64,000 bases of DNA, from positions 384,001 through 448,000 of the forward strand of contig CAWFQL010000012.1 of the NCBI GenBank assembly GCA_963817915.1, given 5' to 3'. Position 1 is the stretch's first letter. The number at the start of each line of letters is the position of its first letter. Origin of the DNA: an uncultured candidate division Zixibacteria bacterium. Its GTDB lineage: Bacteria; Zixibacteria; MSB-5A5; UBA10806. The position numbers were made by a program, and so were the translations under genes. The notes beneath the pieces are model-generated. The model saw only the letters and a program-made list of their open reading frames with translations, ran no database searches and was not told where the DNA came from. Positions 1 to 64,000 of the stretch are shown one piece after another.

Positions 1-2
1 AC

Positions 3-3000
3 ACAGTCAAGTTAGTTCAGACCACGGAAATCAATTCCAACGGTACGCCTACAACTTCTCAAGTGCGCAGCTTTATTCAAAACGCATACAATACATGGGA
101 AACACCGCCTGAATATGTAATGATTGTTGGCGATAAAGACCAAACGCAAAGCACGGGGATAGTTGACGCACCCTATACGCGCTCGCCATATACTTACGCG
201 TCCGACAATGACTACGCATGTGTCGATGGCGTCGATTATATCCCCGATATCTTTGTGGCACGTCTTTCGGTAGATAATCCGTCTCAATTGAGAATCGCGG
301 TTTCTAAAATATTGACTTATGAAAATCATCCGTTCATGGGAGATCCCAGCTATTGGCTGAGAGGGCTCTCTATCGCCGGTAACGTCAATGCCTCCAGCCC
401 CAGGACTACAGTGCTTTGGGTTCGTCAGCTTCTCTTACAGCATGGATTTACTCAGGTAGATACATCCTTCCGCTACTCCAGTATGGAAGTTGATCCGCTG
501 CTTCAAGGATATTTCGAGCAAGGTAATTCGATTGTCAGCTATCGCGGCTGGGCCGGATCATCTGGCTGGTATGCCCCTTATTATCAAATTTCAGATTTAA
601 ACCGGCTTCATAACAATCAAAAAATAGGCGTCATGGCCTCATTGGTATGTGGAACGGGGGATTTTAACGATGAATGCTTCGGGGAATCCTGGATTCGAAT
701 GGGTTACTCTCCCGATAGCCTCAAGGGCGGACCGGCCTTCTACGGTGTAAGCGATCACGACACTCATACAAAATGGAATAACCCAATAATGGTGGGATAC
801 TATTTCGGCATTTTCAATGAGGGGGTATATCATTTTGCGGCCGCCGCGGTGAGGGGAAAATTGCAGCAATACAGGACATTCCCTAACAACCGTGGTGTCG
901 GTGACTGGATCGATTTATATTTTCATACTTACAATATGCTCGGCGATCCCGAGCTCGAAATGCGCACGGCAGTGCCGATTCCAATCAGAGTCACATATCC
1001 CGATACCTTAGGATTCGGAATCAACCATATCGAGGCGGATGTCGTAGATACTCTTGGCAATCCAATATCCAATGCTTACGTGACATTGCTGAAGATCAAT
1101 GGTAATGTCGAAGAAGTTTTCAAATTAGGTAAAACCGATGAAAGCGGGCATGTGGCCCTGCCGTTTGACTCTCCAAGTATAGGACCGATGTATATTACTG
1201 TTTCAGGCAGGAATCTCTACCCATTTCAGGGCCTGGTGCAGATTATCAGCGACGATATCGCGGTCGGATTCGATTCTTTGACAATCGATGATGACAATGA
1301 TGGGTTCTCACATGGAAATGGTGATTCTTTTGCCAATCCGGGGGAAACTATCGAATTAGGCACTTATCTCAAGAATTTCGGCAATACGATTACAGCGGTT
1401 AATGTTAACGCGACACTTGAGTCTTTCGATAACAATCTCGCGGAAGTACTGGACGGCAATCGGAATTATGGCGATATCGCCCCCGGTCAGAGCGTTCTAA
1501 GTACATCGCCGTTTGTAATACATATAAAAAATACCGCGGGCCAAAATGATGTTGCCAGGGTAAAGGTTAACGCGACTGATGCGAATAACGATTCATGGTA
1601 CTCGGTCATCGAAATCCCGATTAATGCCCCCAAATACAATGTTACGTCGATAGCATTCCCCGGTGGAAATGGCCGTCTCGACCCGGGCGAAACAGTTCAG
1701 ATGGTTTTGACATTGACAAACTACGGCTCGGTCAACGCTACAGGAGTAACCGGTACACTCACCACCGAAGATGATTATACGACAATCACAAGCGCCAATT
1801 GCTCATTTGGAGATATCGCCATTAATGGCTCTGGATCCAATACCGCCACTCCAATTGAATTGACATCCGAATCAGGCACGTTTAACGGACGCACTGTCAA
1901 TTTGGTCCTTCATGCCACTTCGATGGATGGATCGACATCAGAAGTTCCTTTTTCTATAACGGTCGGCGCCGTAGCCAGTACCGACCCTATTGGTCCCGAT
2001 ACCCACGGATATTATATGTACGACAATACCGATGCCGGCTATGCGCCCGTTCCAACATATCAATGGGTAGAAATAAATCCCAATGCCGGAGGGCATGGAT
2101 CGAGGGTAGTTTTTGATGGTGGCAATTATGATGACAATACGCAAATAGTCACACTTCCATTTGATTTCATCTATTATGGCGTACCGTACAGATATCTGGC
2201 AATTTGCACGAACGGGTTTGTTGCCGTGGATACCGCGGAATACGATATGGCCCATCATCATTGGAATAATTTCTTCAACTGGCCGATACCCGATCCCGGT
2301 AATGCTCGCGGCCAGATTTCGCCATTCTGGGATGACCTATCGTTTACAGGCAGCAATTATGGGGTATATACGTGGTACGATACGGCTAACGCAAACTACT
2401 ATGTCGAATGGTATCATGTAAACCAGCGAAATACATCTGCCGTCGAAACATTCCAAATGATCATTACGGATGCTGCATTCCATACTACTATTACGGGTGA
2501 TGCCGAAATTACTTATCAATACAATACTATTCTAAATAATGATGTTTCCGAAAATTACGCTACTGTCGGTTTTGAAAGCTGGGATGAGCTGACTGGACTG
2601 CAATATACAGATGATAATATTTACACTCCCGGGGCTCCGCCTTTGGCCGCGGGACTCGCGATTAAAATTACTACCAATACCGGTCGTGGCGGAATAGTCG
2701 GGTCTGTTAATCTCAATAACGGCGGCAACAATCAGAACGTCAATGTCAGAACATCGGATGGCGAGCATAGATTGACCGCTCGCGATGGAAGCTATTGGCT
2801 CAGAAATGTCCCTCCGGGCATAGTCAGTGTAACTGCGGAGGCCAATGGATATCTGCCATCGACTATCGATAGCATTACTGTTGCGCAGAATGTGACTGTC
2901 AAAGAAGTTAATTTCAATTTGACACTTTGTCCGACGCCATCCGCGGTAATAGCATCGGAAGGTCTCGGAGACAGGATTGAAATCAACTGGACATTTAGCG

Positions 3001-3533
3001 GCCATTCTGATTTTGCGGGATATAATGTCTATCGCGGAAGCTGGGAGAACGGCCAATACACCAAACTGAATTCACAACCGATATCCACCACAAGCTTTAC
3101 CGATAATGTTGTTCCCGATAGCAATGTCTATTGGTACTATGTCACCGCGACCTATGCCGGACAGGGCTGGACCGCTGAATCGTTTGCTTCGAATAGGGAT
3201 TCAGGGTCGCTGGCACGCATTACCGGAATCGACGATAAACTTGCTCAGATTCCGACACAATTTTCGCTCTCTCAGAATTACCCCAATCCATTCAACCCCA
3301 CTACCACGATTTCCTATGGTTTACCGAAAACCGCTAAAGTCAAAATCGATGTCTTCAATCTAATGGGGCAGAAGGTGCGCACCTTGGTGAATGAACAGCA
3401 GGGGGCAGGTTATAAGACAATCGTTTGGGATGGCAATGACAACTCGGGCAATTCGGTCAGCTCGGGTGTATATTTCTACCGCATCGATGCCGGCGATTAC
3501 AACGCTGTTCATAAGATGATGATGCTGAAGTAA
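3..3533 (+). CDS. Gingipain-like C25 family peptidase with Ig/FN3-like domains and C-terminal T9SS/FlgD-like domain (5' partial)
   Basis: Frame is open back to position 3. C25 motifs: YVMIVGD, SDNDYACVDG..PDIFVARL, SYRGWAG, SLVCGTG, YNMLGDPEL. CTD: FSLSQNYPNPFNP...SSGVYFYRI...KMMMLK. Confidence 0.85.
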   Translation, partial: TVKLVQTTEINSNGTPTTSQVRSFIQNAYNTWETPPEYVMIVGDKDQTQSTGIVDAPYTRSPYTYASDNDYACVDGVDYIPDIFVARLSVDNPSQLRIAVSKILTYENHPFMGDPSYWLRGLSIAGNVNASSPRTTVLWVRQLLLQHGFTQVDTSFRYSSMEVDPLLQGYFEQGNSIVSYRGWAGSSGWYAPYYQISDLNRLHNNQKIGVMASLVCGTGDFNDECFGESWIRMGYSPDSLKGGPAFYGVSDHDTHTKWNNPIMVGYYFGIFNEGVYHFAAAAVRGKLQQYRTFPNNRGVGDWIDLYFHTYNMLGDPELEMRTAVPIPIRVTYPDTLGFGINHIEADVVDTLGNPISNAYVTLLKINGNVEEVFKLGKTDESGHVALPFDSPSIGPMYITVSGRNLYPFQGLVQIISDDIAVGFDSLTIDDDNDGFSHGNGDSFANPGETIELGTYLKNFGNTITAVNVNATLESFDNNLAEVLDGNRNYGDIAPGQSVLSTSPFVIHIKNTAGQNDVARVKVNATDANNDSWYSVIEIPINAPKYNVTSIAFPGGNGRLDPGETVQMVLTLTNYGSVNATGVTGTLTTEDDYTTITSANCSFGDIAINGSGSNTATPIELTSESGTFNGRTVNLVLHATSMDGSTSEVPFSITVGAVASTDPIGPDTHGYYMYDNTDAGYAPVPTYQWVEINPNAGGHGSRVVFDGGNYDDNTQIVTLPFDFIYYGVPYRYLAICTNGFVAVDTAEYDMAHHHWNNFFNWPIPDPGNARGQISPFWDDLSFTGSNYGVYTWYDTANANYYVEWYHVNQRNTSAVETFQMIITDAAFHTTITGDAEITYQYNTILNNDVSENYATVGFESWDELTGLQYTDDNIYTPGAPPLAAGLAIKITTNTGRGGIVGSVNLNNGGNNQNVNVRTSDGEHRLTARDGSYWLRNVPPGIVSVTAEANGYLPSTIDSITVAQNVTVKEVNFNLTLCPTPSAVIASEGLGDRIEINWTFSGHSDFAGYNVYRGSWENGQYTKLNSQPISTTSFTDNVVPDSNVYWYYVTATYAGQGWTAESFASNRDSGSLARITGIDDKLAQIPTQFSLSQNYPNPFNPTTTISYGLPKTAKVKIDVFNLMGQKVRTLVNEQQGAGYKTIVWDGNDNSGNSVSSGVYFYRIDAGDYNAVHKMMMLK

Positions 3534-3556
3534 GTCTCGAATCCAATTTGAATACG

Positions 3557-3585
3557 AAAGCCCCGACAATCGCCGGGGCTTTTTT
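3557..3585 (+). terminator. Rho-independent terminator, possibly bidirectional
   Basis: aaagccccg-acaatcgc-cggggcttt stem followed by a T run, between convergent genes. Confidence 0.8.
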
Positions 3586-3597
3586 ATATCTTGCTCG

Positions 3598-3663
3598 TGT
3601 CGTCGGGTCTCCGCACCCGAAGACGACTATCGCGATGCGGCAGGTACGGAGACCTGCCGCCAC
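3598..3663. repeat. Inverted pair of REP-like hairpins
   Basis: gtcgtcgggtctccgcacccgaagacgac and gcggcaggtacggagacctgccgc share the core GGTCTCCG(C/T)ACC in opposite orientations. Confidence 0.55.
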
Positions 3664-3671
3664 GGATTATT

Positions 3672-5183
3672 CTATTTTAACAGCACTATTGATTTTGTCT
3701 CGGAAAATCCGTCGGCCTTCAGACGATAAAAATACACGCCGGAGCTGACGCCGTCCGCCTTGAAATGAACCGAATGCTGACCGGCAGGCTTAACCTCGTC
3801 GACGAGCGACGCTACGCGCTGGCCGAGAAGATTGAAGACTTCCAGCCTGACTTGCGATTGATTTGGCAATGAGAATGATATCACGCATTCGGAGTTAAAC
3901 GGGTTTGGGTAGGCGTTATTGAGCGAGAACTGCCCGGGAAGCGGCGCGGATGACGACACCACTGGCTTCACGAAGCTCAGGCCCTGGAATCCCAACGGCG
4001 GCTTGGTAGTGGAGGAGCCGTTGGATATGATAAATGACCGCAGGCCTGATTGACGGCCATATAATTCTAATATCAAGGCTTCGCATTGACCGTAATAGGT
4101 ATCGAGAATGATATTTGTCGGATAATATAATGCGTTGGGATCGTTTGCCGGGGCGCCGAATGACGGGTCGATATACCACATCATTGGGCCGAAAATACCG
4201 ATTGTACCGGTCCCATAATTGACAGCGTAAATCCTGCCGTAATCATCCTCGGCAACGCCGCCCGGCTGTCGAATGCGATTACCCCAGGCATAATCGTATT
4301 GATCGGCGAATGAGGGGCTGGTGTTTGTCTCGGCTCTCATAAAGAAGAGAGTGCCTATTGTCGCGTCGGCGATATAAATGGCCGATGAGCCCGAAATCGA
4401 ATCCGGGAAGCAGCTGACCGCAATAGGGTTTTGCAGAGTCCAGATGACATGCTGCTCATAGCCGGGATGGCCTATTTTATTCCATGAGCCCTCAAAAATA
4501 CCGCTGATGCTGAACCGTGAAAGCTTGCCCGTGTCTTTTATATGACCCATATCAACCACGTAAAGATCGGCCGTATTTTGATTGGCGTCGCCATAGGCAC
4601 TGATAGCCACATCTACGGGCCATTCCAGGACACCCTGGCCAATGGAACGGACGAAGCGAATTTCTCCGCCGCTCAAATTGGGCTGGTACGATAATTCGAG
4701 TATCCTGTCATTCCCCCGGTCGCAGAGGTAGATGACATCAAAATTCGGGTCGAACAAGCGGTTGATGGCGTTGGTAGCTATTCCAGAGGGGGATCGCAGC
4801 CCGCCGCAGTCTTCGCCCTTATAGGTTGTAATAGATTCCAGAGTGCGCTCTCCAGTCAGGCCGGGCGCGCTGCATTGCCATAAAGTCAGCCTCTGCATGC
4901 CGATATCCGATATGACAAATACATCCTTCGGCTCGCCATTGACGACTACATGCAATACCACGGCATCGAATGGCGCGATGAAGAGGCTGGCGGCCGAGTC
5001 GGTCCACAGCAGAGCGAAATCGACATTCATCTCCGGGATATTCGGCAGAAGCAGAAAGTTCTTCTGCTCGAATGAAGTCTCGGGCGGCCAGATGGCCGGC
5101 CTGGCCGATAGCGATGCCGCGCCTAATACTATGATCGAAAATATCGAAAATAATATCTTTGCCTTTCGCATAAGAGCCTCCAT
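3672..5183 (-). CDS. Secreted NHL/beta-propeller-like protein with C-terminal T9SS/FlgD-like domain
   Basis: Signal peptide; NHL-like repeats (LRSPSGIA, IYLCDRGNDRI, LEWPVDVA, LQNPIAVS, QPGGVAED); CTD AYPNPFN...SSGVYFYRL. Confidence 0.75.
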   Translation of the reverse strand: MEALMRKAKILFSIFSIIVLGAASLSARPAIWPPETSFEQKNFLLLPNIPEMNVDFALLWTDSAASLFIAPFDAVVLHVVVNGEPKDVFVISDIGMQRLTLWQCSAPGLTGERTLESITTYKGEDCGGLRSPSGIATNAINRLFDPNFDVIYLCDRGNDRILELSYQPNLSGGEIRFVRSIGQGVLEWPVDVAISAYGDANQNTADLYVVDMGHIKDTGKLSRFSISGIFEGSWNKIGHPGYEQHVIWTLQNPIAVSCFPDSISGSSAIYIADATIGTLFFMRAETNTSPSFADQYDYAWGNRIRQPGGVAEDDYGRIYAVNYGTGTIGIFGPMMWYIDPSFGAPANDPNALYYPTNIILDTYYGQCEALILELYGRQSGLRSFIISNGSSTTKPPLGFQGLSFVKPVVSSSAPLPGQFSLNNAYPNPFNSECVISFSLPNQSQVRLEVFNLLGQRVASLVDEVKPAGQHSVHFKADGVSSGVYFYRLKADGFSETKSIVLLK

Positions 5184-5185
5184 TA

Positions 5186-6289
5186 TTATCGAGTGACTTC
5201 CTGCAATTGAAATGTTCGCGCTACCCGATTGTTGCGGTAGTCCACCGCTATCTGATTATGAGAACCGTCTCCCGTTTTTAAATACAGGTTGCCATCATCG
5301 CGAAATACTGGAAAATTAAATGAAGTACCAACCTGTATTTTGCCGAGCATTACACCTGTCGATACTGAATATCTTTGTATTATCCCTCTGTCTGGTGACA
5401 ACGCCAATATTTCATCGCCTGCTGGACTTAATTTATAAAAGGCTTCACCGGACGCATCAACATTAATAAATTTAGAAGCTAATTGACCCGTATGTCCGTC
5501 TATAAGAAACGCATATGACCCCGGTGATATGTTAAGGGAATTATCTATTTTAGTTCCTTGAAGCAAAAGATTATAATCAACGGCATCGAAGAGCTTTTTA
5601 TCACCCTTCCACCCAAGATCGTATATAAGTAAAGTATCCTCAGGGGTTAGGTCAGGTAGCGAGCAAGGAATTATCGCATCCGCCTTCTCGTCTATATTGG
5701 CGTCTATGTTAAATAATACTTTATTGTCATTAGTGACTATCGGCCAATAATTTGAGCGGCCGCATGACAATATAAATCCGACCTTTTGAGAGATTAATTC
5801 CAGTGTTATTCCATTCAATACTACGGTTTTATATTGGTTTTCTGACCACCCGAGACTATCATGTGGCATAAATCGAAAATGAATTATGATGAAAGCTGAT
5901 CCGGGGGAAATAACCATGTCTGCGCCCCCCCCACTATAGTTTGCGAAGGGCAAATCAAACAAGCGCCTCGTGGCAAGCTCATAGACACGAGTGAAAATAG
6001 GAGATCTTGTCAATGATTCTTGGAAAAATATTCTTCCATTAACTGGATCATATACAACGTTCTCGATGCCACGGGAAATAGTGTAATTGGATTTTGAAAA
6101 ATCAATTGAATCCGCGATTTCAATGTTGCCTGAAGACCAATCAATCTTGTGAATTTCGCCTATATAGGTATCCGGATATAGATAGTAATCAATGATTGGC
6201 CCTGGCTGCTTCGAGGCTCCCAAATCAAACATAATAATCAGCTCTAACATTATTATTGAAGCTATTTTGATTAATTTGAAAATCGTCAT
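5186..6289 (-). CDS. Hypothetical secreted protein, probable beta-propeller
   Basis: 367-aa ORF with hydrophobic N-terminus and GGAGG RBS; beta-rich blade-like segments; 8-nt and 2-nt gaps to neighbours. Confidence 0.65.
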   Translation of the reverse strand: MTIFKLIKIASIIMLELIIMFDLGASKQPGPIIDYYLYPDTYIGEIHKIDWSSGNIEIADSIDFSKSNYTISRGIENVVYDPVNGRIFFQESLTRSPIFTRVYELATRRLFDLPFANYSGGGADMVISPGSAFIIIHFRFMPHDSLGWSENQYKTVVLNGITLELISQKVGFILSCGRSNYWPIVTNDNKVLFNIDANIDEKADAIIPCSLPDLTPEDTLLIYDLGWKGDKKLFDAVDYNLLLQGTKIDNSLNISPGSYAFLIDGHTGQLASKFINVDASGEAFYKLSPAGDEILALSPDRGIIQRYSVSTGVMLGKIQVGTSFNFPVFRDDGNLYLKTGDGSHNQIAVDYRNNRVARTFQLQEVTR

Positions 6290-6297
6290 TATTCCTC

Positions 6298-8637
6298 CTA
6301 GTGTCTTAACATTGCTTTATCGGCATAACACGGCCCTGACTGCTTACATATGCATTCGGGGTAACCTGTCCAATCTTTAAGATCGTTTTGAGGGTCGCAT
6401 TGTCCGCAACTGCCTTCCCAGTCATGATTTCTATGATAGCAGGGAGGACAGGGTTCCCAGAAATATAGATCCGGATTTGAGTAATAATGCCCTCCGTTAT
6501 ATCTGCAATAAGTATCGTAGAGTCTGTTTGTCATCGTAGGTTCGGGCCATCTATTGACATGGACGCGTGCATAAAACCAATCTTCAGAATCACCCCATTT
6601 GACTTGTAATTCGGCCTTGCCATGATCAACGTTGTTCTTCCAATTCCAATAATCTTCACGTGTGATAGGTGATAAAGGTGTTGTGAGCTGCATGATGCCT
6701 ATTCCAGCACCATCGAAACCAACATTGGGCCAGCCATTGCTTTTGAATTGCTGATAGTTACTTTCCAATTGTCCTATCACTTCCGCTTGACGAGCACGGT
6801 CAAGGTCAATATATCCTTGTCTGAGATAAGCAATGACTATGGCTCTATCAGGATTATTGCCTAATACTATGACATTATCATTCGGTCTAATCGATGCTGT
6901 ATAAGTCTGGCCCATGTATATTACCATTACATCTAATGATAACATGCCTCCAGCGAAATCAGCTCCAAAATTAGGAACCCAATTTCCGTGACCTCTAATT
7001 GTTTCGCCAATATTGTAATTATTAGGATCCCAATATAAATTCATCGACCAAATAAAATCAAGGTCTCCCTGTACCTCTGGCGCCACACCTTCTAAATTTG
7101 CGTGACATACAATCCGCGGCATCGCGGGCGTAGCGTCTATGAAATATTGGCTGGAGGGCAAAGGGGAGTCAATCACTAATCTTATCTCTGCGGGCAATAT
7201 ATGTATCAGTGTTGGCATTGATTGTGCTCTGGTCGTCGATTGAGCATCGATGATCGAATATAGGAGTTGTACGTCACCCGGATAGAGCGCTTCAAATTCA
7301 TTATATTTATTAGTGGTGTTATTGAATTTATATCGGCCGCTTCCTGTTAAAACCGGCCCGCCCGTTTGAGCCCATTCGTATGTTATTCGCGGTTGTTCAA
7401 AGAAATATGGATACGGGACAGCGCTAATATTTATCTTATCGCCGACGTGTATGGTATAATCATCAGGGAGGCCTTCGAAATTTATTGGCTGTGCTTGAAA
7501 TCCGTTAAAGATAGTGAGATTCGTCTCGTGAGGCGGTATAAGTCTCTGCAGACCTCCTGCTATAATTATATCCCAATTTAGGCTGACTTGATCCACATGA
7601 AATGGTGTTTCAGTGCTTATCGCTGAAATAGTAGGTTCTACTTCGAATAACTCCTGGCCAACATTTCCCTCAGATACGAAATACCTGTATCCATTATCAT
7701 AACCTTCTACTATTGCGGAAAGGGGTTGACATTGCGATGGCCATCCATGTGGGGATCCAATTAAAGATCCCAGCATAATATATGTGTTAAAGGGATAACA
7801 AACTACGGGATTGTCTGTAGGAAACAATGGGTTTTGAATGATAGGTATATTATGATCAAATGTCAATTTCCACATATTAAAATCATATGGCCACACGCAT
7901 GTGCCATATGTCGCGATTTGACCATAAGGGACTTGAAAATAGATATATCCCGCATCACTGTTATAGAATAAGGATCTGGCCTGACATTGTTCACTAGTGT
8001 ATTCCGTAAATCCGGGTCCCCAGAATGTTCCATTCAAAGAGATCGAGGTTTCGAATCCGTTCGCAATAGCTATTCCATATAAGGATGGCGGAGGAAATTC
8101 GTTTTCACCCGATAATTCTATTCTGGCCCAGAATCTAATTGATTCATCGGGATCAATATAATCAGGATAATAAATATCGGTTCTACGCCTTAATTCCGTA
8201 CCGCAAAAATCTTGAATTGCCGCAGCTAATCTGATCTCGCTGCTATGATTTTCAAAACAGATCTCGCCGTATTCCGGGTGTCCTTTGGCGATAAAGCAAA
8301 TATCTCCATCGCACTTAGGATCGAATGACATCTGAACCCTTTTATAAAAGGCCAAGGATGTAGACCCATCTCTCTGTGGATTATTACAGTTCCATTCCGA
8401 TGTTACTTTATAATACGCACAATTGCTTGACGTAATATCAACCAGTGTCTCAAATGGCGGATTGGTCAGATCAATAACTGTTCCCCAAATTTGCAAAGTG
8501 TAATTATCCAACTTAGATATTAATAGACCTCCTTCATCCGGAATAAATATCTGCGCCTGAGAGTATGACCTTTCAAAGAATGCATTATAAGATAACATTA
8601 ATACGAATATGACTAAAAAGCAATTATTTTTGGACAT
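6298..8637 (-). CDS. Large secreted protein with C-terminal lysozyme/lytic-transglycosylase-like domain
   Basis: Start at MSKNNC after AAGGAGG; signal peptide; C-terminal QLESNYQQF...GAGIGIMQLT...WNWKNNVDHG...YNGG pattern; Cys-rich tail. Confidence 0.65.
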   Translation of the reverse strand: MSKNNCFLVIFVLMLSYNAFFERSYSQAQIFIPDEGGLLISKLDNYTLQIWGTVIDLTNPPFETLVDITSSNCAYYKVTSEWNCNNPQRDGSTSLAFYKRVQMSFDPKCDGDICFIAKGHPEYGEICFENHSSEIRLAAAIQDFCGTELRRRTDIYYPDYIDPDESIRFWARIELSGENEFPPPSLYGIAIANGFETSISLNGTFWGPGFTEYTSEQCQARSLFYNSDAGYIYFQVPYGQIATYGTCVWPYDFNMWKLTFDHNIPIIQNPLFPTDNPVVCYPFNTYIMLGSLIGSPHGWPSQCQPLSAIVEGYDNGYRYFVSEGNVGQELFEVEPTISAISTETPFHVDQVSLNWDIIIAGGLQRLIPPHETNLTIFNGFQAQPINFEGLPDDYTIHVGDKINISAVPYPYFFEQPRITYEWAQTGGPVLTGSGRYKFNNTTNKYNEFEALYPGDVQLLYSIIDAQSTTRAQSMPTLIHILPAEIRLVIDSPLPSSQYFIDATPAMPRIVCHANLEGVAPEVQGDLDFIWSMNLYWDPNNYNIGETIRGHGNWVPNFGADFAGGMLSLDVMVIYMGQTYTASIRPNDNVIVLGNNPDRAIVIAYLRQGYIDLDRARQAEVIGQLESNYQQFKSNGWPNVGFDGAGIGIMQLTTPLSPITREDYWNWKNNVDHGKAELQVKWGDSEDWFYARVHVNRWPEPTMTNRLYDTYCRYNGGHYYSNPDLYFWEPCPPCYHRNHDWEGSCGQCDPQNDLKDWTGYPECICKQSGPCYADKAMLRH

Positions 8638-8896
8638 GAGGGCCTCCTTTCGATAGAGTAATGTGTTCATCTGCGCAAAAACTATACCGATTATGGATAA
8701 ATCTATCTAAGTCTATCGTGGTCATAAGATTCTGTGGTCAGAATTTGAGGATATTTTGCCAGCATGTCCAAATATTGATGGGAGTGCCCCTACATGTATG
8801 GCCTCTTCCCAATATTCCCCTTGCCAAATACGGCGTTCCTGATTATTTAGAAACCTGTGTAATGATGATTATATTCAAAATAGAGGAGAATCATAC

Positions 8897-10720
8897 ATGG
8901 TAGATCAGGATAATAAGATGGATAAAGCCCCGACTTGGGAGATCGATTCGATATTCCCCGGCGGCTCCAAATCGGAAGAATTCGCCAAATTCCGCGCCAA
9001 AATAGAAACCGAAATCAAATCGGCCACCAAATCGCTGGCCGAACTGCCCAAGAAGCTCGATAAGAAATCAATCCCTCTATGGGCCAAATGGATACTCAAA
9101 CTGCAGAAAATATATGAAGAGCTCCATCTGGCCAGCGCCTTCGCCGGATGCCTTACCAGCCAGAATGTCAACGACGAAGACGCCATGAAGATCGATGCCG
9201 AAATCGATGAGCAATACTCCCGTTGGGGTATGCTGAAGGCGTCGCTGGAATCATTCTCGATCAAGCAGCCCAATAAAGAATGGGACAAGCTGATGGAGGA
9301 AAGCGGCATAAAGAAAATCAGCTTCTTTCTCAATGAGATGCGTCAAAAGGCCAAGATGAAGATGTCGGAGCCGTTGGAAAAATTGGCTCTGGAGCTATCG
9401 GTCAACGGCTACCACGGCTGGAACCGGCTTTACGATAAAATGGCGGGCGATCTTCGAGTTGATATCGATGATAACGGCCAGCGAAAGATTGTTTCGTTGG
9501 GCCAGAATGCCACTCGTTTCTCCGAGCCCGACCGCAAAGTCCGCCGGGATGCCTTCATGAAATTAACCGAGGCCTGGGAGTCGCGCGCCAATTTGGCGAC
9601 ATTGGCTCTCAATTCGCAAGCGGGATTTCGGCTGTCAATATACAAAAACCGCGGCTGGGATTCGCCGCTTTACGAGCCGCTCATGAACGCCCGCATGAAG
9701 AAAGAGACATTGGATGCCATGTGGGCCGCGGTCGCCAACGGCAAAAGCAAGATGATTGAATATATCGACGCCAAGAAAAAATTCCTGGGCATCGATAAAT
9801 TCTGCTGGTACGATCAGGAAGCGCCGGTCGGTAAGGCAAACAAGACCTACTCGTTTAAAGAAGCCGGCGATTTCATTGTCGAGCATATCGGCACCTTCTC
9901 CGATGAAATGGGCGAATTCACCCGCATGGCACTCGATAAACGTTGGGTTGAGGCTGAAAATCGCCCGGGCAAGGCCGGGGGAGGATGGTGCTCACGAATA
10001 CCGATCAGAAAAGAATCGCGAATTTTCATGACATTCGTAGGTAATTTTGGAGGTCTGGGGACATTAGGGCACGAGCTCGGGCACGCCTATCATGGATTCG
10101 TATTGAAAGACGCGCCGCCATTCGCCTCGATATACCCCATGAATCTCGCCGAGACCGCGTCCATCTTCAATGAGCTTAGAGTCACCGACGCCGCATTTGA
10201 ATCCACTAACGATGTAGACGAAAAGCTTCTTTTGCTCGATCAAAAACTTCAGGGCGGGCTGTCATTCTTCTGTAATATTCACGCAAGATTCATTTTCGAT
10301 TCCAATTTTTACGCCGAGCGGAAAAACGGCATGGTCTCCCGTGAACGGCTCAATGAATTAATGCGGGAAGCGCAGAAAAAGGCGTTCTTTGGAATATTGG
10401 ATGATAACGATGGATATCATCCGCTATTTTGGGCATCGAAATTGCATTTCTTCATCACCGGCTCGCCATTCTATAATTACCCTTATACATTCGGATTTCT
10501 CTTCGCCAGCGGAGTATACGACCGCGCTGTCAAAGAGGGGAAAGCCTTTGCCAAAAACTATCGCGCGCTTTTGGCAGATACCGGAAGAATGACTACGGAA
10601 GAGGTTGCGCAAAAGCATCTAGGGATCGATCTGACTAAGCAAGATTTCTGGAATGATGCTGTTATGCGGGTCATGTCGTCTGTCGGGCAATTTAAGGCGC
10701 TGTGCCAAAAGGCGGGATAG
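8897..10720 (+). CDS. pepF: Oligoendopeptidase F (M3B family)
   Basis: HELGHAYH zinc motif, RPGKAGGGWC, LAETASIFNE, FYNYPYTFG. Confidence 0.92.
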   Translation: MVDQDNKMDKAPTWEIDSIFPGGSKSEEFAKFRAKIETEIKSATKSLAELPKKLDKKSIPLWAKWILKLQKIYEELHLASAFAGCLTSQNVNDEDAMKIDAEIDEQYSRWGMLKASLESFSIKQPNKEWDKLMEESGIKKISFFLNEMRQKAKMKMSEPLEKLALELSVNGYHGWNRLYDKMAGDLRVDIDDNGQRKIVSLGQNATRFSEPDRKVRRDAFMKLTEAWESRANLATLALNSQAGFRLSIYKNRGWDSPLYEPLMNARMKKETLDAMWAAVANGKSKMIEYIDAKKKFLGIDKFCWYDQEAPVGKANKTYSFKEAGDFIVEHIGTFSDEMGEFTRMALDKRWVEAENRPGKAGGGWCSRIPIRKESRIFMTFVGNFGGLGTLGHELGHAYHGFVLKDAPPFASIYPMNLAETASIFNELRVTDAAFESTNDVDEKLLLLDQKLQGGLSFFCNIHARFIFDSNFYAERKNGMVSRERLNELMREAQKKAFFGILDDNDGYHPLFWASKLHFFITGSPFYNYPYTFGFLFASGVYDRAVKEGKAFAKNYRALLADTGRMTTEEVAQKHLGIDLTKQDFWNDAVMRVMSSVGQFKALCQKAG

Positions 10721-10770
10721 ATCATAAAAAATATCTGTTCACTGAATCGATTAGAATAGACTAAGTCACT

Positions 10771-10798
10771 GTAGGGATTCAAAATTTTGAATCCCTAC
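10771..10798. repeat. Perfect 28-bp GTAG-type REP-like palindrome, possibly a bidirectional terminator
   Basis: gtagggattcaaaattttgaatccctac is its own reverse complement and lies between convergent genes. Confidence 0.7.
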
Positions 10799-10840
10799 TT
10801 TGCATTTGTTGAATTATTACAAAATTAAATATTAAATTAA

Positions 10841-12127
10841 TTACGATGATTTATTAAATTTCTTAAGAATATCTTTTATCGCGTCCTTGTGCACCATGAA
10901 GCTCAGCATCTTCAAACGGATATAATCATCCCTGAAAAACAGATATCCTTCGAATTTCCCCTGATTACGGCTTCTCGCCGAATCCTTGATTAAAAACCAG
11001 TCATGTCCGCCGGCCTTTGTGATACCGACAATATGAATTCCGTGCTCGTCGCCTGTAGTGCCGTTATTGATTCGAAGTTCCCGCGAGTCCTGATTAATAT
11101 ATGCCTGCGGAATATCGAAATCGGGGATTATGGCGGCATCCTCGGCGCCATTATCACCGGGTTCAGACATATCGCCGCCGATTTCCATCGAATACCCTTT
11201 GGTTATGGCTGATTTTAGAATAGCATACCACTCATCGAGCGGGACATTGTAATAGGTGGAATCCTTCCACCAATTATCGGGTACATCAAAAAGCGCCTGA
11301 GTATAAAATGGTACCTCCAATGTCGACATCAAACTGACATAATCATCGGGATTGATCTTGAGAATTTCAGTAGCGAATTGGATAGGCGTTACCGTCTTGC
11401 CATTATACTGGAATGTTTGCGGTGGCTCGCCCAAATATTTATTGAGAATTACTTTGACACAATTGACCACCTCATCTTCATCCCAATAATTATTGGTATT
11501 AACTAAAGCAAGGTATGCCGTAATCTCATCAACCATTATTGAATGATCATGATATTTTGCCTCGTTGCGGCCATCGTATACCTCTTCAGGTACACAGCCA
11601 TAGAGCTTTATCATCCTCAAGACTGCATTGGATTCGGAGCCTTCTCCGAGCTCATAATCGCCTCGTTCGCGGACAAAATGACGCACCTTTTCAAGGTACT
11701 CATGATATACAGTGAACATTTCCGAAAGCTTTACCTTTTGTTCCGTCAGCCGCGCGATTTCCGATTCGACGAACGATGTCCCCGAAAAGCTCCAACATGT
11801 ACCAGTGCGATATTGTCCGAGCGGTGGATTATGGAAAACCTGCTTGAATGATTCAGGAGAAGATGGCTTTACAACCTTACTGAAATCGAACCTCAGTTCC
11901 CTGGCATTTTTTCGGGCTTCGTCGCTTTGTTTTTTCTGTCGAGCGCGAATTTCAGCGGTGATGCTATCCTGTTCCGCCTGAATCTTGCGGGCATTCTCCC
12001 TGATCTCTTTGAATACCGGCGCAGAATATTTAGGCACGTAGATAATTTTCTCTTTCTGCGCGAAAAGAAGAGTAGGCCATAACAATAAAAGGCCAACGAA
12101 TATTAGAATCGATCGAGAATATCTCAT
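10841..12127 (-). CDS. Secreted C1 family cysteine peptidase (aminopeptidase C-like)
   Basis: QYRTGTCWSFS (catalytic Cys), EHGIHIVG (His), FLIKDS; signal peptide. Confidence 0.88.
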   Translation of the reverse strand: MRYSRSILIFVGLLLLWPTLLFAQKEKIIYVPKYSAPVFKEIRENARKIQAEQDSITAEIRARQKKQSDEARKNARELRFDFSKVVKPSSPESFKQVFHNPPLGQYRTGTCWSFSGTSFVESEIARLTEQKVKLSEMFTVYHEYLEKVRHFVRERGDYELGEGSESNAVLRMIKLYGCVPEEVYDGRNEAKYHDHSIMVDEITAYLALVNTNNYWDEDEVVNCVKVILNKYLGEPPQTFQYNGKTVTPIQFATEILKINPDDYVSLMSTLEVPFYTQALFDVPDNWWKDSTYYNVPLDEWYAILKSAITKGYSMEIGGDMSEPGDNGAEDAAIIPDFDIPQAYINQDSRELRINNGTTGDEHGIHIVGITKAGGHDWFLIKDSARSRNQGKFEGYLFFRDDYIRLKMLSFMVHKDAIKDILKKFNKSS

Positions 12128-12570
12128 GGAGAACCTCCCGTTATTTATTGGAATCTTAATTATTGTTTTATGCCAGTATTAGATTCAACGATCATGATTC
12201 TTTCTTATATATGATAATCTGCAATCTTGCAATATTGATTTTTCTTCGAATGACGGATCGATTCGCTATATTCATCTTAGACACCATAAAATATTATCTG
12301 CTGGACTCTCTTTTCTTCAAATTTTTTCGAATAAACTAAAATCCATTTTATATTTTCGCTTGACTCGAATTCGTACGGGAATTTGTATGTTTGTCATGAT
12401 AATGAATATCATTAGCGACACTAATTTTAGTGAATATATATACGGCATGGCGGGGGGTTATGCAACTAATAGGAGTAAAATGACAAAATTCGTTGTGATT
12501 TGTTCTAATCCCAATGGGGATTCCGTTGTTTTAAACCCTAAACCCATAATTACAGAAAGGGAGGCACAAA

Positions 12571-12858
12571 ATGCCTAAATCACAAACCTTAGATAGGCCG
12601 GGAGCTCCTTCTGAATGGGGCCATGTATTCGAGCAATTGCCTATTCAAAAGGTCAGCCAGCCAGGTTGCTATGTGGATCATCTATATGGCAATCTTTACA
12701 GGGTAACCCCTGAAATGCTCAACATCGGCGGCACAGTATTTCATGGTTTTGTCAGCAGAGAGCCATGGAATGTCACCAGAATCAGCGATGACTATACCAT
12801 GCCGATCGACGAAGCACGAATAGTCGCTGCCAACGCGTCCTTAGTAATCAATTTCTGA
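12571..12858 (+). CDS. Small hypothetical protein
   Basis: 95-aa ORF with strong GGGAGG RBS and its own terminator. Confidence 0.7.
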   Translation: MPKSQTLDRPGAPSEWGHVFEQLPIQKVSQPGCYVDHLYGNLYRVTPEMLNIGGTVFHGFVSREPWNVTRISDDYTMPIDEARIVAANASLVINF

Positions 12859-12891
12859 CTCGCCTCAGCGGCATTCAAGGTAATCTACACT

Positions 12892-12928
12892 ATCCCCAGA
12901 TGTCATTTACGATATCTGGGGATTTTTT
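12892..12928 (+). terminator. Rho-independent terminator
   Basis: atccccagatgtc...gatatctggggat stem followed by a T run. Confidence 0.7.
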
Positions 12929-13111
12929 AATCATATATTTCGCCGAAGAATCATATCCGGAATGCAAAAAATATTTCTAATTTGATGCTCGAAAAGCGTA
13001 TGCGCTAAATTCCGGGGTTCATATATTGCTTGTAAGAGAAAAAAGGACAGAGTTAAAATACTGTCCGGCAGACAGGCCGTTTGACCGGCTTGATTCGCAA
13101 GGAGTGAGATT

Positions 13112-14194
13112 ATGAATAAATTGCCGCCCACACAGACAATGTACAACGCCTTGTTAAGGCGAGATACGAATTTCGAAGGTGTATTTTACGTCGCAGTCAA
13201 GACAACCGGAATTTTTTGCCGTCCGACCTGCCCGGCGAGAAAACCGAAATCTGAGAATGTAGAATTTTTCTCATCACCCGGCGAGGCGCTTTACGCGGGG
13301 TATCGTCCCTGCGCGAAATGCCATCCCCTTGATAAGGAGAAGCATACGCCCGAGTTAGTCGAACGTCTATGCAATGTTATAGAGGAATCACCTTCTGAAA
13401 AAATTACCAGCGCCAATCTTCTATCAATGGGCATTGATCCCTCAACCGCGCGCCGCCAGTTTCAACGATACTATGGCATGACATTCCATGCCTATCATCG
13501 GGCACGGCGAATGGGGATGGCCTTGCATGAAATTCGAGGCGGCGAAAGCGTGATCGGGGCCCAAATCAATCACGGTTTTGAATCGGCGAGCGGCTTCTGG
13601 GAAGCATTCAAACAGATTTTCGGATCATCTCCCAGCAATGCAGATCAAATCAAATGTCTATTCGCCAAATGGATCGAAACACCGCTCGGCGCGATGATTG
13701 CTCTGGCCGATAACAAGGGCGTTTATCTTTTGGAATTTGTCGATCGGCGCGGCCTGGAAAATGAGATTCTTAAAATTAGAAAAAAAACTAAATGCTATAT
13801 AGTACCGGGTGAAAACGGCCTTTTGGCGAAAATCGCCGATGAGATTAAGAAGTATTTCGAGGGTACATCATCCCAATTTACTGTCCCTATCGTAACTTTG
13901 GGATCGGATTTCGAGGAAGCAGTCTGGAAGCAATTGAGAACAATTCCGCCGGGGGAGACCCGGTCATATTCGGAGATGGCTCAAAAACTCGACAATCCTC
14001 ATGCCGTTCGAGCTGTTGGCAGGGCCAATGGTAGAAACTGTCTGGCCATTGTGATCCCATGCCATCGAGTGATTCGAGCCGATGGTTCTTTATGCGGTTA
14101 CGGTGGCGGAATCTGGCGCAAGCAATGGCTGCTCGATCATGAAATCAAAATGATGTCGGGAAAAGCAGGCAAATCCATACCCGGAAAAGAGTGA
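13112..14194 (+). CDS. ada: Bifunctional Ada regulator / O6-methylguanine-DNA methyltransferase
   Basis: Zn domain TTGIFCRPTCPAR...GYRPCAKC, AraC HTH, active site IPCHRV. Confidence 0.93.
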   Translation: MNKLPPTQTMYNALLRRDTNFEGVFYVAVKTTGIFCRPTCPARKPKSENVEFFSSPGEALYAGYRPCAKCHPLDKEKHTPELVERLCNVIEESPSEKITSANLLSMGIDPSTARRQFQRYYGMTFHAYHRARRMGMALHEIRGGESVIGAQINHGFESASGFWEAFKQIFGSSPSNADQIKCLFAKWIETPLGAMIALADNKGVYLLEFVDRRGLENEILKIRKKTKCYIVPGENGLLAKIADEIKKYFEGTSSQFTVPIVTLGSDFEEAVWKQLRTIPPGETRSYSEMAQKLDNPHAVRAVGRANGRNCLAIVIPCHRVIRADGSLCGYGGGIWRKQWLLDHEIKMMSGKAGKSIPGKE

Positions 14195-14231
14195 AATTTA
14201 GGATATATAGTCTGAAATTCCGAAATTCTTT

Positions 14232-14783
14232 TTAAGGATTTTTTATTAATGAAGTGAATGAATGAATGTAATCAGTGTCGAGTGATTTGTCGAATTTTAA
14301 TAGCCAATCTTTTATATATTCAATATCGTAGTTTCGGTTTTTGGTCATTACAGTTCTCGCGTCTTCAATATCTCTCGGTCTTCCGGCGACAATCTTATGA
14401 ATAATCAGATCCTCAATTGACGAATATTTTATTTCCGTATCATCAATTTTGACGGCTATCGCTCTCTTTAAGGCGATTTTCTCATAAGCGGAAGTCGAAA
14501 AAATGAAATCTATCCTAATGTTGGTCAGATTATCTTTTACAGGCAGGACCATTGTCTTGTTTGCAAAATCAGAAGGGGAATCAACCAACGGCTGCAGCGC
14601 GCATTGATTGACAATATCGATTATTTCCGGCAAATGGTCTGTCCCGATGCCCAAAGTAATATCAATATCCGTAGTAAATCTTGGCTCACCATGAATAAGA
14701 ACCGCCTGGCCGCCTATTACCATATAATCAATATGATTCTTCGTAAGAGCCGACGCGATTTTAGCTAACAGTTTTCTAAACAC
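14232..14783 (-). CDS. Nucleotidyltransferase-fold protein (DUF6036/AbiEii-like)
   Basis: YMVIGGQAV..HGEPRFTTDIDI and EDLIIHKIVAGRPRDIED motifs; GTG start overlaps the upstream stop. Confidence 0.75.
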   Translation of the reverse strand: MFRKLLAKIASALTKNHIDYMVIGGQAVLIHGEPRFTTDIDITLGIGTDHLPEIIDIVNQCALQPLVDSPSDFANKTMVLPVKDNLTNIRIDFIFSTSAYEKIALKRAIAVKIDDTEIKYSSIEDLIIHKIVAGRPRDIEDARTVMTKNRNYDIEYIKDWLLKFDKSLDTDYIHSFTSLIKNP

Positions 14784-14973
14784 TATTGATTGCCTTTGCA
14801 ATCCTAAACACGCCCTCAAGGCCTTCTAGAGGATTATCGCGAAGATGACCCTTTATATCGATAACGAATTTGTACATATCCTCAAACAGTTGATAGTTTT
14901 TTTCGATATCCTGAAAATTGGCGCGAATATAGTCGGTCTCGAATTTTCGCCATATTTCATTGTCGATCTTCAT
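14776..14973 (-). CDS. Small hypothetical protein, putative partner of the nucleotidyltransferase
   Basis: 65-aa helical ORF translationally coupled to the downstream gene. Confidence 0.6.
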   Translation of the reverse strand: MKIDNEIWRKFETDYIRANFQDIEKNYQLFEDMYKFVIDIKGHLRDNPLEGLEGVFRIAKAINSV

Positions 14974-15082
14974 GTTTTTGTTCGTTTCCCCAATTTGATG
15001 AACGAATGACCTGTTAGTCGCCTAACATCATAATATAGCATATATTTATAAATATTCAATCAGTAATGACTGCGGCACGATC

Positions 15083-16114
15083 CTAAAATCCGGGGTGGAT
15101 GATTTTAATCAAATAAAAGCACCCGGCGGAAATTAAACCCGCTATAGGAATCGTGAATATCCACGCCCAGACAATACGACCGGCAACGCCCCATTTGATG
15201 CCGGAAAGATTGGATGTCGCCCCAACGCCGACAATCGCCCCGGTAATTGTGTGCGTTGTAGAAACCGGAATACCAAGATGAGTGGCCATAAACAAGGTAA
15301 ACGCGCCGGCTGATTCAGCGCAAAAACCGCCAACGGGCTTTAGTTTCGTAATTTTCTGGCCCATAGTTTTTACTATTCGCCAGCCGCCGAATGCTGTCCC
15401 CAGGCCCATGGCAAGATGGCATGACAATATAATCCACATCGTATTGAGATGTGTCAATGAAAGCTCGGTGCCAGGCTTCATTAATCCACCCGCAATCAAG
15501 AGAGCCATTATAATTCCCATTGTCTTTTGAGCGTCATTGCCGCCATGTCCCAATGAGTACAAAGCCGCTGAGAATAACTGTAACTTGCGGAACCATTTAT
15601 CGACTTCATGCGGCCTCCAACGCCGGAATATCCAATAGACCGCAATCATTACCGCGAATCCAATAACAAGTCCGATAAGAGGGGCAAGGGGAATAAATTT
15701 AACCGTTTTCCAGATATTATCCCAACGGATTACGCTCAAACCTTTGTAGGCCAAACCTGCTCCAGCAACTCCGCCAATAAGAGCATGTGATGAACTTGTC
15801 GGTAGGCCCAATACCCATGTCAGCAAGTCCCAGACTATCGCCCCTATGAGTCCGGCAAGAACGACATATACATAAACACTGTCAGTCCCATCGATCTTTG
15901 CGATTTTCGAGATAGTGTCCGCGACTCGTGGTGCGAATATAAACATGGCGACAAAATTGAAAAAAGCCGCCCACCAGACGGCAACTCTTGGGCTCAATAC
16001 CCTGGTAGATACCACAGTGGCTATGGAATTGGCGGCGTCATGAAATCCATTGATGACATCAAAAATAAGGGCGATTACAACAGTGATAACGACAATGATC
16101 ATTATGGGGGTCAT
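15083..16114 (-). CDS. pit: PiT family inorganic phosphate transporter
   Basis: NGFHDAANSIAT, GLPTSSSHA, HGGNDAQKTMG and PVSTTHTITG signatures. Confidence 0.93.
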   Translation of the reverse strand: MTPIMIIVVITVVIALIFDVINGFHDAANSIATVVSTRVLSPRVAVWWAAFFNFVAMFIFAPRVADTISKIAKIDGTDSVYVYVVLAGLIGAIVWDLLTWVLGLPTSSSHALIGGVAGAGLAYKGLSVIRWDNIWKTVKFIPLAPLIGLVIGFAVMIAVYWIFRRWRPHEVDKWFRKLQLFSAALYSLGHGGNDAQKTMGIIMALLIAGGLMKPGTELSLTHLNTMWIILSCHLAMGLGTAFGGWRIVKTMGQKITKLKPVGGFCAESAGAFTLFMATHLGIPVSTTHTITGAIVGVGATSNLSGIKWGVAGRIVWAWIFTIPIAGLISAGCFYLIKIIHPGF

Positions 16115-16116
16115 GA

Positions 16117-16746
16117 TTAGGATGCCTCTATCACGATTCCCTGGATAATATTGCCCACCTCTTCACAACGATCTGTCGCCTTCTCAAGACGTTCAAAAAT
16201 ATCCTTCCATTTGATTACGAGAACAGGGTCTTTCTCTTCTCTAAAAAGACGCGCCAGGGCGGAACGCAAAATCTGATCCCCCTCTTTTTCGGTCGCGTAT
16301 ATGTCAGAGCAGCATTGCTGGATTATTTCATCATTCTTGCTCATATTGCGAAGATTGCTTATAGCGCCGTTAACTCCGCCGCTGGCTTTGACCAGCACTT
16401 GAGTGAATTGCCGTAATTCTCCGCGCATTTCCGAAAGCTCATATAGCATCATTCTTGAAACCGCCGAATCGACTGAATCAATGATATCATCGAGGCGCCT
16501 GATCAACCTGTGAATATCGGCTCGATCGATCGGAGTAATGAACGTCCTATGCAAAGCTTCGATACAGGTGCGGGTTATATCATCGGCGTCATGCTCTATA
16601 GCCTTAATTTTACTCGTCCGATCGGCCAATTCAGATGGATTCTTGGCAATTTCATCCAATTCCCTGCAGGCTTCAACAGAAAGCTTGGTATGTTTCTCGA
16701 AATAATCAAAGAAACCCATTTCTTTGGGCAGTAAACGTTTAAACAT
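16117..16746 (-). CDS. DUF47/PhoU-like Pit accessory protein
   Basis: IEHDADDI...TFITPIDRADI..L...LDDIID, LEKATDRCE; directly upstream of pit. Confidence 0.9.
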   Translation of the reverse strand: MFKRLLPKEMGFFDYFEKHTKLSVEACRELDEIAKNPSELADRTSKIKAIEHDADDITRTCIEALHRTFITPIDRADIHRLIRRLDDIIDSVDSAVSRMMLYELSEMRGELRQFTQVLVKASGGVNGAISNLRNMSKNDEIIQQCCSDIYATEKEGDQILRSALARLFREEKDPVLVIKWKDIFERLEKATDRCEEVGNIIQGIVIEAS

Positions 16747-16821
16747 TATGGCTCCAAATATTTAAATTTACAATATATTCGCATTGTTAACGCTTGTGAA
16801 TAAATGCTCATGTTGTGATCA

Positions 16822-16850
16822 ATCTTAAGATATTAATGAATGACAGTCAA
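16822..16850 (-). promoter_or_regulatory. Sigma70-type promoter of DUF47-pit operon
   Basis: TTGACT-N17-TAAGAT on the minus strand. Confidence 0.5.
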
Positions 16851-16994
16851 GGGCTTTTGAATAGGTCATAACCATATGAATAATCTGATAAATACGATTT
16901 TATTATTTCATGTTTAATCATGATAAAAGGAACCTCCCAGTTCGGGTAGGGGTTTTGTTTTTATGATAACTCTGGAATTCGGGGAGGAGCCCAA

Positions 16995-17417
16995 ATGAAT
17001 ACTAAGAGAATATTAATTATCGGAATAGGAGTTGGCCTAATCGTTTCGCTTTATCTCGGCTGCGGCACACCCGGCAAAAATCTTCCGGTAACCGAAGTAA
17101 CCGCCAAATTGGGAATTGACAATTTTCAGGAAGTGTCGGTCGATGTTGAAAGCTTTTATTTTAAGCCCAATCGGATTCAGGTTATGGCGAATGTTCCTGT
17201 GCGTCTTACATTAAAAAGCGGCACCTTGATAATTCCGCATAATTTTTCGCTTCACGCTCCCGAAGCTGGAATCGATGTTAATCAAAATATCGGCCACGGG
17301 AAAACAGCGATTGTCGAATTTACCCCGACTAAGACCGGCGAATATTCTTTTTATTGCGCCAAGGATGGCCACATGCATAAAGGAATGACAGGCACTCTGG
17401 TAGTGCTTCCACAATAA
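16995..17417 (+). CDS. Cupredoxin-domain (lipo)protein
   Basis: Lipobox-like LYLGC; IPHNF and YSFYCAKDGHMHKGM type-1 copper ligands. Confidence 0.82.
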   Translation: MNTKRILIIGIGVGLIVSLYLGCGTPGKNLPVTEVTAKLGIDNFQEVSVDVESFYFKPNRIQVMANVPVRLTLKSGTLIIPHNFSLHAPEAGIDVNQNIGHGKTAIVEFTPTKTGEYSFYCAKDGHMHKGMTGTLVVLPQ

Positions 17418-17449
17418 TCTATGCGCGATTTCCTATAATAAGATTGATA

Positions 17450-18502
17450 TTATAATCGAATTATCAATGATTCCGAGCAAAAGCCGGGGCCAAGCGCCGA
17501 AATGACTCCAAATCCCTGTCTGCCAGTTCCGAGCTTTTCAAGATATCGTGAAATCACATACAAAACCGTAACCGACGACATATTCCCATAATCCCGTAAT
17601 ATCTCCCGAGAGAATTCGAAGCTATTGCCGTTGACACTAAATGCCTTTTCGTATGCCTCGACAACTTTGATTCCGCCCGGATGGTATAGGTATTGGCTGA
17701 TATCATTCTTGGCGAGCGAATTTGATGATAGAAAGCTATTCAATTCATTGTCCGAATGCTCGGCGACGATATCCGGGATCCGCTTATCAAAAATCACCTG
17801 CATTCCTTGCGAAACTATATTCCAGCCCATCACTTTTAATGAATCCGGATAAAAGGTCGATTGAGTTGCCAGAATTTCGAGACCATTCGCATCGACCTCG
17901 TCGCCGCTAATTAATGCAGCTGCGGCGCCATCCGCGAAAAGCGCACAGGCCACCAAATTGCTTTTAGAAAAATCATCATGAATAAAAGTCAATCCGCATA
18001 ATTCAACAGCGACTACCAGCGCGCGATGAGATGGATGGCCGATCAAATAATGATAAGCATGTGACAGACCGGCGGCGCCGCCCGCGCATCCCAGTCCCCA
18101 TATCGGAGTTCTTCTAATATTGCGACGAAGGTTAAGCTTATTTATTAGCCTGGCATCTATTGAAGGCGTGGCTAAGCCGGTCGTATTAACATAAATTATA
18201 TAATCGATATCATCTAAATTGGTTTTAGTGCTTTCCAGCACCTTGGTAACAGCTTTTGCCCCCAGATCAGTGGCCGCGCGAATATAGATTTCATTTTTTT
18301 CCGCCAGGGAATGATCTTCACCGAACCACGAAGTCGGTACCGAAAAATATCTGCTTTTTATTCCGGCGTTATCGAATATCGGCAAAAGACGTGAAATATC
18401 CTTGAAATGAGCTCCGAATAGATGCTCGGCAAATTCTTTAGCCTCATTTTGATCTACCTTATATTCTGGTAAGGCAGTAGTGATTCCAACTATCTTCGGC
18501 AT
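17450..18502 (-). CDS. Type III polyketide synthase (chalcone synthase/BpsA-like)
   Basis: Cys-His-Asn triad in GLGCAGG, HPGG and YGNMSS; ALFADGAAA; ALGPGF. Confidence 0.92.
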   Translation of the reverse strand: MPKIVGITTALPEYKVDQNEAKEFAEHLFGAHFKDISRLLPIFDNAGIKSRYFSVPTSWFGEDHSLAEKNEIYIRAATDLGAKAVTKVLESTKTNLDDIDYIIYVNTTGLATPSIDARLINKLNLRRNIRRTPIWGLGCAGGAAGLSHAYHYLIGHPSHRALVVAVELCGLTFIHDDFSKSNLVACALFADGAAAALISGDEVDANGLEILATQSTFYPDSLKVMGWNIVSQGMQVIFDKRIPDIVAEHSDNELNSFLSSNSLAKNDISQYLYHPGGIKVVEAYEKAFSVNGNSFEFSREILRDYGNMSSVTVLYVISRYLEKLGTGRQGFGVISALGPGFCSESLIIRL

Positions 18503-18648
18503 GATTTCCCTTCGTCAGATACTATTCTCTCTTCGTGATAAAACTAACCTCTAATCGTCCTAAGATGTTTCCTAAGCGATAGCTAATGTAGAAAATATAA
18601 CTGATTGTTTTATGGTCAATATAGAATCATGCGAAAATCATTATGAAT

Positions 18649-19071
18649 CTATCTGTTTTTCAATATGGAATCATAATAACTTGTCGGAATTTCGGTCGCG
18701 TCGGATGCCACAGATGATTCAAGCGACTGCGCAGGCGGCGAAAGCAGAATATATGATCCGGAAACATTCGCGGGTTCACGATAACCGAATTTCGATGCCG
18801 CCAAACCAATGAAAATCCCCATCACAAATATCGCGGCGATTCTAATTAATGAAATTGGAAGAGATCGACGCTGGCGGGGATTGGGTAGGCGACGGATTTC
18901 GCGCGGCGGTTTGGCACTGCCGATTATACCGATATCCTTCTTAATCGAGTTGAATCGATTCTTGCATTCAGCGCAAATAGATAGATGTTCTGTAATCCTG
19001 GCAGATTCCAATTCGCTTTCTAATACCTCCAGCGCGTATTTCAAAAGGGAGTCTTCATTTATATGAGTCAT
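18649..19071 (-). CDS. Zinc-finger (HxxxCxxC) anti-sigma factor
   Basis: EHLSICAEC motif followed by one TM helix; overlaps the ECF sigma stop. Confidence 0.8.
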   Translation of the reverse strand: MTHINEDSLLKYALEVLESELESARITEHLSICAECKNRFNSIKKDIGIIGSAKPPREIRRLPNPRQRRSLPISLIRIAAIFVMGIFIGLAASKFGYREPANVSGSYILLSPPAQSLESSVASDATEIPTSYYDSILKNR

Positions 19072-19624
19072 TTAGTACTCCTTTCTCTCGTAACTTTTCT
19101 CGGCACGACTTGACCGCGTAAAAAATCCGCGATTTCACAGTCCCCAATGGAATTTTCATAATTTCGGCAATTTCCTCATAGCTTCGGTCGCCGTAGAATC
19201 TTAATACCAATACATCCCGCTGTTCCTTTTCTAATGATCCAATAGCGTCCATGATTAATTTATCTCTTTCACAGGTCAGCTGGGTTTCTAAAGGATTCGC
19301 GGTATCCTGTGTTAATTCCATTCCCGCAATATCGGTTTCACGTCCCGATCTCTTTTTCTCTTTAAGCGCCAATCGATAGGCAATTGTAGTCAAAAAACCA
19401 TAGACGCTGCCAGTTGTATGCCTGATTTTCGCCTGCAGGGCCCTCGTGAATGAGTCTTGAACAATGTCATCGGCAGCATCAGCTGAACCCGTAATCAGCA
19501 TCGCCAACGCTTTAAGTCTTGGTTGATGCTCCTCGACCAGCGCCCGCCAGGATATTTCGTCTCCTCTTTGCGCGTCGAAGAATAATTCCCAGTCGGAATT
19601 CAAATTGCTATTTCCCCGAGGCAT
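19055..19624 (-). CDS. ECF-type RNA polymerase sigma factor
   Basis: ADDIVQDSF region 2; region 4 SYEEIAEIMKIPLGTVKSRI. Start uncertain (ATG 19624 or TTG 19603). Confidence 0.9.
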   Translation of the reverse strand: MPRGNSNLNSDWELFFDAQRGDEISWRALVEEHQPRLKALAMLITGSADAADDIVQDSFTRALQAKIRHTTGSVYGFLTTIAYRLALKEKKRSGRETDIAGMELTQDTANPLETQLTCERDKLIMDAIGSLEKEQRDVLVLRFYGDRSYEEIAEIMKIPLGTVKSRIFYAVKSCREKLREKGVLNDSYK

Positions 19625-20909
19625 TATTGCATGTAATGCCGTTACTCTTACACCAATCTCCAATTTCCTTTATATCAGCTGCGGAACAACACCAGGCTTG
19701 CTCGAATTGGGAGCGAAGATCATCCGATAATATTTTTTCTACATTATCGAGATACCATTGGAAAAGCTTTGGTCTCATATCAGGCGTGATAATTTTAAGT
19801 GCTTCGAGATTTCCACAGATAGCGCCCCCATAATTGCCCATTATCATTCGCCCCGCGTCGGTATCGGGGGCGTAGCGTAGACGCCAGCTTCGCAGCCCGC
19901 TCGTGCGATATTCATTTATCCATTTGTCGTATACAAGGCTTAATTGCTCTGAATATGATTTTTGAGACGGAGTAACGAGAATTACCAGACCAAGATCCAT
20001 TCCCTTTTGGACAATATTTTTCAATTTTTCAGTCAGAAAGACCGTTTTTGAGAAATATACCGGCCTGCCCGCCAGCTTGGCCGATTCGATTATTTTGATA
20101 ATTAGCGTATCCCCGAATGGCCCGGACGGCGTCATGGGGATATTTTGCCCCTTCATGGCCTTGAATATCGAATCCCTTAATTCCATCAATCCCTTTTTAT
20201 CGATAAAACTGGGAAGACCATGTTCAACCATATAAATCGGATACCATTCCGAATTTAAAAGACTCCTATTGACTATGGTGACATCAGCACGAATTTTCAA
20301 TATCCGTTCCAATATCCAGCCGGGATATGTGTCATTGTCACCGTTAGTTATTAGAATTGCGTCCTTTTCGAGACTTATTAGCATGTTGTAATTGAAATCC
20401 ATCACTTCGTCGTAAATAACGCCGCTATTAAGCAATTTCCTCAATGCCAGATCAAGCCTCTCGTCATCTCGCCCGGACATGTAGTGAGTTACCAATGCAA
20501 ACCAGGGATCGATAAAATTAGGGTCAATTTCAGCCGCTTTTTCGAGATTCTTGCGGCCTTCGGTGTCATCGGGTGCGCCAATATGTTCAAGGGCCTTCAG
20601 GTAGAGCAATATTGGATTTGATGGATACTTCTTTAGCCCTTTGTCCAATAATCCCGAGTAATTCTTGTCCCCGGCATATCGGGCCGCATACATCCAGTTG
20701 GCATATGCGAATTCCGATGGATATTCATCAAAGTATGCCTTCCAAAGCGTATCTAATTTCGCATATGTCTTCGTGTCATAGATTACCTGTCGCATGCTCC
20801 TTATTTCTTCTGGACGAACCACGGTCGCCGCTGAAACCATCGCGGGAAGCAAAACCCCGCTCAGAATCAACATTCCGATAATAGCCAATCCGATAATCCT
20901 GCTTTTCAT
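19608..20909 (-). CDS. Secreted TPR-like protein with DUF2723-like soluble domain
   Basis: Signal peptide, TPR-like helices, ILITNGDNDTYPGW...IRADVTIVNRSLLNSEWY. Confidence 0.65.
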   Translation of the reverse strand: MKSRIIGLAIIGMLILSGVLLPAMVSAATVVRPEEIRSMRQVIYDTKTYAKLDTLWKAYFDEYPSEFAYANWMYAARYAGDKNYSGLLDKGLKKYPSNPILLYLKALEHIGAPDDTEGRKNLEKAAEIDPNFIDPWFALVTHYMSGRDDERLDLALRKLLNSGVIYDEVMDFNYNMLISLEKDAILITNGDNDTYPGWILERILKIRADVTIVNRSLLNSEWYPIYMVEHGLPSFIDKKGLMELRDSIFKAMKGQNIPMTPSGPFGDTLIIKIIESAKLAGRPVYFSKTVFLTEKLKNIVQKGMDLGLVILVTPSQKSYSEQLSLVYDKWINEYRTSGLRSWRLRYAPDTDAGRMIMGNYGGAICGNLEALKIITPDMRPKLFQWYLDNVEKILSDDLRSQFEQAWCCSAADIKEIGDWCKSNGITCNNASGK

Positions 20910-21034
20910 TGAATTCCTCCATTCTTCATCAAATTTCCCCAGTTCAACTAAATAATCCCCAAACCCTTTAAAAGTTCAATGAAAGCGAAAAAAAAGTAAT
21001 AATCGTCATATTAAACACATCCGCATACCACAAT

Positions 21035-21379
21035 TTAACCCTCAGCGCCGCCTTTATCGATCGGCTTAATATCTTTGCCTGCAAGAAAAGCCTCGAACGC
21101 GCAATCGATAATCTCCTTAATCTCTTTTCGCTCCCAATATGCTAACGCTTTAAGCTTCATTAGCTTATCTTCTTTGACAATGAATGTTGCCCGAGTCCAG
21201 CCCTGTTTTAATCCGGCCCGTTTGGAATTTAAGATCAACTTTCTCCTGGGAGGGCGAACAACGGCAATCTTTGGTTCAGCTTCAATCGGCTGTATACTGT
21301 GTTTACTCTGTTCGATTTTCTCGTTGCCGCTTTTTATCCAGAAAAATGGTTCTTTGCTTCCTTTGATTTCGTCAGCCAT
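21035..21379 (-). CDS. Small putative ribbon-helix-helix DNA-binding protein
   Basis: AGGAGG RBS; C-terminal WTRATFIV-KEDKLMKLKALAYW-KEIKEIIDCAFEAFL strand-helix-helix pattern. Confidence 0.6.
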   Translation of the reverse strand: MADEIKGSKEPFFWIKSGNEKIEQSKHSIQPIEAEPKIAVVRPPRRKLILNSKRAGLKQGWTRATFIVKEDKLMKLKALAYWERKEIKEIIDCAFEAFLAGKDIKPIDKGGAEG

Positions 21380-21685
21380 TATCTATTGCCTCCTATTATT
21401 ATAATATTCAATGAGTTATGCGAATTTTTCCATTCCTAATGTCGAATATCTGCCCACAAATAAGCTCATTACAAGAATTATGTAAATTGGTCAAGCGAAA
21501 ATTTATACTGTATACAGTAAATATATTGTAAGGTCTGTTGGGTGATATTGGCAGTATACGGAGTATACATAAATAGCCTATTGATATCAATAGAGGGATT
21601 GAGTATCTAAATCAGACAGTTGTTAAAATTTGAGTGAAATATGGCTTCCAGTAGGGTCTGGGGAGTTTGTTTGATGATAATTGAA

Positions 21686-21958
21686 TTATTTGTCTAAGCA
21701 GATTTCGTCGATTATACCAACAATAATTGATCTTAATGGCGCTTTGGGATCATTTACGATCTGGCGAGCAGAATTGCCTTCATCGATTACGAGAACAGTC
21801 TCGCCAATTCCCGCGCCGACCGTGTCAATCGCGATTAGATAGCCGCTGACATCGATTCCGGGGGGTGCCACTTTTTCCACGAGCAACAGCTTGTAGCCAT
21901 CATAGAAGGGATGGTTAATAGTCGAATATACCGTGCCCTGAACCTTGCCAACAATCAT
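21686..21958 (-). CDS. BMC vertex pentamer (EutN/CcmL family)
   Basis: MIVGKVQGTV...IAIDTVGAGIGETVLV...IVGIID. Confidence 0.92.
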   Translation of the reverse strand: MIVGKVQGTVYSTINHPFYDGYKLLLVEKVAPPGIDVSGYLIAIDTVGAGIGETVLVIDEGNSARQIVNDPKAPLRSIIVGIIDEICLDK

Positions 21959-22239
21959 TTATGGCTCCGGTCGTTTAGGTCAACTCCATCGACAATCCCG
22001 ATTACCGAATGATCGACGGGGACGAAAGTCTCAGATAGTGCCATAGCAGCTTCACGGCCGCCTTCATAGTATATTAATTCTCCGGGACCGGCCATGGCGG
22101 TAGCGTCGGCGGCCACCAATGGTTTACCCGACGGATTTTGATTCTTATCCAAAGGCTGTACTATGAGTAGTTTCACGCCTTCCAGACCTTTATATTTCAG
22201 GCTCGCGACAACAGTGCCTATGACTCTGCCTAAAATCAA
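21955..22239 (-). CDS. BMC vertex pentamer (EutN/CcmL family)
   Basis: MILGRVIGTVVAS.K...KLLIVQP...AGPGE...PVDHSVIGIVD. Confidence 0.92.
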   Translation of the reverse strand: MILGRVIGTVVASLKYKGLEGVKLLIVQPLDKNQNPSGKPLVAADATAMAGPGELIYYEGGREAAMALSETFVPVDHSVIGIVDGVDLNDRSHK

Positions 22240-22859
22240 ATTCTATTCCTGCCAAAGAAGTTTGATGCCTTCTCGATTTCGGAAGCCATCAAATCATCGA
22301 TCCTCGGTATTACAGTAGTATGCAATATTATATTCTTAACTTTTATTCTATTCGACCCTATTTCAATTGCGGCTTGAACTTCTTCGAGCTTGCCATTGAA
22401 GATAGTAAATGAATTTCCGCCTAAATCGTCAGCCAGGCGGATTTCCATCACGATAACTTCCGCTCCCTTCGTACCAGCATCAGCGGCGTCTATATTTGAC
22501 GCAACAGTTGATGTTTCGATTACACCAATTGACTCGTATTTCCTCGGAGTTCTAAAACCCAATACGGCGTCATGAACCGCATCATGAATATTGGGCAAGA
22601 AAACGCTATCGATTATTGTCTCTGGGCGGATTTGAAGTCCTTCGCGATATGATTCTTCCACCGATGCGACATCTCCGCCTATCAGCGTCAGATATTTCCC
22701 CGGGTGGACAGTGCCGACCTTGAGCATCACGATCGGAGCCTTTTTTATCATGGCGTCCCCGGCGGTCATACCGGCTGCGATACTGCTAAATTCAATCAAT
22801 GCTATAGCCGGATAACGAGATTTTTCAGTCTCAGATTTGATATTTTTAGGTGTTGCCAT
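22236..22859 (-). CDS. BMC tandem-domain trimer (PduT-like BMC-T)
   Basis: Two BMC domains: IEFSSIAAGMTAGDAMIK...PGKYL...GDVASV and GVIETSTVASNIDAADAGTK. Confidence 0.88.
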   Translation of the reverse strand: MATPKNIKSETEKSRYPAIALIEFSSIAAGMTAGDAMIKKAPIVMLKVGTVHPGKYLTLIGGDVASVEESYREGLQIRPETIIDSVFLPNIHDAVHDAVLGFRTPRKYESIGVIETSTVASNIDAADAGTKGAEVIVMEIRLADDLGGNSFTIFNGKLEEVQAAIEIGSNRIKVKNIILHTTVIPRIDDLMASEIEKASNFFGRNRI

Positions 22860-22862
22860 TTA

Positions 22863-24302
22863 TTATACGATTCTGAAATGATCAACTAAGACGCAGCGTC
22901 GTTCGCGGGAAAATGTTCTCGGACGAGTGAGCCCTTCACCGGTGGGGGAGGCAATCGTAAATGACGAATATCCTTCGCCGCCATAGCCCAGCCCGGAATA
23001 ATTGGGACCATTTTTGACAAAAATCGAGCAATCCATTTCCCGAGCCATGCGCGAAAGATTCGTGATATTTTTCGAATGCATCGAGGCCGTATGCCGAAAG
23101 CCTCGTTCGCTCCATTTGGCCAGATCAATTCCTTCATCCGCCGACTTAACTTTCACAATTGGCAGGATAGGCATCATCTGCTCGGTTATCACCAGCGGAT
23201 GGTCTTTATCAACTTCCATTATAGCCAGACGGATATTATCATTAACATTCATTCCAATTTTTGATAGAATTGCCGAAGCGTCTTTCCCGATAAATGATTT
23301 ATTAACATGCGCCGGTTTGCCAGGACCGAATGTCTTTTCGAATATCAGTCTTTCGAGTCGCGATGATTCCGACTTATTGAGCAATACGGCGCCCGAATTT
23401 ATCATTGATCTGATCAATTCAGTGGCCACCGATTCCTCGACAAAGACTGTTTTTTCATCGGTGCAGATAATATTATTATCGAATGATGCCCCAAGCACGA
23501 TATCCCGTCCCGCTTTGTCGATATCGGCGGTTTCATCTACCACGGCCGGAGGATTTCCCGGACCGGCGCAAATTGCCCGTTTGCCGCTCTGCATGGCGGC
23601 CCTGACTACCAATTCGCCCCCTGTAACCACCACCAGTCTGACATTGGGATGAGACATCAGTTCCTGCGCGCTCTTGATAGTCGGCTCGACCGGAGTCGTG
23701 ACAACATTAGGTGGCCCGCCAGCGGCGATGATTGCTTTATTTATCAGCGAAATATTGAATATCGAGACATTCTTGGCGCCAGGATGAACATTGAAGACGA
23801 CGCCGTTGCCAGCCGCGATCATTCCAATCGTATTGCAGATAATAGTCGATGTCGGATTAGTAATCGGTGTAATCGCCCCGATTACCCCGAACGGCGCCGG
23901 TTCGAAAAGCGATAGTCCTCTGTCACCCGAACGAGCTGTAGGATATAAGTCTTCCGTTCCCGGAGTTTTCTCGGTGACAACGATATTTTTTTTGATTTTG
24001 TCTTCTACACGGCCCAGCCCGGTCTCGGAATTCGCCATTTCCGCCAATGTCCTGGCATTATCGAGCATCGATTTTCTGATTGAACGAATGATTTCATCAC
24101 GTTTGGATAGCGGCATCCGGCAGAATTCTCGTTGAGCGGCAACTGTTGCTTTGACAGCGGAATCGATATCAGCGAAGACACCTTCAGTCATAGCCGCCAA
24201 TCGATTATTGATGACTGTTGGTGACTGTCCTTGTCCAGCGGACATGTATTTAATCACCTGCTGAGCAATGGCGTCGATCTGATTTTCGCTGAGATTGGAC
24301 AT
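22863..24302 (-). CDS. eutE: CoA-acylating aldehyde dehydrogenase (EutE/PduP family) with N-terminal encapsulation peptide
   Basis: PFGVIGAITPITNP, AGPGNPP, FDNNIICTDEK, TIASPTGEG; N-terminal helix SENQIDAIAQQVIKYM. Confidence 0.92.
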   Translation of the reverse strand: MSNLSENQIDAIAQQVIKYMSAGQGQSPTVINNRLAAMTEGVFADIDSAVKATVAAQREFCRMPLSKRDEIIRSIRKSMLDNARTLAEMANSETGLGRVEDKIKKNIVVTEKTPGTEDLYPTARSGDRGLSLFEPAPFGVIGAITPITNPTSTIICNTIGMIAAGNGVVFNVHPGAKNVSIFNISLINKAIIAAGGPPNVVTTPVEPTIKSAQELMSHPNVRLVVVTGGELVVRAAMQSGKRAICAGPGNPPAVVDETADIDKAGRDIVLGASFDNNIICTDEKTVFVEESVATELIRSMINSGAVLLNKSESSRLERLIFEKTFGPGKPAHVNKSFIGKDASAILSKIGMNVNDNIRLAIMEVDKDHPLVITEQMMPILPIVKVKSADEGIDLAKWSERGFRHTASMHSKNITNLSRMAREMDCSIFVKNGPNYSGLGYGGEGYSSFTIASPTGEGLTRPRTFSRERRCVLVDHFRIV

Positions 24303-24329
24303 ATTTTAATTTTCCAAAATGCTAAAAAA

Positions 24330-24647
24330 TTAGTCTTCGGACACATTCAGAACGGTTGTGTTCTTGCGGAAGATTGTTTTGCCATCAACTTCCCAGTTGT
24401 CGACTATCGCCATTACGACCGCATCGCAGGGCCTCTTATCGGTGATCTCTGTCTGTCTTGCTGATGAACCCGTAGCGTAGAGAACGATTTCTCCTACTCC
24501 AGCGCCGACAGCATCGACAGCCACCACAATACCGCCGCCGTCTTTGCCGTCGATATCGACATTGCGAAGCAGAAGCAGCTTGGTGCCTTCAAGGCTTTTT
24601 TCTTTTTTAGTAGAAACGACTGTTCCTAAGACTTTTGCCAGTAACAT
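24330..24647 (-). CDS. BMC vertex pentamer (EutN/CcmL family)
   Basis: [15 protein letters not shown]...[12 protein letters not shown]...GSSAR...[11 protein letters not shown]. Confidence 0.93.
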
Positions 24648-24711
24648 CGGATTTCTTTCGTTAAAATGGCGGCCGATGGCCTAATCTTGTTTATTCTGCG
24701 ATTGGCCTAAA

Positions 24712-25032
24712 TTATTTCTTGGCTCCTCTTGGCTTTTCCGATTCTTCAAACTCGGATGTCCGCCCCAACGGTATAACCATATCGACATTGGAGTGTGGGC
24801 GAGCGATAATATGAACCGCCACGACTTCGCCTACTTTCGATGCGCCTGCATGACCGGCATCGCATGCCGCCTTGACCGCTGCGACATCGCCGCGAATTAT
24901 AGCGGTCACATAGCCGCCGCCGGTTTTTTCATAGCTTACAAGTTCAACCTTGGCAGCCTTTACCATCGCGTCCGCGGCCTCTACCATAGCCGGGAAACTC
25001 CGACATTCTATCATACCTAATGCTTCTGCCAT
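24712..25032 (-). CDS. BMC hexamer shell protein (BMC-H)
   Basis: ALGMIE...[12 protein letters not shown]...[10 protein letters not shown]...HIIARPH. Confidence 0.95.
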
Positions 25033-25093
25033 GGAAATTACCTCCTTGAGATATTTAAGATATTTATTTGCATGTTTGTGAATTTGCCTTCAA

Positions 25094-25717
25094 CTATTTT
25101 CCCATTATTCTTCCGCTAATTCCCTCGATCGCCGCTATTGCCGCGCGATGGCCGACTTCGATATCCCGTTCCTCGCCGCCGAGGTAGATTCTTCCGAATG
25201 ATCCGAATGCCCGCACTTCAAGGATATTGATCTCGGCCGCTTTTTCAGCTTCATTGGCTGCCAAGGCCGCATAGGCCGCCGGTTCGAGCTCCATTACGAA
25301 TAAGGTCTGTCCGGCGATTATCATATTGCCGTGTCGAGTACGGTTAATTAGTTGCGTTTGATGATCATCGAGCCGTCGGATTACCTGATTCGATAATACT
25401 CGCGGTTTCCAACGGTCTTCTTCTTTCAAATGCAACGCGTCAAGAATCGCCTGCCCCGCTTGTCGGACATCGGCCTGCGACTCTGAATGGATTTCCAGCA
25501 TGCCATAGAGTCTTTCGACTATCTGCATGCCGGGTGTCACTTTTGTGGATTTGAGGGCGATATCGGTAATTTGATTTATCTCAATACCAGGAGAAATTTC
25601 CACATACAGCGATGCCATTCCGGCAACCGGGAGAAAACCCTGCGCTACAGTGCCCAAAAATGCCGCATACTGGGGCTGAATACTATCCAAAAAAACATAA
25701 GCTCTTAAATCCGCCAA
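25094..25717 (-). CDS. Permuted stacking BMC trimer (CcmP-like BMC-T)
   Basis: [13 protein letters not shown]...VEISPGIEI...VERLYGMLE...[11 protein letters not shown]...[11 protein letters not shown] start after AGGAG. Confidence 0.88.
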
Positions 25718-25731
25718 ATTATTCTCCTTAA

Positions 25732-26683
25732 TTAGTACTTTGAATCACGGGGCTTGGAATCGGATGGCTTCGAGCCATGCTTGGCTTCCTGGCTGATTTT
25801 TACTCCAGCAGATGCTCCGATTCGCGTAGCTCCCGCTTCAATCATCTTTTGAGCGTCGGCGAGACTTCGAATCCCACCCGCCGCTTTTATCCCCATCGAT
25901 GTGCCCTTAACCGCTTCTCTCATTAATGCCACATCATGAACAGTCGCCCCGCCCGGGCCATATCCAGTCGATGTTTTTACGAAATTTGCCCCGGCTTTTT
26001 TCGCAATTTGACAGGCCGAGAAATTTCTCGTCATCCGTGAGCAATGCTGTTTCGATAATGACCTTGGAAATAGCCCCGCCGTCGCGGCAAGCCTCAACAA
26101 CCGCTCTTATATCGCGCAAAACCAGATCCTGGTCGCCGCCCTTAAGCGCGCCGACATTGATAACCATATCGATTTCCCTGGCACCATCGCGGATAGCCCT
26201 TCGAGCCTCCATGGCTTTAATATCCGGCGTGGTTGCCCCGAATGGAAACCCGACAACTGAGCAAACCTTGACCCCGGTGCCTCTAAGCAATTCCGAACAA
26301 TACTTGATATATGACGGATTGACACAGACCGATGCGAAATTATAGGCCCTGGCTTCTTCGCATAATTTCTTGATATCCGCCGGAGTGGCCTGCGGATTCA
26401 ATAACGTATGATCGATATAGTGGGCAATGTCCGACGGTATATCTTTGCCATTCGGAGTATATCCGATTCTACCCGCGCCCGCGCTGATTACGCTTTTAAC
26501 CAATTCAGCATCTATTTCGGTGGGATGACCGTAATGAATAATCACGGTATTGCCATTGGTGCAAACCAGGCTTTTATCATCAATGACTTTACAGCTTCCG
26601 CCCATCAATGATTGAATCCGGTCGGCAATTTTCCGCAAATCGTCGGGTGAAACAGTATTGGTATCGCATTCGCAATCCTGCAT
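25732..26683 (-). CDS. deoC: Deoxyribose-phosphate aldolase with N-terminal extension; one +1 frameshift near 26021; probably the C-terminal half of an RpiB-DeoC fusion
   Basis: IDHTLL, SVCVNP, VGFPFG, EIDMVIN, KVIIET in one frame, then [23 protein letters not shown] in the next. Confidence 0.85.
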
Positions 26684-27143
26684 TTTTCGGCATCTGCGGC
26701 GGATTGCCTTTTTCAATATCGGTAATCATCGCCACCCGTTTCTTATGGCGGTCAATTGTGCATTCTGATGACAAAAACGTATCCACTATCTGTTTGGCCA
26801 GTTCGAAACCGATTAGTCCCGCGCCGAGAGTCAATACATTGGCGTCATTATGTTCGCGGCTGTTTTTCGCCGATGAAACATCGTAGCACAGAGCCGCTCG
26901 AACCCCGGGCACCTTATTGGCCACAATGCACGACCCGATTCCGGCGCCGTCGATCATTATGCCGCGGGAGCATTTACCATTGCCGACAAGCGATGCCACG
27001 GCGTAAGCGAATCTTGGATAATCAACCGAATCGGTGCATTTGGTGCCGCAATCTTCGACCGATATTCCTTTTTCGGAAAGATGTTTTTTTAGCTTTTCTT
27101 TGAGTTCGAATCCGCCGTGGTCGGCGCCAATTGCAATTTCCAT
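26589..27143 (-). CDS. rpiB: Ribose-5-phosphate isomerase B, probably fused to DeoC
   Basis: [51 protein letters not shown]. Removing one A in the A5 run at 26683-26687 joins it to the DeoC frame. Confidence 0.88.
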
Positions 27144-27196
27144 CGTTTTTCCTAAAATTCGCCTACAAATACGATAACAATAGCCATCTTTAATCA

Positions 27197-27226
27197 TGTA
27201 TAGCATTGATTTAAGTATGCTGTCAA
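27197..27226 (-). promoter_or_regulatory. Candidate sigma70 promoter for the BMC operon
   Basis: TTGACA-N18-TATACA with TG extended -10. Confidence 0.4.
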
Positions 27227-27378
27227 GGATGATTTTGAATGTAGAGATTGCTTCTGAAAAGTCATGATAGAAGATATGTTTATTTCATTTCTAACTCGCG
27301 GAACTTAATAGTAATTTCTAATTGTTAAATTCGCAGTATTCATTATATTGGATATTAAATTAACTTCGGGAGGAGCCA

Positions 27379-30342
27379 ATGATTTTTGGAAAGATAATGA
27401 GAACGACTGTTGGACTTGCAATTTCGATATTAATATTTGCACCTATTATACAGGCCAAGAAAGCTCCCGATCCGGAAAGCGTTGTCAATAAGCCATTTGT
27501 GCGGCCATCGGCGGGCGCCCCCCGGGCCATGACGGATCAATACGACAATAATGGCTTCGCCAGTCGTCTTTATTTCCCGAACTTTCAATCATCCTTCAAA
27601 AGCACTGACCAGATTGTCAACGAATATCTGGCACAAAACCAATCCCTTTTGGGAATCAAGAGTGACGGGACTGATCTGAGCCTTTTTTCAATCAGACACT
27701 CTATCGCAGGTTACCATTATAGGTACCAGCAAGTTGTAGATGGCGTGCCGGTTTTTGGCCGCTGGCTGGTTGTCAATATCAGATTTGACAATGTGATATC
27801 GTCTGTGATTTCGGATTATGTACATAATATCAATATTACTACCATACCTACCTTGACCTCTAAAAATGCAGAGGAATTGGCTATTAACGAAATCGATGTA
27901 AAATCATTCAGCGGTGAGGTCACATCTGAACTTGTAATTTATGCTAATGATACGGAACCTGTTCTATGCTGGAAAGTCCTTATTCCCGCTGAAAAGCCAA
28001 GAGGGGACTGGCAGGTTTTCGTCGATGCCAACAATGGCCGCATTGTTGATAAAGACAATACGATGGTTTTTGTCGATGGCACCGGGTACATGTTTAATCC
28101 TAATCCGGTTGTATCCGAACAGAACATGAATTTAGCCGACTCATCCAATAGAAATTATCCGGCGCTTACCAACGCTCGTCGGGTTGGGTCATTGCGAGAA
28201 TTAAATGCTCCTCAGGGAGGATATTACTTTCTCTCCGGACCATTTGCCAATACAGGACCGACATCAAATAGAGCCCATCTTGCCAACCCAGATTCATTTT
28301 TCTATAATCGCAATGTAAATCAATTTGAAGAAGTGACAGCGTATTTTCATATAGATTCCTGTGCCAGGTATTATCAAGCATTAGGATTTACGGACATCAT
28401 GCAATATTCAATCAATCTTAATGTTGGTGGTACCACAGATGATAATTCCTGGTTCCAGCCCTCTTCGCACACAATTACATATGGCACTGGCGGCGTAGAT
28501 GACGCCGAAGATGGCGACGTAATTGTTCATGAGTATGGCCACGCTACCCAATACAATCAGGTTCCGGGATGGGGGCAACTTGAAGAAGGCGGCGCCATGG
28601 GTGAGGGATTCGGCGATTATCTGACTGTAGGTTTCTTTCATTCGGTTTCAGGCGGATGGCATGAAGCTCAGGTATTCGATTGGGATGGCAATCCTCGCGA
28701 TAATTTTTGGCCGGGAAGAAGAGTCGATGGAAATAAGCATTACCCACAAGATATGGATGGAGAAGTTCACGACGACGGCGAAATATGGAGCAGATGCCTT
28801 TGGGATATGCAGAATTACCTTGGCAATGACCTAACTGTCCGGCTCGTGCTCGAAAGCCATTTTAATTTAACACCTAGAGCTCGCTTCATCGATGGAGCTA
28901 ACGCGATAGTTCAGGCCGATATGGATCTCTATAATGGAGTGCACCTAATGTCTATCGGGCGGGCCTTCTTTGATAGAGGCATTTTTACCGAGTTGCCTTT
29001 TCATCTGAGTATTTCGCATACGCCATTAACTGATACCGAGGATTCAACAGGTACATTTGACTTATTTGCCATTTTAGATCATACATTCCCGATTGATTCG
29101 GTACTGCTTTATTATCGATTTGATACGACATCCGAATGGAGCACCGGCATCTTAGGGCCATTAGCTCCGCCTCCGCCCAATAGATATGCGGCCAGCATCC
29201 CTGGGCCTTCACATCAATCAATGGTATATTATTATCTAAGAGCGGTTGATAGCCTTGGAATTACCGCGACTTTACCGGAGCGGGCGCCTGCAAGTACATT
29301 TTCATTCTATGTAGGAATAGATACAGTTCTACCGACAATTACTCATCAGCGGTTAGCGGATATACCATCAATCATGTGGCCGCCCCAAATTCTGGCAAGA
29401 GTCACGGATAATATTGTCGTAGAATCAGTAACAGTTGAATTCATGGTCAATAATGGCCCTATCAATATTGCGCCGTTGACCAGAAGCGACACTTCCGATT
29501 TAATCTGGAGCGGAATATTTACGGGTTCTGTCCAGCCTGATGATAGCATAAGCTACAGAATAAAAGCCATGGATCAATCATCCCGTAGAAATCTGAATTA
29601 TAATCCAATCGTAGGATATAATTCATTTAAAATTCTTAATATGCAACAGGTTACTTACATGCGGGACGGTTTCGCTATTCCGGATTATGGCGCTTCCGTA
29701 TTCGATACTTTGAACGTGCCTGACCATTTCAGCATATTTGACGTTGATGTTTTTGTGGACATCGACCATCCGCGAATCGGTGATTTAATTGTTTGGATTC
29801 GCGATCCGTTGGGCCGTTTGGTGATTTTGCATAATAGAACCGGGGGGGATGGCGATAGCATTGTCGGATGGTACGGGGATGACTTGCAACCTGATGGTAC
29901 CGGGAATCTCGATGTATTCAGAGGAGATTCGTCGCAAGGGAACTGGGTATTTTATGTATCCGACCGGGTCGCAGGCGGAGAAACAGGAGTTCTGAATAGC
30001 TGGGGATTGCGAATTGTCGGTACAGGACAGCGTGTAGGAATTAACGAGGATCGCAAAATTCTGCCTGAAGCGTTTACGCTGAACCAGAATTACCCCAATC
30101 CATTTAATCCTTCGACCAATATTTCATTCAATCTTCCACAGAGCGGCGATGTCAAACTCGAGATTTTCGATCTTCTGGGCAGACGGGTTTCTACATTGAT
30201 AGACAATAATTTGATTGCCGGTCCTCACATCTTGACTTGGGACGGCAGAAACGGCGCAACTCAGGCGTCATCAGGTATTTACTTTGCACGATTGACCGCA
30301 GGCAATCGAACAGCGGTTATTCGAATGTCGCTCATAAAATAA
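27379..30342 (+). CDS. Secreted M36/M4-like metallopeptidase with FTP/PepSY propeptide, P-domain and C-terminal T9SS/FlgD-like domain
   Basis: VIVHEYGH, GAMGEGFGDY, EVHDDGEIWS; P-domain IDHPRIGDL...GNWVFYVSD...GVLNSWGL; CTD NYPNPFNP. Confidence 0.85.
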   Translation: MIFGKIMRTTVGLAISILIFAPIIQAKKAPDPESVVNKPFVRPSAGAPRAMTDQYDNNGFASRLYFPNFQSSFKSTDQIVNEYLAQNQSLLGIKSDGTDLSLFSIRHSIAGYHYRYQQVVDGVPVFGRWLVVNIRFDNVISSVISDYVHNINITTIPTLTSKNAEELAINEIDVKSFSGEVTSELVIYANDTEPVLCWKVLIPAEKPRGDWQVFVDANNGRIVDKDNTMVFVDGTGYMFNPNPVVSEQNMNLADSSNRNYPALTNARRVGSLRELNAPQGGYYFLSGPFANTGPTSNRAHLANPDSFFYNRNVNQFEEVTAYFHIDSCARYYQALGFTDIMQYSINLNVGGTTDDNSWFQPSSHTITYGTGGVDDAEDGDVIVHEYGHATQYNQVPGWGQLEEGGAMGEGFGDYLTVGFFHSVSGGWHEAQVFDWDGNPRDNFWPGRRVDGNKHYPQDMDGEVHDDGEIWSRCLWDMQNYLGNDLTVRLVLESHFNLTPRARFIDGANAIVQADMDLYNGVHLMSIGRAFFDRGIFTELPFHLSISHTPLTDTEDSTGTFDLFAILDHTFPIDSVLLYYRFDTTSEWSTGILGPLAPPPPNRYAASIPGPSHQSMVYYYLRAVDSLGITATLPERAPASTFSFYVGIDTVLPTITHQRLADIPSIMWPPQILARVTDNIVVESVTVEFMVNNGPINIAPLTRSDTSDLIWSGIFTGSVQPDDSISYRIKAMDQSSRRNLNYNPIVGYNSFKILNMQQVTYMRDGFAIPDYGASVFDTLNVPDHFSIFDVDVFVDIDHPRIGDLIVWIRDPLGRLVILHNRTGGDGDSIVGWYGDDLQPDGTGNLDVFRGDSSQGNWVFYVSDRVAGGETGVLNSWGLRIVGTGQRVGINEDRKILPEAFTLNQNYPNPFNPSTNISFNLPQSGDVKLEIFDLLGRRVSTLIDNNLIAGPHILTWDGRNGATQASSGIYFARLTAGNRTAVIRMSLIK

Positions 30343-30367
30343 GACATTTTCAAAAAGACTATATATT

Positions 30368-30394
30368 CGGGGCCGAATTGGCCCCGTTTTTTTT
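30368..30394 (+). terminator. Rho-independent terminator
   Basis: cggggcc-gaatt-ggccccg followed by T8. Confidence 0.85.
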
Positions 30395-30454
30395 AGGCTC
30401 ACTTCGCTAAGTCAAATTACCGTAGTCGGCATTCAAATAATATCATATTCCAAC

Positions 30455-30483
30455 TTGACACCCGATACGGCAAATTATATTAT
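30455..30483 (+). promoter_or_regulatory. Sigma70 promoter of the PTS IIA-ehr operon
   Basis: TTGACA-N17-TATTAT. Confidence 0.7.
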
Positions 30484-30526
30484 CTTGTCCTAAAATGAGA
30501 TACCGTGGGAATAACGAGATAAGTCT

Positions 30527-31207
30527 ATGACATTGAATGTTCGCGATGCAGCCGTTTTGCTGGGTGTCTCCGAAAAGACTGTTTACCGTTGGATCTCCCA
30601 GCAAAAATTACCCGCATCCCGTCTTGGCGACCAATATCGTCTAAATCGCGCCGAATTACTCGAATGGGCAACCGCCAATCAGGTCAAAATCTCTCCAAAG
30701 ATATTTGACAAAGATGGAACAGAAGGTTCGATAAGCCTTGAAAGTGGTCTGCGTTCAGGAGGCGTATTTTATCGAGTAGGTGGCACCGATAAGGAATCAG
30801 TTATTAAAGAAGTGGTTCAAATTATGCCGCTTCCGGATGAGGTCGATCGTCAATATCTATTGGACGTACTATTGGCGCGTGAATCGATGGGCTCAACCGG
30901 CATTGGCGAAGGTATCGCGATCCCGCACGTTCGCAACCCAATCGTAATGCATATTCCGCGGCCTATGGTCTCGCTCTGCTTTCTTGAAAACGCTATCGAT
31001 TTCGATGCCATAGATCGAAAACCCGTGCATACTCTATTCACTATTGTCAGCCCTACCATCCGAGCGCATCTGAATCTACTCTCTGGCCTCGCTTACGCTC
31101 TGCGCGACCCGGAATTCGCGGCGATAATCGGCAAACAGGGGCTAAGAGAGGATGTCTTCGCCGCCGCAAAACGAATTGATTCATTAATCGGCCCTCGAAA
31201 TGTATAA
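30527..31207 (+). CDS. Excisionase-type HTH fused to PTS EIIA (Ntr/fructose type)
   Basis: LNVRDAAVLLGVSEKTVYRW HTH; RESMGSTGIGEGIAIPH phospho-His motif. Confidence 0.88.
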   Translation: MTLNVRDAAVLLGVSEKTVYRWISQQKLPASRLGDQYRLNRAELLEWATANQVKISPKIFDKDGTEGSISLESGLRSGGVFYRVGGTDKESVIKEVVQIMPLPDEVDRQYLLDVLLARESMGSTGIGEGIAIPHVRNPIVMHIPRPMVSLCFLENAIDFDAIDRKPVHTLFTIVSPTIRAHLNLLSGLAYALRDPEFAAIIGKQGLREDVFAAAKRIDSLIGPRNV

Positions 31208-31224
31208 TAGATAAAGCTTTCTTT

Positions 31225-33183
31225 ATGTACTTATTTATTGCATCGTTAATCGTATTTCTAATTGGCGCCCTTCTATCATTAATTATTTCCTCCAAATGGT
31301 CTCGAATTGCCGGACCAATAGCGTCAGTAATTGGATCGGCGCTTGCGGCAATTGCCAGCGTAACAGTTCTGGTAAGCGGCCAAAATTTGGATCTGCTGCT
31401 GTCGTGGCAGTTTCCGCTTGGCTCATTTCATATAGGTTTCGATCCGTTGACAGCGATATTCATGCTGCCGGTTTCTATTATCAGCGCTCTCGCGGCCATC
31501 TTTGGCCAGAAGTATCTTCAAAGCGAAAATAATAACGCTCGGGCAGCCCATTCCTGGTGCCTTTACAATATTTTCATCGCTTCCATGCTCTTGGTGCTGG
31601 TGGCGAGAAATGGTTTTCTATTTTTGCTGGCCTGGGAAATGATGTCTATGGCTTCATTTTTCCTCGTGCTCTATGATCATGAAAAGCCGGAAGTCGGACG
31701 GGCGGGATGGATATATTTCATAGCCGCGCATATCGGGGTGGCATTTCTCTTAGTAATGTTTTTGCTGATGGATCCATCGGGAACGATGGAGTTCAGCTTG
31801 TTCAGCATCAATAGTCAATTCGCCAATACGATTTTTATACTCGGTCTAATTGGTTTTGGCTCAAAAGCGGGGATTATTCCTCTGCATGTCTGGCTTCCTG
31901 AGGCACATCCTGCTGCACCCTCGCATGTCTCCGCGGTCATGAGCGGCGTGATGATCAAATTGGGGATTTACGGCATACTACGAATGCTTCTTATTCTTGG
32001 AAATCCCAGTGCCAGCGTGGGGCTGGTCGCTGGTCATTATCGGCGCTGTCTCGGGAATTCTCGGAGTGCTTTACGCTATTGCTCAGCATGATTTGAAAAG
32101 ACTGCTGGCATATCATAGTGTCGAAAATATCGGAATAATATTCCTCGGTATTGGTATCGGAATTCTGGGTATTTGCTGGGGCAACAGTCTCATGGCGATT
32201 TTGGGACTTTGCGGTGGATTACTTGCATGTGATTAACCATGCCATATTTAAGAGCCTTCTTTTTATGGGGGCAGGGGCGATCAAGCATGCCGCGGGGACA
32301 TTGGAAATCGATAAATTAGGCGGACTGCTAAAAAAAATGCCCTTGACCGGATTAACATTTCTAACCGGCTCAATCGCAATTTCAGGACTACCACCTTTAA
32401 ATGGTTTCGTAAGCGAATTCTTTATTTATTTCGCGTCACTTTCCAGTGTTTCGAGTACTCAACGACCATGGGCGGGTGTCCTTGTAATCTCGAGTTTGGC
32501 GATTATCGGAGCTTTGGCGGCCGCCTGTTTCAGCAAAGCGTTTGGAGTAATATTCCTCGGCGAATCCGAAGTAATATCTTTGCCAATGCTCATGAAGTTC
32601 ATTCTGCCATGCTGACTCCAATGATTATATTGGCGGGACTTTGCGTTTTTATGGGGTTGAGCGGATTCTGGCTTCTAAAGCTCGTATTGCCGGCCGCGCA
32701 TCAATTTTTGCCTAATTCAAATGGCAGTTATTTCGCTTGATTCGCCGCGTATGGCTCTCAAATGGATTACATTGATAGGAATAGCGCTGATCATATTGCT
32801 TTTTGCGATTGCGATTTTTAGAAAAATACTAATCAATGGACGTTCGGTACGGCAGGATGTGACCTGGGGATGCGGCTATACGGCGCCGTCTCCGAAAATG
32901 CAATATACGGCATCATCGTTTGCCCAGCCGATCGTAAATATGTTTCGGGCAATATTGAGGCCGTCATCTTCTCTAAATTTATCATCGGAGTATTTTCCTT
33001 CAGAGCGCAGCCCTGCATTCCCATACTGACGATTTTTTCCTGAAGCGAATCTTTAGCCCGATATTCAAAGCCATGATATGGTTTGCGGGCGGTTTCAGAC
33101 GAATACAAATGGGTCAGACACATCTATATATTCTATATATCGCTGTCACCATTCTAATTCTGCTAATCTGGAGACTTGGATAG
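31225..33183 (+). CDS. hyfB: HyfB/EhrA-like proton-translocating antiporter subunit, interrupted by five frameshifts (assembly error or pseudogene)
   Basis: FLLAWEMMS, PLHVWLPEAHPAAPSHVSA, DLKRLLAYHSVENIG, NHAIFKSLLF, GLPPLNGFVSE, TWGCGY...MQYTASSF, IQMGQTHLYILYI spread over six segments; shifts near 32005, 32220, 32563, 32730 and 33005. Confidence 0.8.
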
Positions 33184-33186
33184 CCG

Positions 33187-34107
33187 ATGAAATCACTCTG
33201 GTCATTATCTCACATAATTACGGCTATTCTCCTTAGTCCACTTCTTCTCAGTGTAATCAATAGAACCAAGGCCTTTTTCGGAGGGCGGCATGGTCAGCGG
33301 CTTTTGCAGCCATATTTCGATATATTCAAACTTCTCCGCAAAGGAGCTGTTTATAGCGGGACCACAACTTGGATTTTTAAGGCGGGCCCCATGGTCAGCC
33401 TGGCTTCGATAATATTGGCTCTTACATTAACGCCTCTCGGAACCATTCGCGCTCTGATTGTTTTCCCCGGTGATATTATCGCGTTGGTTTATCTTTTTGG
33501 ATTGGCGAGGTTTTTCGTAGTAGCCGCCGCCCTTGATACAGGATCTTCATTCGAAGGCATGGGCGCGAGCAGAGAAGTGCAATTTTCTGTTCTGGCGGAG
33601 TTGGCGTTGATGCTTGGAATAATCGCGCTGGCGATTTTTGGAAAAAGCTTCTCTCTCACCTCGCTATATAGCCAGATTGGAGTAAAAGAATTGCCGTACA
33701 TGATTACCATGGCGCATATGCTTGTCGCCGCGGCCCTTTTGATAGTTTTGCTTTCTGAGAATGCCCGAATACCATTTGATGATCCCAATACGCATCTGGA
33801 GCTGACTATGATTCACGAAGTCATGGTCCTGGATCACGGTGGAGTCGATTTGGGATTTATACAAATCGGCTCGGCCCTGAAGCTTTGGATATTCGGAGCG
33901 CTTTTTATCGGCGCTGTCCTGCCGATAAATACTGGTCATGCCGGAATTAATCTGATAATTGGCGTCGTGGCCATTTTCACATTAATGGTTATCGTTGGAA
34001 TAATAGAATCAGTCATGGCACGATTGCGTTTACTTCGAGTGCCGCAGCTTTTGGTAACGGCATGTATTTTTTCATTATTGGCCCTGATAGCGGCGGTGAG
34101 GCAATAA
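33187..34107 (+). CDS. hyfC: HyfC/NuoH-like membrane subunit
   Basis: QPYFDIFKLLRK, LDTGSSFEGMGASRE, ENARIPFDDPNTHLELTMIHE. Confidence 0.9.
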   Translation: MKSLWSLSHIITAILLSPLLLSVINRTKAFFGGRHGQRLLQPYFDIFKLLRKGAVYSGTTTWIFKAGPMVSLASIILALTLTPLGTIRALIVFPGDIIALVYLFGLARFFVVAAALDTGSSFEGMGASREVQFSVLAELALMLGIIALAIFGKSFSLTSLYSQIGVKELPYMITMAHMLVAAALLIVLLSENARIPFDDPNTHLELTMIHEVMVLDHGGVDLGFIQIGSALKLWIFGALFIGAVLPINTGHAGINLIIGVVAIFTLMVIVGIIESVMARLRLLRVPQLLVTACIFSLLALIAAVRQ

Positions 34108-34752
34108 ATGGAATCACTAATTGGGGTTTTGACCGTCCTTTTGATCCTGCTTAATTTTCGGCTTTTGGGAACGAGTCGTTTGGGGGCAGGAATACAGACA
34201 GTCGCGATTCAGGCGATTGTATTGGGCATATTACCTGTATTGACAAATCCGTTGCCTTCGATACAATTTGGAATCGTGCTTTCAGCGGCGACAATACTGA
34301 AAGCCGGAGTAATGCCATCGCTCATTCGGCAGGCGGCTCGCGAGGCAGGTGTCCAACGGGAGATTGAGCCTATCGCTGGTTTTACAACATCGCTCTTGAT
34401 AGGCATCGGCCTTTTCGCCGTATGTATAGGCATATCTTATCGCCTTCATTTGCCGGCCCAGATGAAATCGGGACTGCTGGTTGCAGTTGCCTTGTTTACG
34501 GTTTTTTGCGGCTTCTTCCTGATTATCTTCAGGCGAAAAGCGGTTACTCAAGTACTTGGTTATCTAGTTATGGAAAATGGAATTTATCTTTTCGGAATGG
34601 CATTTGCAGTGCATGAAGTTTTCCTCGTTGAAATTGGCATTTTATTGGATGTCTTCGCGGCAGTATTCGTGATGGGGATTGCGATTTATCATATCAGCCG
34701 CGAATTCGATCATATCGATTCCGATAAAATGTCCTCATTGGAGGAACGATAA
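34108..34752 (+). CDS. hyfE: HyfE-like membrane subunit
   Basis: RRKAVTQVLGYLVMENGI, VEIGILLDV; position in the operon. Confidence 0.88.
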   Translation: MESLIGVLTVLLILLNFRLLGTSRLGAGIQTVAIQAIVLGILPVLTNPLPSIQFGIVLSAATILKAGVMPSLIRQAAREAGVQREIEPIAGFTTSLLIGIGLFAVCIGISYRLHLPAQMKSGLLVAVALFTVFCGFFLIIFRRKAVTQVLGYLVMENGIYLFGMAFAVHEVFLVEIGILLDVFAAVFVMGIAIYHISREFDHIDSDKMSSLEER

Positions 34753-34753
34753 A

Positions 34754-36223
34754 GTGATCTGGGCGCTAATTTTCCTGCCTGTCGTCTCGGGCGGCCTGGC
34801 ATTTTTGATTAAAAACGATAGCCTTCGTCGAAGCTTGCTTTTGGCAGCTTCATTCATACATCTTGCCCTTATTGGAATTGTATTTTTAAGATTCGACGGC
34901 TTATCGCAGGAAAGCTGGCTGGGTATAGACGCGTTATCGCTCCTATTTCTGGGAATTACAGATATTTTATTTTTGGCGGCATCCATTTATGCTGTTGGAT
35001 ACCTGAGGCATAAATCCGAGAGCTCCGATCCCAAATCAATTTCACGCGTAGATTCCGGCCTCAGCGCGGAGACAGTTCTAACTGGATGCATGCTTTTATT
35101 TCTCGGTTCGATGACCCTCGTAATGGTAAGCCGCCACCTTGGCTTGCTCTGGGTTGGTATCGAGGCTACGACCTTAAGCAGCGCGCCATTGATATATTTT
35201 AACCGAAATCAGGGAAGCCTCGAGGCGACCTGGAGATACCTGCTGATCTGTTCGGTCGGTATCGCCCTGGCGCTATTGGGGAATTTCTTCCTGGCTGTCG
35301 CCACTTCAGTCGCGGCCAATGAACAGATGCGTCTGTCATTGGATCAATTAACCCGGCATGCTCGATACCTGGACCCGACCTGGCTTAAAGCGGGATTTTT
35401 ACTATTGCTTGTTGGCTACGGCACTAAAATGGGGTTGGTGCCGATGCATACCTGGCTCCCGGACGCCCATAGCGAAGCACCCGCGATGGTCTCGGCGTTA
35501 TTATCGGGGGCATTGCTTAACTGCGCCTTTGTCGGAATTCTTCGAGTTCTGACAATACTGACAGCTGCCGGTCTTGGCGATTTCGGAAGGCAGCAAATGC
35601 TTTTGTTTGGAATGATATCTATGGCAGTCGCGGCCTTATTTCTAATCCTGCAAACCGATTTCAAACGGATGCTTGCCTATTCGAGCATTGAGCATATGGG
35701 CGTGCTGGCGCTGGGAATCGGCCTCGGAAGCGCTGCAGGTTTCGGGGCGCTATTTCACGCGCTTAATCACTCATTGGCAAAGGCGGCCTTATTCTTGATT
35801 GCGGGAAATATTCTGATTATCTATAAAACTAAAAAAAGCGAAAATATCGTTGGCATATCGGCGAGCCACCCCTTAACAGCGGTATTATGGGCGGGAGGGA
35901 CTCTCGCGATTTTGGGATCGCCGCCATTCGGACTTTTCAGCAGTGAGCTAATGATTCTCAAAGGCATAATTTCAAATAGTCAATGGTGGATAGCCGCCGG
36001 ATATCTCATATCGTTGGCCGTCGCTCTTTCTGCGATTTCATACAAAGTTTTCAGAATGATTTTCGGAGCGCCGACCGAGCCGTCATTAAAGAAGTTCGAT
36101 AAGCCGTGGATGATTATCGCGCCATCGATATTGATATTGTGCGTGCTTATTATAGGAATTTATTTGCCGCAACCATTGGCAGATTTACTTACATCGGCGA
36201 GCGCGGCAATAGTGGGTAAATAA
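34754..36223 (+). CDS. hyfF: HyfF-like proton-translocating membrane subunit
   Basis: WVGIEATTL, SLEATWRYLLICSVG, GYGTKMGLVPMHTWLPDAHSEAP, DFKRMLAYSSIEHMG; GTG start. Confidence 0.9.
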   Translation: MIWALIFLPVVSGGLAFLIKNDSLRRSLLLAASFIHLALIGIVFLRFDGLSQESWLGIDALSLLFLGITDILFLAASIYAVGYLRHKSESSDPKSISRVDSGLSAETVLTGCMLLFLGSMTLVMVSRHLGLLWVGIEATTLSSAPLIYFNRNQGSLEATWRYLLICSVGIALALLGNFFLAVATSVAANEQMRLSLDQLTRHARYLDPTWLKAGFLLLLVGYGTKMGLVPMHTWLPDAHSEAPAMVSALLSGALLNCAFVGILRVLTILTAAGLGDFGRQQMLLFGMISMAVAALFLILQTDFKRMLAYSSIEHMGVLALGIGLGSAAGFGALFHALNHSLAKAALFLIAGNILIIYKTKKSENIVGISASHPLTAVLWAGGTLAILGSPPFGLFSSELMILKGIISNSQWWIAAGYLISLAVALSAISYKVFRMIFGAPTEPSLKKFDKPWMIIAPSILILCVLIIGIYLPQPLADLLTSASAAIVGK

Positions 36224-37713
36224 TGAATATCAAAGCATTAGAAATACATAATGGCAGCGCTATTTCTTTGAATGATTGTCCGCTTGTTTCAATCGAGGAT
36301 TTTAGAGAAGCAATTATTTCCGATATTGAAAATGACTGCCATATCTCGGCGCTATTTTGTTCGCCGATCGAAAATGATTTTAGATTATATGCGATCATAA
36401 ATAATCCGCCGCAGGGGATTCTGAAAGTTATTTCCTGCAATGTTGGAAAAGAATATCCTTCGATTACTCTCGAATGCCCTCAGGCGCATCTTTTTGAACG
36501 AGAAATATTTGAAAGTTGGGGCATCAATCCCATCGGCCATCCCTGGCTGAAAAAAGTGCGCTTTCCTTCATCAAATGATTCAAAGAAATCATCAGGCATT
36601 GGCAAGGTGGATTATTTTTCAATCAAAGGTTCCGATGTTCACGAGGTCGCGGTCGGGCCGGTTCATGCCGGAGTAATCGAACCGGGACATTTCCGTTTCC
36701 AATGCCACGGCGAGACAGTCTATCATCTGGAAATATCGTTAGGCTATCAGCATCGGGGAATCGAGCAGGCGTTGGTTGGAGGTCCCAATCAACGAACCTT
36801 GCATTACATGGAAACTCTCGCCGGAGATACGACAATCGGCCACGCTACCGCTTATAGCCAGATAATGGAATCGCTAAGTCGTATCAATGTCCCGCCATCG
36901 GCTCTGAGTATTCGAGGAATCGCTGAGGAATTAGAGCGGTTGGCCAATCATGCGGGAGATCTCGGCGCGATTGCCGGGGATATCGGCTTTTTACCGACTC
37001 AAAATTACTGTGGTCGGATTAGAGGCGATATTCTGAATATCACTGCCATGCTGTGCGGAAGTCGATTCGGCCGAGGGCTCGTAATTCCAGGCGGCGTGAA
37101 TTACAATATCAGCTCAAAAATGGCGGATCAAATATTGGCAAAGATCGAGACAATCTATTATGATCTCGAAAATGCAATTACTTTGCTTTTTGAGACACCG
37201 TCGGTATTGGCACGGTTGGAGGCTGTAGGAGTACTATCGAATACGGCGGCGAAAGAAATCGGTATCGTGGGTTTGGCGGCGCGCGCTTCGGGCCTCGAAC
37301 TTGATATCCGCAATCAGTTCCCATACGGAATCTACAGATTTTCCAGTTTGCCGGTATTCACACAAGCCGCCGGTGATTGCCTGGCGCGGGCCTATATTCG
37401 TTGGCTTGAAATAAAGCAATCAATTCTATTTATCCAGCAGCAGGTCAAATCACTCGGTAACGGGAAGAATGCCAATGAGCTCAGAGAAATTCAAACCGGA
37501 ATGCTGGCGGTGTCGTTGGTGGAGGGCTGGCGCGGAGAGATTTGCCATGTAGCTATTACAAATGAAAACGGGAAATTTTCTACATACAAAATAATTGATC
37601 CATCATTTCATAATTGGTTTGGATTGGCGTATGCGATGAGAAACCAGGAGATTTCTGATTTCCCATTGTGCAATAAAAGCTTCAACCTGTCTTACTGCGG
37701 ACACGATTTATAA
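36223..37713 (+). CDS. EhrL/HyfG-like large subunit (NuoC/D-like) lacking NiFe-binding cysteines
   Basis: VGPVHAGVIEPGHFRF, LGYQHRG, ETLAGDTTIGH in place of RxCGxC, C-terminus DFPLCNKSFNLSYCGHDL in place of DPCxxC. Confidence 0.88.
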   Translation: MNIKALEIHNGSAISLNDCPLVSIEDFREAIISDIENDCHISALFCSPIENDFRLYAIINNPPQGILKVISCNVGKEYPSITLECPQAHLFEREIFESWGINPIGHPWLKKVRFPSSNDSKKSSGIGKVDYFSIKGSDVHEVAVGPVHAGVIEPGHFRFQCHGETVYHLEISLGYQHRGIEQALVGGPNQRTLHYMETLAGDTTIGHATAYSQIMESLSRINVPPSALSIRGIAEELERLANHAGDLGAIAGDIGFLPTQNYCGRIRGDILNITAMLCGSRFGRGLVIPGGVNYNISSKMADQILAKIETIYYDLENAITLLFETPSVLARLEAVGVLSNTAAKEIGIVGLAARASGLELDIRNQFPYGIYRFSSLPVFTQAAGDCLARAYIRWLEIKQSILFIQQQVKSLGNGKNANELREIQTGMLAVSLVEGWRGEICHVAITNENGKFSTYKIIDPSFHNWFGLAYAMRNQEISDFPLCNKSFNLSYCGHDL

Positions 37714-37725
37714 AGGGATAATCCA

Positions 37726-38490
37726 ATGCTCGCTATCTTGAAAGCCAGATTTATACAAAAATATAGGACCATGAGATATCCAAACGGTCCATTGCCCGAG
37801 CTATCAGATCGCTTTATTGGGAGACCGATAATTAAAAAAGATTGCGTTAAAGACTGCCATTCCTGTCAGGATATCTGCCCCACAAAGGCAATCAAAATAG
37901 TATCGGGAAAGCTGCAACTGGACATGGGGCGATGCCTTTTCTGCAGAAGATGCGAGAAGGCGTGCAAACAGAATGTTATCGAATTTTCGATCAATCACAG
38001 GCTGGCGGCGGCAAAACGCAGCGACCTTATTGTAGGTATCGATTCCCCCGACCGGGCAGAGGCCGTAAATAAAACCGCGGTTAAGTTTTTTGCCAATTCA
38101 CTAAAACTCCGCCAGGTTTCATGCGGCGGTTGCAACGCCTGCGAGGCCGATTCCAATGTTCTCTCGACCCCTGCCTGGGATATGGGACGGTTCGGGATTT
38201 CATTCGTTGCCTCGCCGAGGTACGCCGATAGTTTACTGATTACCGGGCCAGTCACCGAGAATATGAGAGAGGCGCTTCTAATGACCTACAACGCCTTGCC
38301 TGAACCTCGAGTTGTAATTGCGGTTGGTTCCTGCGCGGTCAATGGCGGGCCGTATATCGATCACAAATCTGTCTTGAATGGCCCCGATAAAATATTGCCT
38401 GTCGACCTGTATATTCCGGGATGCCCGCCGCATCCCTTGACAATTCTCGACGGTCTCCTGAGATTCATAGGAAAAACGCCCAAAGATTAA
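37726..38490 (+). CDS. EhrS/HyfI-like small subunit (NuoB-like) with N-terminal ferredoxin domain
   Basis: CVKDCHSCQDICP, CLFCRRCEKAC, CGGCNACE, AVGSCA, IPGCPPHP. Confidence 0.88.
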   Translation: MLAILKARFIQKYRTMRYPNGPLPELSDRFIGRPIIKKDCVKDCHSCQDICPTKAIKIVSGKLQLDMGRCLFCRRCEKACKQNVIEFSINHRLAAAKRSDLIVGIDSPDRAEAVNKTAVKFFANSLKLRQVSCGGCNACEADSNVLSTPAWDMGRFGISFVASPRYADSLLITGPVTENMREALLMTYNALPEPRVVIAVGSCAVNGGPYIDHKSVLNGPDKILPVDLYIPGCPPHPLTILDGLLRFIGKTPKD

Positions 38491-38593
38491 TCGGGCGGCG
38501 GAGTGCAGGAGTGACTAAACTTCTCGCGAATTCATATTCCGCAAAGGAGGAAATATCTTTAACGCAGAATCCCTTTCCGAATTCCACAAGCGG

Positions 38594-39037
38594 GTGCATG
38601 GCAATCTAACGAAATTGCTTGAGCACTGCAGTCAATTCAATGCAGAAGAGTTGAATCGAGAAATAGCTGGCTTTGGCTATCCGACCATTCGCCTGCAGCT
38701 GCATCATGAGATTGCCGGAGAAAAATACTGGATCGGCGTAATACAGGGACGGATGGATGTTGACGATGACGACCCGGATTATCCTACAATCGAATCATTG
38801 GAGGCATACTGCCAGCAGATATTTTCAGCGACCGAGAAATATCTGCATTCCGCCTCGCCGGATGAATTAAATTCCCCGCGCCGCATGATAACCTGGGGCA
38901 ACAAAGAACGCATATTGATACCGGCCCACATAATCATTCGAACACAGACTCATTACTACCATCATCAAGGCCAGATTGTCGCCATTTGCCGCCTGCTCGG
39001 CAAACCGCTCAATGGGAATGACTATCCGATAGAATAA
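38594..39037 (+). CDS. DinB family protein; true start may be upstream at 38555
   Basis: GYPTIRLQLHH...W and QTHYYHHQGQI motifs. Confidence 0.8.
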   Translation: MHGNLTKLLEHCSQFNAEELNREIAGFGYPTIRLQLHHEIAGEKYWIGVIQGRMDVDDDDPDYPTIESLEAYCQQIFSATEKYLHSASPDELNSPRRMITWGNKERILIPAHIIIRTQTHYYHHQGQIVAICRLLGKPLNGNDYPIE

Positions 39038-39088
39038 GAGACAAACATAGGTTCTGCTTTATATTAACGAGAATAAAGATTTAAGCTA

Positions 39089-41239
39089 TTATTTGTCCGA
39101 GTCGAGGCTGTCCGAATTACTTAATTTCATTCCGAAAGCGTTAAAAAGGAATGAATAAATATCGGTTTGTTCTTCGACAGTTTTCGATAATGGTTTTCCA
39201 GTGCCATGACCGGCTTCTGTCTCGACCCTTAGCAGTTTGGGTCTTTGGCCATCATCGATTGCTTGTAAGGCCGCAATGAATTTATAAGAGTGAAGAGGGG
39301 GGACGCGGTCATCGTTCTCTCCGGTCGTAACCAAAATGGGTGGGTACTTTTTCCATTTTTTTACATTGTGGATGGGTGAATAAGAATACAAATATTTAAA
39401 ACAGGAAAAGCCTTCATCAACACTTCCATATTCGCTTGTCCATTTACTTCCGACCGTAAATTTTTGATAACGAAGCATATCCGTAACCGGTACCTGGCAG
39501 ATTACAGCTCCGAAAAGGTCTGGGTGCTGTTCCATTGTAGCCGCAACTAATAAACCCCCATTACTGCCACCTTTTATCGCCAATTTCGATGGCGAAGTAA
39601 TTTTGCCTTTGATCAGCCATTTGGCTGCTTCCGTAAAATCGTCAAAGCAGTTCTGTTTGAATCTTCTCTTGCCGCCTTGATGCCAATTCGGTCCGAATTC
39701 ACCGCCGCCCCTTATATTTGCTACCGCGTATACGCCCCCACTCTGAAGCCACATTAAATTGGCTGCGGAAAATGAGGGCTCCATATTAACACCGAAGCCT
39801 CCGTAACCATAAAGCAAAGTGGGGTTATTTCCGTCGCATAGCAGGTCCCTATTGTAAGTAATAAACATGGGTACCGTTACGTGATCAGATTCATAGTAAA
39901 CCTGGCGAGTGACAAACTTTGAAAAATCAATATCATACTGAGGTCTATAAAATTGCTCAAATTTATCACTTTTGAAATCATAGCGGTATACTGTGGGGGG
40001 CACCACGAACGACTGGAATGTAAGAAACATCTCCGAATCTTCTTTCGCCCCCGAGAGAGCAGAAAAAGTGCCAATTGTCGGCAATTTTAATTCCCTGACA
40101 AATTTGCCGTCAATATCGAAAATCTTAATTATATTCTGAACGCTATATAGATATATCGCCACAAACTGATTATTGACCATGATGGCATATTCCAGGATAT
40201 CGTCACTTGGGGGAATGATTTCGCGCCATTCTTTCTTGGAAGGCTTATCCAAATCGATAGCCACGACTTTACCCGTGAGACTCTTGAGTCCCGTTTTGAA
40301 AAAGAACGTCTTTCCTTGATTGCCTATATAGTAATAGTTTACGTTTTCCTTTTTCATTAGCTGAACGAAATTGCCGCCTGATTCAAGGTCGCGATAAAAA
40401 ATATCTAGTTTACTGTCAGAGCCGCGATAAACATATATGAAGAAATATTTGCCATCATCGGAGATGAAAGGAACCGGAACTGATTCCTTATCTTTTGGTG
40501 TCTCAAAAATCAATGAATCCTGCGATTGAGGCGTGCCCAATTTATGCCAATAAATTCGGCTATAATTGTATTGATCGTTTTCCGCTACTGTTTCAGGATC
40601 AGGCCAACGATTGTAGAAAAAACCGCCGTCCGCCGGATCCCAGGCGATATCAACGAATTTGCACCATTTCAATATTTCGTCATAATTCTTGCCGGAATCA
40701 ATATCCCTGATATGAACTTCCTGCCTATCGCTGCCGCCATACGAGAGCGCGTAAGCGAGATATCTGCCATCGAGGCTAAATGCTGTATTGGTAATAGCAA
40801 CTGTTCCATCGGAGCTAAGTTGATTTGGGTCCAGGATAATAATTTGCTCGCTGTCGAGGGATTTTCGCATTCTCAGGATAGGTTGATTTTGAATGCCATC
40901 TCTGCCGAAGTAAAAATAGCGATCGCCATGTTTTAAAGGCATGGAATTATCTCTGAGGCTGCTATTATTGGTCAGAAAATTTCTGATATGCTCCCTTTGC
41001 GAAATTGTATCAAGATACGCATGTGTAAGGCTGTCCTGGGCATTGGCCCATGCTTTTGTTTCCGGGGATTCCGTTTCTTCCAGCCAACGATATGGATCCC
41101 TGACCTTCTCACCATTAAAATAATCGACAGCGTTCTCGGTTCTGGTTTTCGGATAGATGATATTTTGGGCAAAAATAATTGATGAACTCGCCAAGATTAT
41201 AAAGATGATTCCGAGGTTATTATTTTTGATTTTCATCAA
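39089..41239 (-). CDS. Prolyl oligopeptidase (S9A), secreted
   Basis: DPYRWLE, LLYGYGGF, ANIRGGGEFG, GGSNGGLL, DDRVPP, AGHG. Confidence 0.93.
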   Translation of the reverse strand: MMKIKNNNLGIIFIILASSSIIFAQNIIYPKTRTENAVDYFNGEKVRDPYRWLEETESPETKAWANAQDSLTHAYLDTISQREHIRNFLTNNSSLRDNSMPLKHGDRYFYFGRDGIQNQPILRMRKSLDSEQIIILDPNQLSSDGTVAITNTAFSLDGRYLAYALSYGGSDRQEVHIRDIDSGKNYDEILKWCKFVDIAWDPADGGFFYNRWPDPETVAENDQYNYSRIYWHKLGTPQSQDSLIFETPKDKESVPVPFISDDGKYFFIYVYRGSDSKLDIFYRDLESGGNFVQLMKKENVNYYYIGNQGKTFFFKTGLKSLTGKVVAIDLDKPSKKEWREIIPPSDDILEYAIMVNNQFVAIYLYSVQNIIKIFDIDGKFVRELKLPTIGTFSALSGAKEDSEMFLTFQSFVVPPTVYRYDFKSDKFEQFYRPQYDIDFSKFVTRQVYYESDHVTVPMFITYNRDLLCDGNNPTLLYGYGGFGVNMEPSFSAANLMWLQSGGVYAVANIRGGGEFGPNWHQGGKRRFKQNCFDDFTEAAKWLIKGKITSPSKLAIKGGSNGGLLVAATMEQHPDLFGAVICQVPVTDMLRYQKFTVGSKWTSEYGSVDEGFSCFKYLYSYSPIHNVKKWKKYPPILVTTGENDDRVPPLHSYKFIAALQAIDDGQRPKLLRVETEAGHGTGKPLSKTVEEQTDIYSFLFNAFGMKLSNSDSLDSDK

Positions 41240-41390
41240 GGTTATTTCGTTTCCTTAATTGTTGTCAAATTATAACAGCGTAATACTATGAATTATTATT
41301 AGAATCCGCCTCCATAGTCAAGCGTGAATTTGAAGGTTTTCTATTGGGGCTGAATAGCATCAAACGCCCTCAGCTTTAATTTCGTCAAAC

Positions 41391-41420
41391 AAAAAAGGGC
41401 CGGCACTTATGCCAGCCCTT
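41391..41420 (-). terminator. Rho-independent terminator of the RRM gene
   Basis: Minus-strand stem aagggctggca-taag-tgccggccctt followed by a T run. Confidence 0.7.
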
Positions 41421-41496
41421 AGCTTATCGGTCATCCGCCCTAGGGCGGAAGCATTCGATATTGCAGGTCGAAACCTTCACGGTTTCAACTTAGCCC

Positions 41497-41799
41497 TTAG
41501 TAGCGGGAACGTCCGCCGCCGCCGCCTCTACCGCCGCGATCGCCGCCGCCGCCTTCAGTGCGGGGCTTTGCGACGTTGACTGTCAATGCACGACCGTCGA
41601 GCTCTTTGCCATTAAGATTGGCAATAGCCGCTTCGGCCTCTGACTGATTGGGCATCTCGATGAATCCGAATCCCTTGGATTCTCCACTCATCTTGTCCTT
41701 AATGATGTTTGCTGACGAAACCTGTCCGTGGGCTTCAAATGCCGCACGAAGATCGTCTACTGCTGTCTGTCTTGAAAGATTTCCGACGAATAAATTCAT
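41497..41799 (-). CDS. RRM RNA-binding protein with Gly/Arg-rich tail
   Basis: RNP2 LFVGNL, RNP1 KGFGFIEM, RGG tail. Confidence 0.95.
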   Translation of the reverse strand: MNLFVGNLSRQTAVDDLRAAFEAHGQVSSANIIKDKMSGESKGFGFIEMPNQSEAEAAIANLNGKELDGRALTVNVAKPRTEGGGGDRGGRGGGGGRSRY

Positions 41800-41975
41800 C
41801 GTTTTCTCCTTTTTTCGTTCAACTTGCCGCTCACTTCGTTAGGAGCGATTTTTCCGGCAAAATTAAACACATTGGTGCGCGTCATTGCGCTTTGTGTCTC
41901 CCGATTAATTTCGTCCAAGGATTGAGTGTTAGGCAAGGCTTGAGAAAACTAATAACGGGGATCGTTACCGCAATA

Positions 41976-42004
41976 AGGATAGCGGCTCCATTTTCTAATG
42001 TCAA
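41976..42004 (-). promoter_or_regulatory. Sigma70 promoter of the RRM gene
   Basis: TTGACA-N17-TATCCT on the minus strand. Confidence 0.55.
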
Positions 42005-42157
42005 GGATTATTATTAAAAAAATCACAAATGCTGTTTTTGGCATTTAAACTTGCGTTATAGGCATTTGGGGCATTGTCTATGTTTGGATCCGGGATTCTT
42101 GATAAAATGGGCAGCCTGCAAAGCTGCCCTCGATTAATTACCATTAATTATTCGAAA

Positions 42158-42475
42158 TTATTCCACTCTGCTAACCTTGGGTTTGATATTCATATTCGGA
42201 GCTACAACCGACCGAATAGCAGGGCTATCGTTGAAGCCGGGATTCGGCGGAGCTAATTGACCCATAGGAGGGCAGCTTGGACAGGGAACTGGCAAATCCC
42301 CTCCCTTGAAGTAGTTTACCATATAGGTTATGTCCAAACCATTAAAGCTGCAACTTCCATTGACATCTCCCGGCGCGTAAAAAGGACGAAGCTGTCCTTC
42401 GCCAGAAACTTCATAGTAAATGCATGCCCCATTTATCTCCATAAATCCGTCAATATATTTCCCGCTATTTTTCAT
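42158..42475 (-). pseudogene. Chimeric remnant: alpha/beta-hydrolase N-terminus joined to a half dockerin-like C-terminus
   Basis: GFMEINGACIYYEVSGEG joined directly to PGDVNGSCSFNGLDITYMVNYFKGG. Confidence 0.55.
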
Positions 42476-42506
42476 ATAGGTAAGAATAAACCTTTATCGT
42501 CGTCGA

Positions 42507-43466
42507 CTATTTTCTATCTAATTTCCACAAGAAGGCGCGTATTGATTTTATATACTGTTCGGGTTCTTCTTGCATAGCCATATGCGAACTATTGTCAAAT
42601 ATCACAATTTTGGAGCCGGGCGTTAGCAGTTGGAAAGACCTCACGGTCGAGGGCACTGCCTGATCGTATCGGCCAGCCGTGATGAGTACCGGGATTTTAA
42701 TTTTTGATAATTCAGCCGTACGGTCATAATTTTTCAGAGAACCGGTCGCCCGGAATTCACTTGGACCCCACATCGTCGAATATACCTCGGTTCCCGTTTG
42801 CATGATTGAACTGTCAATGTCGACTGGTAGCGGATCAAGACGAGTAACATACCTTTTGTAGTATTCAATCATCAATTGACGGTATTCGCCTGTATTGGTA
42901 GTGCCTTCCAGTTCATGTTTTTTTAATGCGGATGTTATAGAGTCGGGAAGAGTCGCCAATAAGCTATCGGCGTCGTGGTGCCAAACTGGCGCGCTAATTA
43001 CGGGACTGGCGAGGATGACACCCTTTACGCCCTGAGGATTAGTCATAAGATAGTCAATGGCAAGCGACGCGCCCCAGGAGTGACCGAAGATATAAACCTC
43101 GCTTAATCCTAATGAATCTCGCACAGCCTGTAGCTCCGTGACAAATCGCGGAATATTCCACAAAGTGGTATCGGTTGGCCGTTCCGAATGGCCCGCTCCG
43201 AGCTGGTCATAGTAGATGACTGGTCGATCATCTGCTAACCGAGCTAACGGCTTCAAATAGTAGCTAGGGAATCCCGGCCCTCCATGAAGAACAAGTAACG
43301 GTGTCGCGGATTTATTGCCGACTATTCGATACCAAACGCGGCCCCCATCGACCTGAATGAAGCCCTCCCTGGTTAGAGCCTGCTGGCTGCAGCTTGATGT
43401 CAGAAGGGAAACTATGACTAGCGTGGTGATTATCAAAGCGGACGCGAAAATTTGTCTTTGTGTCAT
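42507..43466 (-). CDS. Proline iminopeptidase-family hydrolase (S33), putative lipoprotein
   Basis: LHGGPG, YDQLGAG.S, FGHSWG, GRYD, SSHM; lipobox-like LTSSC. Confidence 0.88.
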   Translation of the reverse strand: MTQRQIFASALIITTLVIVSLLTSSCSQQALTREGFIQVDGGRVWYRIVGNKSATPLLVLHGGPGFPSYYLKPLARLADDRPVIYYDQLGAGHSERPTDTTLWNIPRFVTELQAVRDSLGLSEVYIFGHSWGASLAIDYLMTNPQGVKGVILASPVISAPVWHHDADSLLATLPDSITSALKKHELEGTTNTGEYRQLMIEYYKRYVTRLDPLPVDIDSSIMQTGTEVYSTMWGPSEFRATGSLKNYDRTAELSKIKIPVLITAGRYDQAVPSTVRSFQLLTPGSKIVIFDNSSHMAMQEEPEQYIKSIRAFLWKLDRK

Positions 43467-43616
43467 TGTAAAATCCCTTCCTTTTATTTGTCATTGATCA
43501 AAAATGACAATATTAATTAGAGATATAGGAAGTGTTTACGGGGCTTGCAAGCCTAATATGTTTTGCCTGAGCTAATCGAACATTGCGAGGAATATAAGAA
43601 ATTTATGATGTTGGAA

Positions 43617-44285
43617 TTATCTCGCCGATGGGCAATCCGAGCAAGGCTCGGGCGCAGGGCCACCCTTGAAGTAATTGACTAAATATGTTACGTCGAGGCC
43701 GTTAAATGAGCATGAATTATTCACATCGCCCGCGACAAACCAGCTATTATCGGGAGTGCATTCACACATATAGGGAGGAGGATCGCCTCCCTTGAAGAAA
43801 TTGACAGAGTAGGTGGCGTCGAGACCATTCAACGTACCGCTATTATTTGCATCGCCTACAACATACCTGCAGCTTGCGAAATACGCGGTGTCGGATATTA
43901 CCGATATGGATGTATCACTGAGAACCGAAATCGCTCTAATTGAGAATACTGCCCAATCGCCCGGCGATGATAAAATAACCGAACTGTCGCAGCGGGCATC
44001 AGATGGGGAGACCCCCGTGAGCGAATCACTTACACTAATGATTATATATGACCAAATATACGATTGAACCGTATTTCCATAACCTGGAGGAGACCAGTAA
44101 ATTTTTAGATGCCCATCGCTATCATCATAGCGGGCAAATGCGTTTTCCATAAGGCATAAAAGAGAAATGGCCATGATGATGATCATAAACACTGGTTTCA
44201 GGATTCTGTAAAGTTTCGTATTCTGTTTTTGACTTATCACAACTGGCCAATCAAGAAGATTGTAATTTGCCCTAAGTTTCTGCAT
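43617..44285 (-). CDS. Secreted FN3-like domain plus dockerin-like double repeat
   Basis: Signal peptide (start may be internal); GHLKIYWSPPGYGN...WAVFSIRAIS; two GD.NNS...NGLD.TY.VN(F/Y)FKGG repeats. Confidence 0.75.
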   Translation of the reverse strand: MQKLRANYNLLDWPVVISQKQNTKLYRILKPVFMIIIMAISLLCLMENAFARYDDSDGHLKIYWSPPGYGNTVQSYIWSYIIISVSDSLTGVSPSDARCDSSVILSSPGDWAVFSIRAISVLSDTSISVISDTAYFASCRYVVGDANNSGTLNGLDATYSVNFFKGGDPPPYMCECTPDNSWFVAGDVNNSCSFNGLDVTYLVNYFKGGPAPEPCSDCPSAR

Positions 44286-44586
44286 TTACATTTGCCTTAA
44301 GGCGCTCTTAAGACAATATAAATAGCCAGAATCTACAGTCAATATCATTATGAATATCGGCAGTGACTGGGATTTTAAGAATATGTAAATAGTGCCAGGC
44401 AAGTTCGGGCTCCAAATCACTACGGACAATCGATTTAGATATTGGTGGATAAACGTCAAACATGCAAATCCGTGCGCATTTTATCTCGAATTCGCGAGTA
44501 AATGCCTGCTTTATCTCTTGCGTCTAAATTGAGTTTGATTATATTAGATATCGAATGTCGGCTTCTATTTATTTGAAAGGAGGCAA

Positions 44587-44964
44587 ATGAAATTAACGAT
44601 TGTATTAGCTTTGTTGGTAGTCATTATTGGGCTCACACCGCTAGTAGCGTTGGCACAATTTAATGATCATGACGGACATTTGGTTGTTAGCTGGCAGCCA
44701 CCCGCCTATGGCAACCCACTCGACCATTACATTTGGTCATATACAATTAACGGTGTAGTCGATTCAGTTACCGGGACTTCTGCCGGCGTTGACACGCTAA
44801 ATAACTCCGTAACCTTGACTGCGATAGGCGATTGGGCGGTTTTTCATATTCGTGCAGTTTCTACGGTCAATGATACTTCAACCGTAGCTTATTCTGATAC
44901 CGCCTTCTATAATACGGGAGAAGGAATAGGCCCTCCGAGGGGGGTGACCTGGCAGGGCCCGTAG
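44587..44964 (+). CDS. Small secreted FN3-like protein, paralog of 43617-44285
   Basis: AAGGAGG RBS, signal peptide ending ALA-Q, GHLVVSWQPPAYGN...WAVFHIRAVS, C-terminus GIGPPRGVTWQGP. Confidence 0.8.
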   Translation: MKLTIVLALLVVIIGLTPLVALAQFNDHDGHLVVSWQPPAYGNPLDHYIWSYTINGVVDSVTGTSAGVDTLNNSVTLTAIGDWAVFHIRAVSTVNDTSTVAYSDTAFYNTGEGIGPPRGVTWQGP

Positions 44965-45221
44965 CCTTTGAGCTGCAGGCTCACCCCAATCCTACCAATA
45001 AATCGGGCCTTGTTTTAAGTTGGCAGGTTGAAAAAGAAAGTATCTATGATATCACGATTTATGATATTTTGGGCCGAAAAATTAAGACACTTCTCAAGCA
45101 GACAATGCCATCGGGTTTCTACAGTCAGCGGGCCGGCGAGGGTCTCGCGGCAGGCATCTATTTCGCTGTTATTTCTCGTCCTGACAATCACAGGGTTGTC
45201 AAGTTCACAGTCATTCGCTGA
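44913..45221 (+). other. Start-less T9SS/FlgD-like C-terminal domain encoded in the -1 frame of the 44587 gene
   Basis: Frame-3 translation: ...GGDLAGPVAFELQAHPNPTNKSGLVLSWQVEKESIYDITIYDILGRKIKTLLKQTMPSGFYSQRAGEGLAAGIYFAVISRPDNHRVVKFTVIR*. Confidence 0.75.
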
Positions 45222-45624
45222 TGATGGCATAGCGTTCCCCGATACAGCAAGGGTATCATTTACGAGAACAATCGCAAACGATACTGTCATCATAACATTC
45301 AATAATTTATCCTCCGATTCGGTGAGGAATTTCTTTTTGTCCGATTTTACTGACTCGCAAGTTGTCGAGATTGAATGTCTGGTGGATAATGCTCCATGCG
45401 GTAATCTTGTTGTTGAACGGGAGTTTAATAGTGTTTATGCTGGAAAATTTTCGACCCGCTGGACTATGGGGGGCTTCCTTCATACTGCTTATTTGAAATT
45501 TTTCTCTGAAAGTTATTCGAGTAATGAACTCAGTTGGAGCGCCGGCCATCCTTATGCTATTTTTGGAACGATGTCGACCAATATCGGCATAGGCCCTCCC
45601 CGCGATTTACACTGGGAACAATAG
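45046..45624 (+). CDS. Hypothetical secreted beta-rich protein; start uncertain (45028/45046/45061)
   Basis: Signal-like SISLLFLVLTITGLSSSQSFA-DD; C-terminus GIGPPRDLHWEQ resembles that of 44587-44964. Confidence 0.6.
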   Translation: MISRFMIFWAEKLRHFSSRQCHRVSTVSGPARVSRQASISLLFLVLTITGLSSSQSFADDGIAFPDTARVSFTRTIANDTVIITFNNLSSDSVRNFFLSDFTDSQVVEIECLVDNAPCGNLVVEREFNSVYAGKFSTRWTMGGFLHTAYLKFFSESYSSNELSWSAGHPYAIFGTMSTNIGIGPPRDLHWEQ

Positions 45625-45635
45625 AGGAAATGGTA

Positions 45636-46979
45636 ATGAAGCATATAGACCGTCGCAAATTTATAGGGGATGTTGGCAAGTTGGCCGGTGGGGCATTAAT
45701 GGGCGGCTATATACTGGATTCAGCGCTATTTTCCGCAGAACGGGCTAATGCAGCTTTAAGAAGCTATATATATTTGGCGAAAAACGGAACACCCGCCCAG
45801 AACGTTGCCAAGGTTTTCGAGATGCGTTTTGGAGGGATTGAAAATTTCATTGGGGCTGATGATGTAGTTGTTATCAATCCGAATGGGCAATGGCCAAATC
45901 AAGGCGGATCCAACTGTGCCTGTTGCATGGGGCTAATAGATCTTATTCTTGATCGGCCCGGCGGATTTAATGGCGAAATTATTTTTACCGAAAATACGCA
46001 GGGCTCGACTACTGGTTATTGGACCGCTTCCGGTGGCGAATTGCTTAGGAATGGACCATATAATTTCAATGACATGATCACTCATTATCACAATAATAGC
46101 CATCTGAATGTAAGCGGAGTACGGATAAGGAATAATCAATATGATGCCGCAAATTGGCCGATAATCAATGGCCCCGCCCAAGGGCAAGGATGGATCAGGC
46201 CGGAGTGGCAATCACAGACATATAGTTGCCTTTTTTACTTGCCATATCCTATTATTCGATCCCCCTACTCTAATAAGCTCATCGATTTGAAGAACGGCAT
46301 TTATGACAATGGCTATGATGGACAACCAGGTTTGAAATTTATAAAAATGCCAAATTTAAATAACCATGGCTATAATGGAAACCAGGACTATGCAGGTGTC
46401 ACAAGCGCAATCAAATCCTTTCTGGGGATAACTGAATTAGAGAATGGCACTGGCTCTTATTTCAATGATGGTGTTCATGCCAATATGCATGCCTATCACG
46501 CCAACGGCTGTTCCGGCAACGAACCTCAAAAGGCATTTTTGGCTGGAGAGGCGATCGGCGCTTGGATGAATCATTGCCGAAAACCCGATCTATTCTTAAC
46601 TACAGCCGAATGGGTAGGATGGGAATCTAGGACCGGTTCGGGCGCCAGTCAAGTTCGTACGGTTGGAATTGCCGAAGATCCTGTTTCTCTGGATTATTTT
46701 ATGAGTAAATATGTGTTATTGCCGAGCCATCCCCAATCACAATACTTTGATCCAGGCTTTGATATCTCGAACAATACGACCAGGCAGACACTCAATGGAT
46801 GTAATTCAATGGGGTACGGGACTGTGAATGAACAGGAAATGGCGGCGTATGTATACGATTTCAATTCGCCTTCAACATTCCGATTTGATATAGACCGAAT
46901 GATTAGAAAATTCAAATCTGGTGAAGCCACCCAACAGGACGTTTTGAATTTAATTGAAATGTATAATTCCGGTAATTAA
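45636..46979 (+). CDS. Tat-exported DUF362-like protein
   Basis: GAGGA RBS; IDRRKFI Tat motif; GGIENFIGADDVVVINPN, KMPNLNNH...GVTSAIKSFLG, DPVSLDY. Confidence 0.65.
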   Translation: MKHIDRRKFIGDVGKLAGGALMGGYILDSALFSAERANAALRSYIYLAKNGTPAQNVAKVFEMRFGGIENFIGADDVVVINPNGQWPNQGGSNCACCMGLIDLILDRPGGFNGEIIFTENTQGSTTGYWTASGGELLRNGPYNFNDMITHYHNNSHLNVSGVRIRNNQYDAANWPIINGPAQGQGWIRPEWQSQTYSCLFYLPYPIIRSPYSNKLIDLKNGIYDNGYDGQPGLKFIKMPNLNNHGYNGNQDYAGVTSAIKSFLGITELENGTGSYFNDGVHANMHAYHANGCSGNEPQKAFLAGEAIGAWMNHCRKPDLFLTTAEWVGWESRTGSGASQVRTVGIAEDPVSLDYFMSKYVLLPSHPQSQYFDPGFDISNNTTRQTLNGCNSMGYGTVNEQEMAAYVYDFNSPSTFRFDIDRMIRKFKSGEATQQDVLNLIEMYNSGN

Positions 46980-47019
46980 ATCATCTAAATAGATTTATAG
47001 AAATTAGATACTATGAGGA

Positions 47020-47985
47020 TTACTCCAGCCTGATATTTCCTATATAAAGCGAAAATTCAGCACGCAAATCGTATGCAAATAAATGGATTGCTCTCATCTG
47101 GCCCAAATCCATTTCACGGGTTTTTGGGGCCATTTTTATTTTTTCAATTGGGATATCGATACTATTTAATCCGGGAATAATCTTATAGGTTGCATTAAAG
47201 CGGTCATTGAATTCCTGATTGTGATGAAAATCTTCAATACGCACAGTTAGGCTGATCGTGCTATCCAATGGAGAATAGACCTCCATATGAAATAAATTAT
47301 AACCATGCCAGTCCGGATAAGGCTCTTCAATCGTTAAGGTTGGATACTGCGCCGGCAAAAAAGAAATCTGCGTTAGGTTATCATCGGCAAATCGATTTAC
47401 AAAAGAATCTGGCGGCTCTTTTAATATCGCATCGCGCGTGAATAGAAATTTCGATTGCCAAAAAGATTTGAAATCGCAAATTTGGGGAAAGATCCTATTC
47501 CGATATACATACGAGCCTGACCAGAGCGCCAGCGGTGTTGCAGCTGCAATGATTGCTATCGATGACAAACCGAGTATTATAGATTTTAAACTTTTAAATT
47601 TCCCAATTTGCCATAAACTTGCGGCTCCGCTGATCAATGAGTAGAAACCCAAGAATGAAATCGCGCCGCCAATATCGCGCATCCAATCGTAAATATCTGG
47701 TTCACCCGGCGCCCAAAATTGAATAATCTCCACTAAACCGCCCGTTAAGATGGAGGCTACACATGCTATTAAATAATTTCTGAATGAATTTTGCCGATTT
47801 GCAGGGGAGAGTCGATTCAGCAGGGCAAGAAGCAGCAGCCCCATAAAGCCGAATAAAGGCGTATGCCCCGAATTATGTATTTCGCGCCAAAGAAGAGTAT
47901 CACTTGGAAGATCCAAAAAGAAAATGATAATAAAAATCCCCATTACGGGGATTAAAATCAATATGATCGAGAAAATCTTCTTCAT
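47020..47985 (-). CDS. VanZ-like membrane protein with C-terminal CBM-like domain
   Basis: HNSGHTPLFG, GGLVEIIQ...D..RDIGG; periplasmic beta domain YPT...DWHGYN...VRIED. Confidence 0.7.
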   Translation of the reverse strand: MKKIFSIILILIPVMGIFIIIFFLDLPSDTLLWREIHNSGHTPLFGFMGLLLLALLNRLSPANRQNSFRNYLIACVASILTGGLVEIIQFWAPGEPDIYDWMRDIGGAISFLGFYSLISGAASLWQIGKFKSLKSIILGLSSIAIIAAATPLALWSGSYVYRNRIFPQICDFKSFWQSKFLFTRDAILKEPPDSFVNRFADDNLTQISFLPAQYPTLTIEEPYPDWHGYNLFHMEVYSPLDSTISLTVRIEDFHHNQEFNDRFNATYKIIPGLNSIDIPIEKIKMAPKTREMDLGQMRAIHLFAYDLRAEFSLYIGNIRLE

Positions 47986-48059
47986 TTAATATTGCTAAGA
48001 TATCTCCGAATGAATCGCGATTTCACTATAAGCATCAAATAATTAACGCCTTCGTTTAA

Positions 48060-51000
48060 TCAACGAATGACTACTATTTTCCCTTGCGTAGTGCCGCCGC
48101 CGTAATCCACAACGTAAAGGTACACGCCAGAAGCCAGTTGGCGGCCCTTATCATTTCTGACATCCCAGACCCATTCCAATGGACCGATATCCGCAACGTT
48201 TCTGACCACATCGCCTGAGACAGTGGCGATGGTAATTTTTGATTTTTCGGGTAGATTCGTGAAGGTTATTCCGGGAAGCCCCTCGGACGCGCGGAATGGA
48301 ATCGGGTAAGCGTGAATATCCAGTACGGCTGAGAATGCTATTGGAGCAGTCCATAGCATGTTGTCGGAGCTTGCCCTCCAATAAAACGAACCATTTTTAT
48401 CAAGAGGATTCGTTGGTCGCCAAGAAATCGGCGATATGCCATCGGCGAAAATAGGGCCCGATTGAATCGGCGATGAAAAATCAATACTACTATCGACTTC
48501 AAAATAAACGATTGCCAAACCAGAGATATACCTGACCGTGAACGTCGGTCTATTAGACACAATTTGAGCGCCGGCAATAGGAGCTATACAATCGGCGCTT
48601 GTTAACGGCTGATTTATATCTGTTGTCATTAAATTGAAGCTTATGACCGGCGACCAGCCGCTGGAATCGGGGCCATCGTTCGATTTTGCCCGGCATTTCC
48701 AGTAGTAGGTAGTTCTCTGTGAGAGGCTGTCAAAAATAAAATCGGCGACTGTATCGGCAGATAATTCCTGCTCCAATCGAGGATTGGGGAAACTATATAC
48801 AGAATCCAATGCGAATTCGTAGAAGATATTCCTATATGATTCTACCAACGAGGCAACTACTGTCGCCGCATGAGCGGTAGTATCTATTAATGTTCTAATT
48901 TGCTCCGGCACTATTATTCCGCTCGAAAACGTATCTATAACAGCCTCAGGCGAGGCGTTGCCGACCTCATCGTAAGCCCGGATCGCGACAAAATATCTTT
49001 CACCCGGTGTCAAGCCATCTACAATACATACTTGCGGTGAATCAGCGGGTGCGGGTGCCGGTATTGATCCATTAAAGAACGACGCCATATTCCAATCAAA
49101 TGCGCTGCCGGTATCTGGCATATATTTTATTAAATAAGCGGTTGCTGTTCCGGACGTACTGTCATCTCCCGGAGCATTCCAATGTAACTCGATTGACCCA
49201 TGGCCATTGTATGGTTGGCCACGATAATTTGATGGCGCTGAAGGCGCTGTTGTATCCTGACCCGCCTCGGTTCCATATATTTCCATCTCGGTAAGCCAGA
49301 TAACCGTGGGATAAGAAGTTGGTCCCATATTGGGAGTTTGATAATATCTGATGCGACTCGTTACTCTTGGTTCGAACCAGGTAGTCGAAGTGCTGTCGAC
49401 AACCGAATTATTGACCGTATCAATATCCGCGAAAGCCCCGGTGGTTTCATTCCAATATTGTATCCTATACTGTCTCGAACACATCCAATAAGAGCTGTTC
49501 CAGGCCCAGTATATTTTCAAGCCCATAACTGAAACTCGTCGACCAAAATTAAATTGCACCCAATGCGGCAGCAAAGCGCTTTCGGCCGATGCCCAAGTAG
49601 TGAGAGTGCCGCCGCGGGGATTAACAACTGAATCGTTAATGCGAGCAATTGAATATCCGGCATATGAGCTATCAACTGTGGGCGTGATGCCTATGGCTAA
49701 ATCCGTATAAGCAACCGACGTATCCGTATGGAATTGATAATCGATACTTACCGCTTCATTATTTGATGCATCTTTGGAGCGAACTCGGAAATGATAGATC
49801 GTATCCGCAATAAGCCCGCTAAGATTCACCGAATGGCTCAACGTCAGCGAGGGGTTGAGGGCAGTCGTTGAATCATATCCGGTGGTCAAGCCGTAATTAA
49901 CCTGACTTGTAGCCAATTCATTTGTATTCCAATTGATTGTTGCGGCATGATCTGTGATATTGCCGGAGCCAACATTACTCAATGTCGGAGGAGTTGTATC
50001 CGGTAATGCGATATAATTCTGCCCCGAGCTATTGGAATTCACTCCGCTATAGCTTCTTGACGCCGGCGAAAATGTGTAGCCATTCAAAACAGGTGTAGCG
50101 GTACCCGACCAGTTGGAATCTATGGTTGCTGTATAGTTGCCGCTGCCATTTGTTGTGGGATTTCCGGGCAAGCCATTTATAGCCACTCCCGCCAAACCGT
50201 TGCCCGCGAGTGTAACCGTGCCCGAAATTGTGTAAGTAACCAGATTCGGCGCCAGGGCACCCATATAAGTCGGATAAGCCCCACCGCGCCCTCCGGTTTT
50301 GACCGCTGACGGCGACCCGGCCGTTAGGTGAAAATCGTGATTGACAGGATCTGCGAAGAGGGGATTGACGTTGACCGAGTTGCTATCATAGTGAATATTG
50401 GCAATGAAATTTGGCAAATTATAAGCCGTGCCGTTCCAAGAAGCAAAATTACTTGAGCCCGAATTCCAATAGCAGTTAAAATTTCCATATAGATTTTGAA
50501 CTATTCGGGCGGTGGGTTTCGTAAATCCATAGGAGGATTGTAAGACAATATTATTGAATATCTGCGGGGTTATTAATGGCTCGTCCTCGCCAGCGGCATA
50601 ACGAGAATATATTCCATTTCCCACATTGTAAATTGTATTATTATATACCGAATTCCCGATATTAGTGTATTGCGGTCTAGTGCCGTGGTTAAGCGTCCCA
50701 GGTTCTAGGTTAATGCCGTCTCCACAATTGTAAATGATGTTATTGCGAATTGTATTGCTATCGCAATCATAAAAGGCGGTGATACCCCTCGCCCCTATAT
50801 CATGTATTATATTATTACTGATTGTATTGTGGCTGTTTGTTTGTTTTAGGAAAATCCCACCATCGCAAGATCCGCCCGGTTCGTTGAAAACAAAATTGCC
50901 TGTAATCGTGGAATTTCGCAAATAATAGAAAAGCATACCGGCATGATTTACCCAAGTGCTATCAAATGTCTCATAATTGGCAAAGGAACTGCAAGCTTGA

Positions 51001-51566
51001 ATCGTCCAATAATCTTTATATTCTTCTAATCCAAGCAGGATAATACCGCCGTTGTTAGAGTCCCGGCTAACTCCACCCGTTGAATCAATGACACAATTCT
51101 TGATGGTAATATAGCTTGATATGCCCCAGCTTGCTATTCCTCTGGAAGTTTTCTTCTGCACTAAAGAATCAAACACGATGTCATGGATATAGTGATTAAA
51201 AATAAGAATACCATAACTACTATAATCTGCACCGACCGTTGTAATGATTGGTCTCGGATACGCCGAATGAGCTTTGTAGACAATGGGATGACCCGGTGTT
51301 CCGCTATTAATGGGAACAAGCGTTCCGTGCGCTCCGCTTTCGCCCCAACCCGGCGTAGCATGAGATTCTCTCCACGTTCCACCCATGATTAGCAATGTAT
51401 CGTTAGCCACGAGGGTGCTACAGGCATGACCTAATGTTAACCACTCATGTGTAGTGTCAATACCGGAATAGCTATTATTGCCATGGTTGCTCACGTAATA
51501 TGTACCGCCGTAAGCTAAGCCTGGAATTAGAATCAACATCATTATTATAGAAAGTCTGCGAATCAT
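48060..51566 (-). CDS. Large secreted parallel beta-helix protein with FN3, discoidin-like and C-terminal sorting domains
   Basis: TYYVS..GNN start; beta-helix repeats (NTISNNIIHD, NTIRNNIIYN); FN3 repeats; discoidin-like PHWVQFNFG; CTD HAYPIPF...LASGVYLY...GKIVVIR; GGAGG RBS. Confidence 0.8.
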   Translation of the reverse strand: MIRRLSIIMMLILIPGLAYGGTYYVSNHGNNSYSGIDTTHEWLTLGHACSTLVANDTLLIMGGTWRESHATPGWGESGAHGTLVPINSGTPGHPIVYKAHSAYPRPIITTVGADYSSYGILIFNHYIHDIVFDSLVQKKTSRGIASWGISSYITIKNCVIDSTGGVSRDSNNGGIILLGLEEYKDYWTIQACSSFANYETFDSTWVNHAGMLFYYLRNSTITGNFVFNEPGGSCDGGIFLKQTNSHNTISNNIIHDIGARGITAFYDCDSNTIRNNIIYNCGDGINLEPGTLNHGTRPQYTNIGNSVYNNTIYNVGNGIYSRYAAGEDEPLITPQIFNNIVLQSSYGFTKPTARIVQNLYGNFNCYWNSGSSNFASWNGTAYNLPNFIANIHYDSNSVNVNPLFADPVNHDFHLTAGSPSAVKTGGRGGAYPTYMGALAPNLVTYTISGTVTLAGNGLAGVAINGLPGNPTTNGSGNYTATIDSNWSGTATPVLNGYTFSPASRSYSGVNSNSSGQNYIALPDTTPPTLSNVGSGNITDHAATINWNTNELATSQVNYGLTTGYDSTTALNPSLTLSHSVNLSGLIADTIYHFRVRSKDASNNEAVSIDYQFHTDTSVAYTDLAIGITPTVDSSYAGYSIARINDSVVNPRGGTLTTWASAESALLPHWVQFNFGRRVSVMGLKIYWAWNSSYWMCSRQYRIQYWNETTGAFADIDTVNNSVVDSTSTTWFEPRVTSRIRYYQTPNMGPTSYPTVIWLTEMEIYGTEAGQDTTAPSAPSNYRGQPYNGHGSIELHWNAPGDDSTSGTATAYLIKYMPDTGSAFDWNMASFFNGSIPAPAPADSPQVCIVDGLTPGERYFVAIRAYDEVGNASPEAVIDTFSSGIIVPEQIRTLIDTTAHAATVVASLVESYRNIFYEFALDSVYSFPNPRLEQELSADTVADFIFDSLSQRTTYYWKCRAKSNDGPDSSGWSPVISFNLMTTDINQPLTSADCIAPIAGAQIVSNRPTFTVRYISGLAIVYFEVDSSIDFSSPIQSGPIFADGISPISWRPTNPLDKNGSFYWRASSDNMLWTAPIAFSAVLDIHAYPIPFRASEGLPGITFTNLPEKSKITIATVSGDVVRNVADIGPLEWVWDVRNDKGRQLASGVYLYVVDYGGGTTQGKIVVIR

Positions 51567-51930
51567 GGTTGTGCCTCCATCTTTCATATCGAAAATCTAC
51601 TATATCTTATATCGTCTATAAAAGCAAATTCTATTCCCCTAAACAAAAATACTATTAATTTGAAATTTGATGCGAGTAAATGACTTGCGATAAATCACAA
51701 ATATGCATTTTAACGAGTAACTGCTCAAAAATCAATATTGTTCCATTAATGAACAATATTATATGCCGATAAAGAGGTATGTGATTCCATTAATGACACA
51801 GATAATATTTCTCTTCATATTCAAAAAGACTCTTATTAAACTTATTATCTAGGCGAATTGATTCTATAGCCTTTGGAAATTCACAAATTTAGCATTGCAT
51901 GTCCAGGACCACGAAAAATAGATTTTATTG

Positions 51931-51958
51931 TTGACTATTCCCTACTAATTAGTATAAT
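51931..51958 (+). promoter_or_regulatory. Sigma70 promoter of the FkbM gene
   Basis: TTGACT-N16-TATAAT. Confidence 0.55.
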
Positions 51959-52062
51959 TGAACTGGAAGGTTTAGCATTGCTATTAATTTTAATTAAGAA
52001 ATATGATTTCGCACAAAGTAGATTTTAAATCTTAACCTTAATAAGTTATTAATGGGGAATTA

Positions 52063-52749
52063 ATGAGCAGGGCTGGAACATTGATACGATATATACCGAC
52101 AAATTTGCGAAATAGATTGAAGCAATCCTATTACCATTATCTAATCAAAAGAGATAAATTTGAATCTGAAGAACCAGAATATGATTTTATTGACAGCATC
52201 ATAACCTCTGGCGATTGGGTTATTGATATAGGAGCTAATATTGGAACATATACAGCCAAATTTTCCAAATTAGCCGGAGTGGAAGGTAGAGTAATTGCTA
52301 TCGAGCCGTACCCTGAGACTTTTGCAATATTAGCAGAAAACGCAAAACATTTTCGCCATCAAAATATTACTTTAATCAATGTAGCTGCTTCTGATATTCA
52401 TGGCAAAATTAGGATGAATGCCCCCATTTCAGCTACGGGTCAAAAAATTCATTGGCAGGCACATATTATAAGCGATCAAAGCCTTGATAAGGGCGTTAAT
52501 GTGCTATGCCTTCCGATTGATTCATTAAATATATCTGCGAATGTCAAGGCAATTAAAGTCGATGTTGAGGGTCATGAATATAACGTCATAATGGGGATGA
52601 TAAATCTTATAAAAAGGGACAGGCCCTTACTAATAATCGAAGATAATTCATCTGACATCGATAAAATATTGAGCGATATTGGCTATACTATACAGCGCCT
52701 GCCCGAATCCCCCAATAAGATTTTTAGCTTCCCGCTTTTAACTCAATAA
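52063..52749 (+). CDS. FkbM family methyltransferase
   Basis: VIDIGANIG, VIAIEP, IKVDVEGHE..V..G. Confidence 0.9.
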   Translation: MSRAGTLIRYIPTNLRNRLKQSYYHYLIKRDKFESEEPEYDFIDSIITSGDWVIDIGANIGTYTAKFSKLAGVEGRVIAIEPYPETFAILAENAKHFRHQNITLINVAASDIHGKIRMNAPISATGQKIHWQAHIISDQSLDKGVNVLCLPIDSLNISANVKAIKVDVEGHEYNVIMGMINLIKRDRPLLIIEDNSSDIDKILSDIGYTIQRLPESPNKIFSFPLLTQ

Positions 52750-52835
52750 TTTTTGTTTTCTATTGGGCTTTCCTATATCAATTTTCAAAATGAATTAGAT
52801 ATACAAGCTCAAGGTTTTCCCTGTTTGTACCCTGC

Positions 52836-54234
52836 TCACATTCCCAGAGGTACTTTCGAGATTACCCAGCGGAATTTGCCGGAAGCAGTGCGCGGGATTG
52901 AATCGACAAATTCTATTTTGATCTTCATATCGTCGCCGAGCCTTTTTCGGAATTCATCCATGAGGTACTGCGTGTCTTTTTCGCTGTAGGACGGCAGAGT
53001 AATAAGCTTGATCACCAGATGCTCGCGGTCTTCCTGTATTATCTGCGATTCCGCCACGTTGTGCATCGGCTTGAATGGATGAGTCAAAATCGATGATGAT
53101 ATATACCTGCCATCCGGCGTAGTGACAATATCCTCTGCTTTGGTCGTGACATCCTCCATAAGCGGGAAGCCTCGTCCGCAGTCGCATGGCTTTTCTTTAA
53201 TCCCGGTCATGTCGCTTGTGCGATATCTGATGAATCGGCATTCCATAATTATGCAGACCGGTAGCAACTAGCCGGCCCATCTGTCCCGGCGAGCAGGGCT
53301 GGCCATCCTTATCGATAATCTCGCTGATTCCAAAATCCATGTTAATATGATGACCCTGATGGCTGGGGCATTCTCCGGCAAATGCCACTCTCTCCGCGAG
53401 ACCATAAAAATCGTATAATTTGCATCCGAATGCTTTCTCGATCGTCTCGCGTTGAATCGGCAAAAGTGTTTCCGAAGATGTAAATACTGCCTTTACCGGA
53501 AATGTCTTTTTCACGCTAAGAAGATACCGAGCCATAATATAGACTGTCGAAGGATACCCTTCAACCGCGGATGGCTTTATCCGATTCAGATGATCGAGAT
53601 AGATGCCCAAATTATCAGCCGACATGTGAAAGCTGGAAAAGAACACATGATTGAAAACATAATTTGAACGCCAGAAAGGCGGTTTCTTTTGCGTAATCGG
53701 TACGACCATTCTGCCGAGAAAAAATGCAATCCTGTCGCCAAAATTAATACCGGCTCCGGTCTTTACTCTCCAATCGACCACATTCTTGATCAGGCATATT
53801 TGGCGATCATAGTAAAATTCAAGCGGCGAGCCGGTCGTGCCGCTTGTATGCCCGATTATAAGCTCAGATCGTTTGAAATTACGCGCCGTAAGCTCATCGA
53901 AATTGGCTTTGATGTCCTCACGAGTCAAAATCGGCATCTTAGGCAAATCATCGATAGTCTTGATATCATCCGGTCGAAGTTTGAGAGCATCCATCTTTTT
54001 TCGGTAGTAAGGGACATTCTCGTATGAATGCTTTATTATTGCCCTTAATTTCTCGTTTTGATATTCACGCAGCTCATCGACAGACAGCCATTGGTTTGCC
54101 TCGAACTCCGCAAGAGCCTTTCTGAATTTAGCCCCGTACTCTCGACGTAAAAGCTTGAAGCCGTAATAACTGACAGCCAGATTTTGCAGAAATGCCGGGC
54201 TGGAATCGTAAAGTTTTTCGCTCAGTTTACTCAT
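52836..54234 (-). CDS. Phenylacetate-CoA ligase/CapK-like adenylate-forming enzyme; one +1 frameshift near 53235
   Basis: HTSGTTGSP, FYGLAE, GLHNYGMP|FIRYRTSD, IPRTASGKFR across two ORFs. Confidence 0.85.
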
Positions 54235-55444
54235 TTGCTGTGTTGTTTAATACATTCCTGATTTTTTGTCCAATAATATGCCAGGAATATTTATCGACCA
54301 CAAGCTTGCGCGCGTTAAGTTCAAGTTTTTGCCGCAATTCGCTGTTTATCATCAGATTAATGACATGTTTGGCGAATCCTTCGGCCGTATCCGAGATCAA
54401 TATATCCTGACCGGGAGTAACTTCAATTCCCTCGCATCCAACTTTCGTCGATACCAATGCTTTGCCGCAAGCGAATGCGTCGAGTATCTTAAGCCGTGTT
54501 CCGCCTCCGACCCTGATCGGGCAGACATATACTGCCGACCTGGCGATAAAATCCCTCGTATCCTTAACAAATCCATGCACCTTTATCGAACTATCTTGTA
54601 GCGCCATTTTCTTAATTTCATTGGGCGGATCCTGGCCGATTATATTCATCACTACATCAGGGATCGCTTTCTTGACCAATGGAAGGACCTCATCGCAAAA
54701 AAATATCATGGCGTCGCGATTTGGATACCAATTCATTCCGCCAGCGAAAACCAACTCATTCGAAGGTTCACCTGATTGCGGCGTAAAATATTCAATATCG
54801 GTGCCGTTGGGGATAGTCTCGAATTTAGCATCGGGAGATAATTTTCTCAAGTTGTCCCCGTCGCCATCGGAAACAACGAAATTAACATCGAATTTCCCGA
54901 TTTGTTTCGTTTCATATCCCCGTAATTTCGCTCCCTGTATAAGCAGATATAGTTTCAATAATGGATTTTTCTCGTTGGCTCCTCTCCGCAGTAGCAAATC
55001 CGATTCTACATTATGATGATTGAGTATTTTGGGAATATTACCTACGGGACCGGCATATTGAGCCAGGTCGATGGTATCGAAGAATACCAGATCGAATTTG
55101 ATCTTATGAAGCTCTTTTTCGATTTCACGTCGCATTAACTTTGCTCTAAATTTCCATAATGAATATGGTGAGGTCGAAAGTAAATTGCTTAGAAGCAGAA
55201 AATTCCATTTTAATTCACTTTTCTCTGCTGGTATATCGAAGACCTTAATTGATTCGCAATAACCCGATAGCACCTTAACTGCCGCATCGACGCTGTCTTT
55301 ATCCTGCAGCAACGCCTTCTGATTTAATGCTAATAGATGCACTTTATTGTCTTTGGCAATTTCCCTTAAGACATTGAATGTTCGCTGGAGCGATCCCCCG
55401 TGCGGCGGATATGGTACAAAATGACAAATCATCAGAATATTCAT
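54227..55444 (-). CDS. Glycosyltransferase family 4
   Basis: VPYPPHGGS, HHNVES, PIRVGGGTRLKILDAFACG. Confidence 0.9.
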   Translation of the reverse strand: MNILMICHFVPYPPHGGSLQRTFNVLREIAKDNKVHLLALNQKALLQDKDSVDAAVKVLSGYCESIKVFDIPAEKSELKWNFLLLSNLLSTSPYSLWKFRAKLMRREIEKELHKIKFDLVFFDTIDLAQYAGPVGNIPKILNHHNVESDLLLRRGANEKNPLLKLYLLIQGAKLRGYETKQIGKFDVNFVVSDGDGDNLRKLSPDAKFETIPNGTDIEYFTPQSGEPSNELVFAGGMNWYPNRDAMIFFCDEVLPLVKKAIPDVVMNIIGQDPPNEIKKMALQDSSIKVHGFVKDTRDFIARSAVYVCPIRVGGGTRLKILDAFACGKALVSTKVGCEGIEVTPGQDILISDTAEGFAKHVINLMINSELRQKLELNARKLVVDKYSWHIIGQKIRNVLNNTANE

Positions 55445-56565
55445 TTTGATCTTAGCACCTCTGAATAGACTTCTAATATTCTTTTCTTCTGGATATCCGA
55501 TGAAAACTCTTCTTCGATTCTATTCCGCGCACCTGAACTTAATGACACTTTTAAATTTGAGTCATTTAGAATCGCCAGGCATGCGTCGGCAAGGGCATTT
55601 GCGTTCACGGCATCCACTAACAGTCCGGATTTATTATGTTCGATGATCTCCACTAAGCCGCCGACCTTAGTTGATACCACAGGTTTCCCCATTGCCATTG
55701 CCTCCAGGACAACCATTGGTATACCTTCGTGATGCGAAGAAACCACAAAAATATCCATGCAATTCATAATATCCGCGATATCGTCCCTGAATCCCAATAA
55801 TTTAACCGAATCACTTATATTCAATTCTTCCGTTTTTTTTTCGAGATCATTTCTTAAAGGCCCGTCTCCTACCAAAAGAAATTTCGCATTTTTTTGAGTT
55901 TTGCGGATATTAACTGCCATTTCAATAAAAATATCGTACGCCTTTATCGGCACGAGCCTTCCGGCAGTCCCTATGATAATATCGTTTTCACTAAGGCCCA
56001 ATTCTAATTTTATTTTATTTCGGTTTTCTGGACAATGGACTGCCGAGAAATCCACTGAATTATGAACCGCTGTAATTTTTTCAGCCGGGTATATATCGGT
56101 TAGCTGGCTTGCGAGATCATTAGAAACCGCGATTAGTCTGTCGAAATATTTTTTTGAATAATAAATATTGAGAGCATTAATAAAACCACTCTTTATCCTT
56201 TTAACGCCTCCAAATGGTTCCGCGGCGCCATGAACAGTCTGAACAAGCTTCTTAATGGCGCATCTATTCTTAACCATTCCCGCGAGAATATTTTCTTTAT
56301 ATCGATGAGAGTGCAATATGTCGATATTTTTTGCCCGAAGTTTTTCAGTGATTAAATGACGCAATTGAAAGAAGCCGTGTTTGCTTTCATCAAAAACCGA
56401 GACATCTATTCCAATTGACTTCAATTGTTCGGCAAGTTTACCGGGATTTAGCACAATCGCAGAAATATTAACTGATGGTTCAGTCGATAATGCCTTGACG
56501 AGAATATACATCTGAACTTCGGCCCCCGCCCAGAGATCGCCGGATGCCAAATGGCATACATTCAT
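55441..56565 (-). CDS. Glycosyltransferase family 4
   Basis: WAGAE, AGRLVPIK, EGIPMVVLEAMAMG. Confidence 0.9.
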   Translation of the reverse strand: MNVCHLASGDLWAGAEVQMYILVKALSTEPSVNISAIVLNPGKLAEQLKSIGIDVSVFDESKHGFFQLRHLITEKLRAKNIDILHSHRYKENILAGMVKNRCAIKKLVQTVHGAAEPFGGVKRIKSGFINALNIYYSKKYFDRLIAVSNDLASQLTDIYPAEKITAVHNSVDFSAVHCPENRNKIKLELGLSENDIIIGTAGRLVPIKAYDIFIEMAVNIRKTQKNAKFLLVGDGPLRNDLEKKTEELNISDSVKLLGFRDDIADIMNCMDIFVVSSHHEGIPMVVLEAMAMGKPVVSTKVGGLVEIIEHNKSGLLVDAVNANALADACLAILNDSNLKVSLSSGARNRIEEEFSSDIQKKRILEVYSEVLRSK

Positions 56566-57698
56566 CTTTTTGTCGATTGCCAGGTAATATACCTTTCACC
56601 TTTAAAATACTCAAACCATGCCACTAATATTGAGTAATTTGCCATTACAAAGAAATATGGAATTTTGAATAGCTTGTTTTCTCGAAGTCTTTTAATTGCG
56701 AATGCTAAAAATGCAATGCCATAGAAAATAATTTGACAGAGAAAGATCGCCCGGTAGATGCTACCCCGATGTAGTAGATAAGTGTTGGCGATAAAAGCGA
56801 CTATTAACGCAAATGGCACTAGCCATCTTGCTAATTTATGGCTTAGCATTTGAATAGAGTAAAAGCCATATTTTAACGGATTTAAGATATATTTAAAATG
56901 CATAAGTACATCAATCCCATGTACAACTGTGCGCACTTTACGCTTGAATTCCTTTTTATCATCCTCAATTATATTATAGTATCCTATGGCGTCATCATCG
57001 GAGACAGTCCGATAACCATTTTTATAAGCAACTATAGGCAGATAAAAATCGCTGGACATATCATCGTGCCATTCAGCACACAACGAATGTCGTGTCGCGT
57101 AAAACGATCCGCTAGCCCCGATTAAAGATCCCACTTTGCTCTCTAATGCTCTGAGCACCATCTCATACCTTACATAAAGGCCTTCGCCCTGTGATTCATT
57201 GTTTTCATTAGCAATAATGTCTGTTCCGGAAACCACTCCGATCTTAGGATCGGCAAAATTACTTACAATGATCGAAATCGCATTTTCTTTTAGGAAAGTG
57301 GTCGCATCGGACAAAATGATAATTTCGCCACTCGACTTTTCTACGGCTTTTCCCTGGCAAAAGTGTTTCCCATGTCTCTCTGGAAATGAGATTAATATTA
57401 CGCCTTTATTTTGGTACGATTTTACGATTTCATCCGTCTTATCCGTGGATCCATCGGATGCAACTATAATTTCCATCTTATCTTTCGGATAAACAGTTCT
57501 GAGGGTGCTATCCAATTTTTGTTGAATCCGTTTTTCTTCGTTGTAGGCTGTAATTATCACGCTCACAAAAGGGAAAAACTCCTTTTTATTTACATTTTTT
57601 TGGATCATGTATGAGAGTATTTTTAAAAGTACAAAATATCCCAAATATGCCCAAATGACCAAAAATATCGCGGAGGTGAATGCAAAATAGATGGTCAT
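56562..57698 (-). CDS. Glycosyltransferase family 2
   Basis: SVIITAYNEE, SDGSTD, LSDAT; C-terminal TM helices. Confidence 0.9.
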   Translation of the reverse strand: MTIYFAFTSAIFLVIWAYLGYFVLLKILSYMIQKNVNKKEFFPFVSVIITAYNEEKRIQQKLDSTLRTVYPKDKMEIIVASDGSTDKTDEIVKSYQNKGVILISFPERHGKHFCQGKAVEKSSGEIIILSDATTFLKENAISIIVSNFADPKIGVVSGTDIIANENNESQGEGLYVRYEMVLRALESKVGSLIGASGSFYATRHSLCAEWHDDMSSDFYLPIVAYKNGYRTVSDDDAIGYYNIIEDDKKEFKRKVRTVVHGIDVLMHFKYILNPLKYGFYSIQMLSHKLARWLVPFALIVAFIANTYLLHRGSIYRAIFLCQIIFYGIAFLAFAIKRLRENKLFKIPYFFVMANYSILVAWFEYFKGERYITWQSTKR

Positions 57699-58822
57699 TT
57701 AAGAAGCTCCAGATATAACTCTTGATATTTACTAATCATTGTCTTAAGAGAGAATAATGAAATCGCAAACTCTTTTCCTCTTTCTCCCATCTCAAGCCTG
57801 AGTTCGTTATTCAAAACAAGCTCTGATATTCTATCGGCCAAACTGACCGGATCCCCCGGATTTACGAGATAACCTGTCTGGCCCGATTTAACTACTTCAG
57901 GTATGCCACCGACATTTGTGGCAATTACGGGTCGAGCGGCCATCATTGCTTCGACGATAGATACGGGCAAACCTTCGGATATCGAGGCGAGCAGAAATAT
58001 ATCGATACTTCTTAGAATTTGTGGGATATCCTTTCTGAACCCGAGGAATTTAATTTTATCTCTTAGTTGATAACTGTCGATCTTATCCGATATTCTATTC
58101 TTGATAGTGCCATCGCCTTCTTCTCCTATTAGCAGAAATTTTGCGCGGCGATTTTTCGAACAGACTAGTTTGGCGGCATCGACTAAAATATCATGCCCCT
58201 TTGGTGTCCTGAAATTGGCAATATTGGCAATTAGAATTTCCCCATCATGAAAATCAATCTCTTTTTTAAATGCTTCAATACTATAATTATTGTCTTTCGG
58301 ATATTCTGGAACGCCATTATAAATTGTTTGGACCTTCTTTACAGGGAATTTGGCTTTTAATAGATATTCATTCTTCATGAAATCGGCGACGAAAATTAAA
58401 CTCGACGCGAAATTTCTGATCAAAAAATACCTTAAATTTCTATATCGTTCGTGAGCGCCCGGAAGCGCAAGCTCATTATGAAATGTGCAAATTACAGGGA
58501 TGCCTAGAATCTTTCCTGCTATACTTCCGTAGAGATTAGCTCCAGGAAGATGAGCGTGTATCACTTTAATTTCATTGTTTCTGCAAAATCTGATTAACCT
58601 AAACAAAAATGCGAAATCCCATGACTTCTGACTGGGAATTACGCTGACTTGAATTCCATGTTCAGCCAGAAAATCATAAAACCAACCTGGCCGAAACAAT
58701 GCCACGCTTGGAATAAAAAGATCGCGATCGAGATTATTGGCAATATTGAAAAGAACGGTTTCCGCCCCGCCAGGTCCGCTGGTCTCATTGAGAAAAAGAA
58801 TATTGAAAGGCTTCCTCGTCAT
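57695..58822 (-). CDS. Glycosyltransferase family 4
   Basis: GPGGAE, KGH, EGLPVSIVEAMMA. Confidence 0.9.
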   Translation of the reverse strand: MTRKPFNILFLNETSGPGGAETVLFNIANNLDRDLFIPSVALFRPGWFYDFLAEHGIQVSVIPSQKSWDFAFLFRLIRFCRNNEIKVIHAHLPGANLYGSIAGKILGIPVICTFHNELALPGAHERYRNLRYFLIRNFASSLIFVADFMKNEYLLKAKFPVKKVQTIYNGVPEYPKDNNYSIEAFKKEIDFHDGEILIANIANFRTPKGHDILVDAAKLVCSKNRRAKFLLIGEEGDGTIKNRISDKIDSYQLRDKIKFLGFRKDIPQILRSIDIFLLASISEGLPVSIVEAMMAARPVIATNVGGIPEVVKSGQTGYLVNPGDPVSLADRISELVLNNELRLEMGERGKEFAISLFSLKTMISKYQELYLELLK

Positions 58823-58873
58823 CTATTTAACTGTCCAAAGTCATGCTGAATAAGAAAGTTGCCTTTTCTAAAT

Positions 58874-60739
58874 TTACAGGATTTCATTATCTATATAAAT
58901 CCTATGCCACAATTCGAGACTAACCAATTCCCACAATAATTCCCCATGGTCAAATTTGCCCGATAAATGCTCATTCGCTAAATTTCTGACGACGGCAGAA
59001 TCTATATAACCTCTTTGGGCATATTTTTCCTCCGAGAACAGCTTTAGATATCGTCCCATCCCTTTATCATCGCGGAACCAACGAGATAATGGCACTCCAA
59101 ATCCCGATTTTTTCCGGGTTATTATTTCCATTGGCAGGGATTTTTCGGCTAATTCTTTGACAATCGCCTTTGTATCAAATCCTTTGATTTTTAGATTTAG
59201 AGGGACTGTCGTAGCCCATTCCACTAATCTATGATCAAGAAATGGAACTCGGGCTTCAATGCTCGCCGCCATACTCATTTTATCCTGACGATTCAATATC
59301 GATACTAAATAATTTTTCAGATCGATCCTCAGAATCGATTCAGTCAAATTGCCCGGATTTATTTGCCAGCCAGGGATTAAAGACAGTCTATCTCGGATAT
59401 AGCTGTACCCGCTCGAATTAGCCAGTATTGCACTCGCCTGTTGCGGGGTGACAAATGATGAATTCAAGACGGCCATTTCCTGCAATTCCAGTGGAAGCAA
59501 TTGAGCAAGCTTATTCATCCTTCTCATATTACCATATTTAGCGACTTGGCTAAATACATTCTTGGCAAAGCGCGGAAATCCATATAGGCGTGAGTAGATT
59601 TTCGCGATATTATACCTTGGATAGCCTCCAAAAAGCTCATCGGAGCCTTCGCCTGTCAGGACAACGGTGACAAATTGCTTAGCTAATTGGCTTATAAGAA
59701 ATATTTGCACGGAATTCGCATGGTTGAGAGGTTCATCATTATGCCAGATCATTTTGGGCAAAACATCGGCAAAAGTCTGATTATTCACAGTGATAGTATG
59801 ATGATTCGTGCCGAATTTTTGCGATACCATAAGGGCGTAACGGCTTTCGTCAAAATCCTTTTCCTCAAAACCCACTGAAAAAGTATTGAGATTAAAGTTC
59901 CCTAAGCGGGAGGCGTATGCGGAAGTTAGACTGGAATCGACTCCACCGCTGCAAAACGTGCCGAGGGGTACATCGCTCATCAACCGATACTTAACCGAAG
60001 CATTCAGCAGCTCATCGAGTTTGGTGACTGCTTCCGACTCGCCCATACGGAGATATTCATTCGAATTCGGCAGATCCCAGAATTTCTTAGTCTCGATTTT
60101 GCCGTTCTCCAGAATTAAAATATGCCCCGGCAATAGATTATAGATATTCTTAAACATTGTTTTCTCGCCGGAGACAAACCTGAATATCAAATATTCTTCC
60201 AGTCCATCTGCGTTTATCTCGGGGCGAAGGAAATCACTTTTGAAGATTGATTTTATCTCTGACGCAAACGCGAATCCCTTATTAGAATGATGATAATAAA
60301 GCGGCTTGATACCCAATCGATCCCTTACCAATATCAGGCGCTTCTTTTTGTCGTCCCAAATGGCAATCCCGAACATGCCATTCATTTTCTTGAAGCCGTC
60401 AATTCCTTCTTCTTCGTATAGATGCAGAATGCTTTCAGTGTCACTCTTGGTCTTATATTGATGTCCCTTGGCAATAAGATCTTTTCTAAGGTCCTGATGG
60501 TTGTATATTTCGCCGTTGAATATCAACCAGATATTTCCGTCTTCATTGCATATAGGCTGATGTCCTGTGCTAAGATCAACTATGCTAAGTCGTCGAAAGC
60601 CCAATCCGGCATTATTATTGATATATATTCCGTCATCATCGGGACCGCGGTGCGTCATGACATCTCTCATCTGAATGAGGATATCCTTATCAACTATATT
60701 ATCTTTATCTCTATTAACTATTCCGCAAATCCCACACAT
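58874..60739 (-). CDS. asnB: Asparagine synthase (glutamine-hydrolysing) family amidotransferase
   Basis: MCGICG, HRGPDD, RRLSIVD, FNGEIYN, SGGVDSS, LTGEGSDELFGGY, EARVPFLDH. Confidence 0.92.
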   Translation of the reverse strand: MCGICGIVNRDKDNIVDKDILIQMRDVMTHRGPDDDGIYINNNAGLGFRRLSIVDLSTGHQPICNEDGNIWLIFNGEIYNHQDLRKDLIAKGHQYKTKSDTESILHLYEEEGIDGFKKMNGMFGIAIWDDKKKRLILVRDRLGIKPLYYHHSNKGFAFASEIKSIFKSDFLRPEINADGLEEYLIFRFVSGEKTMFKNIYNLLPGHILILENGKIETKKFWDLPNSNEYLRMGESEAVTKLDELLNASVKYRLMSDVPLGTFCSGGVDSSLTSAYASRLGNFNLNTFSVGFEEKDFDESRYALMVSQKFGTNHHTITVNNQTFADVLPKMIWHNDEPLNHANSVQIFLISQLAKQFVTVVLTGEGSDELFGGYPRYNIAKIYSRLYGFPRFAKNVFSQVAKYGNMRRMNKLAQLLPLELQEMAVLNSSFVTPQQASAILANSSGYSYIRDRLSLIPGWQINPGNLTESILRIDLKNYLVSILNRQDKMSMAASIEARVPFLDHRLVEWATTVPLNLKIKGFDTKAIVKELAEKSLPMEIITRKKSGFGVPLSRWFRDDKGMGRYLKLFSEEKYAQRGYIDSAVVRNLANEHLSGKFDHGELLWELVSLELWHRIYIDNEIL

Positions 60740-60968
60740 TATCCAGCTCCATTTAAGCGATTCCGACTTTCCTTATTACCGTAAATCAAATTCCATCTTA
60801 ATCCAACTTGTCCATTTCTGAAGTCTTAATCGATATTTATCATATGATTTATATCGGCGGCGGCATTGTTGAAATTATATTCAAAGCCTTTCAAAGGCAC
60901 GCGAATTTTGCCATGTTTTCGCTTGTATTCATTATAGTCAATATCTCTGCGCAATAGCCGCCTATTTT

Positions 60969-61715
60969 TCATCTATTAACATAATCCCTTATATACCTAA
61001 TCAAGTTTATTATAGAGCCGCCGCAATAAATGAATAGTATCTTATAAATATTCAGTTTCCCATTAGAATTTACAGAAAAAATGCGGCTTTTCGAATAAAA
61101 ATTGCCATTTTTTAGGGACAACAGCAAATCCTCCGCCGAGTTTCTTGGCGAGCTGACAATTGTTGAAATATGGTAGAAATTCGCCGGACTATGAAGATCA
61201 AGTCCGCAAAATGCCTTAAGTTCCGGATGCCATTTCTTAAAACGAGAAAACATTCCAACCGACCTGTATTGAGGCAAATATTTCCTTTCCTGTCTGTTCC
61301 AGATTTCGCACCCGTCCAACATCCTGATCCAATTAGAATCAAATGGATAGTTCCTGACCGTAGGGTGAGCCAATACAGCCGCGCCGCCATTTGATTGAAT
61401 ATGCTTGATTATTGTGGCGGGATCATCAGAGGTACATGTCTTAACAACTCCATAACCCAGAATATCGATATCGTCATGGCATCTAAATTCAATCCCTGGG
61501 ATTATCAAGAAATCGGATGTGGATAAATGCGCACATCGATTAGCCAGATCGGCCATAGATGATTCATTAATGTCATACGAATGTTCGGTAATGGCAATAA
61601 ATTGAAATCCTTTGCCCTTTAGAAAATCGGCTAATTGTTCCAGGGAGAGCGTGCCGTCATGGGAAAGATTCGTATGAAGATGTAATGCTCCCTGCAGTTG
61701 CCCGATACCATTCAT
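60969..61715 (-). CDS. PHP domain metallohydrolase
   Basis: LHLHTNLSHDG, IAITEH, IPGIE, LAHP, GLDLH. Confidence 0.82.
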   Translation of the reverse strand: MNGIGQLQGALHLHTNLSHDGTLSLEQLADFLKGKGFQFIAITEHSYDINESSMADLANRCAHLSTSDFLIIPGIEFRCHDDIDILGYGVVKTCTSDDPATIIKHIQSNGGAAVLAHPTVRNYPFDSNWIRMLDGCEIWNRQERKYLPQYRSVGMFSRFKKWHPELKAFCGLDLHSPANFYHISTIVSSPRNSAEDLLLSLKNGNFYSKSRIFSVNSNGKLNIYKILFIYCGGSIINLIRYIRDYVNR

Positions 61716-61751
61716 TATCGATTGCCCTGAGCCTGGTTTGTCAATTTCACC

Positions 61752-62975
61752 TCATTTAATCCTGAATATTTGCTTGCACCATACAATAAGCTCATGAAAA
61801 AACGGCCTGATATCGCTTAATTTTAGGACTTCATATTTCATGTTTGGTTTGTAGAATTTGCAGAATTCGAAAATTGTCCTGATTCGTCCGAATGATCCGT
61901 CAGGCAAATGCAATTTCTTTCTAGATTTGAACAACCGTGCCAGGAGATGATCGACATCTCCCATGAGCCATCGCGATTGAACTCCAATCTTATAGTCAAA
62001 CTGAGGTTTTATATCGCCATCGATTGTCATTTTATAGAGCATATATGGAAAATCCATATCCGAATCAATTGCCAATTGCAGTGATCCCCAGAATCTGGCA
62101 TTGATTTCCATTATCTTAGGAATATTATTCTTGGCATCCAATTTGAATTCTACCATCGCCACGCCATGCCAATTCAGAGCTTTAAGAAGCTTAAGCGAGT
62201 AATCACTGATAATGGAATCAGGAGCTATAGATTCTCTCAATACGCTTACCCCTCCGGAAGGGGGTATTTCGCGAATTCTCCTATGAAAGAAGATCGCCTT
62301 CGCATCGCCCTTATTAAATAGAGCAAATGCTCCGAGGCCCGGCCCCTGTATTCGCTCCTGGATTATTGGAAGCGGCATAGACTTATCGCTATTTTTCAAT
62401 TTAGCAATTAACTCATTTTTTGTATTAGCGTAGCCCACACCGGTGGCAACCCACCCAGCGTCTGATAAATATTTTGATCGCCTGGGTTTGATAACGACGG
62501 GATAATCAAAATCAATATTTGAATTAATTATATCTTCTACACAACCGGGGCTATAGCTTTTAGGGAATGGTATTCCGATTTTCTTGCATAGATCAATGAC
62601 TTCCGATTTTTCGGATGCCCGCATAAATTGCTCTCGTTCAACGATTGGAACTTTAGTCAATTTCGCGATTTCCTCTTTGTATTGTGCCACAAGATAGCAG
62701 GTCAAATCGGTTGTTGGAATAATCATGGCATATTTATTCCTTTTAAGCTCCTGCAATAGAGATTCTATGAATTTCAGAGGATATTTAAGAGGGGAGATGT
62801 ATTCAAACTTAGCAGCGCAATATTTGGATCTTGAGGCCAGACAGGGAATATTGTCCTCCCCAACAGTCACATTTATGCCTCTTCTTCCCAGCGATCTTAC
62901 GATAGCCAATGACGAACGTTGCCGTCCATCCAATACCAATACGGATTCCATATTATTTTTGCTTAAGCCCGCCAT
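61752..62975 (-). CDS. ATP-grasp ligase, polysaccharide-locus type
   Basis: LAIVRSLGRRG, YPVVIKPR, IQERIQG, GVAMVEFK, MEINARFWGS. Confidence 0.87.
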   Translation of the reverse strand: MAGLSKNNMESVLVLDGRQRSSLAIVRSLGRRGINVTVGEDNIPCLASRSKYCAAKFEYISPLKYPLKFIESLLQELKRNKYAMIIPTTDLTCYLVAQYKEEIAKLTKVPIVEREQFMRASEKSEVIDLCKKIGIPFPKSYSPGCVEDIINSNIDFDYPVVIKPRRSKYLSDAGWVATGVGYANTKNELIAKLKNSDKSMPLPIIQERIQGPGLGAFALFNKGDAKAIFFHRRIREIPPSGGVSVLRESIAPDSIISDYSLKLLKALNWHGVAMVEFKLDAKNNIPKIMEINARFWGSLQLAIDSDMDFPYMLYKMTIDGDIKPQFDYKIGVQSRWLMGDVDHLLARLFKSRKKLHLPDGSFGRIRTIFEFCKFYKPNMKYEVLKLSDIRPFFHELIVWCKQIFRIK

Positions 62976-62983
62976 TTCATTGT

Positions 62984-64000
62984 TTATTCAAATCTGCTAA
63001 GATGCAATGAAAACATCGCTCTTGAGAATTTGCCTAGAGGTCCGATTGAAATATCATTGTGAATTCCAACCCTTCCTAAGGCGAATATATTTTTTACTTT
63101 AATTCCTGAATTCTCGTTTCCTACAATAAATGCGTATTGATATCCGGCCTTTTCGACAGCCTTTTCAATTTCCTCATTATGGTTACCATTGGGATATGAA
63201 AATGAAATTATCGGCTTTTCGATTTTCTCTTCAATAATCTTTTTTGATTTATGCAACTCTTCATTGACCTCATTTAGTTCAATGATAGTCAATAGCCTAT
63301 GCGACATCCCATGAGATCCAAATTCTATATGAGCCTTGCTCATTTCTTTCACTTCGTCCCAATTTAGCATTAAACGATCTTCTTCTGCGCGCGCGGGGGC
63401 AGAGCTCGCCGCATTCTTTAATTTGCCTATTATATCGTAGATGATACTAATTTCTACTGATTTTAATTTTTCTATTAAACTGTCTTTATCTTGGATTATG
63501 AAATCCAAATCGTCAGCCAGCAAATTTTGAGCAGATTTTGAATCCGGTAATTTCCCCAACGAATTCGTTAATACGCTCTTTAACATATCCCGCGTAATTG
63601 CCGGATTCGCCAATATCGAGCTAATTTCATAAAACCAAAATATCCTGCCACTACCAATAAAATCAACTGCCAAAAATATCGTCGCCGAAACGCCATATTT
63701 GTTTAGTATGGGATAAGCGTGAATGAAATTATCCCGCCATCCATCATCAAATGTGATTAGCACTGATTTTCGGGGCAAAAGGTTATTGTTTTTGATGGAA
63801 TTATCAAATTCCCTCATAGAAATCGGCTTATATGTTTTTGCAAGAAATTCAATCTGCTTTTCAAATACTTTATTATTCACGTACAGACCGGGCTGAAGGG
63901 AATCCTTGTCAGTGGTTTCGTCTATTATTCGGTGATACATCAGGATTAAAGGACGGGCTTCGCCCGAAAATTTCCCTTTCAAATAAGTAATTATGGCCAG
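62984..64000 (-). CDS. Polysaccharide deacetylase (5' partial)
   Basis: ILMYHRI, ITFDDGW, FGSHGMSH, FSYPNG; frame is open to the window end. Confidence 0.9.
   Translation of the reverse strand: MAIITYLKGKFSGEARPLILMYHRIIDETTDKDSLQPGLYVNNKVFEKQIEFLAKTYKPISMREFDNSIKNNNLLPRKSVLITFDDGWRDNFIHAYPILNKYGVSATIFLAVDFIGSGRIFWFYEISSILANPAITRDMLKSVLTNSLGKLPDSKSAQNLLADDLDFIIQDKDSLIEKLKSVEISIIYDIIGKLKNAASSAPARAEEDRLMLNWDEVKEMSKAHIEFGSHGMSHRLLTIIELNEVNEELHKSKKIIEEKIEKPIISFSYPNGNHNEEIEKAVEKAGYQYAFIVGNENSGIKVKNIFALGRVGIHNDISIGPLGKFSRAMFSLHLSRFE

Follow-up and report, generated by a model that had tools for sequence, protein, structure and literature searches.

To our knowledge, programmed frameshifts in bacterial chromosomal genes outside mobile elements and phages amount to a handful (dnaX, prfB, copA, cdd and csoS2). 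In E. coli dnaX, a -1 frameshift at the heptamer A_AAA_AAG separates tau from gamma, the shifted product being the shorter of the two. C-terminal extensions are added by -1 frameshifting in T7 gene 10A/10B and in Bacillus subtilis cdd, the latter being helped by an upstream Shine-Dalgarno (SD)-like sequence. Phage lambda G/GT also gains its C-terminal extension through a -1 frameshift near the end of the ORF, according to the excerpt of PMC5009743, which describes transcriptional slippage for Shigella spa13/spa32, with a product that belongs to a type III system. For -1 shifting in E. coli, an excerpt of Sharma et al. 2014 (PMC4066793) includes C_CCU among the six Z_ZZN tetramers that are active together with a pseudoknot, and puts the levels reached by those six at only 0.26-5.6%. 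A literature search turned up no link between frameshifting and T9SS cargo, and no relevant frameshift report for Zixibacteria.

The window analysed here is a 64,000-nucleotide stretch of DNA from an uncultured candidate division Zixibacteria bacterium. The open reading frames that concern us are the following.

44587-44964, + strand: gene 1, 0 frame (frame 1 ORF), 125 aa, ending ...GEGIGPPRGVTWQGP before the stop
44913-45221, + strand: the -1 frame ORF (frame 3), a linker plus a predicted T9SS type A sorting domain (CTD), supported by HMM, alignment and dN/dS
45160..45624, + strand: gene 2, in the frame of gene 1, a signal peptide plus a domain of unknown family
43617..44285, - strand: a divergent paralogue of gene 1 that joins the same FN3-like domain (47% identity) in frame with a dockerin-like module

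The 0 frame of gene 1 encodes an N-terminal signal peptide (approximately residues 1-23, judged by eye), an FN3-like domain and a conserved tail, GIGPPRGVTWQGP, directly followed by the TAG stop at 44962-44964. The domain is here named FN3-like: Pfam fn3 (PF00041) gives 16.9 bits, below its cut-off of 25, and the AF2 model has a pLDDT of 73 (under 50 for the tail, residues 113-125). Almost all of the Foldseek matches listed for this model are FN3 or FN3-like, though no E value is better than 2e-3; the top matches are without exception FN3 domains (E about 2e-3), and most of their target-normalised TM-scores fall at 0.45-0.70. The dockerin-like module of the paralogue scores 21.6 bits with Pfam Dockerin_1, just below the cut-off of 22.9. 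Among the 33 database homologues of gene 1 (JGI, ENA, Logan and NCBI), 31 are short forms of 109-140 aa, all of them annotated as short hypothetical proteins or carrying no annotation; one source labels a homologue as candidate division Zixibacteria. The C-terminal end is QGP in 28 of the 31 short-form clusters, with the terminal Pro missing from two (P0009, ending ...IQGQ, and P0036, ending ...WIQD). The first-pass annotation had suspected that this 0-frame ending is under selection, pointing out that the next gene shares it down to the Trp; the tail is strongly conserved, and gene 2 does indeed end GIGPPRDLHWEQ.

An intact secretion CTD lacking a start codon had also been noticed in the -1 frame, and both the sequence and the profile scores confirm it. 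Read from 44913, frame 3 gives YGRRNRPSEGGDLAGPVAFELQAHPNP...VKFTVIR and stops at TGA (45219-45221), with the CTD core at 44961-45218. The gene 1 ORF and the -1 CTD were analysed as separate sequences. The -1 peptide reaches 28.9 bits with PF18962 (cut-off 27) and 32.5 bits with TIGR04183 (cut-off 23), is recovered in a whole-genome CTD scan at 32 bits (E 3.2e-7), and can be aligned along its entire length with the CTDs that orthologues carry in frame; judged by these profiles, it is a genuine T9SS type A sorting domain. The genome has 150 CTD matches and encodes a homologue of SprA (TIGR04189, for a summed 741.7 bits, within an open frame of 1984 aa). From the opening of the -1 ORF to the PNP motif there is no ATG, GTG or TTG, and the same is true ahead of the domain in all ten of the related loci described below. 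The CTD ends at the stop codon and is connected to the signal-peptide ORF solely by way of a -1 shift; in the in-frame orthologues the two form a single polypeptide.

Taken singly, such a locus is indistinguishable from an indel error, because the assembly has many broken CTD genes -- 12 of the 15 other short-framed CTD matches inspected in the genome look broken, being preceded by a long ORF in a different frame or carrying a stop in their own, so the caution about indel errors that accompanied the first-pass annotation was well placed -- and it is the comparison across genomes that decides. Ten related loci have readable DNA (L001, L003, L004, L005, L011, L012, L013, L014, L015 and L022), with only eight substantially distinct DNA sequences among them. 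All ten keep both the in-frame TAG after ...W(I)QGP and the intact -1 CTD, the pair of features for which it had been proposed that orthologous loci be checked. The split layout is found in five of 12 matching genomes (G000, G009, G016, G018 and G215; families f1, f2 and f18), these 12 having come from 285 in the phylum, and in six of seven metagenome loci, the seventh (L016) ending before the tail. Two further genome-contig matches are identical to L003 and L005 over the stretch compared, and a looser search of the phylum (E <= 1e-4) gave 13 of the 285 genomes, its sole addition being a weak 59-residue match in G006. Among sequencing runs, one DNA run was matched, weakly (share 0.12), by a single 162-nt contig on 44600-44761, which lies outside the shift region, and no RNA run was matched. 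The upstream domains of the split loci are 60-74% identical in protein sequence. Orthologues in which the FN3-like domain and the CTD are fused in frame occur in six of the 12 matching genomes (G047, G083, G084, G123, G125 and G173) and among the protein clusters (P0037, P0038, P0041 and P0046), and the tail was found fused in frame to a CTD in none of the ten loci and none of the 33 homologous proteins. Preserved in identical form by ten related loci, the split apparently reflects a deliberate ribosomal frameshift and not a sequencing error.

From comparison of the sequences, it seems probable that gene 1 yields two products, a programmed -1 ribosomal frameshift giving a long CTD-bearing isoform beside a short tail-bearing one. 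The core of this proposal, one gene with two programmed forms, comes from the first-pass annotation and is supported, all ten loci having kept both; the slip site that it suggested, a run of G residues, and its suggestion of phase variation are not, as discussed below.

Selection can be followed in both frames. Over the eight distinct loci, dN/dS is 0.243 in the CTD frame, whereas the two other frames give 0.92 and 1.54; for the mid-CTD stretch, clear of the junction and of gene 2, it is 0.226, as against 0.76 and 1.34, with dS at about 2. By this measure the CTD frame is under purifying selection. The variable positions are third positions of the 0 frame until the stop and third positions of the -1 frame beyond it; the persistence of 0-frame selection up to the stop fits either a shift at the very end of the frame (site A, below) or a tail that has a function in the short isoform. 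Synonymous codon identity, 0.25-0.45 elsewhere, climbs to 0.62-0.78 in a stretch of about 35 codons spanning the junction. An internal control comes from gene 2, which ends in the same GIGPP peptide but with free codons (GGC CCT in 1 of 12); in gene 1, C CCT is found in 10 of 10. The anatomy of the locus, its conservation, the selection on both frames and the nucleotide constraint at the junction can thus be read directly from the loci compared.

These measurements bear on the alternative in which the short form alone is made, the CTD being an untranslated relic of an ancestral in-frame fusion, kept because the RBS, start and signal-peptide codons of gene 2 lie in its 3' end and because the region contains an RNA structure that serves some other role. 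Fusion orthologues do exist, in the six genomes already listed, the start of gene 2 does lie inside the CTD, and short proteins with the tail of gene 1 form a wide family, in which 21 of 31 fetched representatives end no more than 4 residues past the motif Trp. Decay would be expected of a relic, however, and the CTD is unbroken by stop or indel in ten of ten loci despite the divergence of their upstream domains, while the low mid-CTD dN/dS comes from a region free of overlap with either gene 2 or the junction; this reading is thus improbable.

The elements that surround the junction are the following.

44931-44934, + strand: the C_CCU tetramer (site B), CCT together with the final base of the GGC before it, the favoured candidate for the -1 slip
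44935-44940, + strand: a 6-nt spacer separating C_CCU from the stem, fixed in length and variable in sequence
44939-44944, + strand: a G6 run, the slip site of the first-pass annotation, its 3' part lying in the 5' arm of the stem
44941-44987, + strand: a predicted conserved stem-loop, GGGGTGA (44941-47) pairing with TCACCCC (44981-87)
44958-44964, + strand: C_CCG followed by TAG (site A), an alternative candidate slip site, at which peptidyl-tRNA-Pro would move from CCG (44959-61) to CCC
45004-45009, + strand: CGGGCC, complementary to both of the upstream GGCCC(G) copies

There is no X_XXY_YYZ heptamer here; what is present is the conserved tetramer C_CCU, invariant as C CCT in all ten loci, and a second one, C_CCR, before the stop, again in ten of ten and embedded in an invariant CAR GGC CCR TAG. 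C_CCU is not part of a canonical heptamer, and a P-site Gly-tRNA on GGC is unable to re-pair. A tandem slip on the heptamer G_GGC_CCG was considered and rejected, the base before GGC being A in L003, L004, L013, L015 and L022 (half of the distinct loci). The tRNA-Pro set of the genome includes GGG, UGG and CGG, and the anti-SD is canonical. The spacer measures 6 nt in each of the eight distinct loci, in the versions CCGAGG, CCGCGT, CCGACG, CCACGG, CCAGTG, CCGAGT and CCCAGG.

The stem begins exactly 6 nt downstream of C_CCU, and the whole stem-loop, 47-50 nt in length, surrounds the stop codon of the 0 frame, along with an inner hairpin (44961-44976). It was predicted by RNAalifold from nine loci, and 96.8% of the stem cells are paired, versus 29-55% when the stem is slid, these counts being drawn from that same alignment. 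Its fold energy is -24.1 to -27.3 kcal/mol in all eight distinct loci; the z-scores from single-sequence folding are -1.0 and -1.4, which is not significant, and the two compensatory pairs reflect few independent events (GUG/CAC becomes GUA/UAC in L003 and L015). The frameshift-type CTDs mostly have His (CAC) where the in-frame orthologues carry Tyr or Phe. Farther downstream, NCG GGC C is unchanged in nine of nine loci, though the residue encoded by NCG differs (S, T or A); the CGGGCC at this point may act as the partner for an outer stem or a pseudoknot. The hairpin at the stop codon (UAGCY-UUCG-RGCUR) was also considered as a classical stimulator for site A, and was set aside since it begins within the A site.

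From these features we infer the ribosomal nature of the shift, its place and efficiency, and the locations of the isoforms. The majority of ribosomes would end at the TAG, releasing a 125-aa precursor made up of a Sec signal peptide, the FN3-like domain and the tail GIGPPxGVxW(I)QGP. A minority would go back one base somewhere within the 16-codon overlap and then read 86 further codons in the -1 frame, which would supply the T9SS type A sorting domain. With it, the long isoform would be passed to the T9SS for export or for anchoring at the cell surface, while the short one, having no sorting signal, would be expected to remain periplasmic. The favoured route, to which about half of the weight is given, is site B: Pro-tRNA on CCU (44932-34) would re-pair with CCC while the stem-loop, possibly a pseudoknot, stalls the ribosome from its position 6 nt downstream, the G run acting as the 5' arm; the product would run from ...GIGP directly into SEGGDLAGPVAF... 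The second route, with somewhat less than a third of the weight, is site A: the peptidyl-tRNA-Pro on CCG would slip to CCC with TAG in the A site, aided by the SD-like GGGGGUGA lying 12-15 nt upstream, and ...WQGP would be followed by VAFELQ...

The first-pass annotation had instead placed the slip at the G run, whether by the ribosome (Gly-tRNA moving from GGG to GGG), by polymerase stutter adding a G, or by G6/G7 phase variation. The run lies within the overlap window and is complementary to the 16S 3' end, ...GGATCACCTCCTTTCT; it is G6 here and in L004, L011, L012 and L022, and a -1 slip on it yields a plausible linker, ...GIGPPRGGDLAGPVAF. Its length, however, varies among the loci (G4, G5 or G6), re-pairing of Gly-tRNA one base back is impossible in two of the eight distinct sequences (L003 and L015) because the base preceding GGG is T, and the run is itself base-paired, as the 5' arm of the conserved stem. 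Homopolymer runs of 4-6 bases are, moreover, short for polymerase or replication slippage. The 'on' frame that phase variation calls for, with the tail joined in frame to the CTD, is absent from all ten loci and all 33 tail-bearing protein clusters; phase variation accordingly finds no support, and transcriptional slippage becomes unlikely on the same two grounds. As far as can be judged from the alignment, C_CCU or CCR TAG fits better than the G run, and a slip at the run, in any of these forms, is quite improbable.

Translation of the CTD ORF by itself as a small protein, through internal or non-canonical initiation or through termination-reinitiation, would also account for a -1 ORF that is conserved and selected. 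The consistent lack of ATG, GTG and TTG in ten of ten loci speaks against this, as does the in-frame fusion of the orthologous CTDs to the same FN3-like domain, and a sorting domain with neither a Sec signal peptide nor cargo would be expected to stay in the cytoplasm; such separate translation is very unlikely. An indel error in the assembly, or a pseudogene of recent origin limited to the present genome, is scarcely credible, for all that broken CTD genes are common in this assembly, and has in our view already been refuted by the cross-genome comparison, the layout recurring in independent assemblies, those of four other genomes and of six metagenome loci, and the 0-frame tail and stop being kept in the 31 short-form clusters.

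If gene 1 is indeed decoded by a programmed ribosomal frameshift, its neighbour may be affected as well. The start of gene 2 falls within the 3' end of the CTD; the candidate start codons here are ATT at 45160, CTG at 45166 and an upstream ATG/TTG from 45028, and in L003, L004, L015 and L022 the start is a TTG that follows a GGAG-like or G-rich stretch inside the GxYFA codons of the CTD. The frameshift could also tune gene 2 output, because shifted ribosomes would cross the gene 2 RBS and start inside the CTD. One tentative possibility is that the frameshift amounts to a fixed-ratio localisation switch, in which a periplasmic tail subunit and a T9SS-tagged surface subunit together build or anchor a multi-subunit envelope structure, gene 2 being tuned at the same time; GIGPPxGVxW(I)QGP would then be a C-terminal docking motif, common to gene 2 and to the short secreted FN3-like proteins.

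Should such a switch prove real, it would be the first known recoding event to decide whether a bacterial protein receives the address tag of a secretion system, with the shifted frame supplying a complete sorting domain. Since it is the shifted frame that would add this domain, the share of the protein at the surface versus the periplasm would be set during translation and not by an additional gene or promoter. The frameshift cassette would be compact, at about 90 nt. Annotation pipelines will label such genes as short hypothetical proteins and overlook the CTD, and counts of T9SS cargo in the phylum would be underestimates.

Gene 1 can be set beside several known systems. Like dnaX, it is a cellular bacterial gene for which two isoforms in a set ratio are proposed, with an SD-like element ahead of the shift site and a stem-loop after it; unlike dnaX, its shifted product would be the longer one, gaining a whole domain. 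With lambda G/GT, T7 10A/10B and cdd it would share a minority product with an additional module at its C-terminus, reached by a move into the -1 frame at or just before the 0-frame stop. The module added in gene 1 is, unlike theirs, a secretion sorting domain, and for this reason its isoforms would be expected to differ in location, beyond any role in assembly. The IS3-family Z_ZZN plus pseudoknot sites, as they appear in the excerpt of PMC4066793, have in common with the proposed site B a tetramer on which a single tRNA slips and, a short distance downstream, a stable structure; those sites serve a transposase, whereas gene 1 is chromosomal and encodes a secreted protein, with a predicted structure that encloses the 0-frame stop. 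In spa13/spa32, to judge from the excerpted account, as in gene 1, the slippage extension overlaps the start of the next gene, and recoding can therefore affect downstream gene expression. The comparison extends to the in-frame FN3-like-CTD orthologues at the corresponding locus, which have the N-terminal domain, the orthologous CTD and a gene 2 overlapping the CTD end, just as at gene 1, but have neither the GIGPP...W(I)QGP tail nor the stop nor the change of frame.

The short FN3-like secreted protein encoded by gene 1 stops at an in-frame TAG, and an uninterrupted type A C-terminal sorting domain (CTD) of the type IX secretion system (T9SS) lies in the -1 frame, as had been noticed in the first-pass annotation, whose observation was right in every detail, including the G6 run at 44939-44944. 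The features concerned are as follows.

43617-44285, - strand: divergent gene 1 paralogue, FN3-like domain with two dockerin-like repeats joined to it in frame
44587-44964, + strand: gene 1, frame 1 ORF of 125 residues with stop TAG
44913-45221, + strand: -1 frame ORF (frame 3), open throughout, with the T9SS type A sorting domain from 44961
44931-44934, + strand: site B, invariant tetramer C_CCU from GGC CCU (AGC CCU in locus L014)
0-frame end of gene 1, + strand: site A, CAR GGC CCR UAG, invariant
45028-45624, + strand: gene 2, overlapping the CTD at about 45160-45221
45630-46979, + strand: gene 3, with a twin-arginine signal (MKHIDRRKFIG...)

The N-terminus of gene 1, MKLTIVLALLVVIIGLTPLVALA, is hydrophobic, resembles a Sec signal peptide when read by eye, and is helical in the AlphaFold model. 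It is followed by a beta-sandwich domain (mean pLDDT 73.3) for which the model's matches are almost all fibronectin type III (E about 2e-3, with target-normalised TM-scores mostly 0.45-0.70 for the top matches); Pfam fn3 gives 16.9 bits, below its cut-off of 25. The protein ends in a 13-residue tail, GIGPPRGVTWQGP, that is disordered in the model (pLDDT <50). The CTD in the -1 frame is detected by TIGR04183 (32.5 bits, cut-off 23) and PF18962 (28.9 bits, cut-off 27), and it aligns end to end with the CTDs of in-frame orthologues. Over eight distinct loci, reading in the CTD frame gives a pairwise Nei-Gojobori dN/dS of 0.243, and reading the same columns in the other two frames gives 0.92 and 1.54; for aligned codons 18-62, chosen to be clear of the junction and the gene 2 overlap, the CTD-frame value is 0.226 against 0.76 and 1.34, with synonymous sites near saturation and 12 of 28 pairs computable. 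No ATG, GTG or TTG precedes the CTD in the -1 ORF of any of 10 loci. Established T9SS biology implies that a CTD made without a signal peptide or cargo could not reach the secretion system, an SprA translocon homologue of which is encoded in the host genome. The one simple means of using the domain is for ribosomes on gene 1 to shift by -1 and read on into it. The short form should then be a periplasmic, tail-bearing protein and the long form a T9SS cargo.

The earlier caution about other indel errors nearby is borne out. The host genome (3.33 Mb in 22 contigs, 93.9% complete) has 150 matches to the CTD profile; 16 short-framed ones were inspected, including that at gene 1, and 12 of the other 15 are frame-broken or stopped (for example C11:1606-1782, C12:6832-6984, C17:468077-468274 and C16:392782-392919): the domain or the stretch immediately before it contains an in-frame stop or a long ORF of a different frame, and several of the 12 breaks fall within the domain itself. 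The pattern points either to numerous indel errors in the assembly or to widespread decay of CTD genes. With frame breaks so common, and with the public reads located lying away from the site, one genome is unable to settle artefact versus programmed shift. Outside the window, a truncated CTD ORF (C3:58086-58313) is immediately preceded by a putative IS200/IS605-type transposase ORF, recognized by motif at C3 ~57480-57925.

A short-form profile found matches in 12 of 285 genomes from the phylum. The split is conserved in five of these, from three families (the host genome G000, G009, G016, G018 and G215): the 0-frame ends in GIGPPxGVxW(I)QGP and TAG, with the uninterrupted CTD in the -1 frame. 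In six others (G047, G083, G084, G123, G125 and G173) the N-terminal domain is fused in frame to the orthologous CTD without the tail, and G001 has a dockerin-like module in place of tail and CTD. Six of seven metagenome loci recovered are also split, the remaining one ending at a contig edge; after deduplication there are 10 split loci, eight of them substantially distinct. A protein search found 33 homologues, of which 31 are short forms of 109-140 aa from four data sources (28 with the QGP end) and two are in-frame CTD fusions lacking the tail; one source labels a homologue candidate division Zixibacteria, and another calls a related genome Ignavibacteria. No protein or locus among those compared joins the tail in frame to a CTD. 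With the in-frame TAG and the -1 CTD kept together in five genomes and six metagenome loci, and no such fusion among the proteins or loci, the on/off phase variation suggested earlier is very unlikely, as are a sequencing artefact and a private pseudogene, and the comparative evidence supports a two-isoform gene.

The 0-frame ending had been thought to be selected, and this too holds. The motif GI[GDN]PP-x4-W, with 1-4 further residues before the stop, ends 21 of the 31 short FN3-like representatives fetched (P0043-P0092, from a library clustered at 50% identity), as well as gene 2 in the window (45585-45624) and in related loci, which makes it a selected protein feature, and it may represent a C-terminal signal for docking or sorting that has not been described. 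Domains of the gene 1 type carry interchangeable C-terminal modules: in-frame CTD, dockerin, CarboxypepD_reg domain or short tail. At the gene 2 position G016 instead encodes another protein, of 268 aa (L003, minus strand, rc 2035-2838), in which the motif recurs as DIGPPRNVSW directly after the signal peptide. The dockerin-bearing paralogue (Dockerin_1 21.6 bits, cut-off 22.9) suggests cohesin-dockerin-type assemblies in the host.

The G run, originally proposed as the slip site, is G6, G5 or G4 depending on the locus and so is not a conserved slippery run. Gene 2 ends in the identical GIGPP peptide using Gly GGC, GGA, GGG and GGT and Pro CCU, CCG and CCA freely, with GGC CCU in one of 12 loci, whereas C_CCU is fixed in gene 1, which places the fixation at the nucleotide level. 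Across about 35 codons between and after sites B and A, identity at synonymous codons reaches 0.62-0.78 against a baseline of 0.25-0.45; it then drops back before rising again at the gene 2 overlap. A segment of 47-50 nt adopts a predicted stem-loop (-24.1 to -27.3 kcal/mol) in all eight distinct loci, starting in each exactly 6 nt past CCU after a spacer of variable sequence; z-scores from single-sequence folding, at -1.0 and -1.4, are not significant. RNAalifold on nine loci predicts pairing of GGGGUGA (the G run) with UCACCCC (the His-Pro codons within HPNP in the CTD) and of GGCCC with CGGGCC, which is invariant and lies 40 nt downstream, and an inner hairpin surrounding the 0-frame stop. 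Paired cells amount to 96.8%, against 29-55% with the partners slid, and two pairs have compensatory changes (one GUG/CAC to GUA/UAC in L003 and L015), though the independent events are few and the structure was derived from and counted on the same alignment. In most frameshift-type CTDs a residue that is Tyr or Phe in the in-frame orthologues is His, as a requirement for UCACCCC would produce.

Site A has points in its favor: the variable positions are 0-frame third positions up to the stop and -1-frame third positions just after it, and the 16S 3' end of the host has its complement in GGGGGUGA, 12-15 nt before the site. A stop codon in the A site behind a C-terminal Pro is also a known pause. 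Against it, its distance to the G run differs by 3 nt among loci, and the conserved stem would enclose this site rather than come after it. A conserved slip motif, a spacer of fixed length but variable sequence and a conserved structure form the classical -1 layout, and in E. coli C_CCU belongs to the six tetramers for which shifting is seen in the presence of a downstream pseudoknot, C_CCA and C_CCG being near background (PMC4066793). C_CCU is therefore favored as the candidate site, though sequence alone cannot decide between it and site A. Overall, a programmed -1 ribosomal frameshift at gene 1 appears probable, with about half of that confidence going to C_CCU and about a third to CCR/UAG.

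Gene 2 has its ribosome-binding site, start codon and signal-peptide codons within roughly the final 20 codons of the CTD, in the +1 frame relative to the CTD, so that shifted ribosomes would run across the gene 2 start. Frameshift-type loci retain this dual-coding overlap, as does L007, an in-frame fusion locus. The start is TTG after a GGAG-like or G-rich stretch in L003, L004, L015 and L022; the homologous host codon is TCG, and the host gene may start at ATT 45160, CTG 45166 or an upstream ATG. Shigella spa13/spa32 has a similar coupling to the downstream gene but through transcriptional slippage (PMC5009743). Gene 3 has no Pfam or NCBIfam match; a protein atlas suggests DUF362 clusters at a score of 0.87, which is a lead and no more. 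Upstream of gene 3, its frame stays free of stops for 32 codons, across the gene 2 tail, and reads RHRPSP there as does the -1 frame of gene 1; the likeness is taken as chance, since a separate start codon and SD serve gene 3.

No link between frameshifting and T9SS cargo was found in the literature searched, most subscription journals being outside its coverage. Programmed -1 frameshifts yielding a C-terminally extended minor isoform are used by phage lambda G/GT, by T7 gene 10 and by cdd of B. subtilis. The mechanism proposed for gene 1 belongs to this known kind, as do the frameshifts of IS3-type tetramer sites and dnaX; new here are the gene family, the lineage and the payload, a whole secretion sorting domain.
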